Below are positions 1 to 57,020 of a stretch of 57,020 nt of DNA, one piece after another. The DNA lies in the sequence record SRR31156797_1719; one strand, 5' to 3'. The notes under the pieces were generated by a model that worked only from the letters and a program-made list of their open reading frames with translations, made no database searches and was not told the DNA's origin. Each line of letters opens with the position of its first letter. Position 1 is the stretch's first letter. Position numbers and translations under genes: made by a program.

Positions 1-434
1 TGACGTTAGCAGGGTTTATTAGTGGCTTAGTGTACGGAAAGTTCTTTCAGATTTTTCGCCAATTTACCCCTGTGGTTGGTGGGGGAGTGGCAACGATCAG
101 TTTCTTTTTGCTTTCGATGGCTACTAACATCTATGCAGTGACTAGTTATCTTGTGTTGATTGGATTTTGTTTATCTTTGTTCATTCCTTACATCTTTGGT
201 GCTTTGCTGGGCGCTGCACCAAAAGGATCAGAAACATTAGCAGTTTCGGTGGGGATGGTCGGCTCGAATCTAGGGTCTTTTTCTTCCCCTTACATTAGTT
301 CTTTTTTCGCTCGTATTTTTGGAAACACCACAGCAAGTTTTGCTTTAGGAATTGCTGGTGCTGGCTTTCTTATGTTAACGGTGATTTTCTTTGTGGATAT
401 TTTAAGAAAAAGAAAGCAGGTAGCCAATAACTAA
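1..434 (+). CDS. MFS transporter, C-terminal part (5' end outside window)
   Basis: Frame open from window edge; several TM helices with G-rich MFS-like segments (GSNLGSFSSPYI). Confidence 0.7.
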   Translation, partial: TLAGFISGLVYGKFFQIFRQFTPVVGGGVATISFFLLSMATNIYAVTSYLVLIGFCLSLFIPYIFGALLGAAPKGSETLAVSVGMVGSNLGSFSSPYISSFFARIFGNTTASFALGIAGAGFLMLTVIFFVDILRKRKQVANN

Positions 435-454
435 ATGATTTTGCTGAACACACC

Positions 455-1453
455 CTAATGAGTTTTTTCATGGCTCCGCATACTTTTGGGAGTCGTTTGA
501 AACACTCGTTTAAATTGCCGATAAAAATAGCTTGTGGAGTGAAAGCCTGCAGTAGCAGCAATTTCTTCTATTGAATAAGTCGAATGCAACAGTAAATCTT
601 TCGCAACTAATAGCCTTTTTTGGAGGAGAGTCTCTTGGAAATTTTTCCCAGTTCCTTTTTTTAACGCGTTGCTGATATAGTTTGCATTGAAGTTGAAGAC
701 TTGACTAAGCTCGTTTAAGGACACACTTTGGTAGTGTTCATCAATATATTCAAGAACATCAAGCGCATTAAACTGACTGGTCTGATTTCTACTAACTTCG
801 ATCGTATAAAGCCGCATCAATTCTGAGAGGATCAGTTGTAAATATTGGCTAATAAAACGAAAATCGATGACTTCTGATCGCCAGTACTCTTGCAACAGTA
901 ATTGAACTTGGGTATGTAAGTGCGGCGTAGAGCTGGTATGAAAAAGTAGGAACTGATCATGTTGGGCTTGTTCATCAAATGCAGTAGCCAAAAAATTCCC
1001 GATCAAGCTATTATTACGTTCTAACTGTAGGCAAAATAATGAAGTAAAGGTTTGATCATTAATTAATATATTGATGAGTAAGTCGTCTTCTTTTAATGGA
1101 TCGATAGAGTGGGGAACATCGCGATCTAACACACAAAAATCGCCTTCAGTCAGGAGTATTTTTTGACCTTTGATGTATTGGGTACATTCGCCACTATAAA
1201 CATAATTTATTTCAATAAAGTCATGAATGTGTTCGATCATCGGCCCAAAACGATTGTGCTTTGCAATATATACCTGATTTCCTTGGAAAAACGGGGCTTT
1301 GGGCAGTCGGAAATGACCTGTCGCAGAATCAAATAAATCGTTACCATTATCTGAAAGGTTCGGAATATTATTGATGCTCGTCCCTGTTTTTCGTTGTTCT
1401 TTTTCGTAGTCATTGATCTCTCTAAGGTAGGTTTCTAATTCTTGTTGATTCAA
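455..1453 (-). CDS. AraC-family transcriptional regulator (cupin + double HTH)
   Basis: EHIHDFIEINYV cupin motif; SIEEIAATAGFHSTSYFYRQFK AraC signature; TTG start with GGAGG RBS. Confidence 0.92.
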   Translation of the reverse strand: MNQQELETYLREINDYEKEQRKTGTSINNIPNLSDNGNDLFDSATGHFRLPKAPFFQGNQVYIAKHNRFGPMIEHIHDFIEINYVYSGECTQYIKGQKILLTEGDFCVLDRDVPHSIDPLKEDDLLINILINDQTFTSLFCLQLERNNSLIGNFLATAFDEQAQHDQFLLFHTSSTPHLHTQVQLLLQEYWRSEVIDFRFISQYLQLILSELMRLYTIEVSRNQTSQFNALDVLEYIDEHYQSVSLNELSQVFNFNANYISNALKKGTGKNFQETLLQKRLLVAKDLLLHSTYSIEEIAATAGFHSTSYFYRQFKRVFQTTPKSMRSHEKTH

Positions 1454-1522
1454 GAGCGATATCCTCCTATTAATTTAAAACATGGTATGTAATAAAAGTA
1501 GCAAGAGAAAGGAAAGATAGCA

Positions 1523-2449
1523 ATGAAAACTTATTTGGCAATTGATATTGGTGGAACATATTTGAAATTCGCGCTAATCGATGCGTTTGGAAAAATGCAA
1601 GACGTCCAAAGAGAGAAAACGCCGCAAACCTTGTTCGGGTTAAAGCGATTGTTAGTATCGATCATAGCTGCACAAGGAGGAGATATTGCTGGTGTAGGAA
1701 TTTGTTGCCCTGGTAAAATCGATCATACTCAAGGGATAATATTTAATGGAGGGGCATTACCGTTTCTACATGAATTTGCTATTTGTGATTTTATTGAAAC
1801 AACATTTAATCTCCCTTGCTTAGTCTGCAATGATGGAAAGGCAGCAGCATTAGCTGAATTATGGTTGGGTAATCTAAAAGGAAAGAAGAACGCTGCAGCG
1901 ATCGTTTTAGGAACAGGCGTCGGAGGTGGAATCATTTTAGATGGAGCGATTCTTCAGGGAGAGCATTTTCAGGCAGGGGAATTGAGTTTTTTGCCACGAA
2001 CACCAGAATCTGGCGAAACAAAGAACCTCATGGGAGTTACGACTTCAGCTGTTCAATTTATTCAGCGTGCCGCAAAAGAATTAGGGTTACTAGATTTAGA
2101 TGATGGAAAAGCTGTTTTTGAGGCATTAGAAATGGGGGATCCACGAATAAAAGAGCTATTTAAAAATTATTGTCGAGAAGTTGTTCATATTATTTTGACG
2201 TTGCAAGCTGTGCTAGACATTGAAAAAGTAGTGATTGGTGGAGGTATTAGTCAGCAACCGCAATTGATCAGGGAAATTAAAGTTCTTTACCAGAATGTCA
2301 AGAAGCAGTCTTCTTTGGTTGAGGAAACCATCACTTCTGTTGTTATCGAAAAATGTAAATTTGGTAATGAAGCCAATCTTCTAGGGGCGCTTTATTTGCT
2401 GCAATTAAAAATAAACGAGAAACAAAAAGATGTGTTTAACAATGACTAA
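1523..2449 (+). CDS. ROK-family sugar kinase
   Basis: AIDIGGT, NDGKAAALAE, LGTGVGGG, AGE motifs; no N-terminal HTH; AAAGGA RBS. Confidence 0.92.
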   Translation: MKTYLAIDIGGTYLKFALIDAFGKMQDVQREKTPQTLFGLKRLLVSIIAAQGGDIAGVGICCPGKIDHTQGIIFNGGALPFLHEFAICDFIETTFNLPCLVCNDGKAAALAELWLGNLKGKKNAAAIVLGTGVGGGIILDGAILQGEHFQAGELSFLPRTPESGETKNLMGVTTSAVQFIQRAAKELGLLDLDDGKAVFEALEMGDPRIKELFKNYCREVVHIILTLQAVLDIEKVVIGGGISQQPQLIREIKVLYQNVKKQSSLVEETITSVVIEKCKFGNEANLLGALYLLQLKINEKQKDVFNND

Positions 2450-2464
2450 CGAGTGGAACCAAAG

Positions 2465-2503
2465 GCCTACAGGAGGAAATGTTCTTTCCTGTAGGTGTTT
2501 TTC
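2465..2503 (+). terminator. Intrinsic terminator after ROK gene
   Basis: GCCTACAGGAGGAA...TTCTTTCCTGTAGGT followed by T-tract. Confidence 0.7.
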
Positions 2504-2601
2504 TATGGGCAATTGTTTGTGAAGGATGAATGAAACGTGGTCTGTCGCTTGTTCTTTTTTTGTTTTTGGTTGCTGTACCCGCTCTCATTGTCAATCCTTC
2601 C

Positions 2602-2662
2602 TTGACAATAGATAGGTACCTATGTAAAATGGAGAGCGGACTTTTAATTAGGTACCTATCTA
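2602..2662 (+). promoter_or_regulatory. SigA promoter with two MarR operators (TAGGTACCTA)
   Basis: TTGACA 2602-2607, 17 bp, TAAAAT 2625-2630; palindrome ATAGGTACCTAT 2612-2623 in spacer; second TAGGTACCTA 2649-2658. Confidence 0.8.
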
Positions 2663-2694
2663 AATAGTGAAGAGGCGAAAGGAGCTGAAGGTCG

Positions 2695-3135
2695 ATGGTT
2701 TCCGAACAAGAAATCGTGGAACGATTGTTTGAAGTGTATAAATTAAATCGGCGGTATGCGGAACAAAAATATGGGCGCTTTATGCCAGGTCGGGGACAGT
2801 TCAATTGCCTACTGGTATTGGACGAAAAAGGGACGTTGACCCAAAAAGATCTCGCCGCGTATTTAGCGATTCGTTCGACATCCACTGGCGAACTACTAAA
2901 GAAACTGGCTGAAAAAGGGCTGATCCAAAAAGAAGTCGATCCGAAAGATAAACGCAGCCATTTGATTTCGCTGACAGAAGCAGGCAAGGAAGAGGCACAG
3001 CGAATGAAAGAAAAACGCAGTAAGGCGCACCAAGAAATGCTGACCTATTTGACGGCAGAAGAAAAACAAGCCTTTGGTCAAGCCTTAGCAAAAATCGAAC
3101 AGTTTTATCTTGAGAAGGAGGCGGACGTTGATTGA
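2695..3135 (+). CDS. MarR-family transcriptional regulator
   Basis: Winged HTH; LTQKDLA, DPKDKRS...LTEAG motifs. Confidence 0.93.
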   Translation: MVSEQEIVERLFEVYKLNRRYAEQKYGRFMPGRGQFNCLLVLDEKGTLTQKDLAAYLAIRSTSTGELLKKLAEKGLIQKEVDPKDKRSHLISLTEAGKEEAQRMKEKRSKAHQEMLTYLTAEEKQAFGQALAKIEQFYLEKEADVD

Positions 3136-4568
3136 GTGAAACAGTCCAACGAACGGAACGTCAGCGGACGCTGATTTTTATTAATTTAATGATTACATGT
3201 ATTGCCGTATCCATGTTGGCGACTGCCTTGACGACGGCTTTACCCGCCATCGTCACGGACCTGCAGATTTCCGTCACTACGGGACAATGGCTGACTAGCG
3301 GTTATTCCTTGGCGATGGCGATCGTTATGCCCTTGACCGCATATCTTATGAATCGTGTGCCAACCAAAAAGCTGTATCTCGCTGCCTTAGGAATTGCGTT
3401 GGTGGGCTTGCTGCTTTGTGCTGCAGCGCCCAATTTTCTAGTCATGATGCTTGCGCGTATTTTGCAGGCCGTGGGTAACGGGATCTTGACCGCAATGGCA
3501 CAAGTGATTCTCTTATCGATCTATCCGATCAATCGCATCGGTGTCGTGATGGGCTGGTATGGACTATCGATCACCGCGGCGCCCGTGATTGCACCGACTC
3601 TTGCTGGGTTGATCGTAGACCGCTTGAACTGGCATGCGATTTTTTATATCGTTGCCGTGATCGTTTTGATTTCACTGATTTGGGCCATAAAGGTTTTTGA
3701 TGATGTGTTGCCAGTAAGCAACAGCAAATTTGATCAGACCTCCTTTGTTTTGAGTGCCTTCGCCTTTGGTGGGATCACTTTAGGCTTTGGCAATATCGGC
3801 AGCTATGGCTTTTTCAGCTTGCCCGTTTTAGGAACCTTAGGGATCGGTTTGGTAGCAGGGATCTTCTTTGTCTTCCGTCAGTTAAGAGCGGAAACCCCAT
3901 TTTTGGATCTGCGGGTCTTAAAAACAAAAGAGTATGCCATCAGTGTCTTTGGCAGTATCATGCTTTACTTGGTCTTGATGGGTTCGGCGATGCTGATGCC
4001 GCTATACGTGCAGTCGATTTTAGGCAAATCAGCGACGATCTCGGGATTAGTCGTTTTGCCAGGCTCTCTGGTCTCGGCTTTCTTAAGTCCCGTGGCTGGG
4101 CGAATCTATGACAAAGTCGGCATCCGTTTGTTGACGCTTTTTGGCGGCGGCTCACTGGTCTTGAGCAACATCGGCATGTATTTTATCCATATGCACACGG
4201 GTATTTGGGTAGCAGTGGTTTTGAACATGCTGCGCTGTGCCGCCACAGGTTGTTTGTTGATGCCCTTCGTGACATGGGGAAATAAAAATATTCCGCCGCA
4301 GCTGACGGCGCATGGAACAGCGTTATTGACTTCTTTGCGGACTGTGGCAGGCGCCATCGGGACAGCACTATTTGTCGGGATCATGAATAGTGTGGCGCAA
4401 AAAAGCACGACCTTAACAGGAACAAGTGCACTGCTTCATGGGATGAATGTTTCTTTCTTATTGATGACGATCGCTTCTGGACTGCTGTTTGCAACGGGGC
4501 TATTCTTGATTCGTGATCAGAAGCCAGAAGCCGTTTGGCTAGAAGGGGCAGAAGAACCACTGGAATAA
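3132..4568 (+). CDS. DHA2 (14-TM) MFS drug efflux transporter, LmrB-like
   Basis: TALPAIV..L, QWLTSGY, ARILQAVG, APVIAPTLAG motifs; overlaps MarR stop. Confidence 0.92.
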   Translation: MSETVQRTERQRTLIFINLMITCIAVSMLATALTTALPAIVTDLQISVTTGQWLTSGYSLAMAIVMPLTAYLMNRVPTKKLYLAALGIALVGLLLCAAAPNFLVMMLARILQAVGNGILTAMAQVILLSIYPINRIGVVMGWYGLSITAAPVIAPTLAGLIVDRLNWHAIFYIVAVIVLISLIWAIKVFDDVLPVSNSKFDQTSFVLSAFAFGGITLGFGNIGSYGFFSLPVLGTLGIGLVAGIFFVFRQLRAETPFLDLRVLKTKEYAISVFGSIMLYLVLMGSAMLMPLYVQSILGKSATISGLVVLPGSLVSAFLSPVAGRIYDKVGIRLLTLFGGGSLVLSNIGMYFIHMHTGIWVAVVLNMLRCAATGCLLMPFVTWGNKNIPPQLTAHGTALLTSLRTVAGAIGTALFVGIMNSVAQKSTTLTGTSALLHGMNVSFLLMTIASGLLFATGLFLIRDQKPEAVWLEGAEEPLE

Positions 4569-4571
4569 AGA

Positions 4572-4600
4572 GGGGCACCTTTCTTTGAAGGGTGCTTTTC
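4572..4600 (+). terminator. Intrinsic terminator
   Basis: GGGCACCTTT...GAAGGGTGCTT followed by T-run. Confidence 0.6.
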
Positions 4601-4724
4601 TTGATTTATTTCATGAAACTCTATGAAAAACCAAAAAATTCGATATAATAAGATAACTTATGGTTTAGGAGGAGTATTTTTTTTCATTAAAGGCTTGCTT
4701 TAATGGAAAAAAATCAGGGAGAAA

Positions 4725-5630
4725 ATGAAGAATAAAGGTGTTTATTTTGGATTGTCTGCCTATGTCTTGTGGGGCTTGGTCACACTATATTGGAAAATAA
4801 TCGTTGGGGTTTCGCCATTAGCAACGATGTGCTACCGAATCGTGTGGTCCTTTGTTTTTATGGTGTTGTTTATCGTGCTTTCTGGGAAGAAAACGCAATT
4901 TTTACAAGAAGCGCGTCTGCTGTGGAAGAACAAAGCATTTGCTGGACTGATCGTTTTAGCTTCTGTGCTGATCTCCATCAACTGGTTCACCTTTATCTTC
5001 GCGGTGAGTGCGGGCCACGTGATGCAAGCCAGCTTAGGCTATTATATTAATCCGCTTGTCAATGTCTTGTTAGCGACCGTTTTTTTGAAGGAACGTCTTA
5101 GTCGTACTGGCATGCTGGCGTGTCTGCTGGCAAGTATCGGGGTGATCTTATTATCGATCCAAACAGGAACGATTCCTTATGCCTCACTGATCATGGCCTT
5201 TTCCTTTAGTACGTATGGCTTGATCAAAAAAAGGATCCCCATTAGTTCGGTTACTGGGTTAACGATCGAAACGATGGTGATTTTCCCCTTTGCGCTCGTG
5301 TATATTTTAGGATTTTCAACCGTCGGCTTTATGAATTATCCCTTGCAAACCAATCTCTTATTGATGGGTGCTGGGATCGTGACGGCTATTCCGCTGCTGC
5401 TGTTTGCGGAAGCCGCGAAAAATGTTTCTTACATTACGCTTGGGTTTATTCAATACGTCAACCCGACAATCATGCTTTTGTTAGCCATCTTTTTGTTTCA
5501 CGAAACCTATTCACTGGCCCAATTTTCCGCCTTTGCGTTTATTTGGCTGGGGATCGCTGTCTTCACCTATGGTACGTTAGGAACGACGATGAAAGAGCGG
5601 CGCATGGGACAGCAAAGAAAGCAACTTTGA
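4725..5630 (+). CDS. rarD: EamA/DMT-family transporter RarD
   Basis: AYVLWG, ASLGYYINPL, YGLIKK, LGFIQYVNPT motifs typical of RarD. Confidence 0.88.
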   Translation: MKNKGVYFGLSAYVLWGLVTLYWKIIVGVSPLATMCYRIVWSFVFMVLFIVLSGKKTQFLQEARLLWKNKAFAGLIVLASVLISINWFTFIFAVSAGHVMQASLGYYINPLVNVLLATVFLKERLSRTGMLACLLASIGVILLSIQTGTIPYASLIMAFSFSTYGLIKKRIPISSVTGLTIETMVIFPFALVYILGFSTVGFMNYPLQTNLLLMGAGIVTAIPLLLFAEAAKNVSYITLGFIQYVNPTIMLLLAIFLFHETYSLAQFSAFAFIWLGIAVFTYGTLGTTMKERRMGQQRKQL

Positions 5631-5763
5631 TACATCAGGAATGGCTGCAGCTGGGCCATTCCTTTTTTGATTAAAAAACAAAGCATTTTAGGTAGTGAAG
5701 GATGTTGCAAGGAGAATTGTTCAATGGTATAACAAAGGAAAAGCACGTTGCAGAAATTCTGAT

Positions 5764-5801
5764 TGAAAAGGGTTGCATCTGCCACAGGGGTGTGTTATTA
5801 T
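5764..5801 (+). promoter_or_regulatory. SigA promoter (extended -10) with overlapping cre-like site
   Basis: TTGCAT 5773-5778, 17 bp, TGnTATTAT ending 5801; TGAAAAGGGTTGCA 5764-5777 (2 mismatches to cre). Confidence 0.6.
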
Positions 5802-5815
5802 TCTTTCAGTTACAA

Positions 5816-5887
5816 GGATTGTTACTGTTCGGCAGGCAAAACCAGAATTGACCGTAGCGCGCTAATGGGGAGATTCTAGGTTTTTTT
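5816..5887 (+). promoter_or_regulatory. RAT (ribonucleic antiterminator) overlapping terminator t1
   Basis: GGATTGTTACTGTTCGGCAGGCAAAACC 5816-5843 matches BglG/LicT RAT consensus; overlaps AAAACCAGAAT...ATTCTAGGTTTTTTT hairpin. Confidence 0.92.
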
Positions 5888-5908
5888 ATTTTGGAGTGAG
5901 GGAAAACG

Positions 5909-6751
5909 ATGGTTATTGGGAAAATTTTAAATAATAATGTCGTCATCTCGACCAATGATGCCGGTCAGGAAGTGATCTATATGGGTCGAGGCATTGCGTT
6001 TAAGAAAAAAGTCGGCGATCCAGTGGATGAAGCCTTTGTCGAAAAAGAATTTGTGTTAAAGGATACCTTTACTGCAAATCAGTTTCAGCAATTGTTTTCA
6101 GACATTCCTGTGGAAGAAGTCGAAGCCGTCAAGCAAGTGGTTGATGATGCGGAAGCATCCTTGGGGATCGAGCTGTCGCCAAATATTTATTTGACACTGA
6201 CCGACCATATCCATTATGCGCTGGTTCGGGCACGTGAAGGCATTGAGCTGCCGAATCCATTGTTGTTTGAGACCCGCAAGTTTTATCCAAAAGAGTATGC
6301 GGTTGCAGCAGATGCCGTTGCTTATTTTGAAAAAGTCTTCGGGATTACATTGCCAGAATCGGAGATCGGCTTTATCGCTTTTCATATCGTCAATAGCGAA
6401 CAAGCCAATGGCACGATGGAAACCACGATGCAAGCGGTAGAGATCGTTCGTGACGTACTGGCGATCATCAGTCGTTTTTATGGACGGGTCTTTAACCCAG
6501 ATTCCTTGAATTATCAACGGATCACCACGCATTTGCAGTATTTTGCGCAGCGTTATTTAAGCGATGGACTTTCAGGGGAAAAAGATGAGTTTTTATTTGC
6601 CCTTGTGCAATCGAAGTACCCTAAAGCGTTTCAAACGGTCCAACGGATCAACGAGTACTTGATCAAAACCTACGACAAATCGATCGGTGAATCAGAAATG
6701 ATCTACTTAACGATCCACATCGAACGTGTCGTCAATGATCAAACCAATTAA
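5909..6751 (+). CDS. licT: BglG/LicT-family antiterminator (CAT + 2 PRD)
   Basis: KILNNNVV...MGRGIAFKKK CAT domain; LTDHI, FIAFHI, THLQY, YLTIHI PRD histidines. Confidence 0.93.
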   Translation: MVIGKILNNNVVISTNDAGQEVIYMGRGIAFKKKVGDPVDEAFVEKEFVLKDTFTANQFQQLFSDIPVEEVEAVKQVVDDAEASLGIELSPNIYLTLTDHIHYALVRAREGIELPNPLLFETRKFYPKEYAVAADAVAYFEKVFGITLPESEIGFIAFHIVNSEQANGTMETTMQAVEIVRDVLAIISRFYGRVFNPDSLNYQRITTHLQYFAQRYLSDGLSGEKDEFLFALVQSKYPKAFQTVQRINEYLIKTYDKSIGESEMIYLTIHIERVVNDQTN

Positions 6752-6766
6752 CATTCAATCATTAAC

Positions 6767-6866
6767 GGATTGTTACTGTCAGGCAGGCAATACCCAGATT
6801 GAAAAGACAACAGTCAGCGAGGAAAAAACTCGTTAGACGGTCGTTTTTTCAATCTGGGTTTTTTTA
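6767..6866 (+). promoter_or_regulatory. Second RAT overlapping terminator t2
   Basis: GGATTGTTACTGTCAGGCAGGCAATACC 6767-6794; stem ACCCAGATTGAAAA / TTTTCAATCTGGGT plus T-tract. Confidence 0.92.
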
Positions 6867-6888
6867 TTAAAAAAGGAGTGTTGAAAAA

Positions 6889-8760
6889 ATGAGTTCAAAT
6901 AAAGATATTGCAGTTCGCGTCCTTGATGCGGTGGGCGGCAAAGAAAATGTCAACAGCGTGGTGCATTGTGCGACCCGCTTGCGTTTCAAATTAAAAGATG
7001 AGCACAAAGCGGATACGGCACGCTTGAATCAAGACGACGATGTGATCCAAGTCGTTCAAAGCGGCGGTCAATACCAAGTGGTGATCGGCAGTCATGTCAG
7101 CGACGTTTACCGTGAATTGAATGGAGTAGCGAACTTTGATGGCGAAGCAGACAGCAAAGGCGACAAAGGCAATTTGTTGAATCAACTGGTGGATATTATT
7201 TCGTCGATCTTTACGCCGTTTTTAGGTGCAATGGCAGGTGCTGGGGTCTTAAAAGGATTCTTGACGCTGGCAGTCACCTTGAATTGGTTAGCGGCTGATT
7301 CTGGGGTCTACACTGTATTGTATGCGATTGCCGATGGGTTATTTACTTATTTACCAGTGATGTTGGCTTTTACTGCAGCGAAGAAGTTTCGTACCAATGA
7401 ATTTCTAGCGGTTTCCTTAGCGATGGCATTGGTTCATCCAGACATTACCGCTTTGGCTGGACAAACGTTGAGTTTCCTAGGCTTACCGGTCATTATTGGT
7501 GCGAGTGCTTATACGTCTTCCGTCATTCCGATTATATTAGCGGTCTTTTTACAAAGCTATGTGGAGCGTTTCTTTAAAAAAGTCATTCCTAGCTTCTTAC
7601 AGATCATCTGTGTACCTTTAGCGGTCTTCTTGATCATGGCGCCATTGACTTTTATTGTCGTCGGTCCACTAGGAACGATTTTAGGAAACTTGTTAGGTAG
7701 TGCTTACGACAGCATTTACCACTTTAGCCCACTGATCGCTGGGGCTGTCATGGGTGGTTTATGGCAAGTCTTTGTGATGTTTGGCATGCACTGGGGCTTT
7801 GTACCGATCATGATGTTGAATCTCAGCCAAACCGGTGTCGATACGATGGTGCCGATGTTGTTGCCAGCTGTCCTTTCTCAAGGGGGTGCAGCGCTAGCAG
7901 TGTTCTTTATGACAAAAAATGTAAAATTGAAAGGCCTGGCCCTTTCTTCAACGATCACCTCAATTTTTGGGATTACAGAACCGACGGTGTATGGGGTAAC
8001 CTTGCCATTGAAAAAACCATTTATCGCCGCGTGTATCAGTGGCGCCCTCGGTGGTGCCTTCATTGGCTTCAGCCAAGTCGAAAACTATACCTTTGGGTTA
8101 GTCAGCTTACTAAGTCTGCCGTCCTTTATCCCACAAGATACGAAAGATCTAAGTGGTCTGATCGCAGCTTCAATCGGAACGGCTATCGCTTTTGGCGCAG
8201 CGTTTGTCTTGACCTTCTTCTTACGTTTTGAAGATCAGCCAGCAACCGATGCCAGTGCAGCACCGGCAAAAGAGTCAGTTACACCCACAGATAGTTCGTC
8301 TAAAGAACGTGTGATCCTCAGTAGTCCGTTAGAAGGCAAAGTGGTTCCCTTAGCAGAAGTCAAAGACCAAGTCTTTTCTTCTGGTGCATTAGGAAAAGGC
8401 ATCGCCATCGAACCGACCGTCGGGGCTTTATATGCGCCAGCAGATGGCACCATCACGACGCTCTTTCCTACCGGCCATGCCGTTGGTTTGACCACTACGG
8501 ATGGAGCAGAAGTCTTGATGCATATTGGTATGGATACCGTGGAACTAGATGGCAAAGGCTTTGAGGTCTTTGTTAAACAAGACGATCAAGTCAAACGCGG
8601 TGATTTGTTGGTGAAGTTTGATCTAGATACGATCAAAGCAGCCGGCTTATCCACGATCACACCAATCGTTGTGACGAATACCCCGCAATATTTAGATGTG
8701 ATGGATATGAATCAATCCGATGTCTTGCAAGGAGAAGACTTCTTAGCCATCGTAAAATAA
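6889..8760 (+). CDS. bglP: PTS beta-glucoside EIIBCA
   Basis: HCATRLRF EIIB Cys; FGMHW and GITEP EIIC; GHAVG...HIGMDTV EIIA. Confidence 0.92.
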   Translation: MSSNKDIAVRVLDAVGGKENVNSVVHCATRLRFKLKDEHKADTARLNQDDDVIQVVQSGGQYQVVIGSHVSDVYRELNGVANFDGEADSKGDKGNLLNQLVDIISSIFTPFLGAMAGAGVLKGFLTLAVTLNWLAADSGVYTVLYAIADGLFTYLPVMLAFTAAKKFRTNEFLAVSLAMALVHPDITALAGQTLSFLGLPVIIGASAYTSSVIPIILAVFLQSYVERFFKKVIPSFLQIICVPLAVFLIMAPLTFIVVGPLGTILGNLLGSAYDSIYHFSPLIAGAVMGGLWQVFVMFGMHWGFVPIMMLNLSQTGVDTMVPMLLPAVLSQGGAALAVFFMTKNVKLKGLALSSTITSIFGITEPTVYGVTLPLKKPFIAACISGALGGAFIGFSQVENYTFGLVSLLSLPSFIPQDTKDLSGLIAASIGTAIAFGAAFVLTFFLRFEDQPATDASAAPAKESVTPTDSSSKERVILSSPLEGKVVPLAEVKDQVFSSGALGKGIAIEPTVGALYAPADGTITTLFPTGHAVGLTTTDGAEVLMHIGMDTVELDGKGFEVFVKQDDQVKRGDLLVKFDLDTIKAAGLSTITPIVVTNTPQYLDVMDMNQSDVLQGEDFLAIVK

Positions 8761-8765
8761 GCAAA

Positions 8766-8810
8766 AGAAACCCGATCCTCGACTGAATATCAGCAAGGAT
8801 CGGGTTTTTT
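8766..8810. terminator. Terminator after PTS gene
   Basis: AAACCCGATCCT...AGGATCGGGTTT plus T-run. Confidence 0.75.
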
Positions 8811-8947
8811 GTAAGAAAATAAGGCGCAGTTGCCCTTCTCGCTTGCCTGACACGGTGGCAAACGCTTGTCACAGCGCGAGTTAAGAGCAAGACCAACGTC
8901 AGGAACGCCTACGCAGGGAAAACCCGAACATTCTTGGGAACTGCTCC

Positions 8948-9619
8948 TTACACATGGCTTAAATTTTCGGCAAGCGACTCTAAAGCGGGGAAATCGAGAA
9001 TTGCATAGCCCTGTTTTTGTTTTTCAATCAGCTTGTCTTCTCGAAAGCTGGTAAAGGTTCGCAGCAGGTGGCGATAGCTGACATTCAAGATCGCCGCACA
9101 GGTGGTCAACTGAAAGGAAAAGTGTTGATTTTCTTGATGCGCAAGAATAAATTTGGCCAACCGTGTCTCTACAGGTTCCGTCAATGAATTCGCTAAGTTG
9201 ATCCCCGAATTCAAGCGGGAACTGAGCAACTGACAGATGGTTTGCAAAAAGCGGACGTCTTGTTGCAAGGTGTTGCGGTAACGATTCAAAGGGATGCAGA
9301 CACAGACGCAAGCAGAAGCGGCTTTGACACTGCTTTTCGGCAAGAGTTCCCACAAAGAGGAAGCTTCTCCTAAAGGTGCAGCTGGCTTGGCGTAATCAAT
9401 ACAAATCGTTTGGGTATCCGAAGAGAAGGAATAGACCATCACGGTTCCTTCTACGAGAAAATACAAGTATTCAGAAGGCGTACCCGTTCGAATCAGGTGC
9501 TCTTCTTTTTCAAAGGAATGCAAAGTGGCCATCGCTAACAAATCATTGTCCATATAAGATTGCAGATCGTATGTGTCAATGTAATTACTGAGGCGTGCGG
9601 TATCATCGATTTTTTTCAT
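8948..9619 (-). CDS. Crp/Fnr-family regulator (cNMP-binding domain + HTH), YeiL-like
   Basis: LYFLVEG, LGEASSL beta-roll; RLAKFIL; ILNVSYRHLLR recognition helix; AGGAG RBS; promoter TTGAGT-17-TATACT (9680-9652). Confidence 0.88.
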   Translation of the reverse strand: MKKIDDTARLSNYIDTYDLQSYMDNDLLAMATLHSFEKEEHLIRTGTPSEYLYFLVEGTVMVYSFSSDTQTICIDYAKPAAPLGEASSLWELLPKSSVKAASACVCVCIPLNRYRNTLQQDVRFLQTICQLLSSRLNSGINLANSLTEPVETRLAKFILAHQENQHFSFQLTTCAAILNVSYRHLLRTFTSFREDKLIEKQKQGYAILDFPALESLAENLSHV

Positions 9620-9692
9620 GGAAATCAGCCACTCCTGAATGGTTTTCTTTAAGTATAGCTTAGTTCCCCTTTCGACTCAACACGAACGATAA

Positions 9693-9775
9693 ATAAAATC
9701 TAATGTAAATTGTATGTAAAAATAAGGTAAAATAGGACATGTGTCACTTCATTTTGACGGGATACTTGGTATGAT
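9693..9775. promoter_or_regulatory. Divergent control region: 11-bp-phased TTTACA repeats, GACATGTGTC palindrome, extended -10
   Basis: Plus strand ATAAAA 9693, TGTAAA 9704, TGTAAA 9715, GGTAAA 9726; GACATGTGTC 9736-9745; TGgTATGAT 9767-9775. Confidence 0.65.
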
Positions 9776-9815
9776 TTGAATGTAAGAAAGCGTCAAACCA
9801 TTAGGAGGAGAAAAA

Positions 9816-10748
9816 ATGCCATTGAAACGAATTGTTAAAGGAATGTTAGGAATTGCGTTAGTTGCCGCATTGACCGGCTGTGGGAATGGGAGCAGCAGCA
9901 GCGACAGCAGTGCCGCAGCCGAAAAAGAAAAGCTGGTGGTACAATTCGTACCGACCAATAATGACGGCTCGATGCAAGCCAAAGCAAAACCGTTTGCTGA
10001 GTATTTATCAAAAAAATTAGACCGTGAAGTAGAAGTAACGTTAGCAACGGATTATTCGACGATCGTAGAAGCGATGGCTTCTGGACAAGTTGATTTAGGG
10101 ATCATGCCGCCAGCCGCTTATGTTCAAGCCAAAGACATGGATGCAGCTGAAGCGATTTTGACTTCTCAATTAGGTGCTTATGATCCAGAGACGGGCTTGC
10201 CATTAGAAGGGGAAAAAACCAATACCTTCAAAGGGGAGATCTTGGTCCGTGCGGATAGCGACATGACAGAATTGACGGACTTAAAAGGGAAAAAAATCGC
10301 CACATTGAGTCCAAACTCTGCCAGCGGCTATATTTACCCAGTTGCCGAGTTGAAAGATGCAGGAGTTGATCCAACGACGGATGCTACATTAACGACGGTG
10401 AATGATATTCCAAGTGAAATCACTGCAGTCTTGAATGGTCAGATGGATGCCGCCTTTGTGTTTCAAGGGGCACGGAATGTCTTTGCTTCAAGCTTCCCAG
10501 ACAACGACTTATTCGAAGATCTAAAAGTCCTTTACTTGACTGAAGGGGATATTCCAAATGACGCCATTGCCGTCCAACCATCAATGGATGCTGAACTAAA
10601 AGAGCAGATCAAAGAAGTGTTCTTGAACATGGCAGATGATGAAGAGGGTGCCGAAGCAATGAGCTTGTGGGGACACCAAGGGTATGAAGAAGCAGCAGAT
10701 TCTGCTTACGATACCATTCGCGATTATACACAACGAGCAGCAGAGTAA
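9816..10748 (+). CDS. phnD: Phosphate/phosphite/phosphonate ABC substrate-binding lipoprotein (PhnD family)
   Basis: Lipobox LTGC; DYSTIVEAM, LKGKKIA..SPNSASGY, IPND motifs. Confidence 0.88.
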   Translation: MPLKRIVKGMLGIALVAALTGCGNGSSSSDSSAAAEKEKLVVQFVPTNNDGSMQAKAKPFAEYLSKKLDREVEVTLATDYSTIVEAMASGQVDLGIMPPAAYVQAKDMDAAEAILTSQLGAYDPETGLPLEGEKTNTFKGEILVRADSDMTELTDLKGKKIATLSPNSASGYIYPVAELKDAGVDPTTDATLTTVNDIPSEITAVLNGQMDAAFVFQGARNVFASSFPDNDLFEDLKVLYLTEGDIPNDAIAVQPSMDAELKEQIKEVFLNMADDEEGAEAMSLWGHQGYEEAADSAYDTIRDYTQRAAE

Positions 10749-10908
10749 AAAATCAGGGATTGCGGTAGAAGGATAACGGGACACGGAGATGTGCAGCGAT
10801 TTACTAGGGGAATAGGTGGAATACGCAGTACCAGTGCATTTTTTAGTGAAATAGACCGTGACCGATTGGGGAAACTTTGCCGCGGTCCCTACATAATGGA
10901 GAAAACAG

Positions 10909-11700
10909 ATGATAACTTTTGAGAATGTATCCAAAGTCTACCCAAATGGGGTCAAAGGATTACAGAACATAGATGTGACGATTGAGCAAGGTGAATTTGT
11001 GGCCATCATTGGCTTGAGCGGTGCTGGTAAGAGTACCTTTTTACGCTCGATCAATCGCTTAGTGCCAATCACTGAAGGAGATATCCGGGTAGACGGCAAA
11101 TCAGTCACGAAAGCCAATAAAAAAGAATTGCGCTTGATTCGTCGACAAATCGGATTGATCTCGCAAAGCTTCAATTTGGTCAAACGCAGTACCGTTCAAA
11201 AAAATGTTTTGTCTGGGCGTTTGGGGTATTACGGGACCTGGAAAAGTATTTTAGGGTTGTTTACGAAAGAAGACTACGAAAGAACGAAAGAAGCGCTAGC
11301 GACTGTCGGCTTGTCAGACAAACTGCAAACGAGAAGCGACCAGTTGAGTGGGGGGCAACAGCAGCGGGTATCCATCGCCCGTGCCTTGGTCCAACAAGCG
11401 CCGGTGATTTTAGCAGATGAACCTGTGGCATCACTAGATCCCATCACGACAGAGAAAGTGATGGAGGATCTGAAGAAGATCAATCAAGAAATGGGCAAAA
11501 CGATTGTCATCAATCTGCATTCGATTCCCTTGGCTCGTCAGTATGCGACAAGGATCATTGCCTTAAAAGCAGGTGCGATCGTTTTTGACGGCAACGCAGC
11601 CGCTTTGACAGATCAGCGTTTAGAACAAATCTATGGCAAAGCAATTTTTGAAGAAAAGGCAGGAGAAATCGATGAAACTGAAAGAAACAGTTCATTTTAA
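10909..11700 (+). CDS. phnC: PhnC-family ABC ATPase
   Basis: [33 protein letters not shown]. Confidence 0.92.
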
Positions 11701-12451
11701 TTGGTACAAACACCTGCTGCTGGTTCTTTTATTGCTGCTCTTTTTTCAAAGTAGTGCCTGGATCACAGGGGCTGATTTTGCACAAGTGTGGTCGAATCGC
11801 AGCCAGATGACGGCTTTCATGGCTCGCTTTTTGCACCCAGACTTTAGTTATCTACCGCAACTGATGATGCCCTTGATCAAGACATTGCAGATGTCCTTTT
11901 TAGGCACCGTTTTAGGAGTAGTCGCAGCGATACCGGTGAGTCTGTTGGCGACAACAGTCGTGACAGAAAGCCGTTGGGTCTCGGTGCCGATGCGTTTTCT
12001 CTTAGGTCTGGTGCGGACGATCCCCAATCTATTGTTGGCGGCATTGTTCGTAGCGATTTTTGGAATCGGTGAAGCCACTGGTGTTTTGACCATCGCGGTC
12101 TTTACCTTTGGTATGGTTTCACAGCTGATGTTCCAAGCGATCGAAACCATTGATTTTGCGCCGATCGAAGCAGCAGCAGCGGTAGGAGCGAATAAATTTC
12201 AAGTGACCGTTTGGGCGATCATTCCCCAAGTCATCAGCCAGTTTGCCAGCTATACTTTTTATGCCTTTGAAGTCAATGTTCGAGCTTCGACGGTGTTAGG
12301 GTATGTGGGTGCCGGCGGGATCGGGGTAATCTTGAACGCCTCATTGGCATTGTTGAATTATGAGCGGGTCTCGATCATTATCTTGACGATTTTGCTGACA
12401 GTAGCGATCGTTGATTTTCTCAGTGAGCGGGTAAGGAGGTCTTTCCTATGA
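11672..12451 (+). CDS. phnE: PhnE-family ABC permease
   Basis: [30 protein letters not shown] 11672 after AGGAG. Confidence 0.9.
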
Positions 12452-13230
12452 TGATCAGAGAAGTGAAGAAAACGACTTGGCTGTTATGGGGACTCTTTGC
12501 TGTTTTACTAGTTTTATCCGCTGCGACGCTGGATTATTCTGGATTAAGCACCTTTTCCTTAGCGATGGGAAGAGATGTCTTGCAAGGGCTGAGTCAGCCA
12601 GACTGGTCCTTCTTTTATGACGGCAGTGGGGAAGATCTGTGGAGCTTGTTGTTACTGACGATCGGGATCGCTTGTCTAGGAACGATGATTGCAACAGTCT
12701 GCGCGATTCCAGTGACCTTGCTGAGTGCCGCCAACCTATGGACCTCGACACCCTGGGTCGCAAAAATCGGCAAAATGATCTGCAATATCTTGCGGGCATT
12801 TCCCGAGCTGGTTTATGCGATTATTTTTGTCCGTGTGGTAGGTCCAGGACCTTTTGCTGGAGTTATGGCGATCGGTGTCCACCAGATCGGTATGCTGGGC
12901 AAGTTGTTTACCGAAGAAATGGAAGCCATGGATGAGCGCTTGACGGAAGAGATGCAAGCCGTCGGTGCCAATTTTTGGCAGACGATGTTTTTCGTGCGGG
13001 TCCCCTACTTAGCACCCATCTATAGTTCCTTTGCATTGAATCATTTTGAAATTGCGGTCCGCAGTGCGGCAACATTAGGGTTAGTCGGTGCTGGCGGGAT
13101 CGGTGCACCATTGATTTTTGCTATTCAAACCAGAACCTGGAGCAAGGTAAGTATTATTTTGTTGGGCGTCGTTGTGACCGTCTTCTTATTAGACCAGTTG
13201 ACTGGAATCATCAGAAAGAAATTGAGATAA
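12448..13230 (+). CDS. phnE: PhnE-family ABC permease (second)
   Basis: RAFPEL, FEIAVRSAATLGLVGAGGIG. Confidence 0.9.
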   Translation: MMIREVKKTTWLLWGLFAVLLVLSAATLDYSGLSTFSLAMGRDVLQGLSQPDWSFFYDGSGEDLWSLLLLTIGIACLGTMIATVCAIPVTLLSAANLWTSTPWVAKIGKMICNILRAFPELVYAIIFVRVVGPGPFAGVMAIGVHQIGMLGKLFTEEMEAMDERLTEEMQAVGANFWQTMFFVRVPYLAPIYSSFALNHFEIAVRSAATLGLVGAGGIGAPLIFAIQTRTWSKVSIILLGVVVTVFLLDQLTGIIRKKLR

Positions 13231-13234
13231 ACCT

Positions 13235-14047
13235 ATGAATGTATTGCATATATCAGATATCCATTTTCGAGAAAGTTACCTGCCTTGTGAAGAAGGGTAT
13301 CAAGGAATGCTGGCAGCCATGCAAAATCCTTTGATTCCTCTTGAAGAGTGTATCCAAGATGCCAAGGCGCGAGCAGCGATCGATTTGGTGGTGATCAGCG
13401 GCGATTTGACCGAAGATGGCGCGCCTGCCGATTATGCCTCTTTGAAGCAATATTTAGAAAAAGCCTTTGGCTCAGTGCCCATCGTAGTAACGCTAGGTAA
13501 TCATGATATCAAACGGCATTTTCGCCAAGGCTGGCAAGGCAAGTCAGTAGAAACCGCCAGTGATACACCTTTTAATCAAGTCTATGAAACGGAGACATTG
13601 GCGATCGTGACTTTCGATAATTCCTGCTATGGCTATGCCGACGGTATCGTAGATGAGCGACAGTTTGAATGGCTGCAAGCCACGCTGGCGCAGCTCAAAG
13701 AGAAAAAGATCGTTTTTGTGACGCACCATCATTTGTTGCCCGACCAAGCAAGCACGCCGGCATGGGCCGGTGCCAATCGTTTGGTGGCATTATTGCAGCA
13801 GTATCAAATCTCTTGTATTCTCAGTGGACATACCCATCATGCGTTTACGGGAACGATCGCAGGGATTCCTTACTATACTGTGGCAAGTATGTCGTTTGTC
13901 GGGGAAGATGAAGGCGATGGGATGGTCCGTTTTGAAGAACGCTATGGATACAATTTGTATCGTTTCGAGGAAGGTGCATTGGTTCATCAATCCTCAGAAA
14001 ACTATCGACCGAACCGTGTATTGATGCGGGTCAACATGCAAGGATAA
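13235..14047 (+). CDS. Calcineurin-like metallophosphoesterase, CpdA/Icc/GpdQ (class III PDE) type, cytoplasmic
   Basis: HISDIH, SGDLTEDG, LGNHD, THHH, SGHTH motifs; no signal peptide. Confidence 0.88.
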   Translation: MNVLHISDIHFRESYLPCEEGYQGMLAAMQNPLIPLEECIQDAKARAAIDLVVISGDLTEDGAPADYASLKQYLEKAFGSVPIVVTLGNHDIKRHFRQGWQGKSVETASDTPFNQVYETETLAIVTFDNSCYGYADGIVDERQFEWLQATLAQLKEKKIVFVTHHHLLPDQASTPAWAGANRLVALLQQYQISCILSGHTHHAFTGTIAGIPYYTVASMSFVGEDEGDGMVRFEERYGYNLYRFEEGALVHQSSENYRPNRVLMRVNMQG

Positions 14048-14103
14048 AAACAGACGTTCCGTCAACGCTGCCTTTAGCAGCAGGAAAGGAACGTCTGTTT
14101 TTG
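14046..14103. terminator. Bidirectional terminator
   Basis: AAAAACAGACGTTCC 14046-14060 / GGAACGTCTGTTTTT 14088-14102 between convergent genes. Confidence 0.8.
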
Positions 14104-14115
14104 TGTGAAAAAGGC

Positions 14116-14601
14116 TTAGCCTTGATTGCCAAAGGTTTTGACAACTTCAATCGTGCCGTCGATATGAAAAAACAAGGTATAATTTTCTTCGGTTTTGATG
14201 CCATCAAAACGGCGGGCATAATAGGTGACCGCGTCTTTGAAGGTTTGTGGGGGAACCCCTAAAAAATCAGCGCATGCCGCCAATGTTTTGCAGCCTTCTT
14301 CAAAACAAGCGATGATATCATAGGGCGTGACCACGATCGCAGAACCAATGTCGCGGGCTTTGCGTTCTTGTTTGCGTTTTTCGTTGGTGTCTTGGGCGGT
14401 AATGTCGCCAGCACTGGTCAGATAATGACCGATTTCTTCACCGATGGTGCTCAAGAGGTCTTCTTGTGATTGGTCAGGGTTCAAGTAAATATGGTGATCG
14501 ATGTACAATCCTTGCTGACCATCAGGCATATTTTTATCGAAAATAAAGTGCAAGTCTGGGTAGGCGGCCATCAGTTCTTCTACTTTATCCATTTCCATCA
14601 T
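14116..14601 (-). CDS. ImmA/IrrE-family (Peptidase M78-like) metallopeptidase / anti-repressor
   Basis: GLY...IYLN...TIGEEIGHYLT...QERKAR; C-terminal helix ACADFLGV; overlaps XRE stop codon. Confidence 0.82.
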   Translation of the reverse strand: MMEMDKVEELMAAYPDLHFIFDKNMPDGQQGLYIDHHIYLNPDQSQEDLLSTIGEEIGHYLTSAGDITAQDTNEKRKQERKARDIGSAIVVTPYDIIACFEEGCKTLAACADFLGVPPQTFKDAVTYYARRFDGIKTEENYTLFFHIDGTIEVVKTFGNQG

Positions 14602-14930
14602 TCCTTTTGGGCGTGCCGCTGTTTTGTAAATTCAATATAGCTGAGGATATCTTCCATCTGCTCATCGGTGACGTCATCATCAATATGGGCCGCAACGGTT
14701 TGAACTTTTGCAGAGGGCTGCGTAAAGCCTGCCGGGACTTGTCTGCCTAATAAAAAATCGGTGGATACTTGAAAAATCTCCGCGAGTTTGACGATGGTCT
14801 CGCCATCGGGTTCGTTACGATCATTTTCGAAATGAGAATACGCTGCGCGGGTGATTCCCAGCTGATCTGCGATCTGCTGTTGGGTTTGATTGGTTCGTAG
14901 TCTGAGTGTTCTTAGCCGTTCGCCAAGCAT
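14598..14930 (-). CDS. XRE/Cro-CI repressor (ImmR/cI-like)
   Basis: LGERLRTLR...TQQQIADQLGITRAAYSHFENDRNEPD...VSTDFLLGR; C-terminal TVAAHID; GGAGG RBS. Confidence 0.92.
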   Translation of the reverse strand: MLGERLRTLRLRTNQTQQQIADQLGITRAAYSHFENDRNEPDGETIVKLAEIFQVSTDFLLGRQVPAGFTQPSAKVQTVAAHIDDDVTDEQMEDILSYIEFTKQRHAQKE

Positions 14931-14952
14931 GAGTGATCGCCTCCTTTTTTGT

Positions 14953-15073
14953 AGTATAGCACGTTAGATATAATTTGTATCTATTTTTGTATTATTTGAT
15001 ATAAAAAATATCACATTAGTTGACGATACGAATCGTATCTTTCATACTGGAAACAGATGATATGAATCGTATC
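14953..15073. promoter_or_regulatory. Divergent promoters with four GATA-N7-TATC operators
   Basis: Operators 14967-14981, 14998-15012, 15025-15039, 15059-15073; rightward TTGACG(15020)-17-CATACT(15043); leftward TGcTATACT 14961-14953. Confidence 0.8.
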
Positions 15074-15092
15074 AAAAGAATGGGGGAGGATC

Positions 15093-15458
15093 ATGGATAC
15101 ATCGATCGTAACAGTTGTCTTGCCGTCACTCATTACTGGTGTACTTACTTATTTGGCTACCCGAGTATCCAGCAAAGCGAATTTGGAACAAACGAATATC
15201 GAAAATGCCCAGAAGCTTTACCTAAAATATGAACAAATCAATCAAGAATTGACCCATAAAATCGATCAGTTAGAAGAAGAAGTCCAAAAGACCACTAAAA
15301 CCTACCAAGAAGAAGTCTTAGTTTATCAAGGAAAACTTGCTACTGCCCAAAGCGAACGGGATTTTTTGCGGGCAGAAAATCAGGTGCTGAAAGAATTACA
15401 GCGAGTAAATCAAGTGCCTGGCACGCGTGAAGAGAAGCAACATTCAGCCGTTGGCTAA
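15093..15458 (+). CDS. Small protein with N-terminal TM helix and long coiled coil; function unknown
   Basis: GGAGG RBS; IVTVVLPSLITGVLTYLA hydrophobic segment then E/Q/K heptad-like region; own terminator. Confidence 0.8.
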   Translation: MDTSIVTVVLPSLITGVLTYLATRVSSKANLEQTNIENAQKLYLKYEQINQELTHKIDQLEEEVQKTTKTYQEEVLVYQGKLATAQSERDFLRAENQVLKELQRVNQVPGTREEKQHSAVG

Positions 15459-15461
15459 TAG

Positions 15462-15497
15462 AAAAAAACTGCTTATCCGTCAATAAGCAGTTTTTTC
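15462..15497. terminator. Bidirectional terminator
   Basis: GAAAAAAACTGCTTAT-loop-ATAAGCAGTTTTTTC. Confidence 0.82.
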
Positions 15498-15499
15498 GA

Positions 15500-17251
15500 T
15501 TAGTTGATCATTTGTTCATTGACATAGGCAGCATAAAGCGGGTGGTTGTTGATCAATTGTGCATGGGTACCTTGACCGGTAATGGTGCCTTTTTCTATAA
15601 AGTAGATTTGGTCGGCATCCACGATGGTCGATAAGCGATGAGCGATCACTAATGTCGTACGTCCTTCCATCAAATGATCCAACGCCCGCTGGACTTTTTC
15701 TTCTGACTGAGAATCTAGGCTGGCAGTCGCTTCATCCAGCATCAGCAGCTTGGGATCCCGCAAGAATGCTCGAGCGATGGCGATCCGTTGTTTTTGACCA
15801 CCAGATAGTTTGACGCCGCGTTCGCCGATTTGTGTTTCTAGTTTTTCGGGGAACTCTTGGACGAACTGATCGGCATAAGCCAATGCCAGTCCTTGCCACA
15901 ATTCCTCCTCTGACAGCGTCCGGCCCAATCCGTATTGCAAGTTTTCCCGAATCGTACCGGCAAAGACCGCGCTGTCTTGGGAAACATAGCCGATCTGTGC
16001 CCGCCAGTTTTGCAGATCAATGTCAGCTATCGGCTGATCTCCAATCAGCAAGCGCCCGCTGGTGGGCTCATAAAAGCGTTCCAGTAAAGCAAAAATCGTG
16101 GATTTTCCGCCGCCGCTTGGTCCTGCAAAAGCAATCACGGTGTTGGGTTTGGCTTCAAAAGAAATGTTTTGCAAAATCGGCCGTTTGGGATCGTAACTGA
16201 AATCGATTTGTTCTGCTCGTAAGACTGCTCCATCGATGGCGGCTTTGGGTGCTGCTTGAATTGGTTCTAGCGGCGTATCCAAAATTTCTTGGATCCGTTC
16301 CGTAGCACCCATCGCTTTTTGGACTTGTGAAAAGAACATCGCAAACGTCGTTACAGGCGCAATAATATTAAAGAGATACAGTAGAAAAGCGATCAATGCG
16401 CCGCTCGTCAAGGTGCCGGCTTGCACACGGATCGCGCCATAACCGAGGATTCCTACGAGTAAGCCCAGCATGGCCGTCGTCATGATTGGCTGCAAAATCG
16501 CACTGACTTTCGCATCCTTGACCCCGAGGGTAAAAATTGCCCCAATGTTGCGCCGACCGTTTTCTTGTTCACTGGCTTCTCCGTTGCTGGCTTTGATCAA
16601 ACGGATCTCTGAGAGCTTTTCGCTGGCATCCGCATTGAAATCGGCGGTCGCTGCTTGCAACTGGCGTCCCAGTTTTGACATGATCTTGCCGATTGGCCAC
16701 ATGATCAAGGTGATCAAAGGCACCGCACTGAACATGATCGCAGCCATCTTCCAGTCCATCAAAAACAAGATGATCATCGAACCGATCAATTGGATCAAGC
16801 CAGTGACAAAGCTGGGAAATTGCGAGGTGACTAGTTCTTTGATCACTGACGTATCATTGACGAGTCGCGAACTGCTTTCCCCCGACTTGTGGTCATCAAA
16901 ATAGCTGACTGGCAAATGCAGCAGATGTTTCCAAAGACGTTCCCGCAACGTTTTCACAGCACTTTCTCCAACATAGCGCAAGAGAAAGCCGCCTAAAGTC
17001 CCTACGCCTAATTGCAGCACAAAGGCTAGGATCAAAACGACCAGCATGGAGGTGCTGAACGTGGGGGTGCCGCTGGCATCGACCAGTGTTTTCGTCAGCT
17101 GCGGCACGACCAAACTGGCGGCACTTGTGATCAGGCTAAAGAGCATCCCTAAAAGAAACAAGCCTTTCTTAGGATTGACACTGACGATCAGGTGGATAAA
17201 GTCTTTCATTTTAAATTTGTTTTTGTTCACTGTTGGTGTCGTTGTTTCCAT
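15500..17251 (-). CDS. Multidrug ABC exporter (fused TMD-NBD), LmrA/BmrA-like
   Basis: 6-TM domain; GPSGGGKST, LSGGQKQR, LMLDEATASLD, IAHRLST; ATG 17251 after GGAGG. Confidence 0.93.
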   Translation of the reverse strand: METTTPTVNKNKFKMKDFIHLIVSVNPKKGLFLLGMLFSLITSAASLVVPQLTKTLVDASGTPTFSTSMLVVLILAFVLQLGVGTLGGFLLRYVGESAVKTLRERLWKHLLHLPVSYFDDHKSGESSSRLVNDTSVIKELVTSQFPSFVTGLIQLIGSMIILFLMDWKMAAIMFSAVPLITLIMWPIGKIMSKLGRQLQAATADFNADASEKLSEIRLIKASNGEASEQENGRRNIGAIFTLGVKDAKVSAILQPIMTTAMLGLLVGILGYGAIRVQAGTLTSGALIAFLLYLFNIIAPVTTFAMFFSQVQKAMGATERIQEILDTPLEPIQAAPKAAIDGAVLRAEQIDFSYDPKRPILQNISFEAKPNTVIAFAGPSGGGKSTIFALLERFYEPTSGRLLIGDQPIADIDLQNWRAQIGYVSQDSAVFAGTIRENLQYGLGRTLSEEELWQGLALAYADQFVQEFPEKLETQIGERGVKLSGGQKQRIAIARAFLRDPKLLMLDEATASLDSQSEEKVQRALDHLMEGRTTLVIAHRLSTIVDADQIYFIEKGTITGQGTHAQLINNHPLYAAYVNEQMIN

Positions 17252-17310
17252 TCGTTTTCCTCCGCAGCAAGCAAGATGGCTCACCGCTTTTTCTTTTTAA
17301 TTAGGTGTTA

Positions 17311-18165
17311 TTAGAAATCCTGCCAATCCTCCTCGGCTGCTTCGTCTTTAGAAGCGGAAGTCGGTTTTGCTTTGCGGTCTTGTCCAAACCCGTAGGCATC
17401 AAAAAAGTTGCCTTTTACCCATGTGTACCGTGGATCATTCGCCTCGCTATTATCAAACGGCCCAAACGGCCCAAACGGCTCAAATGGTCGATTGCCAACC
17501 ATGCCGCGATGTCCAGGAAACGGCATTTGCCGCATGGCTTCCTTGATCTGTTTTTTCATTTTGCGTCGCTCATCAACGCCCATTTCTTGCCAAGTATCTT
17601 TCATTTGTTGCCTCATTTTTCGACGATCCTCATTCGACATTTCCTGCCAATTTCCGTCCCATTGCTTCATCATTTCTTCCCGAATCTCTTGCATGGCTTG
17701 CAAACGATCCATTGGGTCAATAAAGCGTTGTGCCTGCTGTTGGAAGTCCGTCTCCCACCCAGCGGCGATGTTTTCAAGCAGACGAGCAAATTCGGTTTGT
17801 TCCTCCTCTGAGAGCCCAGCAAAAAACGACTGACTGCTGGTGGCTTCTTTTTGTGCTAGTAATTTTTCCGCTTTTTTTCTTCCAGTTTCTGTCAGGTAGA
17901 TTCGTTTGATTCGTTTGTCAGCAGCATCTTCTTTGCGATGAATATCGCCACTATTTTCCATTTTCTTCAATAGTTCCGCTAGAGAGCTTGGCCGTAGGTC
18001 TAAGACTTCTGCAAGATAACTTTGCACCAAGCCGTCTTCTAAATTTAAAACGGCCAGGACACGTTGCTGTCCCGAAAGGCGCTGGTTGTTTTGACTCATA
18101 AAGGCATTGCTGGCTTCGCTGATAAAACGAAGCTGTTTCATTAAGTGGTCGGTCATTGTACTCAT
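17311..18165 (-). CDS. MarR-family regulator with long Met/Gln/Arg-rich C-terminal extension
   Basis: MarR wHTH (QSYLAEVLDLRPSSLAELLKKME, DAADKR, LTETG); ATG 18165 after AAAGGAG. Confidence 0.88.
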   Translation of the reverse strand: MSTMTDHLMKQLRFISEASNAFMSQNNQRLSGQQRVLAVLNLEDGLVQSYLAEVLDLRPSSLAELLKKMENSGDIHRKEDAADKRIKRIYLTETGRKKAEKLLAQKEATSSQSFFAGLSEEEQTEFARLLENIAAGWETDFQQQAQRFIDPMDRLQAMQEIREEMMKQWDGNWQEMSNEDRRKMRQQMKDTWQEMGVDERRKMKKQIKEAMRQMPFPGHRGMVGNRPFEPFGPFGPFDNSEANDPRYTWVKGNFFDAYGFGQDRKAKPTSASKDEAAEEDWQDF

Positions 18166-18185
18166 GGTGTACACTCCTTTTGGTT

Positions 18186-18247
18186 TATCGTTCGGTACCT
18201 AACGATATCGATGAGTTGATTATAGTTCGGTACCGAACGAATGTCAA
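18186..18247 (-). promoter_or_regulatory. Consensus SigA promoter with two MarR operators (GTTCGGTACCGAAC)
   Basis: TTGACA (18247-18242)-17-TATAAT (18224-18219); perfect palindrome 18225-18238; near-palindrome TATCGTTCGGTACCTAACGATA 18186-18207. Confidence 0.85.
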
Positions 18248-18285
18248 TAAGAAGCAGCTGAGATTTTTTTCTAACAAAAAGTAAG

Positions 18286-18324
18286 CAGCATACCAAACTT
18301 ACTAAAAGTAAGTTTGGTATGCTG
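18286..18324. repeat. Perfect 18-bp inverted repeat over the promoter of the FMN reductase pair
   Basis: CAGCATACCAAACTTACT-AAA-AGTAAGTTTGGTATGCTG; contains TGgTATGCT extended -10-like element. Confidence 0.85.
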
Positions 18325-18366
18325 AGTCCATCGTTAAAGAAACCACAACAAAAGGAGTACAAAAGA

Positions 18367-18972
18367 ATGGTCTTTGGATTTGGGAAAAAAGAACAAATAA
18401 TTGAAAAAGAAGTAATGAAAGAGGTGTATCGCACCCCTGAAAAGAAAAAAGCGCAAAAAATCGGGATCATCGTTGGCAGTACGAGAGAAGGCCGCGTGAG
18501 TCCGCAAGTAGCCAATTATGTTTTACAAACAGCACGCGCGCATAGCGACCGCTCGTTTGAAATCATTGATATCAAAGACTATGACTTGCCATTTATGGGG
18601 ACAGGTGAAGTGAACCAAGCGTGGAACGAAAAAATCGCTGAGTTAGACGGCTACCTCTTCATCGTACAAGAATACAATCATGGCATATCAGCTTCCTTGA
18701 AAAATGCGTTGGACAGCGCTCGAGAGGAATGGTTCAACAAAGCAGCAGCGATCGTCAGCTATGGTTCGGCAGGAGGGATTCGTGCCGCTGAGCAAGTTCG
18801 CTTGATTTTGGCGGAACAAAAAGTAGCCACGGTGCGCACCAATCCTGCCTTCAACTTATTTACTGATTTTGAAAACTTTGCCACCTTTACCCCTGGCGAG
18901 CATATGACTGCAGGAATGAACGACATGTTGACGGAATTATTGGACTGGGCAGACACATTTGCCAATCGTTAA
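18367..18972 (+). CDS. NADPH-dependent FMN reductase (flavodoxin-like), copy 1
   Basis: GSTREGRVS, EYNHGISASLKNALD, VSYGSAGGIRA; ATG 18367 after AAGGAG. Confidence 0.9.
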   Translation: MVFGFGKKEQIIEKEVMKEVYRTPEKKKAQKIGIIVGSTREGRVSPQVANYVLQTARAHSDRSFEIIDIKDYDLPFMGTGEVNQAWNEKIAELDGYLFIVQEYNHGISASLKNALDSAREEWFNKAAAIVSYGSAGGIRAAEQVRLILAEQKVATVRTNPAFNLFTDFENFATFTPGEHMTAGMNDMLTELLDWADTFANR

Positions 18973-19008
18973 AAAAACAAACGAAAACAATCTTAGGAGG
19001 AACCTATC

Positions 19009-19530
19009 ATGAAATTTGGTATTATTTTAGGCAGTACAAGAGAAGGACGCGTAAGTCCGCAAGTCGGAGCATATATTCAAGAAATTGCTAATCAACGGTC
19101 AGAGCATCAGTTTGAGATCGTTGATGTAAAAGCATTTGATTTACCGTTTATGGGAACGGCTGAGCCAAACCTGGCATGGAACAAAAGAATCGCTGAGTTA
19201 GATGGCTATATCTTCATCGTGCAAGAATACAACCACGGTTTTGCAGCTTCCTTGAAAAATGCCGTAGATTCTGCTCGGGAAGAATGGTTTGATAAAGCTG
19301 CTGGGATCGTCAGCTACGGTTCTGGCGGTGGGATTCGGGCCGCTGAACAATTGCGCAACGTATTAGCTGAACAAAAAGTTGCCACCGTGCGGACCAACCC
19401 AGCCTTCAACTTATTTACTGATTTTGAAAGTTTCAGTACCTTCAAACCCGGTGCGCACATGGCGGCGGGTGTCAATGATATGCTAGATGAATTGTTGTTG
19501 TGGTCAAAAGCTTTTGCAACGATCCGCTGA
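19009..19530 (+). CDS. NADPH-dependent FMN reductase, copy 2
   Basis: Same motifs as upstream paralog; AGGAGG RBS. Confidence 0.92.
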   Translation: MKFGIILGSTREGRVSPQVGAYIQEIANQRSEHQFEIVDVKAFDLPFMGTAEPNLAWNKRIAELDGYIFIVQEYNHGFAASLKNAVDSAREEWFDKAAGIVSYGSGGGIRAAEQLRNVLAEQKVATVRTNPAFNLFTDFESFSTFKPGAHMAAGVNDMLDELLLWSKAFATIR

Positions 19531-19568
19531 TCTGTTTTTAAGACACAATCATTTATAAGCGATCCTTT

Positions 19569-19600
19569 GCTGTTTCATCCATGGATGGAACAGCTTTTTT
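19569..19600 (+). terminator. Intrinsic terminator
   Basis: GCTGTTTCATCC-AT-GGATGGAACAGC then T-run. Confidence 0.7.
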
Positions 19601-19755
19601 GGCGTCTGCCAAGCAAGGGTTCGATTGGCAAGGCTGTTTCACTGAAAGAAAGACCAAAAATCGGGTATACTAGAAGAACAGAAGCTGCGTGCAACAGCAA
19701 TCGATTTTTTTCCAAAAACCTGCACGCAGCCAGTAACAGAGGAGTGAACAAGAGC

Positions 19756-20595
19756 ATGAATCTACTTTTTGCGATTGATGATCGATTCAGTGAACAATTA
19801 AAAACAACGTTATATTCAATCAAACGTCATACGACAGCAGCATCCTTTGATGTCTATGTCTTACAAGAAAAAGAATTGAGCCATGCTGCAGAGCTGGAGG
19901 CTTTTTGTCAAAAGCTGGCGATGACCTATCATCCCATCATCATCGGTTCTGGCTCGATTTTTAAAACCGCGCCAGTCAGTGATCGCTACCCTGAGTCGAT
20001 CTACTATCGATTATTGGCACAAAATTACTTGCCGCAGCAGGTGGAAAAAATCCTGTATCTGGATGCGGATATTTTGTGCATCAATGATTTGCGCCCCTTG
20101 TATGAGCTGACGTTAGGGGATTTTCTGTATGCCGCCGCCAGCCATTCTAAGCTGACAGAAGTAACAACAGTCATCAATAAAGTCCGGTTACGCAATTATG
20201 AGTCGGAAGGCTACTATAATTCAGGTGTTTTGCTGATGAATGTGCACCAGCTGCGGCAAGAGGTCAAAGAAGCAGAGATCGCAGCGTTCATTGAGAAAAA
20301 TCATTTGAACCTCTTTTTACCAGATCAAGACATTTTGAATGGGTTGTACGGCGATCGGGTGCTGGCGATCCCTGATCAGCTCTACAACTATGACGTACGA
20401 AAAAACCGTACCTATGAAACGATCAGTTTAGGGGAATGGAGTTTGGATTGGGTCATCGAGCATACCGTTTTGTTACATTTTTGCGGCAAAGAGAAGCCAT
20501 GGAAAAAAGGCTACCGCAGCCGCTACGGGGCGCTATACAAGTATGTGGAAAATGAACGACGGAAGTTTGAAGAAAAACAATCAAAGAGCGTATGA
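19756..20595 (+). CDS. Glycosyltransferase family 8
   Basis: YYRLL, ILYLDADILC (DxD), YNSGVLLMN, DQDILN, HFCGKEKPW; ATG 19756 after GAGGAG. Confidence 0.92.
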   Translation: MNLLFAIDDRFSEQLKTTLYSIKRHTTAASFDVYVLQEKELSHAAELEAFCQKLAMTYHPIIIGSGSIFKTAPVSDRYPESIYYRLLAQNYLPQQVEKILYLDADILCINDLRPLYELTLGDFLYAAASHSKLTEVTTVINKVRLRNYESEGYYNSGVLLMNVHQLRQEVKEAEIAAFIEKNHLNLFLPDQDILNGLYGDRVLAIPDQLYNYDVRKNRTYETISLGEWSLDWVIEHTVLLHFCGKEKPWKKGYRSRYGALYKYVENERRKFEEKQSKSV

Positions 20596-20598
20596 TTA

Positions 20599-20640
20599 AA
20601 AAAGCTTTACTTGGACAAAAGACAAGTAAAGCTTTTTTTT
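20599..20640 (+). terminator. Intrinsic terminator
   Basis: AAAGCTTTACTTG...CAAGTAAAGCTTT plus T-run. Confidence 0.75.
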
Positions 20641-20729
20641 CGATCATTTTTTGAAGGGAATTCTTGTAAAATCAAGTAGACGCATCTAGTTTGTTTCCGC
20701 ATCGATAAGGAAACACCTTGTGTTCAAAA

Positions 20730-20743
20730 AGAAAGCGCTATCT
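20730..20743 (+). promoter_or_regulatory. cre-like CcpA site upstream of the PTS operon
   Basis: AGAAAGCGCTATCT just before TATTATGAT. Confidence 0.55.
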
Positions 20744-20891
20744 ATTATGATGACAGTATCAACCCATCGCAATGCTAAGTCAGTGAACAACTTTTTTATT
20801 CAGCGGAAGAATGGTCAGAACCACGCCATCATTTAGCAACTACTGAACATAGATAGTGAAATAGAGTGTCATCGTTAAGGAGGAAAACTAT

Positions 20892-21209
20892 ATGAAAAAA
20901 GCATTAATCATCTGTGCAGGCGGTATGTCTTCATCAGTCATTGCCAAAAAAACGACGGAATATTTTAAAGAACGAGGAGAAGAAATTGAACTAGATGCAA
21001 CGTCTGCCTCTCAAGGAGCAGCCACGATCGCCAAAGATGAATACGACTTATACTTAGTCAGCCCGCAAACCAAAATGTACTTTGCGAATCTTGAAAAAGC
21101 TGCCATCAAGCACCAACGACCCATCGTAAATATTCCGCCCCAAGCTTATGTGCCGATACCGATGGGCATTGAAAAATTAGCTGCTGTGGTGGAGCAAAAT
21201 ATACAATAG
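20892..21209 (+). CDS. celB: PTS cellobiose/lactose-family EIIB
   Basis: IICAGGMSSS phospho-Cys loop; LVSPQ. Confidence 0.9.
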   Translation: MKKALIICAGGMSSSVIAKKTTEYFKERGEEIELDATSASQGAATIAKDEYDLYLVSPQTKMYFANLEKAAIKHQRPIVNIPPQAYVPIPMGIEKLAAVVEQNIQ

Positions 21210-21263
21210 TCGTTCAAACAAAAAGCTTCATGAGAATAGGTTGATGAAAAAGGTTGATGAAAA

Positions 21264-23297
21264 ATGTTGAGTAAAAAAGAGATCATCATGCTAAAAATGC
21301 TTTACCAAAATCGTAACACGTATACCAGTAGTAAACAGATCGCAAAGCAACTGGGGGTCTCAGATCGGACTGCGCGCAAGTATGTTCAAGGGTTGGGGCT
21401 TATCTTGAAGAACCATAAGCTTGGTCAGATTTGTGCCAAGCAAGGGCAGGGCTATCGGCTAAACATCACCGACCAGCGTTCCTTTGATCGTTTTTATACA
21501 GAGAAAACCAACACCAGACCAACAGCTGCCGACCTTACGACGATCAATGAAGCCAATGACCGCCAATATTTTGTGTTAAATCAATTGTTATTTGGACAAA
21601 AGCCTGTTTTTGTTGATGACTTGGCGGCGGATCTATGTGTTTCTCGTTCAACGATTTCCAACGACATCGTTGAAATCAAGCAATTGTTAAAGCCTTATAC
21701 GATCGAGTTGAAACATCGAACCAGTCAGGGGATCTACGTTGCAGGATCTGAAAATAGTCTACGGCATTTCATCATGAATTACTTTTTCATGAATCGCCTG
21801 CAAGACAATCTGTATGCCTTCTCCATGTACAAACATCTATTAGAGGGGATAGCGATCGAGGAAATCGTGATCATCGTTTTGGATACATGCCGCAAGTATT
21901 TTTTGAAACTTTCTGATTTTATGATCTATACGATCGTCCTTCATATTGGTCTAGCAATAAAACGGCTGCAGGCGGGCTTTGAGATCCAGCTGCATCCGCA
22001 AGAGGCAAACTTAGCGCAGGAAGTGGAATACCAATCAGCTTTAGAGATCGTCGAGAAGATCCGCCAACAGATGGGCATCGTCTTGCCACCGGAAGAGGCT
22101 TTCTATATCGCCATTCATTTAAAAAACAAACTAGTTTCTGAAACCATTCGTGAACAGATCGATTTAGACGATAACGAGGTCAAACAACAGCTGCTAGTCG
22201 TTTTACAAAAGATCGATCAAGAAACGGGCTTTTGCTTAGCCGAAGATCCCTTATTGATAGATGGGCTGATGATGCATATCACCCCCTTATTGCAACGATT
22301 GAAGAACGGTACGAGTATGGAAAATCCTTTGTTAGAGACCATCAAAAAAGATTACAGCGACTTTTTTCAACTAACGATTCGGCATTTTTCTGATGTCCCC
22401 TTCTTTGCCCCCTATAAAGTGACCGAAGGAGAGCTCGCCTACTTGACGATCCATTTGACTGCTGCAATGGAACGCTTAGCGAATCAGCAAAAAGCACGGG
22501 TCTTAGTGATCTGTGCAACAGGAATCGGTAGTTCACAAATGTTAAAAAATCGTTTGGAACACGAACTTGGTTCAAAACTTGTGATTGAAGAGATGATCAG
22601 CTATTACGAAATCAGTGAACAAAAACTAGCAGGGATTGATTTGATCATTTCATCTATCAAAGTACCAGATGTGGTTCTAAATATCCCCATCGTCACAGTC
22701 AGTGTTTTTTTAGATAAAAAAGATATCCAAAAAATCAATCGCCAATTGAAACAGTATAAAACGAAAAAACAGTACCGTAGCGTTCTGAAACAGCGACCGA
22801 AGACCTTGTCTGACAAAGAGCGGGAACTGATTGAGACTAGCTTTCGCCCAGAACTTTTTCTTTGGCTCGCCGAAGAGACCGATAAAGAGGCTGTTTTGGA
22901 CCAGCTGCTGACGAGGATCGAAAGCGTGGAAAAGCGCGCGGTGAAAGAAGCGCTAGGCAAGCAGCTTGCTTTACGAGAAGCCTATAGCTCAGTAGCCTTT
23001 TCCGATCATTTGGCGGTGGCGCACCCTATTGAACCGATCACCAATGATGCTTATGCGGCCGTTGCTATACTAGAACAAGGCATAAAATGGGATGACGAGC
23101 ATGACCAGATCCAGCTGATTTTCTTACTTTCCCCAGATCGATTGGGGCAAGTAGAATTGAACAAAATCAGCCAACTGTTAGTACCGATCATTGAAGATGA
23201 GTCATTTAAAGATGCACTCATAACAAGTGGTGATTTTGAACATTTTATGGAATGCTTTATCGGGTATCACCTAGGAACACATTTATCGCACATGTAA
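21264..23297 (+). CDS. celR: PRD-containing transcriptional activator (LicR/MtlR/CelR type)
   Basis: N-terminal HTH (LGVSDRT), Mga-type HTH, two PRDs, VICATGIGSS EIIB-like, AVAHP EIIA-like. Confidence 0.88.
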   Translation: MLSKKEIIMLKMLYQNRNTYTSSKQIAKQLGVSDRTARKYVQGLGLILKNHKLGQICAKQGQGYRLNITDQRSFDRFYTEKTNTRPTAADLTTINEANDRQYFVLNQLLFGQKPVFVDDLAADLCVSRSTISNDIVEIKQLLKPYTIELKHRTSQGIYVAGSENSLRHFIMNYFFMNRLQDNLYAFSMYKHLLEGIAIEEIVIIVLDTCRKYFLKLSDFMIYTIVLHIGLAIKRLQAGFEIQLHPQEANLAQEVEYQSALEIVEKIRQQMGIVLPPEEAFYIAIHLKNKLVSETIREQIDLDDNEVKQQLLVVLQKIDQETGFCLAEDPLLIDGLMMHITPLLQRLKNGTSMENPLLETIKKDYSDFFQLTIRHFSDVPFFAPYKVTEGELAYLTIHLTAAMERLANQQKARVLVICATGIGSSQMLKNRLEHELGSKLVIEEMISYYEISEQKLAGIDLIISSIKVPDVVLNIPIVTVSVFLDKKDIQKINRQLKQYKTKKQYRSVLKQRPKTLSDKERELIETSFRPELFLWLAEETDKEAVLDQLLTRIESVEKRAVKEALGKQLALREAYSSVAFSDHLAVAHPIEPITNDAYAAVAILEQGIKWDDEHDQIQLIFLLSPDRLGQVELNKISQLLVPIIEDESFKDALITSGDFEHFMECFIGYHLGTHLSHM

Positions 23298-23310
23298 GGG
23301 AGAAAGAACA

Positions 23311-23625
23311 ATGAAATCAGAAAAACTACAAGAGACAGCCTTTCAAATTATTCTTAGCAGCGGAGATGCTCGGACGATCGTTCATGAAGCATTCCAAGAG
23401 ATGCGTCAAGGAACTTTTGAAGCAGCACAAGCAAAACTGGATCAAGCAAACGAAGCACTAGTAGAGGCCCACAAAGCACAGACGGGCTTATTACAAGAAT
23501 ACGCCAGCGGCGAAAAAATCGACATGGAGATCATCATGGTCCATGCACAAGATCATCTAATGACAACGATGACTTTGCGAGAAGTGGCGATTGAAATGCT
23601 GGCGTTATACCAGCGAGAGCGGTAG
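23311..23625 (+). CDS. celC: PTS cellobiose/lactose-family EIIA
   Basis: SGDAR, AHKAQT, MVHAQDHLM. Confidence 0.93.
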   Translation: MKSEKLQETAFQIILSSGDARTIVHEAFQEMRQGTFEAAQAKLDQANEALVEAHKAQTGLLQEYASGEKIDMEIIMVHAQDHLMTTMTLREVAIEMLALYQRER

Positions 23626-23640
23626 AAAGGAAGGGATCAA

Positions 23641-24144
23641 ATGACCAATCGAGAACAGCAGAAAAAAATGGCAGAAAAAACGTTTCGGTTTCACCGCTTT
23701 TTATTTCTAAGGTATGTATTAGCAGTCTTTTTCTTTGCAAATCTTTATTGGTTCTTAGCAGCGATGGTCAGCAATGCCGTACTCTTGATCCTCCCGCTGG
23801 CACTGCTGATTTTGGCCATTTCGGCGATCGGGGAATACGTGCGTCTTTATGGCAGCTATTCAGAGCAAATAGCTGGAAAACTGCGCTGGACGCGCTTGTT
23901 TTATCTTTGTCAACTGACGATGAATCTCCTGTTAATCGCCATCTGCTGCTTCTCTCATCTGTTTTCATTCGTTTTTCCTTTTCTTGAAAATACGCCGATC
24001 AATCGAGGCATTCTTACACTCTGGCTTAGTGTGGGGCTAATGTTAGCTGCGTTATGTTTGCAGCGTGTCAATAAGATCCGTCGCAAAAAAGATACGTATT
24101 ATGGATATATTAAAGAATACCAAAAACTCATTGAAGGGAAGTAG
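23641..24144 (+). CDS. 4-TM membrane protein of cel-type PTS operons
   Basis: Four hydrophobic segments; RFLFLRY..A.FFFANLYW; lies between EIIA and EIIC as in streptococcal cel loci. Confidence 0.75.
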   Translation: MTNREQQKKMAEKTFRFHRFLFLRYVLAVFFFANLYWFLAAMVSNAVLLILPLALLILAISAIGEYVRLYGSYSEQIAGKLRWTRLFYLCQLTMNLLLIAICCFSHLFSFVFPFLENTPINRGILTLWLSVGLMLAALCLQRVNKIRRKKDTYYGYIKEYQKLIEGK

Positions 24145-24151
24145 TTACATT

Positions 24152-25507
24152 ATGGAACAATCAAATAGTAAGTTGTTCAGTCTCTTAGAAACGGCCGTCA
24201 TGGGACCGTTAGGAAAAGTGGCACAGTTCAAAATCGTACGTGCCATCATGGCTGCTGGGATGGCTTCGATTCCTTTTACGATCGTTGGCTCGATGTTTTT
24301 AGTTATCAATGTATTGCCGCAGACCTTTACCTTTTTAGAAGATTTCTTCAATAATACTTTTTTCAGAGTCAGTGATTTGTATATGCTGGCAAACAGCACG
24401 ACAATGGGACTTTTGGCATTATATTTTTGTATCGTTCTCGGCTATGAATACACCAAGATCTATGCGGAAGAAGAAGAGTTGGATCTTGCGCCTATGAGTG
24501 GGGCGTTACTATCGATGTTTGCCTTTTTCATGTCGATCCCACAATTGATGATCGTGGATGGCAGCATGTCACGAATCACCGATCAAGAAAATGCCATCAT
24601 CAATGGCTGGGCGATCGGTGGCGACGGGGTGGAGCGTTTAGGAACGACCGGGATATTTACCGGTATTATCATGGCGGTGTTGGCTGTTCAGTTGTACCGC
24701 TTGTGTGTAACGAAAAAATGGGTCATTAAAATGCCCGAAGAAGTACCATTGGGAGTCGCCCGTGCCTTTACAGCATTGATCCCTGCCTTTGTCGTCGCAT
24801 TCACGGTCCTTATTATCAATGGGGCTTTGGTTGCAGCGGGAACGGATATTTTCCAAATCATTGCCGTGCCTTTTGGGTTTGTGACGAACTTGACTAATAG
24901 TTGGTTAGGGTTGATGGTGATTTACTTTTTAGTCAGTGCATTATGGTTAGTAGGGATTCACGGTGCAAATATCATTTTCTCTGTATTGACGCCAATCACC
25001 TTAGGTAATTTGACAGCCAATGCTGAGGGCGCCAATTTTGCATTAGCTGGTGAGTTTAACAATGCGTATGTGACCGTCGGAGGTTCAGGAGCAACGCTAG
25101 GTCTCGCTTTATTCTTGGTTTATCTGGCAAAATCAAAACAATTGAGAGTGTTAGGAAAAGCTTCGATCATTCCAGCCTTATTCAATATTAACGAGCCGTT
25201 GATTTTCGGGATTCCTTTGATTTATAATCCTTTCTTAGCGATTCCCTTTTTCTTAGCACCGATGGCATCCGCATCGATTGCCTATTTTGCGATCGAATTG
25301 GAAATCATTCGACCGATGATCGCCCAAATGCCATGGCCTTCTCCAATCGGTATCGGCGCATTCATTGGAAGTGGAGGCGATTGGAAAGCCGCAGTTTGTG
25401 CGTTCTTATGTGCAGGGGTTGCCTTTTTGATCTACTTCCCATTCGCTCGTTCTTATGATGCAGGACTAGTCAAGCAAGAAGCCCAAGAAGGGGAGCAAGC
25501 AGCATAA
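24152..25507 (+). CDS. celD: PTS cellobiose-family EIIC
   Basis: WLVGIHG, GGSGATLGL, FNINEPLIFGIP. Confidence 0.92.
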   Translation: MEQSNSKLFSLLETAVMGPLGKVAQFKIVRAIMAAGMASIPFTIVGSMFLVINVLPQTFTFLEDFFNNTFFRVSDLYMLANSTTMGLLALYFCIVLGYEYTKIYAEEEELDLAPMSGALLSMFAFFMSIPQLMIVDGSMSRITDQENAIINGWAIGGDGVERLGTTGIFTGIIMAVLAVQLYRLCVTKKWVIKMPEEVPLGVARAFTALIPAFVVAFTVLIINGALVAAGTDIFQIIAVPFGFVTNLTNSWLGLMVIYFLVSALWLVGIHGANIIFSVLTPITLGNLTANAEGANFALAGEFNNAYVTVGGSGATLGLALFLVYLAKSKQLRVLGKASIIPALFNINEPLIFGIPLIYNPFLAIPFFLAPMASASIAYFAIELEIIRPMIAQMPWPSPIGIGAFIGSGGDWKAAVCAFLCAGVAFLIYFPFARSYDAGLVKQEAQEGEQAA

Positions 25508-25633
25508 ATTGCAAGGAACAAGAAAGAAACGTCCACACGGGCGTTTCTTTTTTTAAGCGTTCTATTCTGCTTTTTTTCGATTCGATGGTACGATGAAATG
25601 AGAGAGTCATGAAAAAAAGAAGGAGTGGAGAAC

Positions 25634-26101
25634 ATGAAATTTTTGATTTGGCTGGTCTGTGTGATCGGCATCGAAGCAACAGGAATCATCTCGAGTTTGT
25701 TTGCAGGAGACATCGCTGGAACGTATGCGCAAATGGAAAAACCCTTTTTAGCCCCTCCTGGTGGGATCATTGGGATCGTTTGGACGATTTTGTATGCCTT
25801 TATGGGAACAGCGTTGTATCTGTTGATCGTAGCCAAAGTCAATCCAGCGCTTAAAAAGAATGCCTATATCTTCTTTGCGATCCAGCAAGTACTAAACTTC
25901 TTGTGGAGTATCGTTTTCTTTGGCTGGAATGCTTACTGGGCAGGAACGGTCATTATTGTCTTGTTAGTCCTATCAGTGATTATTTGTATGATCCTCTTTG
26001 CTCGCATCGACAAAAAAGCAATGTACTTGTTTATTCCTTATTTGATTTGGTGTCTGTACGCAGGCTACTTAACGATTGGCTTAACTTTATTGAATGCCTG
26101 A
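25634..26101 (+). CDS. tspO: TspO/MBR tryptophan-rich sensory protein
   Basis: KPFLAPP, VWTILYAFMG, LNFLWSIVFFG, PYLIW motifs. Confidence 0.88.
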   Translation: MKFLIWLVCVIGIEATGIISSLFAGDIAGTYAQMEKPFLAPPGGIIGIVWTILYAFMGTALYLLIVAKVNPALKKNAYIFFAIQQVLNFLWSIVFFGWNAYWAGTVIIVLLVLSVIICMILFARIDKKAMYLFIPYLIWCLYAGYLTIGLTLLNA

Positions 26102-26104
26102 TAG

Positions 26105-26146
26105 AAAAACCCTCTTCCAAGCGTCGTGTTGGAAGAGGGTTTTTTC
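26105..26146. terminator. Bidirectional terminator
   Basis: AAAAACCCTCTTCCAA...TTGGAAGAGGGTTTTT. Confidence 0.82.
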
Positions 26147-26148
26147 TT

Positions 26149-27954
26149 TTAGATATAGTCTTCAGTCAATTCCATAAAGCTGGCAACATCTTTTAGGACC
26201 ATATCGATCCCTGCTTGCCAGAAGTCTGGTTTTGTTAAATCAACACCAAGGTGTTTTTGCGCCAGTTCTTCCGTCGTCATTGAAGCAGTATCTTGCAATA
26301 AAGCAATGTACTCTTCTTCAAAGCTAGACCCTTTTTCATTGGCATACGCATAGATCCCCATGCTAAAGAGGTAACCAAAGGTGTAAGGGAAGTTGTAGAA
26401 TGGCACATCATCAATAAAGAAGTGCAATTTGGCTGCCCAGAAATGTGGATGATAAGTTGCTAACCCATCCGCATAGCTTTCTTTTTGCGCCGCTGTCATC
26501 ATTTCCGTGATTTGCTCCGCTGAAACTAAGCCGTTTTGACGGGCTTGGTAGAAGCTGTTTTCAAAAATAAAGCGTGCATGGATGTTCATGAACATCGCGA
26601 TCGCATTTTGCATTTTGGCATCCAATAGATTGATTTTTTCTTCCTTCGTTGTCGCTTCTTTGAGGGTTGCATCAGCAACGATCAATTCAGCAAAGGTACT
26701 TGCTGTTTCGGCAACGTTCATGGCATAGTTGCGGTTTAATTCTGGTAGCTCCCAAAGAACGCTGCTGTGAAACGCGTGACCTAACTCATGGGCAAGCGTC
26801 GCTACTTCGTTGACTGAATTGCTGTAGGTCATGAAAATACGTGACTCTTTGGTTTCTGGCAAGCTGGTGCAATAGCCGCCAGGACGTTTGCCAGGACGAT
26901 CTTCTGCTTCGATCCAGCTTTTTTCAAAAGCAACTTGGGCAAAGTCAGCCATTTTCGGACTGAACTTACGGAAGTTGGTCAAAATAAAGTCAGCTGCTTC
27001 ATCAAAGGTGTAGGTTCTTTCTTCCATGTCCCCAAGGATGATCGGCGCATCTTGATCTTGCCATTCCATTTTTTCTTTGCCGAAAAGCTGGGCTTTGCGG
27101 GTCAAGAAATCAACGATCGGCTGTTTGTTCTTTTGGATCGTGCCCCACATAGCATCCAATGTCGCTTTTTGCAGACGATTGTATTCTAATGGTTCTTTCA
27201 AGTAATCAGTGACCCCGTGAAGCTTGAAGGTAGAAAGGCGGAAGCCGTCTAAATGGTTCAAGGTATCTGCAAAGAGGTCTTCTTTTTCTGCCCAAGTCTT
27301 TTCCCAAGTGTCAAATAAACGTGCACGAACTTCTGGATCTGGATCACCCATCATTTTATTGAAGGCTTGACCAGCGGACAAGTTGATCGTCGTGCCGTCT
27401 TCTTGAAGGAAAGGAATTTCGATCGAGGCAACGATCGTATCGTAATGTTGGCTCCAAGCATTTAAGCCATCTAAATTTAACGTGTTGATGATGGTTTCTT
27501 CTGCTTCAGATAACAATTCTTTGCCGTCGCGACGAATCTCGCTTAGACGAAAAGCGATTGGTGCTAAGTTTTCCGCTGTAAGTAACGCAGTCCAATCATC
27601 CTCAGAAATTTCTGTCAATTTTTTCGAGAAAACGGTTTGTGCTGCTTGCAATGCTGGCAGTTTTGCGTAGAGGTCGCCTGTCAGGATTTTGGCTTTGCTG
27701 TCGTTGACATTCGCTGAAAGCAAGGCATTGATAAAGCTGCCACATTGTGAAAATCCCTGATTGATTGTGCCAGAAAGTTCGATTAATTCCTCTAATTTTG
27801 TCGCATTGTCTGTAGCGTTTGGTGCCCAAGCGTCAACTTTTTCACGGTAAGTTTTGATTTCTTCTTCCAGCTGGCTCATGCGTTCTTTTAATTGAACAGA
27901 ATCACTGCCTCCTGGAAAAATTGTTTCTAGATCCCAATTGATTGAATAGGTCAT
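26149..27954 (-). CDS. pepF: M3B oligoendopeptidase (PepF family)
   Basis: WDLETIF N-terminus, KRPGGYC, LAHELGHAFH, AETAS, FYNFPYTFG. Confidence 0.9.
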   Translation of the reverse strand: MTYSINWDLETIFPGGSDSVQLKERMSQLEEEIKTYREKVDAWAPNATDNATKLEELIELSGTINQGFSQCGSFINALLSANVNDSKAKILTGDLYAKLPALQAAQTVFSKKLTEISEDDWTALLTAENLAPIAFRLSEIRRDGKELLSEAEETIINTLNLDGLNAWSQHYDTIVASIEIPFLQEDGTTINLSAGQAFNKMMGDPDPEVRARLFDTWEKTWAEKEDLFADTLNHLDGFRLSTFKLHGVTDYLKEPLEYNRLQKATLDAMWGTIQKNKQPIVDFLTRKAQLFGKEKMEWQDQDAPIILGDMEERTYTFDEAADFILTNFRKFSPKMADFAQVAFEKSWIEAEDRPGKRPGGYCTSLPETKESRIFMTYSNSVNEVATLAHELGHAFHSSVLWELPELNRNYAMNVAETASTFAELIVADATLKEATTKEEKINLLDAKMQNAIAMFMNIHARFIFENSFYQARQNGLVSAEQITEMMTAAQKESYADGLATYHPHFWAAKLHFFIDDVPFYNFPYTFGYLFSMGIYAYANEKGSSFEEEYIALLQDTASMTTEELAQKHLGVDLTKPDFWQAGIDMVLKDVASFMELTEDYI

Positions 27955-28173
27955 TCCTATCAAACCCCTTTCTTTTCCTACGATCTTATTAAGTATAGCA
28001 TAGCCACATTTAGTCGCAACCATCGGATTTTTTTAATCGAAAAAGGAAAGCTGTTGGTTGAAAAAGTTCTTTTCTTTCGTAAACTTTGCCTGCATTGGTC
28101 GGGGACGTCAAAATCAAAGAAAAGAACAAAATCGATCAAATTTTAATTCTCATCAAATTCTTATTTAAAAATT

Positions 28174-28307
28174 GCTGAATAAATATTACATAAAAAAAAA
28201 TAACAACGAGTAAAAAAACGCTCGCAAGAAGATATTCACTCTTTATTGCATAATGACAAATGCTTTGCATAATGAAGGCGAAATACGTCGCTTGGTAAGC
28301 GCATACA
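28174..28307 (+). promoter_or_regulatory. arc promoter region with ARG-box-like half sites and cre
   Basis: GCTGAATAAATATTACAT near 28174; TTGCATAATGA at 28246 and 28265; GGTAAGCGCATACA 28294-28307. Confidence 0.6.
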
Positions 28308-28354
28308 TTCTTGTACTATGTAGGCGTAATCAAAACAAAGGAGGATGTAAAGAA

Positions 28355-29578
28355 ATGTCAAATGCTATTCATGTTTTTTCAGAAATCGGCCGCTTGAAGC
28401 AAGTCATGCTCCATCGCCCTGGTCGAGAATTAGAAAACCTCGTGCCCGATCATTTAAATCGCTTGTTATTTGATGATATTCCCTTTTTGGAACAAGCAAG
28501 GGCTGAACATGATCAATTTGCCGATGTATTGCGTAATAATAATGTGGAGGTGTTGTATTTAGAAGATTTAGCAGCAGAAGCGTTAACTAGTCAAGAAATC
28601 AAAGAGCAGTTTATCAAGGAATATTTAGAAGAAACAACGTTACAAAGCCCAGAAATCATTGCTGAAATTACCGATTATTTCTTATCTTTTGAAGATAACC
28701 GTCAATTCATCGATAAAACGATGGCAGGTCTAGCGAAAAATGAATTGAAATTGCCCCATAGTCAAAGCCTAGCTGGTGCTGTGGATGACCAGTATCCGTT
28801 TTTGATCGATCCAATGCCGAATTTGTATTTCACTCGCGATCCGTTTGCGACGATCGGTAACGGGGTTTCCTTGAATCGCATGTATTCAGAAACAAGACGT
28901 CGTGAAACGTTGTATGGCAAATACATTTTTGCTCATCATCCAATGTTCCAACAACAGCCACCGCACTTGCTTTATGACCGTGATCAGCCAACACGAATTG
29001 AAGGTGGCGATGAATTGGTTCTGTCAAAACGAGTGTTAGCGATCGGGATCTCCCAACGAACAGATGCCACTTCCATTGAACAGTTGGCTCGTAATGTGTT
29101 CCAACATGAACCAAGTTTTGAGTACGTCTTAGCTTTTGATATTGGTCAAGAACGCAAATTCATGCATTTAGATACGGTATTTACAATGGTTGATTATGAC
29201 AAATTTACGATCCATCCAGAAATTGAAGGCGAACTGACCGTTTATTCAATCTCACGTGACGGGGATGGCGTAACCATCAAAGAAGAAAAAGATACGTTAG
29301 AAAACATTTTGTGCCGCTACTTAGAATTAGATGCAGTGGAATTGATTCGCTGTGGGGGGAACGATTTGGTCGCTGCAGCTCGGGAACAATGGAATGACGG
29401 TTCCAATACCTTGACGATCGCACCTGGTGAAGTCGTGGTCTATGACCGTAACACGATCACCAATCAAAAGTTAACTGAAGCCGGCATCAAATTGCATAAA
29501 ATCTCCGGCAGTGAATTGGTTCGCGGCCGTGGCGGCCCTCGCTGCATGAGCATGCCATTTATTAGAGAAGATATTTAA
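28355..29578 (+). CDS. arcA: Arginine deiminase
   Basis: [41 protein letters not shown] after GGAGG. Confidence 0.97.
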
Positions 29579-29597
29579 TCTAGAGGAGGAATTACTA

Positions 29598-30617
29598 ATG
29601 AAACAAGTATTTAAAGGAAGAAGCTTCTTAGCAGAAAAAGATTTTACGAAAGCCGAGTTAGAATACCTTATTGATTTTTCCATCTATTTGAAACAGTTGA
29701 AAAAGCAAAATATTTCTCATCGCTATTTGGAAGGCAAGAACATCGCCCTCTTATTTGAAAAAACGTCGACTCGGACACGGGCGGCATTTACGACGGCTGC
29801 CATCGATCTTGGTGCCCATCCAGAATTTTTAGGTGCGAATGATATCCAGCTAGGCAAAAAAGAATCCGTTGAAGATACCGCCAGAGTTTTAGGCAGTATG
29901 TTTGATGGCATTGAGTTCCGCGGGTTCAGCCAACAAGTCGTTGAAGATTTAGCCAAATTCTCTGGCGTTCCTGTTTGGAATGGCTTGACCGATGAATGGC
30001 ATCCAACCCAAATGATCGCTGACTTCATGACGATCAAAGAAAACTTCGGTACATTAGAAAACATTACGTTAGTCTATGTGGGCGATGGCCGAAACAATAT
30101 GGCGAATAGTTTGTTAGTGACGGGGGCGATTTTAGGTGTCAATGTTCGCATCTGTGCACCAAAAGAACTTTTCCCAGCTGAAGAAGTGACAGACTATGCC
30201 AACAAATTTGCCAAAGAATCTGGCAGTCAGCTGATGGTAACAGACGATATTCAAAAAGGCGTCAAAGATGCCGATGTTCTGTATACCGATGTTTGGGTTT
30301 CAATGGGGGAAGAAGACCAGTTTGAAGAACGGGTGAAGCTGTTGAAAGATTACCAAATCAACCGCGAAATGGTGATGGCGACTGGAAAACAAGACGATGG
30401 CTTGATCGTGCTTCACTGCTTGCCAGCGTTCCATGATACGAATACGACGTATGGAAAAATGATCGAAGAAAAATTCGGCATTTCTGAAATGGAGATCACA
30501 GACGACATTTTCCGCAGTCAATGGGGCCGTCAATTTGAAGAGGCGGAAAACCGAATGCACTCGATCAAAGCAATCATGGCAGTAACCTTAGGCGATCTCT
30601 TTATTCCTAGAGTGTAA
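29598..30617 (+). CDS. arcB: Catabolic ornithine carbamoyltransferase
   Basis: [26 protein letters not shown]. Confidence 0.97.
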
Positions 30618-30634
30618 GAAGGAGCAGTGAGCAG

Positions 30635-31570
30635 ATGAGTGAAAAGAAACCAACGATCGTTGTCGCCCTTGGCGGCAACGCTATCCTAGCAGATGATGCC
30701 AGTGCCAAAGGGCAAAAAGAACGGCTTAAACAGACCGTCGAGTATTTAATTCCCCTGATCCAAAAAGACGTTTATTTGATCATTACCCATGGGAATGGGC
30801 CTCAAGTGGGAAATTTGGTTTTGCAGCAACAAGCCAGTGATTCTAGCAAAAACCCAGCGATGCCTTTAGATACCTGCGTGGCAATGACGCAAGGCAGTAT
30901 TGGCTATTGGTTACAAAATGAGCTGAGAATCCAGTTGAAAGAAGCCCAAATGGCTAAGCCGGTGGTGACAGTGGTGACGGAAATTACAGTCGATGCACAA
31001 GATCCAGCATTTGCCCATCCGACCAAACCGATCGGTCCTTTCTTAACGGAAACAGCTGCCAAAGAAGCCATGGCGGCAACAGATGCCATCTATCGTGAAG
31101 ATGCTGGTCGTGGTTGGCGGAAAGTCGTTGCCAGTCCAGCGCCACAAGCGATTCAAGAAGTTGCCAGCATCAAGGCGCTGATTGAACAAAACACGATCGT
31201 TATTTGCGCAGGCGGCGGGGGCATTCCCGTGTTAGATAATGGGCTGGGGGTTGAAGCCGTGATCGATAAAGATTTTGCTTCTGAAAAATTGGCTCGTTTA
31301 GTCGATGCGGATCAGCTGATCATTTTGACGGGCGTGGAAAAAATCGCTTTGAACTTTGGCAAGGAAAATGAGCAGTGGTTGGATCATGTGACCGCCGCTG
31401 AATTGGAAACCTATGTCGATGAAGGACATTTTTCACCGGGAAGCATGTTACCGAAAGTACAAGCAGCTTTGAATTTTGTCAAAATGGGCACAGAGAAACG
31501 GGCAGTGATTACTTCCTTAGATAAGCTGGCAGAAATTGAAGACGCTGGTACACAGATCACCTGGAAATAA
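30635..31570 (+). CDS. arcC: Carbamate kinase
   Basis: [29 protein letters not shown]. Confidence 0.97.
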
Positions 31571-31611
31571 GCGAAGTAGCAAAGCAAGTCCAAAACATTG
31601 GAGTGAGAGAA

Positions 31612-32301
31612 ATGATCGACTACCAAATAAAAGATCCATCAACAAGAGCGAATAGCTTTCAATGGCTGGAAGAAGAAAATCAACAGCGATTGAAGGAGCA
31701 TATTTACTGCCGTACGTACAAAAAAGGCCAAGTGCTTTTTTATGAAGGCGACGTAAGAGATCGGATATTCCATGTGATCGAAGGTCTCGTACGGATCGAA
31801 AAAACCGACGGAACTGATTCCTATTGTTATGTAGATTTTGTTGGGCCTGATCAGTTATTTCCTTTGATTGGCTTGTTTGAAAGAGACAACTATGATGTAT
31901 CGGCATTCGCTGCAACAGACATTGTCGTGCAGTTTGCAGCGATGTCGCTGTTTGAACCGCTGGTTGTTTCATCTACAAGTCAGTTGCTGTGGCTGAATCA
32001 GCAAATGAGCCAGCAGTTGGAGAAGCAAAGACGCCGAGTGGAGTACTGTGTCACCTCTAGCGCGCAGACAAGAGTCGTCAATACGATCGGTCTCTTGATG
32101 ATCGAGCACGGACAGTCACAAGGAGAGCAGATTCGCATTCCTTTTCCAGTTTTTATCAATGATATCGCTAAATACAGTGGAACGACACGAGAGACGGTCA
32201 GTCAAACCATCAAGGCGCTCGTGCACAAAAGAAAGATTTATTATCGTTACAAAGAACTCATTATTTATGACAAAGATTATTTTTCCCATGTTGCGAATTG
32301 A
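31612..32301 (+). CDS. arcR: Crp/Fnr-family regulator ArcR
   Basis: cNMP-like domain; GTTRETVS recognition helix; position in arc operon. Confidence 0.87.
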   Translation: MIDYQIKDPSTRANSFQWLEEENQQRLKEHIYCRTYKKGQVLFYEGDVRDRIFHVIEGLVRIEKTDGTDSYCYVDFVGPDQLFPLIGLFERDNYDVSAFAATDIVVQFAAMSLFEPLVVSSTSQLLWLNQQMSQQLEKQRRRVEYCVTSSAQTRVVNTIGLLMIEHGQSQGEQIRIPFPVFINDIAKYSGTTRETVSQTIKALVHKRKIYYRYKELIIYDKDYFSHVAN

Positions 32302-32364
32302 CCACAGACAGACTAGCTGTTGGCAATTTGCACCTAAGATTGATTCAATAGAGGAGGAACGAAG

Positions 32365-33816
32365 ATGAAAAAAAAGCAAAAAGAAAAAAAGTCGCTGACA
32401 TCGTTCAGTATCTTATTTCTGATCATTATTGCGTTGACGGTCGCTTCTTGGCTACTAGCCGGTCAGCCCTTTGCACCTTCATTACCAGCAGGCCAAGAAG
32501 AGATGGTCAGCCAAGTCGTCGGTGCCAAGTTTTCTGATTTCTTTATGGCGCCTTTTAACGGATTTCGTGATGCGATCGAGATCTGTGTGTTTATTCTTTG
32601 TTTGGGTGGCTTTTTGAATATTGTCACACGAACAGGCGCTTTAGAAGCTGGTATTCAGCATTTGGTCAAAAAACTCAAAGGCAACGAGTTGATTTTGATC
32701 CCGATTTTGATGGTGTTGTTTTCAATTGGTGGCTCAACTTATGGAATGGCGGAAGAAACGATTCCGTTCTATTCCCTATTAGCAATCACAATGGTGGCAT
32801 CGGGCTTTGATACGATCGTCGCAGCAGGAACCGTCATGTTGGGGGCGGGTGCCGGTGTGATCGGCTCCACCGTTAACCCTTTCGCTACTGGGGTGGCAAT
32901 GGATGCCTTACGAAGCATTGATATTGCTCCGAATAATGGCACGATCCTAGTAGTTGGCGCATTGCTTTGGTTAGTCACGACCGCGTATTGTATCTTTGTG
33001 GTGATGTCTTATGCCAAAAAAGTCAAAGCCGACAAAGGCTCCACGATCTTATCGCTGCAAGAGCAAAAAGAAATGGAAGAGCATTTTGTCAAAGACACGA
33101 ACGAAGCCTTGGCGTTTACGCAAAAGCATCGCCTGATTTTGACGATTTTTGGCTTATCCTTTGTGATCATGGTGGTTTCCTTGATTCCTTGGGGCGACTT
33201 TGATATCCATGTATTTGACGGTTGGACCGCCTTTTTGACGGGGAATAGCTTCGGTGAATGGTATTTTGGTGATTTGGCTATGTGGTTCTTCTACATCAGT
33301 ATCATCATTGCATTGATTCAAGGATTCTCAGAAAAAGAAATCGTGACCAACTTTATCGATGGGGTCAAAGACATTTTATCCGTTGTCTTGATCATCGTTG
33401 TGGCACGGGGTGCTTCCTACATTATGCAAACGACGTACTTGGATCTGTTTATTTTGGATCGGGCTTCCCATCTTTTAGAAGGGTTATCACCTGTCCTGTT
33501 CGTAATTGGTGCCTATATTTTGTATCTGCTCTTATCGTTCTTGATTCCATCGACTTCAGGACTAGCATATGTATCGATCCCTATCATGGGTGCCTTGGCG
33601 CAAAGCATCGGACTCAATCCGAACGTCATGGTTATGATCTTTACTGCTGGTTGCGGATTAGTGAATTTGATCACACCAACTTCTGGCGTCGTGATGGGCG
33701 GATTGGAGCTGGCGCGGGTCAACTATTCTACTTGGACTCGCTTTATGCGCAAACCGTTACTGGTTATCGGAATTTCCAATCTTGCCATTTTAATCTTCTC
33801 GATGTTGTTCTTGTAA
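32365..33816 (+). CDS. arcD: Arginine/ornithine antiporter (YfcC family)
   Basis: GGSTYGMAEETIPFY, STVNPFATG, PTSGVVMG; arc operon context. Confidence 0.85.
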   Translation: MKKKQKEKKSLTSFSILFLIIIALTVASWLLAGQPFAPSLPAGQEEMVSQVVGAKFSDFFMAPFNGFRDAIEICVFILCLGGFLNIVTRTGALEAGIQHLVKKLKGNELILIPILMVLFSIGGSTYGMAEETIPFYSLLAITMVASGFDTIVAAGTVMLGAGAGVIGSTVNPFATGVAMDALRSIDIAPNNGTILVVGALLWLVTTAYCIFVVMSYAKKVKADKGSTILSLQEQKEMEEHFVKDTNEALAFTQKHRLILTIFGLSFVIMVVSLIPWGDFDIHVFDGWTAFLTGNSFGEWYFGDLAMWFFYISIIIALIQGFSEKEIVTNFIDGVKDILSVVLIIVVARGASYIMQTTYLDLFILDRASHLLEGLSPVLFVIGAYILYLLLSFLIPSTSGLAYVSIPIMGALAQSIGLNPNVMVMIFTAGCGLVNLITPTSGVVMGGLELARVNYSTWTRFMRKPLLVIGISNLAILIFSMLFL

Positions 33817-33893
33817 GCTGCGTTTCAAGAAGTGAACGAGACGGATCAACTATTTCAGTAAGCGAGGCGACTTGAGAGGAGCGGATCAAGTAA

Positions 33894-34400
33894 ATGAAAA
33901 AAAAAGAGCGACAAGCAATTATCAAAAAACTTTTTGTCCTACATCGGATTGAGTCTCAAGAAGAATTGATGAATTTATTAAAAAAAGAAAATGTTTCAGC
34001 TACCCAAGCCACGATTTCTAGAGACATGCGGGAAATGAACATCGCTAAAACGTATGCCAAAAATGGCCGACCGTATTATTCGATCTTTGAATCCAAAGAG
34101 CAGGATCTAGAAGACAGAATTGCGTTTTCGATGTATGAGTATCTAAAAAAGATTACGCAGATTGACTTTTTAGTTGTCGTTCATACGGCTGAAAATGGCG
34201 CCGATGTGATCGCCAATTATCTTGATGAAATGGAGCTGCCAGAAATTGTCGGCACCATTGCAGGGTTTGATATTTTATTGATCATCACGCCGTCACAAGA
34301 AGCGGCAGCAGAGGTCGTCGAGCGGTTGAATCATTATGTAGAAGGCTACGAGATGGGTTCGTCATTATTTACTGGAGAAAAAAACGCAAAACAGCCCTGA
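33894..34400 (+). CDS. argR: Arginine repressor family regulator
   Basis: KKERQ, SQEEL, ATQATISRD, IVGTIAGFD. Confidence 0.9.
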   Translation: MKKKERQAIIKKLFVLHRIESQEELMNLLKKENVSATQATISRDMREMNIAKTYAKNGRPYYSIFESKEQDLEDRIAFSMYEYLKKITQIDFLVVVHTAENGADVIANYLDEMELPEIVGTIAGFDILLIITPSQEAAAEVVERLNHYVEGYEMGSSLFTGEKNAKQP

Positions 34401-34487
34401 GAATCGTTGAAGAAGCTGAACGTCACAAGCCCAAAGATCTCACAACCAAACGGGTGACGGCTTTTCATACCGATGGCTATTTTTAAA

Positions 34488-34528
34488 AAGAAAGAGTGCT
34501 TCTAATCTTGACGGAAGCACTCTTTTTG
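34488..34528 (+). terminator. Intrinsic terminator
   Basis: AAAGAGTGCTTC...GAAGCACTCTTT plus T-run. Confidence 0.75.
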
Positions 34529-34614
34529 TGTGTGCAATGTCTCCACGGTTTGCTGGAAAAACAGTTGCATCACCAAATGAAAATGGTAAGATAGGAAAAT
34601 GAGGAGTGAAAACT

Positions 34615-35130
34615 ATGAAAAAATTACTGAAAGAACCGAATTTTTACTTTTGTATCGCAATTGCGGTAATGGTCATCCTCTTTATCAGTTCTTCACAAAC
34701 CTATGAGCAGCAATCTCAAATCGGGTTGCTTTCACGTATCTTAAAAAACGAACCATTGAAAGATTGGTTGGAGACGATCTCTTTTTCCTATGCTGGTTCG
34801 GAGATCAGTATTGCGGAAAAAGGCTATTTCTCATTTGTGGAATTTTTCATTCGCAAAGGCGCGCATTTCTTCACTTATTTTGTCTTAGGGGGCAGTTTGT
34901 TCTTCGTTCTCGTTTATCGCCGTACGCCCTATTGGCTAGCCGCTTTTTTTGCTTGGTTGGCAGCCACCGGCTACGCTGGGATCGATGAATACCATCAAAT
35001 GCTGACGGGAGGACGGACGCCGCTTTTTCAAGATGTCATGCTGGATTCAGCTGGAGCACTGACCGCCGTTCTTTTAGGGTGGTTGATTTGTCAGCTGTCG
35101 AAAAAGTCACCTAAACGCCGCAAAACATAA
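34615..35130 (+). CDS. VanZ-family membrane protein
   Basis: IRKGAHF..Y, DEYHQ, GRTP...DV.LD..G. Confidence 0.85.
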   Translation: MKKLLKEPNFYFCIAIAVMVILFISSSQTYEQQSQIGLLSRILKNEPLKDWLETISFSYAGSEISIAEKGYFSFVEFFIRKGAHFFTYFVLGGSLFFVLVYRRTPYWLAAFFAWLAATGYAGIDEYHQMLTGGRTPLFQDVMLDSAGALTAVLLGWLICQLSKKSPKRRKT

Positions 35131-35193
35131 CGAGTTGTCGGCGTTTTTTAAGCAGTAAGCTGTCAGAAAGTATAAAAACAAGAGGCGAAACCA

Positions 35194-35889
35194 ATGGAAA
35201 AAAGTTTGAGCAGTGTCAAAAGCAAATCGGAGTTTGTCGTGCATGAAAGTTTACCGGTGGGGATTCTTCTTGCTATGGCGGGCGGTTTTTTAGATGCGTA
35301 TACCTACTTGTTTCACGGGGAAGTGTTTGCAAGTATGCAGTCGGGGAATGTCATTTTGTTAGGGATCAATCTTTCAACGGGGCAGTTTGAACAAGCCTTT
35401 CGATATCTGCCACCAATCTTCATGTTTTTAGTGGGGATCGTAGTGACGAATTATCTGCAGCATCATTTTCCGACAGGGGGCTGGATCGTTTGGCAAAATG
35501 CCGCATTGATCTTTGAAGCAATCGGCATTTTGGTTCTGGGCTTTTTTGCTCGATCATTACCCAATGTCATGATCGATTCGGGGTTATCTTTTTTTGCAGC
35601 GATTCAATATGCCGCCTATCGTCGATTGGCAGGGATGCCCTATGCCACCACGATGACCACCGGCAACTTACGTTCACTGGCTGATTATGTGTACATGCGC
35701 TGGTTTAAAAAGGACCGATCAGTGACGCCCAAGATTATTTCTATTTCCTTGATCATCGGCGGCTTCTTTTTTGGTGCAGTCTTAAGCAGCTTGCTAGGGA
35801 TTTTCTTATTCCACCGCACTATCTGGGTGGTTTCAGGGATTTTAGCCTTGGTGTTGGGGATCACGATCCATCATCAAAATAAACAATAG
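35194..35889 (+). CDS. YoaK/DUF1275 membrane protein
   Basis: GGFLDAYTY, FASMQSGN, TTMTTGNL. Confidence 0.87.
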   Translation: MEKSLSSVKSKSEFVVHESLPVGILLAMAGGFLDAYTYLFHGEVFASMQSGNVILLGINLSTGQFEQAFRYLPPIFMFLVGIVVTNYLQHHFPTGGWIVWQNAALIFEAIGILVLGFFARSLPNVMIDSGLSFFAAIQYAAYRRLAGMPYATTMTTGNLRSLADYVYMRWFKKDRSVTPKIISISLIIGGFFFGAVLSSLLGIFLFHRTIWVVSGILALVLGITIHHQNKQ

Positions 35890-35922
35890 AAAAAAGACAT
35901 TCGCTGGAATGTCTTTTTTGTC

Positions 35923-36252
35923 TTACTTTTTGGTGCTTGTGCGTGAATCTTTGAGATACAGTGCCGTTTCTACGAGTAGCGCTGCTAGAAGATAGCTGCC
36001 AAAAACGGCTACTTGGTAAAAAGCCTCTGCGATCAGCTCGTTGCGCTGCAATAAAACGACCCCGCCTAGAAAGAGCATCGCTAACAAGGAGAACCACTGC
36101 TGGGCAAAACGCCAATTGCTGACACTGGCTGTACTGCGCTTGGTGCGAAAGCCGAATAGATAATTGGGTTCTTCTCGGTAAAAGCACCAGAAGACGATGA
36201 AAAAAATACCCGTAAAAATCAACAACAAAAGTCCAATATCGATCGAGATCAC
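35923..36252 (-). CDS. SdpI-family small membrane protein
   Basis: PNYLFGFRTKRS...NWRFAQ motif between TM helices. Confidence 0.65.
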   Translation of the reverse strand: MISIDIGLLLLIFTGIFFIVFWCFYREEPNYLFGFRTKRSTASVSNWRFAQQWFSLLAMLFLGGVVLLQRNELIAEAFYQVAVFGSYLLAALLVETALYLKDSRTSTKK

Positions 36253-36411
36253 TACCTTTCACGTGCGATTTGTTGGATAAGTAAGTGAAACCGCTAAAGA
36301 GGAGTACATACTTATTGTATCCGCTATGAACGCTTCTATGAAGGGGAACAATCGAAAAATACGTGCTTCTAGCAAAAAAACGGATGGCGATTTGCAGCGC
36401 CATCCGTTTTT

Positions 36412-36888
36412 TTATCCCCGTTGAAAAGGGCCTTTTGGTGCAATCAATTCAAGATTGGTGCCGTCTGGATCTGTAAAGTAGGCGACGCCTGTCCCAAAGC
36501 CGCTTTTCAAACCGTCTTGTGCTTCAAAAACGATGGGGGTGCCGTCAGGCTCAACGCCAATGGCTTTTAGACGAGCAACGGCTTCATCGATATTTTCGAC
36601 TTCAAAACAAAGATGCATCGCGCTGATTTGCTCATTGGAATAGCTAGCTTTGTTGGATCTTGGTTCGACGTATTCTAAAAGATCGATGTTGAGATTGTCT
36701 AAATGAAGATTGGCATATTTGATCAGTGTATCTGCTAATCCTTGCGTTTGCGCCATGCGTTTGCCGCCGATCGTATCTTGATTGGCGATTTTTTTTCCCG
36801 TTAATGCTTCATAAAATTGGATGGAACGTTCGAGATTGCTGACGGTGATTCCCACGTGGTTGACCATTGAAAAGCCTGTGTTTGTCAT
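36412..36888 (-). CDS. VOC/glyoxalase-family protein
   Basis: NHVGITVSNLERSIQFY, HLCFEV, YFTDPDGTNLELI. Confidence 0.9.
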   Translation of the reverse strand: MTNTGFSMVNHVGITVSNLERSIQFYEALTGKKIANQDTIGGKRMAQTQGLADTLIKYANLHLDNLNIDLLEYVEPRSNKASYSNEQISAMHLCFEVENIDEAVARLKAIGVEPDGTPIVFEAQDGLKSGFGTGVAYFTDPDGTNLELIAPKGPFQRG

Positions 36889-36927
36889 TATACTTCCTCC
36901 TAAGGTTTTGTTTAGTATATCGTTTGG

Positions 36928-37770
36928 TTAATGAAAATCGAATGTGTCTGGATCTGGACCCACTCGTAAGTCTTCATTTAATGCGTTCAAGTGGGCCATG
37001 TCAGCTTCTGATAAATGGAAATCAAAAATCGCTGCATTAGCGATCATTCGCTCAGGGTGTGTCGATTTGACATTGACTAAGATTCCTTGTTGGATAGCCC
37101 AGCGTAAAAGCACTTGTGCCGCTGATTTTTGCTGTGCATCGGCGATCGCCAAGACGGTGTCATCTTTCAGCAGTTTGCCTTGCATCAATGGCGACCAAGC
37201 TTGGATCGCAATTGCTTTTTCAGCACAAAAAGCCCGCAGGTCTTGCTGCGTCAGTTTGGGATGCAGCTCGATCTGATTGATAACAGGAACGACCTTAGCA
37301 TTGGCCAATAATTGCTCCAGATGATGGATTTGAAAGTTGCTGACCCCGATCGCTTTGATTTTTCCTGCCACATAGAGGTCTTCCAAGGCACGCCAGGACT
37401 CTTGAAATGCTTGATTTCCTGGCCAATGGATCAAGTACAAGTCGAGATACTCGAGGTTTAAGCGGGCCAGACTTTCATTGAAGGCGTGGATCGTTTCATC
37501 ATAAGTTAAATGATCGTTCCAAAGTTTGGAAGTGACAAAGAGTTCTTCACGAGCCAACCCCGTTTCTTGTAAGCCTTGTTTGATTCCTGCCCCTGTTCCT
37601 GTTTCATTGCCGTAAATCGCTGCTGTATCAATCAAGCGATAGCCATTGATAATCGCTTGCTTCACGACCTCTGCTGTGTCAGCTTCAGGGATTTGAAAGA
37701 CACCTAACCCCAACCCGGGGATTTCACTGCCGTTGTTCAGGGTGACGGTATCTGATAATTTTTCGATCAT
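36928..37770 (-). CDS. Aldo/keto reductase (YtbE/YvgN-like)
   Basis: GLGVF, IDTAAIYGNE, FVTSKLW, DLYLIHWP, IGVSNF; ATG 37770 after AAAGGAG. Confidence 0.93.
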   Translation of the reverse strand: MIEKLSDTVTLNNGSEIPGLGLGVFQIPEADTAEVVKQAIINGYRLIDTAAIYGNETGTGAGIKQGLQETGLAREELFVTSKLWNDHLTYDETIHAFNESLARLNLEYLDLYLIHWPGNQAFQESWRALEDLYVAGKIKAIGVSNFQIHHLEQLLANAKVVPVINQIELHPKLTQQDLRAFCAEKAIAIQAWSPLMQGKLLKDDTVLAIADAQQKSAAQVLLRWAIQQGILVNVKSTHPERMIANAAIFDFHLSEADMAHLNALNEDLRVGPDPDTFDFH

Positions 37771-37829
37771 AAAAACATCTCCTTTATTTTTTTCTGGTAT
37801 CATCATATAATGAGGTGGTAATACTGTAT

Positions 37830-37839
37830 AGTACGTACT
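37830..37839. promoter_or_regulatory. Palindrome AGTACGTACT, candidate HxlR-family operator
   Basis: Perfect 10-bp palindrome between the divergent AKR and HxlR genes. Confidence 0.5.
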
Positions 37840-37903
37840 TTTTTGTTTGATACCCACCTTTTGGTAACCTTTGTGTGGTATCAAGCGTAATGAGGTGAAA
37901 AAA

Positions 37904-38272
37904 ATGGCAGAAAAAATTTATAATATCGGTGTTGAAGCAACCATGGATGTCATCGGCGGGAAGTGGAAACCAATCATTCTTTGTAATTTACGCCATGGGG
38001 CATTACGTCCCAGTGATTTACGGCGGAAGATCCCTGGCATCAGTCAAAAAATGTTGACCCAGCAATTGCGGGAATTAGAAGAATCTGACATCGTTACTCG
38101 CAAGTCCTATAATCAAGTACCACCTAAAGTTGAGTATTCCTTGAGTGAATATGGAGAAACCTTAGGCGGCTTATTGGATACTCTTTGCCAATGGGGCACG
38201 ATGCACGTTGCTGCACTGCAAGACAAAGGAGAGCAAGTTACTTTGTTAGAACAAGAAGAAGCGATAGTCTAG
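37904..38272 (+). CDS. HxlR/DUF24 winged-helix regulator (YtcD-like)
   Basis: VIGGKWKPIIL, ISQKMLTQQLRELE, QVPPKVEYSL. Confidence 0.92.
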   Translation: MAEKIYNIGVEATMDVIGGKWKPIILCNLRHGALRPSDLRRKIPGISQKMLTQQLRELEESDIVTRKSYNQVPPKVEYSLSEYGETLGGLLDTLCQWGTMHVAALQDKGEQVTLLEQEEAIV

Positions 38273-38334
38273 CAAAGGGAAAGTGGCATGAGAAAAGGCG
38301 GCAGAAACCATTGGTTTCCGTCCGCCTTTTTAGG

Positions 38335-38634
38335 TTATGCTTGTTGGATCAATTCTAGAATGGCCTCAGTATTCATCCCGCTGTAATGATTGACGGGAAA
38401 CGAAAGGCGCTTGATGCGTGGTGGGATGGCCTGCTTGATCATCGGATCTGTTAAAGAAAGCAAGGGATCGACCAAAACGAGTTTTTCTTGCGAAAAACGA
38501 TAATTCGCCAGACGTTCTGGTGTCACAACAGTTACGCTGATTTGATCCTCGGACAGCAGTTGGATGTTGCGGGCGAAAATTTTGATCAGACTTCCAGCCA
38601 AAGTAGAACGATCAATAAAAACGACTTTTTCCAA
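38335..38634 (-). CDS. Small protein resembling a PTS Lac/Cel EIIB domain lacking the catalytic Cys
   Basis: TTG start with AAGGAGG RBS; 99 aa; pattern similarity to EIIB at 20892; terminator at about 38292-38331. Confidence 0.6.
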   Translation of the reverse strand: MEKVVFIDRSTLAGSLIKIFARNIQLLSEDQISVTVVTPERLANYRFSQEKLVLVDPLLSLTDPMIKQAIPPRIKRLSFPVNHYSGMNTEAILELIQQA

Positions 38635-38789
38635 AATGATCCTCCTTATTAATTAAAATGGTTAATTAAGTATATTAATCAAACCGTTCTTTGTAAATAG
38701 GAACATTTGGGAGACAACAAAAAAGCCGCAAAAGATTTTTCTTTTGCAGCTTTTGGTTCGTCTATAAAAAGGTTTGATTCTTTTTTTGA

Positions 38790-40187
38790 TTAAATCACGA
38801 TCACGGGTGTACCGACTTCGGCTTTGCTGTACAATTCTTTCATCACGCCTGGCGGAGTATTGATACAGCCGTGAGAACCACGGGTTTTCCAAAGATCGCC
38901 ACCGTATTCCGTCTGCCAATCAGAATCATGGATACCGACACCGGTCCAATCGATGGGCATCCAGTAATCAACTGGGGACGCATAATCTTCACCAGTCAAG
39001 GTTGCATCTTCTTCTTTGTTCCAGACATAGAAGACACCAGTTGGCGTTGGTGTAGCTGGTTTCCCAGAGATAATTTTTGTATCCAACACCAACTCGCCAT
39101 CTTTGTAATACCACATGTGTTGGTTTTTTAGATCAACTTCGATATAGGTGTTGCCAAACAGCGGACTGCCTGCATCGGTGCTTCCTTGAGCGATCGGTGT
39201 ACGCGTGAAGTCTTCGCCAGCTTTTAACGCCTCGATCAATGCTTCTGTTTCCGCATCGGTTTGGATCGTCCAGCTAAGAGTACCGGCTGGGACTGTCACT
39301 TCGCCTTGCTTGGTACTTTGGAAGGTCGAAGAATTGGTGCTAGTATTGTATTGTTCGCCGATCGATGTGACATAGCTTCTTACTTTGTCTTCGTCGATCG
39401 TTGTGTTGCCGTCTTTATAAGAGAGCCAATCCATGATCGTTTCTCTTGGGATTTGAAACGTATTTCCGTTGATCGTATAATTGCCAGTTACTTTGGCGAT
39501 TTTATTCAGCGAATCCATTTCTTTCGTTAAGTCTGGATCATCGGCGGTCACACTTGGTTTTGTGACATAATCAACGAGATTCAGTTCCTTTTCGCCGCTG
39601 ACGATGGCTTCTTGCAAGTCTGCCACTGCTTTGTCAACATCGATGGCATCGCCGTCAACTTCTGATTTGATAGAAAAGCCGTCTTCGCCTTTTTCCAACG
39701 TGGCATCAGCCGATTTGGTACGATCTTCATTTAAGGTTTCGAGTTCTTTTTGGATCGTGTTGGTCTCGCTAGTCAAGGTGTCTTGGTCTACTGAGAGATT
39801 GTCTAATGTTTTTTCTTCGGCAGCCGAAACGTAAGCCATTCCCCAGCTCCACTGGTTTTGTTCATCTTTTAATGATTGCAGCTCATCGGTGAAATCCGTC
39901 TGCAAACCAAATTGAGCAAGGTTGACTGTTTTCCATTCGCTATCACCATCTTTGATGGTAAAGTCTTCTTGTGAATAGCGATCATGCAGCAGGGCGTTGG
40001 CCTCGGCAACGGTTTTGTTGCTGATGTCGATCCCATCGATTTCAGTCTTTGGTAGAAAACGGTTTGCATAATATGTACTTCGGTAGGTATAGCCGCCAGC
40101 GATCACTACGAGTAAAGCAGCCACAACGATCAGAACAATTTTCTTCGTATTATTCTTGGCGTCAGTATGTTTGTTTGAACGAGTCAT
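38790..40187 (-). CDS. ldt: L,D-transpeptidase (Ldtfm-like), membrane anchored
   Basis: N-terminal TM; YIEVDLKNQHM, TPTGVF, GIHD...GSHGCIN catalytic motif. Confidence 0.92.
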   Translation of the reverse strand: MTRSNKHTDAKNNTKKIVLIVVAALLVVIAGGYTYRSTYYANRFLPKTEIDGIDISNKTVAEANALLHDRYSQEDFTIKDGDSEWKTVNLAQFGLQTDFTDELQSLKDEQNQWSWGMAYVSAAEEKTLDNLSVDQDTLTSETNTIQKELETLNEDRTKSADATLEKGEDGFSIKSEVDGDAIDVDKAVADLQEAIVSGEKELNLVDYVTKPSVTADDPDLTKEMDSLNKIAKVTGNYTINGNTFQIPRETIMDWLSYKDGNTTIDEDKVRSYVTSIGEQYNTSTNSSTFQSTKQGEVTVPAGTLSWTIQTDAETEALIEALKAGEDFTRTPIAQGSTDAGSPLFGNTYIEVDLKNQHMWYYKDGELVLDTKIISGKPATPTPTGVFYVWNKEEDATLTGEDYASPVDYWMPIDWTGVGIHDSDWQTEYGGDLWKTRGSHGCINTPPGVMKELYSKAEVGTPVIVI

Positions 40188-40471
40188 TCAACTACTCCTT
40201 TTTTCTAATGGCATAATAGATAATAACGCTTAAATCATACCATATTCCCACGGGAAAGCGAATATGGCAAATGAAACTTCCATGAAAAATAGAAAATTCT
40301 TAAACTATCTTTAGGCAAGCTGTAGAAACGCATTTCTTACGATAAAAAAACTGAACGAATCGGCAGCAAGCCATCTTGATCAAAGGGTTCTGAAAAAGAG
40401 TGAGCTGGAGGATTCGTTCAGTCGCATAATTGACTAACTAAAATTGACTATTTAACACGAGGGAAAAGAAA

Positions 40472-41455
40472 TTATTGATTGTCTTCCGCATCTAATTTTG
40501 CAAAAGCTTCATCAAGAATATCTTTTAATTGTTTTGCCGAAGCGGCCATCCGGTCTTTTTCACCATCTGTTAATGGGATCTCAATTACTTTTTGAATCCC
40601 TTGGGCATTGATGACTGCAGGCGCACCGATGTACAAGTCGTTTAAGCCGTATTCGCCGTTCATGTACACAGATAATGGGAGAACAGCATTTTCATCGTCT
40701 AAGATCGCACGAGTGATCCGTGCTAAGGCTACCGCGATCCCGTAGAAGGTCGCACCTTTTTTCTCGATGATGGTGTAGGCTGCATCACGAACACTAAAGA
40801 AAATGTTGACCATTGCTTCTTCATCGATGTCTGGGTTGTTTTTGACCCATTCATAGATTTGTAGGCCAGCTACGTTGGCATGAGACCAAACAGGGAATTC
40901 TGAATCGCCGTGTTCCCCTAAGATATAGGCATGGACGTTACGGGCATCGACATCGACCAATTCAGCCAATGCTTGACGGAAACGGGCAGAGTCTAATGAG
41001 GTACCTGAACCGATAACGCGTTCTTTCGGGAAGCCTGAGAATTTCCAAGTAGAATAAGTCAAAATATCGACTGGGTTTGCTGCAACTAAGAAAATTCCGT
41101 TAAAGCCTGAATCAACGATTTGGGTAACTACTTCACGGTTGATTTTCAAGTTTTTATGAACTAAGTCTAAACGGGTTTCGCCTGGTTTTTGAGGCGCACC
41201 AGCAGTAATAACGACTAAATCAGCATCATGTGCATCTTCATAAGAAGCGGCATAGATTTTTTTAGGGGAAGTAAATGCCAAAGCATGGGACAAGTCAATT
41301 GCGTCGCCTTCTGTTTTTGCTGTATTTATATCAATGATTCCGACTTCTTGCGCAATGTTTTGGGTCACCAGCGCAAACGCGTAACTAGAACCAACCGCAC
41401 CGTCTCCAACAAGAATTACCTTTTGGTGATCTTTTTTGTTCGTTTTTGCAGTCAT
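40472..41455 (-). CDS. ldh: L-lactate dehydrogenase
   Basis: [30 protein letters not shown]. Confidence 0.97.
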
Positions 41456-41810
41456 CTGTGTATCATTCCTTCCGCATAATTGTTTTACTCGCTATCATCC
41501 TACCATTTTCAAGTATGTTTGTCATGTGATTTGCACAACAATATTACACAAAATATCGCTGTTTCAGTTGTAAATGCTTTCTTTGTTATTACGTCAAAAA
41601 GAAGATATATCAAGGTTTTATTAAGATTCGTTAAGAAAGATAAAAACTGAGCAAGAGGGCGCCACCATAACAGTCCATTTCGTGTTATAATTACCTAAGC
41701 AAAAGAACTGGGCGCATTTGTGTGCCCAGTATTTTGTGTTTGGATAAGAAAACCGATAAAATAGATGAAGAATCAGCTTGAAACTAGAAATAATGGAGCG
41801 TAAATAAAAA

Positions 41811-42371
41811 ATGAAAATGATTGTAGGCTTGGGAAATCCTGGCAAAAAATATGAAAAAACCAAACATAATGTTGGCTTTATGGTAGTGGATGCGTTGGCA
41901 CAAAAGTACCAAGCAACCTTTAAAAAGTCGGCTTTTGAAGCAGAGGTGGCAGAGTTTTTCTTGAAGGGTGAAAAAATCCTTTTGGTCAAACCACAAACCT
42001 TCATGAATGAATCGGGTCGTGCAGTAGGCCCGTTGATGACCTATTTTGGTATCTACCAAGAAGAACTAGTGGTGGTCTATGATGACCTCGATTTAGCATT
42101 AGGGAAAATTCGTTTGCGCCAAAAAGGCAGTGCAGGTGGCCACAATGGGATCAAGAGTTTGATCGCTCATTTGGATTCAACAGTCTTTGACCGGATCAAA
42201 ATCGGGATCGATCGTCCACGTCCAGGACAAACCGTGGTCAATCATGTCCTGAGTCCTTTTGCAAAAGACGATCTGCCCATCGTTTTACAAAGTATTGATA
42301 AAGCGGTCGAGGCAAGTAGTGATTACTTGACCAACGGCGACTTTCTTGCCACAATGAATCGATTTAACTAA
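41811..42371 (+). CDS. pth: Peptidyl-tRNA hydrolase
   Basis: [27 protein letters not shown]. Confidence 0.97.
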
Positions 42372-42382
42372 GGAGGGCCGAG

Positions 42383-45300
42383 ATGGATTTAATTGAATTA
42401 ATAAATAAAGTGCCGACAGTGGCGGCTTGGCATACAGGTTTACGTGAACAGGCCCCCCGGCAATTACTGACCGGTCTAGCTGGATCGGCAAAAACATTAG
42501 CGATCACTGGTGTGTATCAGGCATTTCAAAAACAAGTGATCGTCGTGACACCTAATCTCTATTATACAAATCAACTAGCCGAAGATCTGCGCAATGTGAC
42601 GGAAGATGTCTACGTTTTTCCAGTGGATGAAGTGTTGTCAGCCGAAATGGCTTTTTCTTCACCAGAAGCCAGAGAAGAACGCGTGGCAGCGCTGAATGCT
42701 GTTTCTCAAGGGAAAACGGGGATCTATGTGTTGCCGGTGGCGGCTTTGCGAAAGTATTTGCCTGAAAAGAAAACCTGGTTAGCCAATCAATTTCAATGGC
42801 AGATCGGCGATGAGATCGATTTAGAGCGTTTGCCGCAACAATTGATCTTGATGGGTTACGAACGTCAGTCAATGATTGGCAAACCTGGCGAATTCAGTAT
42901 TCGTGGGAGCATCCTCGATATTTATCCATTAAACGCCGAATATCCCGTACGGATCGAGTTATTCGATGTAGAAATCGACTCGATGCGTTCTTTCAACGTG
43001 GAAACGCAACGCTCAGTGGAAACGCTGCAGCAAGTGGCTATTTTACCCACTACTGAATTGGTTTTCTCAGCGGAAGATTTAGCTGCGGGGCAAAAGCAGC
43101 TGCAAGAATTATTGAACAAACGGTTGGCAGTCACCAAAGAAGCAACCGATCGCGCCTTTTTAGAAGATTATTTTGGTCAGTTGGCTTCTCAATGGCAAGC
43201 AGGGATTCCTGGTGAAAGTGCCCGTTACTACACGGATTTACTGTATCGTCAGCAAACGAGTGTCTTAGATTATTTTTCTGAAGATGCCTTTTTGATGATC
43301 GATGATTATGCTCGGATCATGGAGACCAATCGTGAGATCGAACGGGAAGAGGCGGAGTGGCATACCCAAAAATTAGCGGAGCTACGGGTTTTTTCTGAAC
43401 AGCAATTCGGGATCGATGTCCATCAGCTGCTGCAAAAAGAAACCTTTGTGACCAGCTTCTTTTCTTTATTCCAAAAAGGAATGGGGAACATTCGCTTCCA
43501 AGCGATCCATCAATTCCAATACCGGCCGATGCAGCAGTTTTTCAGCCAAATGGGTCTCTTGAAAGTTGAAATCGATCGCTGGGAGAAGCAGCAGCAGACG
43601 GTGATTTTTCTGGTCAGTGATCAAGAGCGGGCCAAGAAGTTAGAGCAAGATCTGCGAGATCATGATATCTATGCCGTGCAGACGCAACAAGACCGCCTGT
43701 TTACGGGACGCACCCAAATCGTGGTGGAACGTTTGCAAAGCGGCTTTGAAATGCCGCAAGACAAGCTAGTGGTGGTTACAGAAAAAGAAATTTTCCAAAA
43801 GATGAACAAAAAAAGAGCCCGCCGGCAAAATGTCACCAATGCGGAACGTCTCAAAAGCTACAATGAGTTAAAAACCGGCGATTATGTCGTCCATGCGAAT
43901 CATGGGATCGGGAAGTACATCGGCATGGAAACCTTAGAAGTCGATGGCGTCCATCAAGATTACATGACGATCTTGTACCAAAACGAAGACAAGCTCTTTA
44001 TTCCAGTCACCCAATTGAATTTGATTCAAAAATATGTGGCTTCCGAATCGAAAACACCGAAAATCAATAAATTAGGCGGCAGTGAGTGGGCGAAGACCAA
44101 GCGCAAAGTGACGGCTAAAATTGAAGACATCGCAGATGATTTGATTTTATTGTATGCCAAACGCGAATCAGAAAAAGGCTATGCCTTTCAACCAGACGAT
44201 GCCTATCAAAAAGAATTTGAAGATGCCTTTCCTTATTCGGAAACCGATGATCAGCTGCGCAGTACGGCAGAGATCAAGCGGGATATGGAAAAAGAAAAGC
44301 CGATGGACCGTTTGTTAGTTGGAGATGTCGGTTTTGGGAAAACAGAAGTGGCGCTGCGGGCTGCTTTTAAAGCGATCAAAGAAAGCAAACAAGTGGCTTT
44401 CTTAGTGCCGACAACGATCTTGGCACAGCAGCACTATGAAACGATGGTCGATCGTTTTGAAGGCTTCCCCGTCAATGTTGGGGTGCTGAGTCGTTTTCGG
44501 ACGAAAAAACAGCAGAATGAAACGATCGAGCAAGTGCGCAAAGGGCAAGTCGATATTTTGGTGGGGACCCACCGATTATTGTCAAAAGATGTCGAGTTTG
44601 CTGATTTGGGCTTGTTGGTGATCGATGAAGAACAACGTTTTGGGGTCAAACACAAAGAGCGCTTGAAACAACTGCGTTCGCAAGTCGATGTGTTGACGTT
44701 GACGGCAACGCCGATCCCAAGAACATTGCATATGTCGATGCTGGGCGTGCGGGACCTATCTGTGATCGAAACACCACCGGAAAATCGTTACCCGATCCAA
44801 ACCTATGTGATGGAGATGAATCCAGGAGCGGTGCGAGAAGCGATCCAACGGGAGATGGCACGCGGGGGCCAAGTGTTTTATCTCTATAATCGTGTCGATA
44901 CGATCGAGCGAAAAGTCGAAGAACTGCAGGCGTTAGTGCCAGATGCACGAATCGCTTATGCCCACGGGCAAATGACCGAGATCCAATTGGAAAATACCCT
45001 GTTTGACTTTATTGAAGGGCAATACGATGTGTTGGTGACGACGACGATCATTGAAACCGGTGTGGATATTCCCAATGCCAATACGTTGTTTGTGGAAAAT
45101 GCCGATTACATGGGGCTTTCGACGTTGTATCAGTTGCGTGGCCGTGTCGGTCGGAGCAATCGAGTCGCTTATGCGTATTTCATGTATGAACAGCAAAAAG
45201 TGTTGAACGAAGTCAGTGAAAAACGTCTGCAAGCCATTAAGGACTTTACGGAGTTAGGTTCAGGATTCAAAATCGCGATGCGAGATCTTTCGATTCGTGG

Positions 45301-45901
45301 GGCAGGAAATCTATTGGGGGCGCAACAGCACGGCTTTATCGATGCAGTCGGGTTTGACATGTACTCACAAATGCTGTCGGAAGCAGTCACTCGTAAACAA
45401 GGGAAAAATACCCAAACAGAAAAAACGACCGTTGAGATCGATCTGGGGATCGATGCCTACTTACCGACTTCGTATATTGAAGACGAACGGCAAAAAATCG
45501 AGATCTATAAACGAATTCGTGAGCTGGAATCACAAGAAGCAGTTGATGAACTTCAAGATGATTTATTAGACCGTTTCGGAGAATACCCTGTAGAAGTGGC
45601 GCACCTCTTAACGGTGGGCGAGATCAAAATGAACGGCGATCGTGCCTTGTTAGAAACTATCCGCAAGCAGCAACAAACCGTGTCGTTTACTTTGAGTAAA
45701 GTAGGCACGAAAAATTATTCGGTGGAGCAGCTGTTTGAAGCATTGAAAGCTACTAAATTAAAAGCCACGATGGGTGTCGATCATGAGCAAATGACCATCA
45801 AATTACAGATTCCGCCAGTGATGAAAGAAAGCACCTGGCTATTAGAAATCCAAGATTTTGTCAAAGCGTTACGGGAACAAAAATACGCCAGCCAAGGCTA
45901 G
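42383..45901 (+). CDS. mfd: Transcription-repair coupling factor
   Basis: UvrB homology, RID, GDVGFGKT, DEEQRFGV, TRG motif. Confidence 0.98.
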   Translation: MDLIELINKVPTVAAWHTGLREQAPRQLLTGLAGSAKTLAITGVYQAFQKQVIVVTPNLYYTNQLAEDLRNVTEDVYVFPVDEVLSAEMAFSSPEAREERVAALNAVSQGKTGIYVLPVAALRKYLPEKKTWLANQFQWQIGDEIDLERLPQQLILMGYERQSMIGKPGEFSIRGSILDIYPLNAEYPVRIELFDVEIDSMRSFNVETQRSVETLQQVAILPTTELVFSAEDLAAGQKQLQELLNKRLAVTKEATDRAFLEDYFGQLASQWQAGIPGESARYYTDLLYRQQTSVLDYFSEDAFLMIDDYARIMETNREIEREEAEWHTQKLAELRVFSEQQFGIDVHQLLQKETFVTSFFSLFQKGMGNIRFQAIHQFQYRPMQQFFSQMGLLKVEIDRWEKQQQTVIFLVSDQERAKKLEQDLRDHDIYAVQTQQDRLFTGRTQIVVERLQSGFEMPQDKLVVVTEKEIFQKMNKKRARRQNVTNAERLKSYNELKTGDYVVHANHGIGKYIGMETLEVDGVHQDYMTILYQNEDKLFIPVTQLNLIQKYVASESKTPKINKLGGSEWAKTKRKVTAKIEDIADDLILLYAKRESEKGYAFQPDDAYQKEFEDAFPYSETDDQLRSTAEIKRDMEKEKPMDRLLVGDVGFGKTEVALRAAFKAIKESKQVAFLVPTTILAQQHYETMVDRFEGFPVNVGVLSRFRTKKQQNETIEQVRKGQVDILVGTHRLLSKDVEFADLGLLVIDEEQRFGVKHKERLKQLRSQVDVLTLTATPIPRTLHMSMLGVRDLSVIETPPENRYPIQTYVMEMNPGAVREAIQREMARGGQVFYLYNRVDTIERKVEELQALVPDARIAYAHGQMTEIQLENTLFDFIEGQYDVLVTTTIIETGVDIPNANTLFVENADYMGLSTLYQLRGRVGRSNRVAYAYFMYEQQKVLNEVSEKRLQAIKDFTELGSGFKIAMRDLSIRGAGNLLGAQQHGFIDAVGFDMYSQMLSEAVTRKQGKNTQTEKTTVEIDLGIDAYLPTSYIEDERQKIEIYKRIRELESQEAVDELQDDLLDRFGEYPVEVAHLLTVGEIKMNGDRALLETIRKQQQTVSFTLSKVGTKNYSVEQLFEALKATKLKATMGVDHEQMTIKLQIPPVMKESTWLLEIQDFVKALREQKYASQG

Positions 45902-45916
45902 AAAGGAACCAGAGGG

Positions 45917-47548
45917 ATGCCGAAATCACAATTGAAGCGTACGATGGAAGGGGCGTTTATTTTAACGATCGCTTCCTTTATCGCAAAAATCTTAAGTGCC
46001 GTTTATCGGGTCCCTTTTCAGAACCTGGTAGGCGACGAAGGGTTTTATGTGTATCAACAGGTCTATCCGATTTATGGATTGGCAATGACTTTGGCGTTGT
46101 CAGGTTTGCCGCAGTTTATCTCCCGCATTGTTGCTGAAGAACCTGATCCTTTGAAAAGCAAGGAGCGGCTGCAAGCGTTGACGTCTTATGTGCTTTGGTC
46201 GGCGATTGGCTTATGGGCTGTGACCTTTTTATTTGCCGGTCCAATCGCGCAAGTGATGGGGGACCATCAACTGGCAGGCTTGATTCGAGTCGTTTCCTTT
46301 ACCTTTTTGTTTGTCCCACCCTTGACCTTTTATCGAGGAATGTTTCAAGGAAATCTACAAATGGTGCCAACCGCAGTGTCTCAAGTTGTAGAGCAGCTGC
46401 TTAGAGTTGGTGTGATTTTAGGTGCTGCGGCAGCTTTCCAGCAATTGGGCTGGACGATTTATCAAACGGGGACTGTCGCCATGATGGGTGCCTTAGTCGG
46501 GGGCCTTGCGGCGTGGTGGATTTTAAGTTATTATAGCCGACAAATCAACGGCAAACGCCTATCGCTATGGCATAAACCAGTCACCCGTACAGGAGAAAAT
46601 ACCGCTGGTTTATCCGCCTCGTTGAAAAAACGGTTCTTCTTAGAAGGCGGTCTGTTGACGATTTATAGCGGCTATTTGATCTTGTTCCAGTTAGCGGATT
46701 CGTTTTTATTGACCAATGCGCTAGAAGCGGGGGGATTGACGGCACAAGCAGCCCGGATTTCGAAAGGGATCTATGATCGCGGACAACCCCTCGTCCAACT
46801 AGGTCTTGTGGTGGCGATGGCGTTAAGCTCGACGTTTTTGCCAACGTTGACCAAGTATTTGACGGTAAAAAATCAGCAGCTGTTTGAAAAGTCGGCAAAA
46901 ATGTATTTGCGCCTAACGATCGGGATTGCTTCGGCTTCTGCGGTAGGGTTAGCGATTTTGCTGCCTTATATCAACTTTGCTTTATTTAAAGACGGATCTG
47001 GCAATGCGGCGCTGGTATTGTTTGTCTTTTCCATCGCTCTGATGGCGACGATCCAAGCCTATCAAAGCATTCAACAAAGTCGCAATACCTATACCTTCGG
47101 CTTGCTCGCTGCGGGAATTGGTCTTTTAGTCAAATGTCTATCGATGTGGCCGCTGACCGCTTCTTATGGGACTGCAGGAGCAAGTATCAGTACGCTGTTG
47201 GGGTTAGGCGCGACCTTATGCTGTTTTGTGGTTTCCGAACAGCGTCGAGCACAAAGTAGCATCAATCGCTTTTGGTATGAAGGAAATTATGGAAAAAAAT
47301 TATTTCTTTGTTTAGGGATCATGGCAAGCGTGCTATTCTTATATTATAGCTTCGTTGCGATCTTATTGAACGGTCCTTTGACCCATCGACTACAGGCGCT
47401 GATTTTTTGCCTAGGCGGTGTCGGTTTGGGAGGCGCAGCCTTTATCGGGGCAGCGATCAAAATCAAATTGTTAACGATTCGCGAATGGCTGTTAGTTCCA
47501 TTTGGAAAGAAACTATTAAGAAGAGGTGAAAAACATGAGATTAGATAA
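45917..47548 (+). CDS. yabM: MOP-superfamily flippase / polysaccharide biosynthesis protein (YabM-like)
   Basis: [32 protein letters not shown]; follows mfd. Confidence 0.85.
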
Positions 47549-47801
47549 ATTTCTTAAAATCTCCCGCATCATCAAGCGTCGCTCTGTGGCCAAAGAAGTG
47601 GCAGACAAGGGACGCATTCAGATCAACGGCAAATTAGCCAAGTCAAGCAGTGACGTCAAAGTAGGCGATACTATGCGTATTCAGTTCGGGAATAAGGTCT
47701 TGGAAGTAAAAGTCAATGAATTGCATGAATCGACGAAAAAAGAAGACGCTGCAAAAATGTATGAGATTGTTTCAGAGGAAAGAATCTCAGAAAATGCTTG
47801 A
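47535..47801 (+). CDS. yabO: S4-domain RNA-binding protein YabO/RqcP
   Basis: [21 protein letters not shown]. Confidence 0.92.
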
Positions 47802-47884
47802 TTTTTACGGCATTTTCAGTTAGACAAGCTTTGCGGATGTTGGTATAATGTAAAAAACAAAGACAGCGACGGGAGCGAGTTCAG

Positions 47885-48331
47885 GTGGCAAAAGAATCAA
47901 ATAAAAAAATAGAACTATTGCAGACCGATTATGCGAAAGAGCAATTTGCCAAGTTTGAAAAAGAGCGGCGGCAAGTCGTGTTTCGCCGACGTCGGCTGGT
48001 GGCGTTTTTCGTGGCGGCATTAGCGATATTTGCAGTCGTGGGGATTCAGATGTTTAACGACCAAATGCGCCTGCAAAAACTAAAGGAATACAAGGCGGAA
48101 ACAGTCGCCGAACAAAAAGAAGCTGAACAAAAAGTGGCTTCATTGGAGCGAGATGTTGCCTTATTGCAAGACGATGAGTATGTGGCAAAATTGGCCCGCA
48201 GCCGATTCTTCTACTCAAAAGATGGCGAAAAAATTTATCCTGTCTTGCCAGATGGAACGGATTCTCAAAACACTAATGAGCGTTCTGCGCAAAGCGAACA
48301 AGAATCATCATCCACAGAGTCACAAGATTAA
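47885..48331 (+). CDS. divIC: Septum formation initiator DivIC (FtsB family)
   Basis: RRRRL + TM + coiled coil + DDEYVAKLAR; synteny. Confidence 0.9.
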   Translation: MAKESNKKIELLQTDYAKEQFAKFEKERRQVVFRRRRLVAFFVAALAIFAVVGIQMFNDQMRLQKLKEYKAETVAEQKEAEQKVASLERDVALLQDDEYVAKLARSRFFYSKDGEKIYPVLPDGTDSQNTNERSAQSEQESSSTESQD

Positions 48332-48405
48332 GCAATGTCATACCTACTCAGCGCAGTAGTTTGAATTATTTTAAATGGGTAAAAATTAGGAGGAACATTT
48401 TTTAT

Positions 48406-48849
48406 ATGTCAATCGAAGTTGGAGCGAAACTAAAGGGCAAAGTGTCTGGTATTACAAATTTTGGTGCGTTCATTGATCTTGGTGAAGGGAAAACTGGTTT
48501 GGTGCATATCAGTGAAGTATCAAACGGATTCGTCAAAGACATTCACGACGTGTTGTCTGTTGGGGATGAAGTGACAGTACTTGTTACGGCAATCGGCAAC
48601 GATGGAAAAATTGGACTATCGATCCGCAAAGCAGAAGATAAGCCGGAAGAAAAACGTGAATACCCGAAAAAAGAATTCAATCGACCAAATCCGAAAAAAT
48701 CTTTTTCACGCAATCAAACTACGAATGTAAATAAACAAGACTTCGATTCATTGATGAGTTCTTTTCTAAAAGATAGTGATGATCGTCTTTCATCATTACG
48801 TCGAAATACAGAAGGAAAACGCGGTGGCCGCGGCGGACGCCGTAACTAA
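48406..48849 (+). CDS. yabR: S1-domain RNA-binding protein YabR
   Basis: GKVSGITNFGAF, GLVHISEV, FLKDS...KRGGRGGRR. Confidence 0.9.
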   Translation: MSIEVGAKLKGKVSGITNFGAFIDLGEGKTGLVHISEVSNGFVKDIHDVLSVGDEVTVLVTAIGNDGKIGLSIRKAEDKPEEKREYPKKEFNRPNPKKSFSRNQTTNVNKQDFDSLMSSFLKDSDDRLSSLRRNTEGKRGGRGGRRN

Positions 48850-48946
48850 ACATGAATAGCAAGTTGGAAAAAGCTGAAACAAAACTGTTGGTTCGTTTTG
48901 TTTCAGCTTTCTTTCTTGTGGGTCTACCAAATGAGAAGGAGGGCAA

Positions 48947-50350
48947 ATGATGGTCATTCAAACCGTTCGAGGGCAACTCACTGCCATCGATCCTGAAAAA
49001 AAACGCCGCTTTTTGCTGGCGGTATCGACGGGAGTCGACTCCATGGTCTTGCTGCAGGTCTTTTGTCAGTTGTTTCCCGAAATGCAAAAAGAGCAGGTCT
49101 TTGGTGTGGCACATGTAAACCATCAATTGCGTCCAGCATCTGCTGAGGAAGCTGCTTTTTTACGGCAGTACTGCCAAGAACGCGGCATTCCTTTTTATGA
49201 GCGGTGCTGGGAAAATCCGCCAGAAACTGGCATAGAAGCTAGCGCTCGGGACTTTCGCTATACGTTTTTTGCCGATGTCATGTCCCGAGAAGGCTATGAT
49301 GTTTTGCTGACTGCTCACCACAGTGATGACCAAGTAGAAACGATGCTGATGAAGATGATGCGAGAAGGCCGCTTGCAATCGGCTGGCGGGATGCAGCAGC
49401 AGCAGCCTTTTCACGCTGGAATCCTGTTGCGGCCGTTGCTTAGTGTCAGTAAGACAGCGATTTACGACTATGCGCAAGTACAGCAGATTCCCTACTTTGA
49501 AGACGAAAGCAATCACGAACCGCTGTATTTGCGAAACCGACTACGCCAGCAAGTAGTGCCGGCATTAAAAGCGGAAAATCCGCAACTGTTGCCGCATTTT
49601 CAACAGCTTTCTGTAGAAATGCAGTTCGCCAATCAGTTGATCCATCAAGAGCAGCAGCAATGGTTGTCTGCGTTCGTTCAACAGCAAGCTACTCGCTTAG
49701 TGATCGATCTGCAACAGCTGCCGACGTTTTCGCCGGCGCAGCGCTATTTTTTCTATGCGGGGTTTTTGCAACAAGCAGAAGCTTTTACAAAGCATCCACT
49801 CAATCAAAAACAGCTGCCACAGCTATTGCGTTTGCTAGACGAAAAGAAAGGGCAATGGCAATTGGCGTTGCACAAACAGTGGCAGCTGCGGCGCAGCTAT
49901 GACCAATTACTGTTGGAACCCATTGCTGTTCCCCAAAAGCCTGCAGCGCCGTTGACAGAAGTCAGTCAGCGTCTGGTTTTAGGAGAAGGGATCTATCTTT
50001 CTGAAAAGGAATGGATTGGGTATTTTCCGATAAATGAACAGCATATTCCCAAAAAAATCACAAATTGGTCAGAGTTTTCCCAAGATTTACCGCTAAACTA
50101 TTCCTCTGAGCTGATCGTACGTAAGCGTCAGCCAGGAGACCGAATCCGCTTGGCACGTGGCCTGACCAAAAAGATCAGTCGTTTTTTTATCGATTCAAAA
50201 ATTCCTAATGAAGAGCGAGAAAAAAGTTGGGTCGTCACAAACCTTGATAAACAGGTGATTGCCTTACTACCTCATGCATTTTCCTATTTGAGTATTACGC
50301 CAGAAACTGATAAAATACACTACATACTTCTTTATAAATATCAGAAGTAA
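48947..50350 (+). CDS. tilS: tRNA(Ile)-lysidine synthetase
   Basis: PP-loop [34 protein letters not shown]. Confidence 0.95.
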
Positions 50351-50369
50351 GAGTTGGAAGGAGAACTTT

Positions 50370-50915
50370 ATGCTAGATAAAGATATTGAGAAAATTTTGA
50401 TTTCCCGTGACGAAATCAAAAATCGTTGTGTGGAACTTGGTCAAGAATTAACGGCGGCTTATGCGGATAAAAATCCTCTAGTCGTAGGTGTACTGAAAGG
50501 TGCCGTTCCTTTCATGGCAGACATCGTTCGTGAGATGGATTGTTACTTGGAGTTAGACTTCATGGATGTCTCAAGTTATGGCAATGCCATGATTTCATCT
50601 GGAGAAGTCAAAATCATTAAAGATTTAGATACAAATGTTGAGGGCCGCGATCTTTTGATCGTTGAAGACATCATTGACAGCGGTCGCACGTTGGCTTATC
50701 TGGTAGATCTATTCAAATACCGTAAAGCGAAATCAGTGAAAATCGTGACGTTATTAGATAAGCCGGAAGGCCGTGTTGTTGAGATCGATGCTGATTACGT
50801 CGGCTTCGATGTGCCAAATGAGTTTGTTGTTGGATATGGACTGGACTATGCAGAGCAATATCGAAACTTACCTTACGTTGGCGTCTTAAAACCTAGTGTT
50901 TATCAGTCAAATTAG
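50370..50915 (+). CDS. hpt: Hypoxanthine phosphoribosyltransferase
   Basis: [21 protein letters not shown]. Confidence 0.97.
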
Positions 50916-50988
50916 TGACTGTTCTAAATCAATTGTGATACAATTAAATGGTCAGGATTGATAAAACAAAATAGCCAGGGAGGTACGC

Positions 50989-53097
50989 ATGAATAAGAAA
51001 AATAACGGTATGGTAAAAAATACCTTATATTATGTACTTGTCTTGTTGGCGATGGTCATGGTCGTTTATTTCATTTTTGGAAATGGCAATCAGCAGACCC
51101 CAACGATCGAGTACTCCACGTTTACAGAACAACTGAAAGACGGGAAGGTCAAACAATTTACTGTCCAACCCGCTAACGGTGTTTATCGAATCGTGGGTGA
51201 ATACAATGAAGAACAAACTGTCAGCAATGACAACAGCTTGTCTGTTTTAGGCAATACACAGGCGAGTTCGACCCGCTTTTCAACGATCATTTTACCAAAT
51301 GATTCTACGCTGAGCGAAGTCACCAGTCTGGCCTCAGCACAAGGGGTCAAAACTACCATCGAAGAAGAATCCAACAGTGGTATTTGGTTATCGCTTTTGG
51401 TTAGCTTCTTACCACTTGTGATCATCATTTTCTTCTTCTATATGATGATGAGCCAACAAGGCGGCGGCGGTGGCGGTGGCGGCCGTGTGATGAACTTTGG
51501 CAAATCAAAAGCCAAAGAAGCGGACAAAAAAGCCAACCGCGTACGTTTTTCAGACGTAGCCGGTGCAGAAGAAGAAAAACAAGAACTTGTCGAAGTCGTG
51601 GAATTCTTGAAAGATCCTCGACGTTTCGTTGAGTTAGGTGCTCGTATCCCAGCAGGTGTCTTGCTTGAGGGACCTCCGGGAACCGGGAAAACGTTGCTAG
51701 CCAAAGCCGTTGCCGGTGAAGCTGGCGTACCGTTTTACTCGATCTCTGGTTCAGATTTCGTTGAAATGTTTGTCGGTGTCGGTGCAAGCCGGGTACGTGA
51801 CTTATTTGAAACAGCGAAGAAAAATGCACCAGCCATCATCTTTATCGATGAAATCGATGCCGTCGGTCGCCAACGTGGTGCCGGTATGGGTGGCGGACAT
51901 GATGAGCGGGAACAAACATTGAACCAATTATTGGTTGAGATGGATGGTTTTGATGGGAATGAAGGCGTGATCGTCATTGCCGCAACGAACCGTTCGGATG
52001 TTCTAGATCCAGCGTTGCTGCGTCCAGGTCGTTTTGACCGTCAGATTTTAGTTGGTCGTCCAGACGTGAAAGGCCGTGAAGCAATCCTCCGTGTTCATGC
52101 TCGGAACAAACCTTTATCAGATGATGTTGATTTGAAAGTCGTTGCCCAACAAACACCGGGCTTTGCCGGTGCGGATCTGGAAAACGTCTTGAACGAAGCC
52201 GCCTTAGTTGCTGCTCGTCGTAACAAGAAAAAAATCGATGCTTCAGATATCGATGAAGCAGAAGACCGCGTGATCGCTGGTCCTGCGAAGAAAGACCGGG
52301 TCATCAACAAACGCGAACGTGAAATGGTTGCTTACCATGAAGCAGGACATACCATTGTTGGTTTAGTCTTGAGTCGTGCCCGTGTGGTACACAAAGTAAC
52401 CATCATTCCTCGGGGGCGTGCTGGTGGGTACATGATCGCCTTGCCGAAAGAAGATCAATTCTTGATGACTAAAGAAGATATGTTTGAACAAATCGTTGGC
52501 TTGCTAGGTGGACGTACGGCTGAAGAAATCATCTTCGGTGTGCAATCAACGGGGGCTTCCAATGACTTTGAACAAGCAACTGCTCTTGCAAGAAGCATGG
52601 TGACAGAATATGGAATGAGCGATAAATTAGGTCCAGTTCAATATGAAGGAAACCATCAAGTCTTTGTCGGTCGCGATTACGGTCAAACAAAAGCATACTC
52701 TGAACAAGTTGCCTTTGAAATTGATCAAGAAGTTCGCAAGATTTTAATGGATGCCCATCAAAAAGCCCATGAAATCATTGAAGAACATCGTGCCCAACAC
52801 AAATTGATCGCTGAAAAACTACTTGAACATGAAACATTGGATGCTAAAGCAATCAAATCCTTGTTTGAAGAAGGCAAAATGCCTGCAGGGACTGAAAGCT
52901 CTGAGTATCCTAGTGAAAAAGCCCAAACGTTTGAAGAAGCGAAACGTGCGCTGGAAGAAAAAGATGCAGAGAAGCAAGCTGCAGAAAAACACAGCGAAGA
53001 TGCATCATCAAACGATTTTGATCAACAATTGGAAGACGTTCGCCGCAATAGCGAAAGCCAACCGACTGATCAAGAAAACAAAGATGATAACGCCTAA
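50989..53097 (+). CDS. ftsH: ATP-dependent zinc metalloprotease FtsH
   Basis: 2 [21 protein letters not shown]. Confidence 0.98.
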
Positions 53098-53110
53098 AAC
53101 AAGACGTATC

Positions 53111-53140
53111 AAGGCGCCGAGGAAACTCGGCGCCTTTTTG
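53111..53140 (+). terminator. Intrinsic terminator after ftsH
   Basis: AAGGCGCCGAG-GAAA-CTCGGCGCCTT plus T-run. Confidence 0.85.
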
Positions 53141-53239
53141 TTTCTATTTAAGAAGACTTTTCTTAAATTCAAACACATTCAGTTGAAAAAAGCGGCGCTT
53201 CCTAGTATGATTCATTAATGAATAAAAAGGAGAATCAAG

Positions 53240-54121
53240 ATGAAGGATTATTTAGTAAAAGCACTCGCATATGACGGCTTCGTCCGAGCATACGCCGTAT
53301 CGGCAACAGAGACGATCGCCGAAGCACAACGACGCCATGAAACATGGAATACGGCATCTGCTGCTTTAGGGCGAGCGATGGTGGGAAGTTTGTTATTAGG
53401 CAGTACCTTAAAAGGGGAAGACAAATTGACCGTCAAAATTCAAGGAAATGGTCCTGCTGGGGCAATCGTCGTAGACAGCAATGGCCGTGGGGACGTAAAA
53501 GGATACATAAAAAATCCACAGATCAGTCTGCCATTGAATCCTCAAGGAAAATTGGATGTTCGGGGCGCAGTGGGAGACCAAGGGATTTTTACCGTAATCA
53601 AAGACTTAGGGCTAAAAGAACCTTTCTCTGGACAAACACCGATCGTCTCTGGGGAACTTGGGGAAGACTTTACTTATTATTTAGCAGTGTCAGAACAGAT
53701 TCCTTCTGCTGTTGGTCTGAGTGTATTAGTAGAAACTGATGATTCGATTCGGGCAGCCGGTGGATTTATGCTACAGATCATGCCTGGTGCCAGTGAAGAG
53801 ATCATTGATGCCATCGAAAAACGTTTGGGAGAATTGCCTCGAGTGTCAACCTTGATCGATGAAGGCCAATCACCAGAAGAGATCTTAGCGACATTGTTAC
53901 CAGACACGACGATCGAAGTACTAGAAAAAATGCCCGTCCAGTTCCACTGTGATTGTACGAAAGAAAAATTTGCGACAGCGATCATCACCTTAGGGGCTGA
54001 GGAGATCCAAGCAATGATTGATGAAGATCATGGGGCAGAGGCAGTCTGCTCGTTTTGTGGCAACAAGTATCATTTTGATGAAACGGAATTGGCGGCGTTG
54101 AAGAAAGAGGCGGAAGCGTAA
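53240..54121 (+). CDS. hslO: Hsp33 redox chaperone
   Basis: SEQIPS; CDC...CSFC zinc motif. Confidence 0.96.
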
Positions 54122-55135
54122 GTGAAAGATAGACAGACATGGCAGATCGGCTCGGTTGAGATTCCTAACCGCGTCGTCGTTGCGCCAATGGCAGGGATCA
54201 CCAATTCTGCGTTTCGTGTGACAGTCAAAGAATTTGGCGCGGGTTTAGTCGTCTGTGAGATGATCAGTGATCGAGGGATTCAACTGCGTAACAAGAAGAC
54301 CCTTGAGATGCTGTTTATTGACGAGACCGAGCATCCTCTTAGTATTCAGATTTTTGGTGGGAATAAAGCATCCTTAGTAGAAGCAGCCCAATTTGTCGCA
54401 GAGAACACAACTGCCGATATCATTGATATTAATATGGGGTGTCCTGTAAACAAAATCATCAAAGCAGAAGCTGGTGCGAAGTGGCTTTTAGATCCCGACA
54501 AGGTTTATGAAATGGTCCATGCTGTTTCCAGTGCGATCGACAAGCCCGTTACCGTCAAAATGCGGATCGGTTGGGATGAGCAGCACGTCTTTGCGGTTGA
54601 GAATGCCCAAGCCGCGGAAGCAGCGGGTGCCGCAGCAATCGGTATGCATGGCAGAACCCGTGTACAGATGTATGAAGGATCGGCTGATTGGGACGTTTTA
54701 AAACAAGTGAAGCAAAGTATCACCATTCCCTTTATGGGCAACGGCGATGTCAGAACCCCTGAAGATGCGAAACGAATGTTGGAAGAAGTCGGCGCTGATG
54801 CAGTGATGATCGGACGGGCAGCCTTAGGCAATCCGTGGATGATCCACCGCACCAAGCAATACTTGGAGACAGGCGAGTTGTTGCCGGAACCAACACCACG
54901 AGAAAAAATTTCGACAGCGAAACTTCATTTAGAACGGTTGGCTGATCTAAAAGGGGAAAAAATCGCTTCGCGAGAATTCCGCCAACATGCTGCGTACTAC
55001 TTAAAAGGTATTTCACGGGCAGCCAAAGTGAAGGCAGCTATCAATCAAGCAGAAGATAAGCAAACGATTTTTGATTTATTGGATGCATTTGTAGAGAAGA
55101 CCGAAAAACAGCCGGTAGCAACTTTTAAGGAATAA
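54122..55135 (+). CDS. dusB: tRNA-dihydrouridine synthase B
   Basis: APMAG, INMGCP, HGRTR, GNGDV, MIGR. Confidence 0.95.
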   Translation: MKDRQTWQIGSVEIPNRVVVAPMAGITNSAFRVTVKEFGAGLVVCEMISDRGIQLRNKKTLEMLFIDETEHPLSIQIFGGNKASLVEAAQFVAENTTADIIDINMGCPVNKIIKAEAGAKWLLDPDKVYEMVHAVSSAIDKPVTVKMRIGWDEQHVFAVENAQAAEAAGAAAIGMHGRTRVQMYEGSADWDVLKQVKQSITIPFMGNGDVRTPEDAKRMLEEVGADAVMIGRAALGNPWMIHRTKQYLETGELLPEPTPREKISTAKLHLERLADLKGEKIASREFRQHAAYYLKGISRAAKVKAAINQAEDKQTIFDLLDAFVEKTEKQPVATFKE

Positions 55136-56724
<1,589 letters not shown>

Positions 56725-56725
<1 letters not shown>

Positions 56726-56766
56726 AAAAGCTCCGTCCACTCGCAAGAGATGGGCGGCTTTTTTTC
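56725..56766 (+). terminator. Terminator after lysS
   Basis: AAAGCTCCGTCCA-CTC GCAA GAG-ATGGGCGGCTTT plus T-run. Confidence 0.7.
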
Positions 56767-56917
56767 TTGTCTGCTGGATCAGGGAGAAAAACAGTGAGGA
56801 ATTAGAGGGGAAAAAGCCAGGGTAATTGCTAGAAAACGGATTAAATGCGAACGATAAAAGCTGGATTCAATGTGATTAGACGGGTTTGTAAAAATTAAAA
56901 AAAGCCATAGAAAATGA

Positions 56918-57020
56918 TTGACCACAAGGGATTTAGTTGGTATATTATTACATGTGCCAAATGACTGAAATGAATTCGTAAAAAGAATTGAAAAAAGTGG
57001 TTGACGCACAGCTCGACAGA
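56918..57020 (+). promoter_or_regulatory. Tandem SigA promoters, probably rRNA operon P1/P2
   Basis: TTGACC 56918-56923, 17 bp, TGgTATATT ending 56946, A-rich upstream; second TTGACG at 57001 with A-tracts; lysS is commonly followed by rrn in Firmicutes. Confidence 0.6.

Follow-up and report, generated by a model that had tools for sequence, protein, structure and literature searches.

An MpaR/CI-like repressor-protease switch of prophage origin in an Enterococcus genus-level group and its putative lysis-related membrane output

The window analyzed here, a 57,020-nt stretch of sequence record SRR31156797_1719, contains a three-gene unit that we think is probably an MpaR/CI-like (ImmA/ImmR-family) switch of prophage origin, fixed in its genus group and releasing a lysis-related membrane protein. 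The assignment of the repressor-protease pair to the MpaR/CI-like type appears well supported by sequence comparison, as does, by homology, the switch mechanism. That this prophage-origin switch has become fixed in the chromosomes of the Enterococcus casseliflavus/gallinarum genus-level group is likewise supported; the action of its single output gene is the less secure part.

Organization, conservation and control region

Two of the three genes lie on the minus strand. An ImmA-like metalloprotease of 161 residues (14116..14601, minus strand), with a metal site formed by E55-E56-I-G-H59 and E79, is encoded next to an XRE/CI-like repressor of 110 residues (14598..14930, minus strand), which consists of an HTH domain (residues 1-62), a linker and the segment T78-VAAHIDDDVTDEQMEDILSYIE-100. 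The two ORFs overlap by 4 nt (ATGA). In the ORF reading of the window, this overlapping pair faces a plus-strand gene for a 121-residue single-pass membrane protein (15093..15458), with a TM segment at residues 5-23 and a long helix. The unit is enclosed by bidirectional intrinsic terminators. One (14044..14104) lies between the metallophosphoesterase and ImmA-like genes, carries U/A runs on both sides, and reaches a folding energy of -33.6 kcal/mol on one strand and -31.7 kcal/mol on the other (z = -7.07 and -6.96 versus shuffles). The other (15455..15503) also serves the convergent ABC exporter gene; its energies are -17.9 kcal/mol (z = -6.49 versus shuffles) and -20.0 kcal/mol (z = -8.12). 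Both hairpins thus have z-scores of -6.5 to -8.1 on both strands and are equaled by 0/200 shuffles; a simple terminator scan flagged neither. The three-gene arrangement and the terminators at both ends are as the original prediction described them.

The immediate neighbors are a metallophosphoesterase, an ABC exporter and a MarR regulator according to Pfam. Sixteen ORFs were scanned within about 10 kb, of which 15 belong to transporter, PTS, regulator or enzyme families and one has no match. Pfam detected no phage or mobile family among these neighbors, and neither integrase nor xis within the same 10 kb, which agrees with the predicted lack of nearby mobile genes. A search for flanking att-like direct repeats returned weak, chance-like pairs, none of them convincing. 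The unit is present in 8/8 species genomes of the genus, with DNA identities of 74-98%, and its three genes are intact in every one, with synonymous sites saturated between lineages. For pairs with unsaturated dS, dN/dS is 0.014-0.053 for ImmA, 0.015-0.084 for XRE and 0.135-0.244 for the 121-residue protein gene. The g1 ImmA copies are monophyletic in the tree (support 99/98). The domesticated phage-type ImmA/XRE switch that had been proposed is borne out by its presence in all eight genomes, the low dN/dS and the single ImmA clade.

The 162-bp intergenic DNA contains four GATAY-N5-RTATC palindromes that overlap divergent putative promoters. The leftward promoter, read from sequence, has an extended -10 element TGCTATACT (14953..14961, minus strand) for the XRE-ImmA operon, and its columns are conserved in an eight-sequence alignment. 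The rightward promoter (15020..15048, plus strand), assigned to the 121-residue protein gene by consensus match, reads TTGACG, 17 nt, CATACT in the window; TTGACG and TATACT are conserved in the eight aligned sequences. Both promoters are putative, and a consensus scan of the region yields six promoter-like sites versus 6.3 by chance. Operator-like palindrome O1 (14967..14981; GATATAATTTGTATC) covers approximately -21 to -35 of the leftward promoter and is followed by O2 (14998..15012; GATATAAAAAATATC). O3 (15025..15039; GATACGAATCGTATC) falls within the rightward-promoter spacer, and O4 (15059..15073; GATATGAATCGTATC) lies just 3' of the rightward -10. The pattern occurs five times in the window versus 0.06 expected, a count reached by 0/100 shuffles. 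All four intergenic sites are conserved in the window and seven genus genomes, while the G004 loci have three rather than four. The G001 genome has 41 such sites in all, with clustering seen at the module only; seven single sites elsewhere in this genome that have A/T-rich spacers are all inside open frames of 153-337 residues. One detail of the window counts against our main explanation, namely a Shine-Dalgarno sequence only about 3 nt from the ATG. As to the LexA independence put forward in the original prediction, the LexA-box core GAAC-N4-GTTC is absent from the window; LexA itself is present in the nearest genome, a further point against the main explanation.

Repressor, protease and proposed mechanism

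The repressor matches Pfam HTH_3 (E = 6.4e-14), and NCBIfam returns below-cut-off matches only. It carries TVAAHIDDDVTDEQMEDILSYIE, the counterpart of the published MpaR recognition region. In Listeria, MpaR cuts TIAAHID between A and H, within a conserved TIAAHIDxxxxEExxxxILAYIE (PMC6872733). The window motif differs from this region by three conservative substitutions (I to V, E to D and A to S), and the search pattern was widened to admit I/V, E/D and A/S. With this pattern the motif is found in 9/9 g1 repressor sequences, and residues Q77-D84 are invariant in the repressor alignment. By analogy, the repressor is predicted to be cut between A81 and H82. It also matches the PADLOC capH profile (E = 8.2e-12) and RmrA profiles, the capH match falling in the general HTH region.

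The protease is a member of PF06114 Peptidase_M78 (E = 1e-6, 29 bits against a curated cut-off of 22) and of the PHROGs metallo-protease family phrog_87 (E = 6e-28), while NCBIfam has no family for it. Its EEIGH sequence (E55-H59) departs from the canonical HExxH zinc site, the first His being Glu in 26/26 aligned relatives; E55, E56, G58, H59 and E79 are invariant among them. The corresponding site of Listeria MpaR is EELMH, a functional EExxH form that is inactivated by the H54A mutation (PMC6872733). The likeness to MpaR was measured through Listeria phage A118 gp35, which the same paper names as an MpaR homologue (PMC6872733); the alignment with the protease covers 91% of the query at 32% identity (E = 4e-15). 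Listeria phages account for 36 of the 111 phage records that match the protease. Its structure model (pLDDT = 85.9) has PprI/IrrE and a M. tuberculosis regulator as its best structural matches, with Z-scores of 7.4-8.4 over 124-137 aligned residues; the tool itself rates these scores as middling, and the next row, with Z = 5.6, is about 2 Z lower. Foldseek gives E = 3e-3, a probability of 1.00 and a TM-score of 0.52. The modeled fold thus resembles that of solved IrrE/PprI. When the sequences of solved structures were searched with the protease profile, none matched at E<=1.

From these comparisons we infer DNA binding, cleavage, inducing signal, topology and effector function as follows. The XRE repressor would bind the four GATAY-N5-RTATC operators overlapping the two divergent promoters, shutting off the 121-residue protein gene and limiting expression of its own operon. 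Upon a stress signal, the EEIGH metalloprotease would cut the repressor TVAAHID sequence between A81 and H82. By analogy with reports for ImmA and MpaR, the signal would most likely be DNA damage acting via RecA. The sole gene released in cis would then supply a protein that crosses the membrane once, with its coiled coil on the cytoplasmic side. This protein would most likely tune or trigger holin-type permeabilization, whether that of the cell itself or that of resident or infecting phages.

The best surviving alternative, unlikely in our view, shifts the emphasis from the output to the protease. It holds that the unit is kept mainly for a host-owned trans anti-repressor that, under stress, cleaves the repressors of prophages or phage-derived elements in the same cell, with the 121-residue protein gene as a secondary passenger. 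There is precedent in MpaR, a multi-phage anti-repressor whose tree follows the species tree (PMC6872733). The protease is also the most conserved of the three genes, with 83-99% identity across genus copies and the lowest dN/dS range (0.014-0.053), and this very high conservation could, by analogy with MpaR, reflect a second role in trans. In genome G002, an XRE protein carries TIAAHIDDD and its own protease is reduced to a 62-residue C-terminal fragment, so that this XRE is a possible trans target. However, when DNA coding for AAHID was sought in five genus genomes, a search that would miss motif variants, it was found at the module in 5/5 and otherwise in only two repressor-like matches: one is a prophage repressor of G001, whose own protease is intact, and the other is the G002 remnant. 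Since one of these two repressors has its own protease, an orphan target appears in one of the five genomes. G001 has two ImmA paralogues, and neither has the exact operator pattern nearby, which also argues against a trans anti-repressor, and retention of the 121-residue protein gene in 8/8 genomes under purifying selection argues against a passenger. Of the control in trans suggested by the original prediction, the literature precedent of MpaR stands (PMC6872733), but the genomes offer only one candidate target in five.

The membrane protein and its phage relatives

We return to the preferred reading, a switch that releases a lysis-related membrane protein. A single hydrophobic segment occupies residues 5-23 of the 121-residue protein (mean Kyte-Doolittle 1.89), and AlphaFold models a single helix over residues 3-106 (pLDDT = 84). 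By charge distribution, the long helix probably faces the cytoplasm. Annotation is sparse: Pfam has no family above cut-off, NCBIfam gives below-cut-off matches only, the PHROG matches are annotated "unknown function", and the ESM Atlas returns mostly unnamed viral clusters, with one automatic "YabA" label and one DUF7365 cluster. A profile search yields 41 family representatives at E<=1e-3, mostly of about 50-160 residues with two longer outliers of 237 and 885, and E-values reach 1e-36 outside the genus. The fetched representatives have a TM segment and a coiled coil in common. The family motif, to which the 121-residue protein conforms, consists of the TM segment, (K/R)xxNKxxLExTNxENAxxLYxxY and the coiled coil; Pfam on 20 members gives generic coiled-coil matches only.

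The genomic position of the relatives is more informative. The 121-residue protein is 40% identical to ORF44 of phage phiEG37K (E = 2e-13), which has a multi-pass membrane gene on one side and a Holin_LLH holin on the other, with an amidase following the holin. The order multi-pass membrane gene, relative, holin recurs in 15/17 other loci. The adjacent holins belong to six Pfam holin families, with 13/15 above the curated cut-off, and an endolysin then follows in 13/13 downstream ORFs scanned. The option of a lysis-cassette-derived protein, one of several that had been raised, fits this homology and pre-holin position. Because the effector descends from a phage gene that directly precedes a holin, its action is likely to be at the membrane and related to lysis, and such a role is the most likely one that we can assign from sequence. 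The phage gene order is lost in the window, where neither the multi-pass partner nor a holin lies beside the gene, and the phage role of the family may not carry over to the partnerless protein. Divergence is rapid in the C-terminal half of the effector, with 46-60% identity between deeper lineages. A prophage fragment in G007 (L059) carries a relative of the 121-residue protein and a Holin_LLH holin. Kinship with BhlA was considered and rejected, as PF10960 is unmatched at E<=0.1 and hhalign gives a probability of 0.4% against the g10 BhlA proteins. Searching the literature turned up the Listeria MpaR papers but no other description of a comparable unit, and none of the pre-holin family.

Two sister orphan cassettes, each from a related genus, contain the same protease subfamily and repressor motif, and housekeeping genes surround both. 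The genus g15 cassette, which has the nearest sister switch and also shares the operator pattern, consists of the switch, a Hol44 holin and Amidase_2. The genus g10 cassette comprises the switch, a phrog_36 activator, BhlA and a Hol118-like holin. These cassettes thus have recognizable holins, with or without an endolysin, whereas the window unit has the pre-holin coiled-coil protein alone. We raise tentatively, as a possibility that we would not rate highly, that all three are host-owned, stress-triggered membrane-permeabilization switches of Enterococcaceae, with the 121-residue protein as a new partner-free lysis effector or holin regulator. If so, once the protease is activated by DNA damage or by an infecting phage, this protein might bring about lysis or prevent it, and the outcome would be altruistic lysis, release of DNA or vesicles, or abortive infection.

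Being small, anchored in the membrane and placed behind a switch of the stress type, the 121-residue protein could also be a damage-induced division inhibitor of the YneA/SosA type, under ImmA/XRE instead of LexA, as the original prediction suggested. The gene divergent from lexA in G001 encodes a 79-residue soluble-looking protein, no YneA-like membrane protein being seen there, and a few family members have weak matches to the DivIC and ZapB coiled coils. These Pfam matches, however, are below cut-offs and amount to generic coiled-coil noise, and Pfam finds neither LysM nor any other YneA feature in the 121-residue protein. YneA and SosA act through an extracellular C-terminus. The long helix of the 121-residue protein is predicted from charge distribution to be cytoplasmic, and the detectable relatives sit in phage lysis regions; both points speak against this function, which finds no support in the present data and which we regard as quite unlikely.

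We consider it similarly improbable that the unit is an anti-phage or toxin module, in which a CapH/CapP-like switch would respond to infection or damage by raising a membrane-disrupting effector and so cause abortive infection. The capH (E = 8.2e-12) and RmrA matches of the repressor would fit such a module, as would the phage origin of the membrane effector and the presence of its relatives in phages of the genus (phiEG37K and the G007 fragment). On the other hand, the capH match is confined to the general HTH region, the protease and effector match no PADLOC model at E<=0.01 except for one weak coiled-coil match, and no known defense genes, a CBASS operon included, lie within about 10 kb of the unit. 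The toxin, abortive-infection and phage-immunity options that had been put forward thus gain nothing from the present data. Finally, a functionless prophage scar heading for decay, as phage ancestry, small size and the lack of integrase or structural genes might suggest, is hardly credible, since its three genes are intact in 8/8 genomes despite saturated synonymous sites and under purifying selection (dN/dS 0.01-0.24), its operators and promoter elements are conserved, and a true decayed copy in the genus, with the truncated G002 protease, looks different.

Relation to known switches

Under the preferred reading, a lysis-related switch of prophage origin, stress-inducible lysis switches derived from phages may be a recurrent chromosomal feature of Enterococcaceae, a matter of interest for prophage induction, cell lysis and DNA release in gut enterococci. 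Attention is also drawn to an uncharacterized membrane module of two genes, encoded ahead of holins from six families in Lactobacillales phages. With only one output gene left in the unit, what that output does should be easy to isolate.

Among characterized systems, CapH/CapP is matched only through the XRE protein, and the window unit has no adjacent CBASS operon. IrrE (PprI)/DdrO of Deinococcus is similar in being a chromosomal, host-owned damage switch, and its structures 8sln, 3dti, 3dte and 8slm are those matched at Z = 7.4-8.4. IrrE differs in its extra C-terminal domains (chains of 240-248 residues vs 161) and is 17% identical; DdrO has a repressor motif and operators unlike those of the window unit and controls a repair regulon. 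On the effector side, PBSX XhlA and BhlA/UviB are small membrane-anchored coiled-coil proteins encoded beside holins. The architecture of BhlA/UviB is similar to that of the 121-residue protein, but no sequence relation was found. In ICEBs1 of Bacillus subtilis, the integrase gene is in the same operon as the switch, with xis and the conjugation genes opposite; the window unit has none of these. The ICEBs1 ImmR/ImmA pair nevertheless shares the XRE repressor with the protease gene just downstream, autoregulation and divergent promoters (PMC6872733).

The closest counterpart is the Listeria monocin module. There (Argov et al. 2019, PMC6872733), one transcript carries the repressor and the DUF955/M78 protease and runs divergently from the genes under control, the protease has an EExxH site, and the repressor region fits the shared pattern T(I/V)AAHIDxxxx(E/D)ExxxxIL(A/S)YIE. 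Both modules are phage-derived, vertically kept and genus-wide. The monocin switch governs two early genes, followed by a tailocin cluster of 17 genes that includes a lysis module, and it acts in trans on other prophages as well (PMC6872733). The window unit differs in that it would release just one membrane gene in cis, with a terminator behind that gene. It would be the second, independent genus-kept phage repressor/protease switch after the monocin MpaR of Listeria.

Genes of the unit and type of switch

The XRE-type repressor (110 aa; 14598-14930, minus strand; Pfam HTH_3) and the ImmA-like protease (161 aa; 14116-14601, minus strand) share 4 nt, ATGA, at the repressor stop and protease start, and are divergent from the ORF of the 121-aa protein (15093-15458, plus strand), which matches no Pfam family above cut-off. 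The protease matches PF06114 (Peptidase_M78; 29 bits, cut-off 22) and is phrog_87 'metallo-protease' in PHROGs (E 6e-28). ORFs, Pfam and a helix model agree on what had been read from the DNA, an XRE/ImmA-like pair facing a single transmembrane (TM) and coiled-coil gene; that observation is confirmed, and its interpretation is partly supported. The variant metal site named in the original prediction is found at residues 55-59 of the PF06114 protein, as EEIGH rather than HExxH. All 26 aligned relatives, prophage copies included, have E55, E56, G58, H59 and E79, so EEIGH is a trait of the subfamily and does not point to inactivation. The protease model (pLDDT 85.9) best matches PprI/IrrE and an M. 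tuberculosis regulator, with Foldseek E-values of about 3e-3 and a TM-score of 0.52, and VIA-align Z scores of 7.4-8.4 over 124-137 residues (next row 5.6).

As described by Argov et al. (2019; PMC6872733), the Listeria monocin metalloprotease MpaR has an EELMH metal site, and its H54A mutant is inactive. In CI-like repressors it cleaves TIAAHID between A74 and H75, within the conserved region TIAAHIDxxxxEExxxxILAYIE, and A118 gp35 is named as a homologue (PMC6872733). Both metal sites, EELMH and EEIGH, are EExxH. The counterpart of the recognition region in the window repressor is TVAAHIDDDVTDEQMEDILSYIE (residues 78-100). With a slightly widened version of the MpaR pattern, the motif is found in 9/9 sequences of the Enterococcus casseliflavus/gallinarum genus-level group (g1), 3/3 and 10/11 sequences of the related genera g15 and g10, and 1/8 prophage or other loci; of these eight, four more keep AAHID and three have no such motif. 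The protease is 32% identical to gp35 of Listeria phage A118 over 91% of its own length, and 36 of the 111 phage records that match it are Listeria phages. Because of the recognition region and the gp35 relation, we file the pair as an MpaR/CI-like member of the ImmA/ImmR kind; a repressor cut is predicted between A81 and H82.

In a rival reading, the protease may act in trans, like MpaR, as a global anti-repressor. AAHID-coding DNA in five g1 genomes marks the module five times, one prophage repressor, one orphan candidate in G002 and otherwise unrelated proteins. The prophage repressor has its own protease, which speaks against this reading. The orphan is a decayed relative, an XRE with TIAAHIDDD followed only by a 62-aa C-terminal piece of the protease; lacking an intact protease, it favors the reading and may be targeted in trans by the conserved enzyme. 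This remnant (L075, G002:C1:1450403-1453417, at 1116-1755) also has a 197-aa membrane protein and adjoins a LysR gene.

Control region

The 162-bp intergenic region contains four 15-bp GATAY-N5-RTATC palindromes, O1 to O4, starting at 14967, 14998, 15025 and 15059. The window holds five, with 0.06 expected and 0/100 shuffles reaching that number. O3 (15025) fills the spacer between TTGACG (15020) and CATACT (15043), O4 (15059) lies just past this CATACT -10 of the rightward promoter, and O1 (14967) covers about -21 to -35 of a predicted minus-strand TGCTATACT extended -10, read by eye from the sequence. These predicted promoters are consensus matches only, and promoter-like sites in the region are as frequent as by chance. 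When the window and seven g1 genomes are aligned, the half-sites, TTGACG, both -10s and the ribosome site stand out as conserved islands in a diverged spacer; most loci have four palindromes and the G004 loci have three.

All 41 occurrences of the pattern in the nearest genome, G001, were listed, and they cluster nowhere except at the module. Seven of the 36 remaining single sites have at least four A/T in the spacer, and all seven lie inside open frames of 153-337 aa. The repressor regulon is local by this test. A fifth perfect palindrome in the window, GATACAATTTGTATC at 13947-13961, lies within the metallophosphoesterase gene, in its 3' part and about 1 kb from O1. The three closest genomes have this site, and loci L007 and L008, whose flank on that side is shared with the window, lack it; it may be a chance or lineage-specific auxiliary site.

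The GAAC-N4-GTTC core of the LexA box is absent from the window. G001 has an ordinary LexA. Its 209-aa lexA (L087, G001:C5:129084-132263) is divergent from a 79-aa soluble-looking gene. The gene after lexA encodes 73 aa, with hydrophobic stretches and a tail rich in His and Tyr, and the locus shows no YneA-like gene.

For the switch of the unit, we infer cleavage, DNA binding and a signal. The repressor would hold both divergent promoters until a stress signal activates the protease and the repressor is cut at TVAAHID. The 121-aa protein would then be made and would insert into the membrane, its coiled coil lying on the cytoplasmic side.

The 121-aa protein and its phage family

The one hydrophobic stretch of the 121-aa protein (residues 5-23) is preceded by an acidic tip, MDTS, and followed by RVSSK, so that by the positive-inside rule the remainder should face the cytoplasm. 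AlphaFold models a single helix over residues 3-106 (pLDDT 84), and hydrophobic residues occupy 15/23 a/d positions of one heptad register. Word-based searches find close relatives only, unnamed or 'hypothetical'. A profile search against 1.84 billion representatives yields 41 proteins at E<=1e-3, of which 13 reach E<=1e-10. Almost all measure about 50-160 aa; two are longer, at 237 and 885 aa. The relatives retrieved share the N-terminal TM, (K/R)xxNKxxLExTNxENAxxLYxxY and a coiled coil, often with a KGG-type end. No Pfam family covers the members of this pre-holin family that were searched. A BhlA-like identity was rejected by comparison with BhlA-type proteins.

The sole match in the phage collection is ORF44 of E. 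gallinarum phage phiEG37K (40% identity, E 2e-13). Before it come a BppU-type tail protein and a multi-pass membrane protein of 119 aa, and immediately after it a Holin_LLH holin and then an amidase. When 401 genomes of the order are searched in six frames with the profile, the family turns up in 18, including 4/4 g1 genomes sampled. At 15 of the 17 loci outside the g1 module, a membrane protein of roughly 104-149 aa, assigned to phrog_8980 wherever scanned and often overlapped by the relative, is followed by the relative and then by a holin; the exceptions are L050, with a collagen-like ORF after the relative, and L056. The 15 downstream ORFs represent six Pfam holin families, 13 above and 2 below the curated cut-off, and 13/13 next ORFs scanned have peptidoglycan hydrolase domains. 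Since the same order recurs with six holin families, the family is a phage gene that accompanies a membrane partner at the start of the lysis cassette, regardless of the type of holin. A literature search found no published account of the role of the family in phages. In Lactobacillales phages and prophages, the multi-pass protein and the overlapping TM/coiled-coil protein form a two-gene membrane module directly upstream of holins (L038 5622-6633; L043-L049, L051-L055, L057-L059), whose function appears undescribed. The start of the 104-aa phrog_8980-type member may be further upstream.

A lysis-cassette-derived output was among the original proposals. Homology to the pre-holin family bears out this origin, but the multi-pass partner and the holin that would complete it are both missing here. 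We consider a membrane role connected with lysis the most likely function, given the sister cassettes and the fixed position of the family ahead of holins, and hold it with modest confidence because both phage neighbors are lost. The rival reading of a defense or toxin module draws on a PADLOC match of the XRE HTH to capH; the match is confined to the HTH, and the protease and the 121-aa protein give nothing in PADLOC beyond one weak coiled-coil hit. Nothing was found that supports the rival of a division inhibitor.

Domestication and sister cassettes

Folding against 200 shuffles identifies hairpins at both unit ends, which a simple terminator scan does not flag; on each strand they fold much more stably than the shuffles (z -6.5 to -8.1, 0/200 equal), in agreement with the terminators said to bound the unit. 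By Pfam, the neighboring genes encode a phosphonate ABC system, a metallophosphoesterase, an ABC exporter and a MarR regulator. A scan of 16 more ORFs in about 10 kb assigns 15 to families of transporters, PTS components, regulators or enzymes and leaves one unmatched. The expected lack of an integrase and of att-like repeats holds for the ORFs scanned within about 10 kb and for the flanking direct repeats, of which no convincing pair was found. The MarR-family regulator (287 aa; 17311-18174, minus strand) is unusually long for its family, with a long C-terminal extension of repeated acidic/Gln/Met-rich segments and a weak DUF3106-like match.

All eight g1 species genomes contain the unit, with DNA identity of 96-98% in three and 74-75% in five. 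Names attached to near-identical proteins put the window itself in the E. casseliflavus/gallinarum group. The exporter directly adjoins the 121-aa gene in the window and six g1 genomes; an extra ORF intervenes in one, and the contig ends there in another. The protease-side flank is variable. Within g1, the proteases are 83-99% identical to that of the window, the repressors 74-98% and the 121-aa proteins 46-98%, the conserved portion of the last being the first 50 residues. Where dS was computable (synonymous sites are saturated between deeper g1 lineages), dN/dS is 0.014-0.053 for the protease, 0.015-0.084 for the repressor and 0.135-0.244 for the 121-aa gene. In a 30-row tree, midpoint-rooted for drawing only, the g1 proteases form one clade (99/98) nested in another (100/99) with prophage proteases and the g15 cassette. 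Domestication, as originally proposed, is upheld by this 8/8 presence, the single protease clade and dN/dS of 0.014-0.244. A dead prophage scar, with few strains, att sites and decaying genes, is disfavored by the same presence and low dN/dS, and no convincing repeat was seen.

A search of 134 genomes of the family turns up protease relatives in 47 at E<=1e-10, some in ordinary lysogeny modules with integrase, lipoprotein, protease, repressor and then cro-like genes. Two groups are orphan like the window unit. In g15, Tetragenococcus by the names of near-identical proteins, the genes opposite the switch encode a Hol44-type holin and an Amidase_2 enzyme. The cassette carries the same GATAY-N5-RTATC sites, one in the TTGACG spacer, and has GNAT, PTS, HAD and PLP-enzyme genes on its flanks (L016-L018 and L060, G143:C1:166000-184000, module at L060 6361-10295). 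It looks like a stand-alone, repressor-controlled holin-lysin pair. A DUF5067 lipoprotein accompanies its ImmA-like protease and XRE. The g10 cassette is conserved in many species of g10. Its switch is divergent from genes for a phrog_36 transcription regulator (129 aa), a BhlA holin (PF10960; 71 aa) and a Hol118/Hol44-like holin (93 aa), with no adjacent endolysin, and it sits among housekeeping genes beside a cold-shock-like gene (L024-L035 and L061, G044:C1:1043000-1059000, module at L061 6016-8166).

The window unit thus joins a series of phage switches retained with lysis-region genes only, and our verdict is a host-kept MpaR/CI-like switch cut down to a single lysis-region output gene. 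Whereas the g15 output is a holin and amidase, and that of g10 a regulator, BhlA and a Hol118-like holin, the window unit has one membrane gene, for the pre-holin coiled-coil protein alone. Its layout is that of the Listeria monocin module, where a CI-like repressor and the DUF955 metalloprotease MpaR are described as cotranscribed and divergent from the controlled genes (PMC6872733, Argov et al. 2019).
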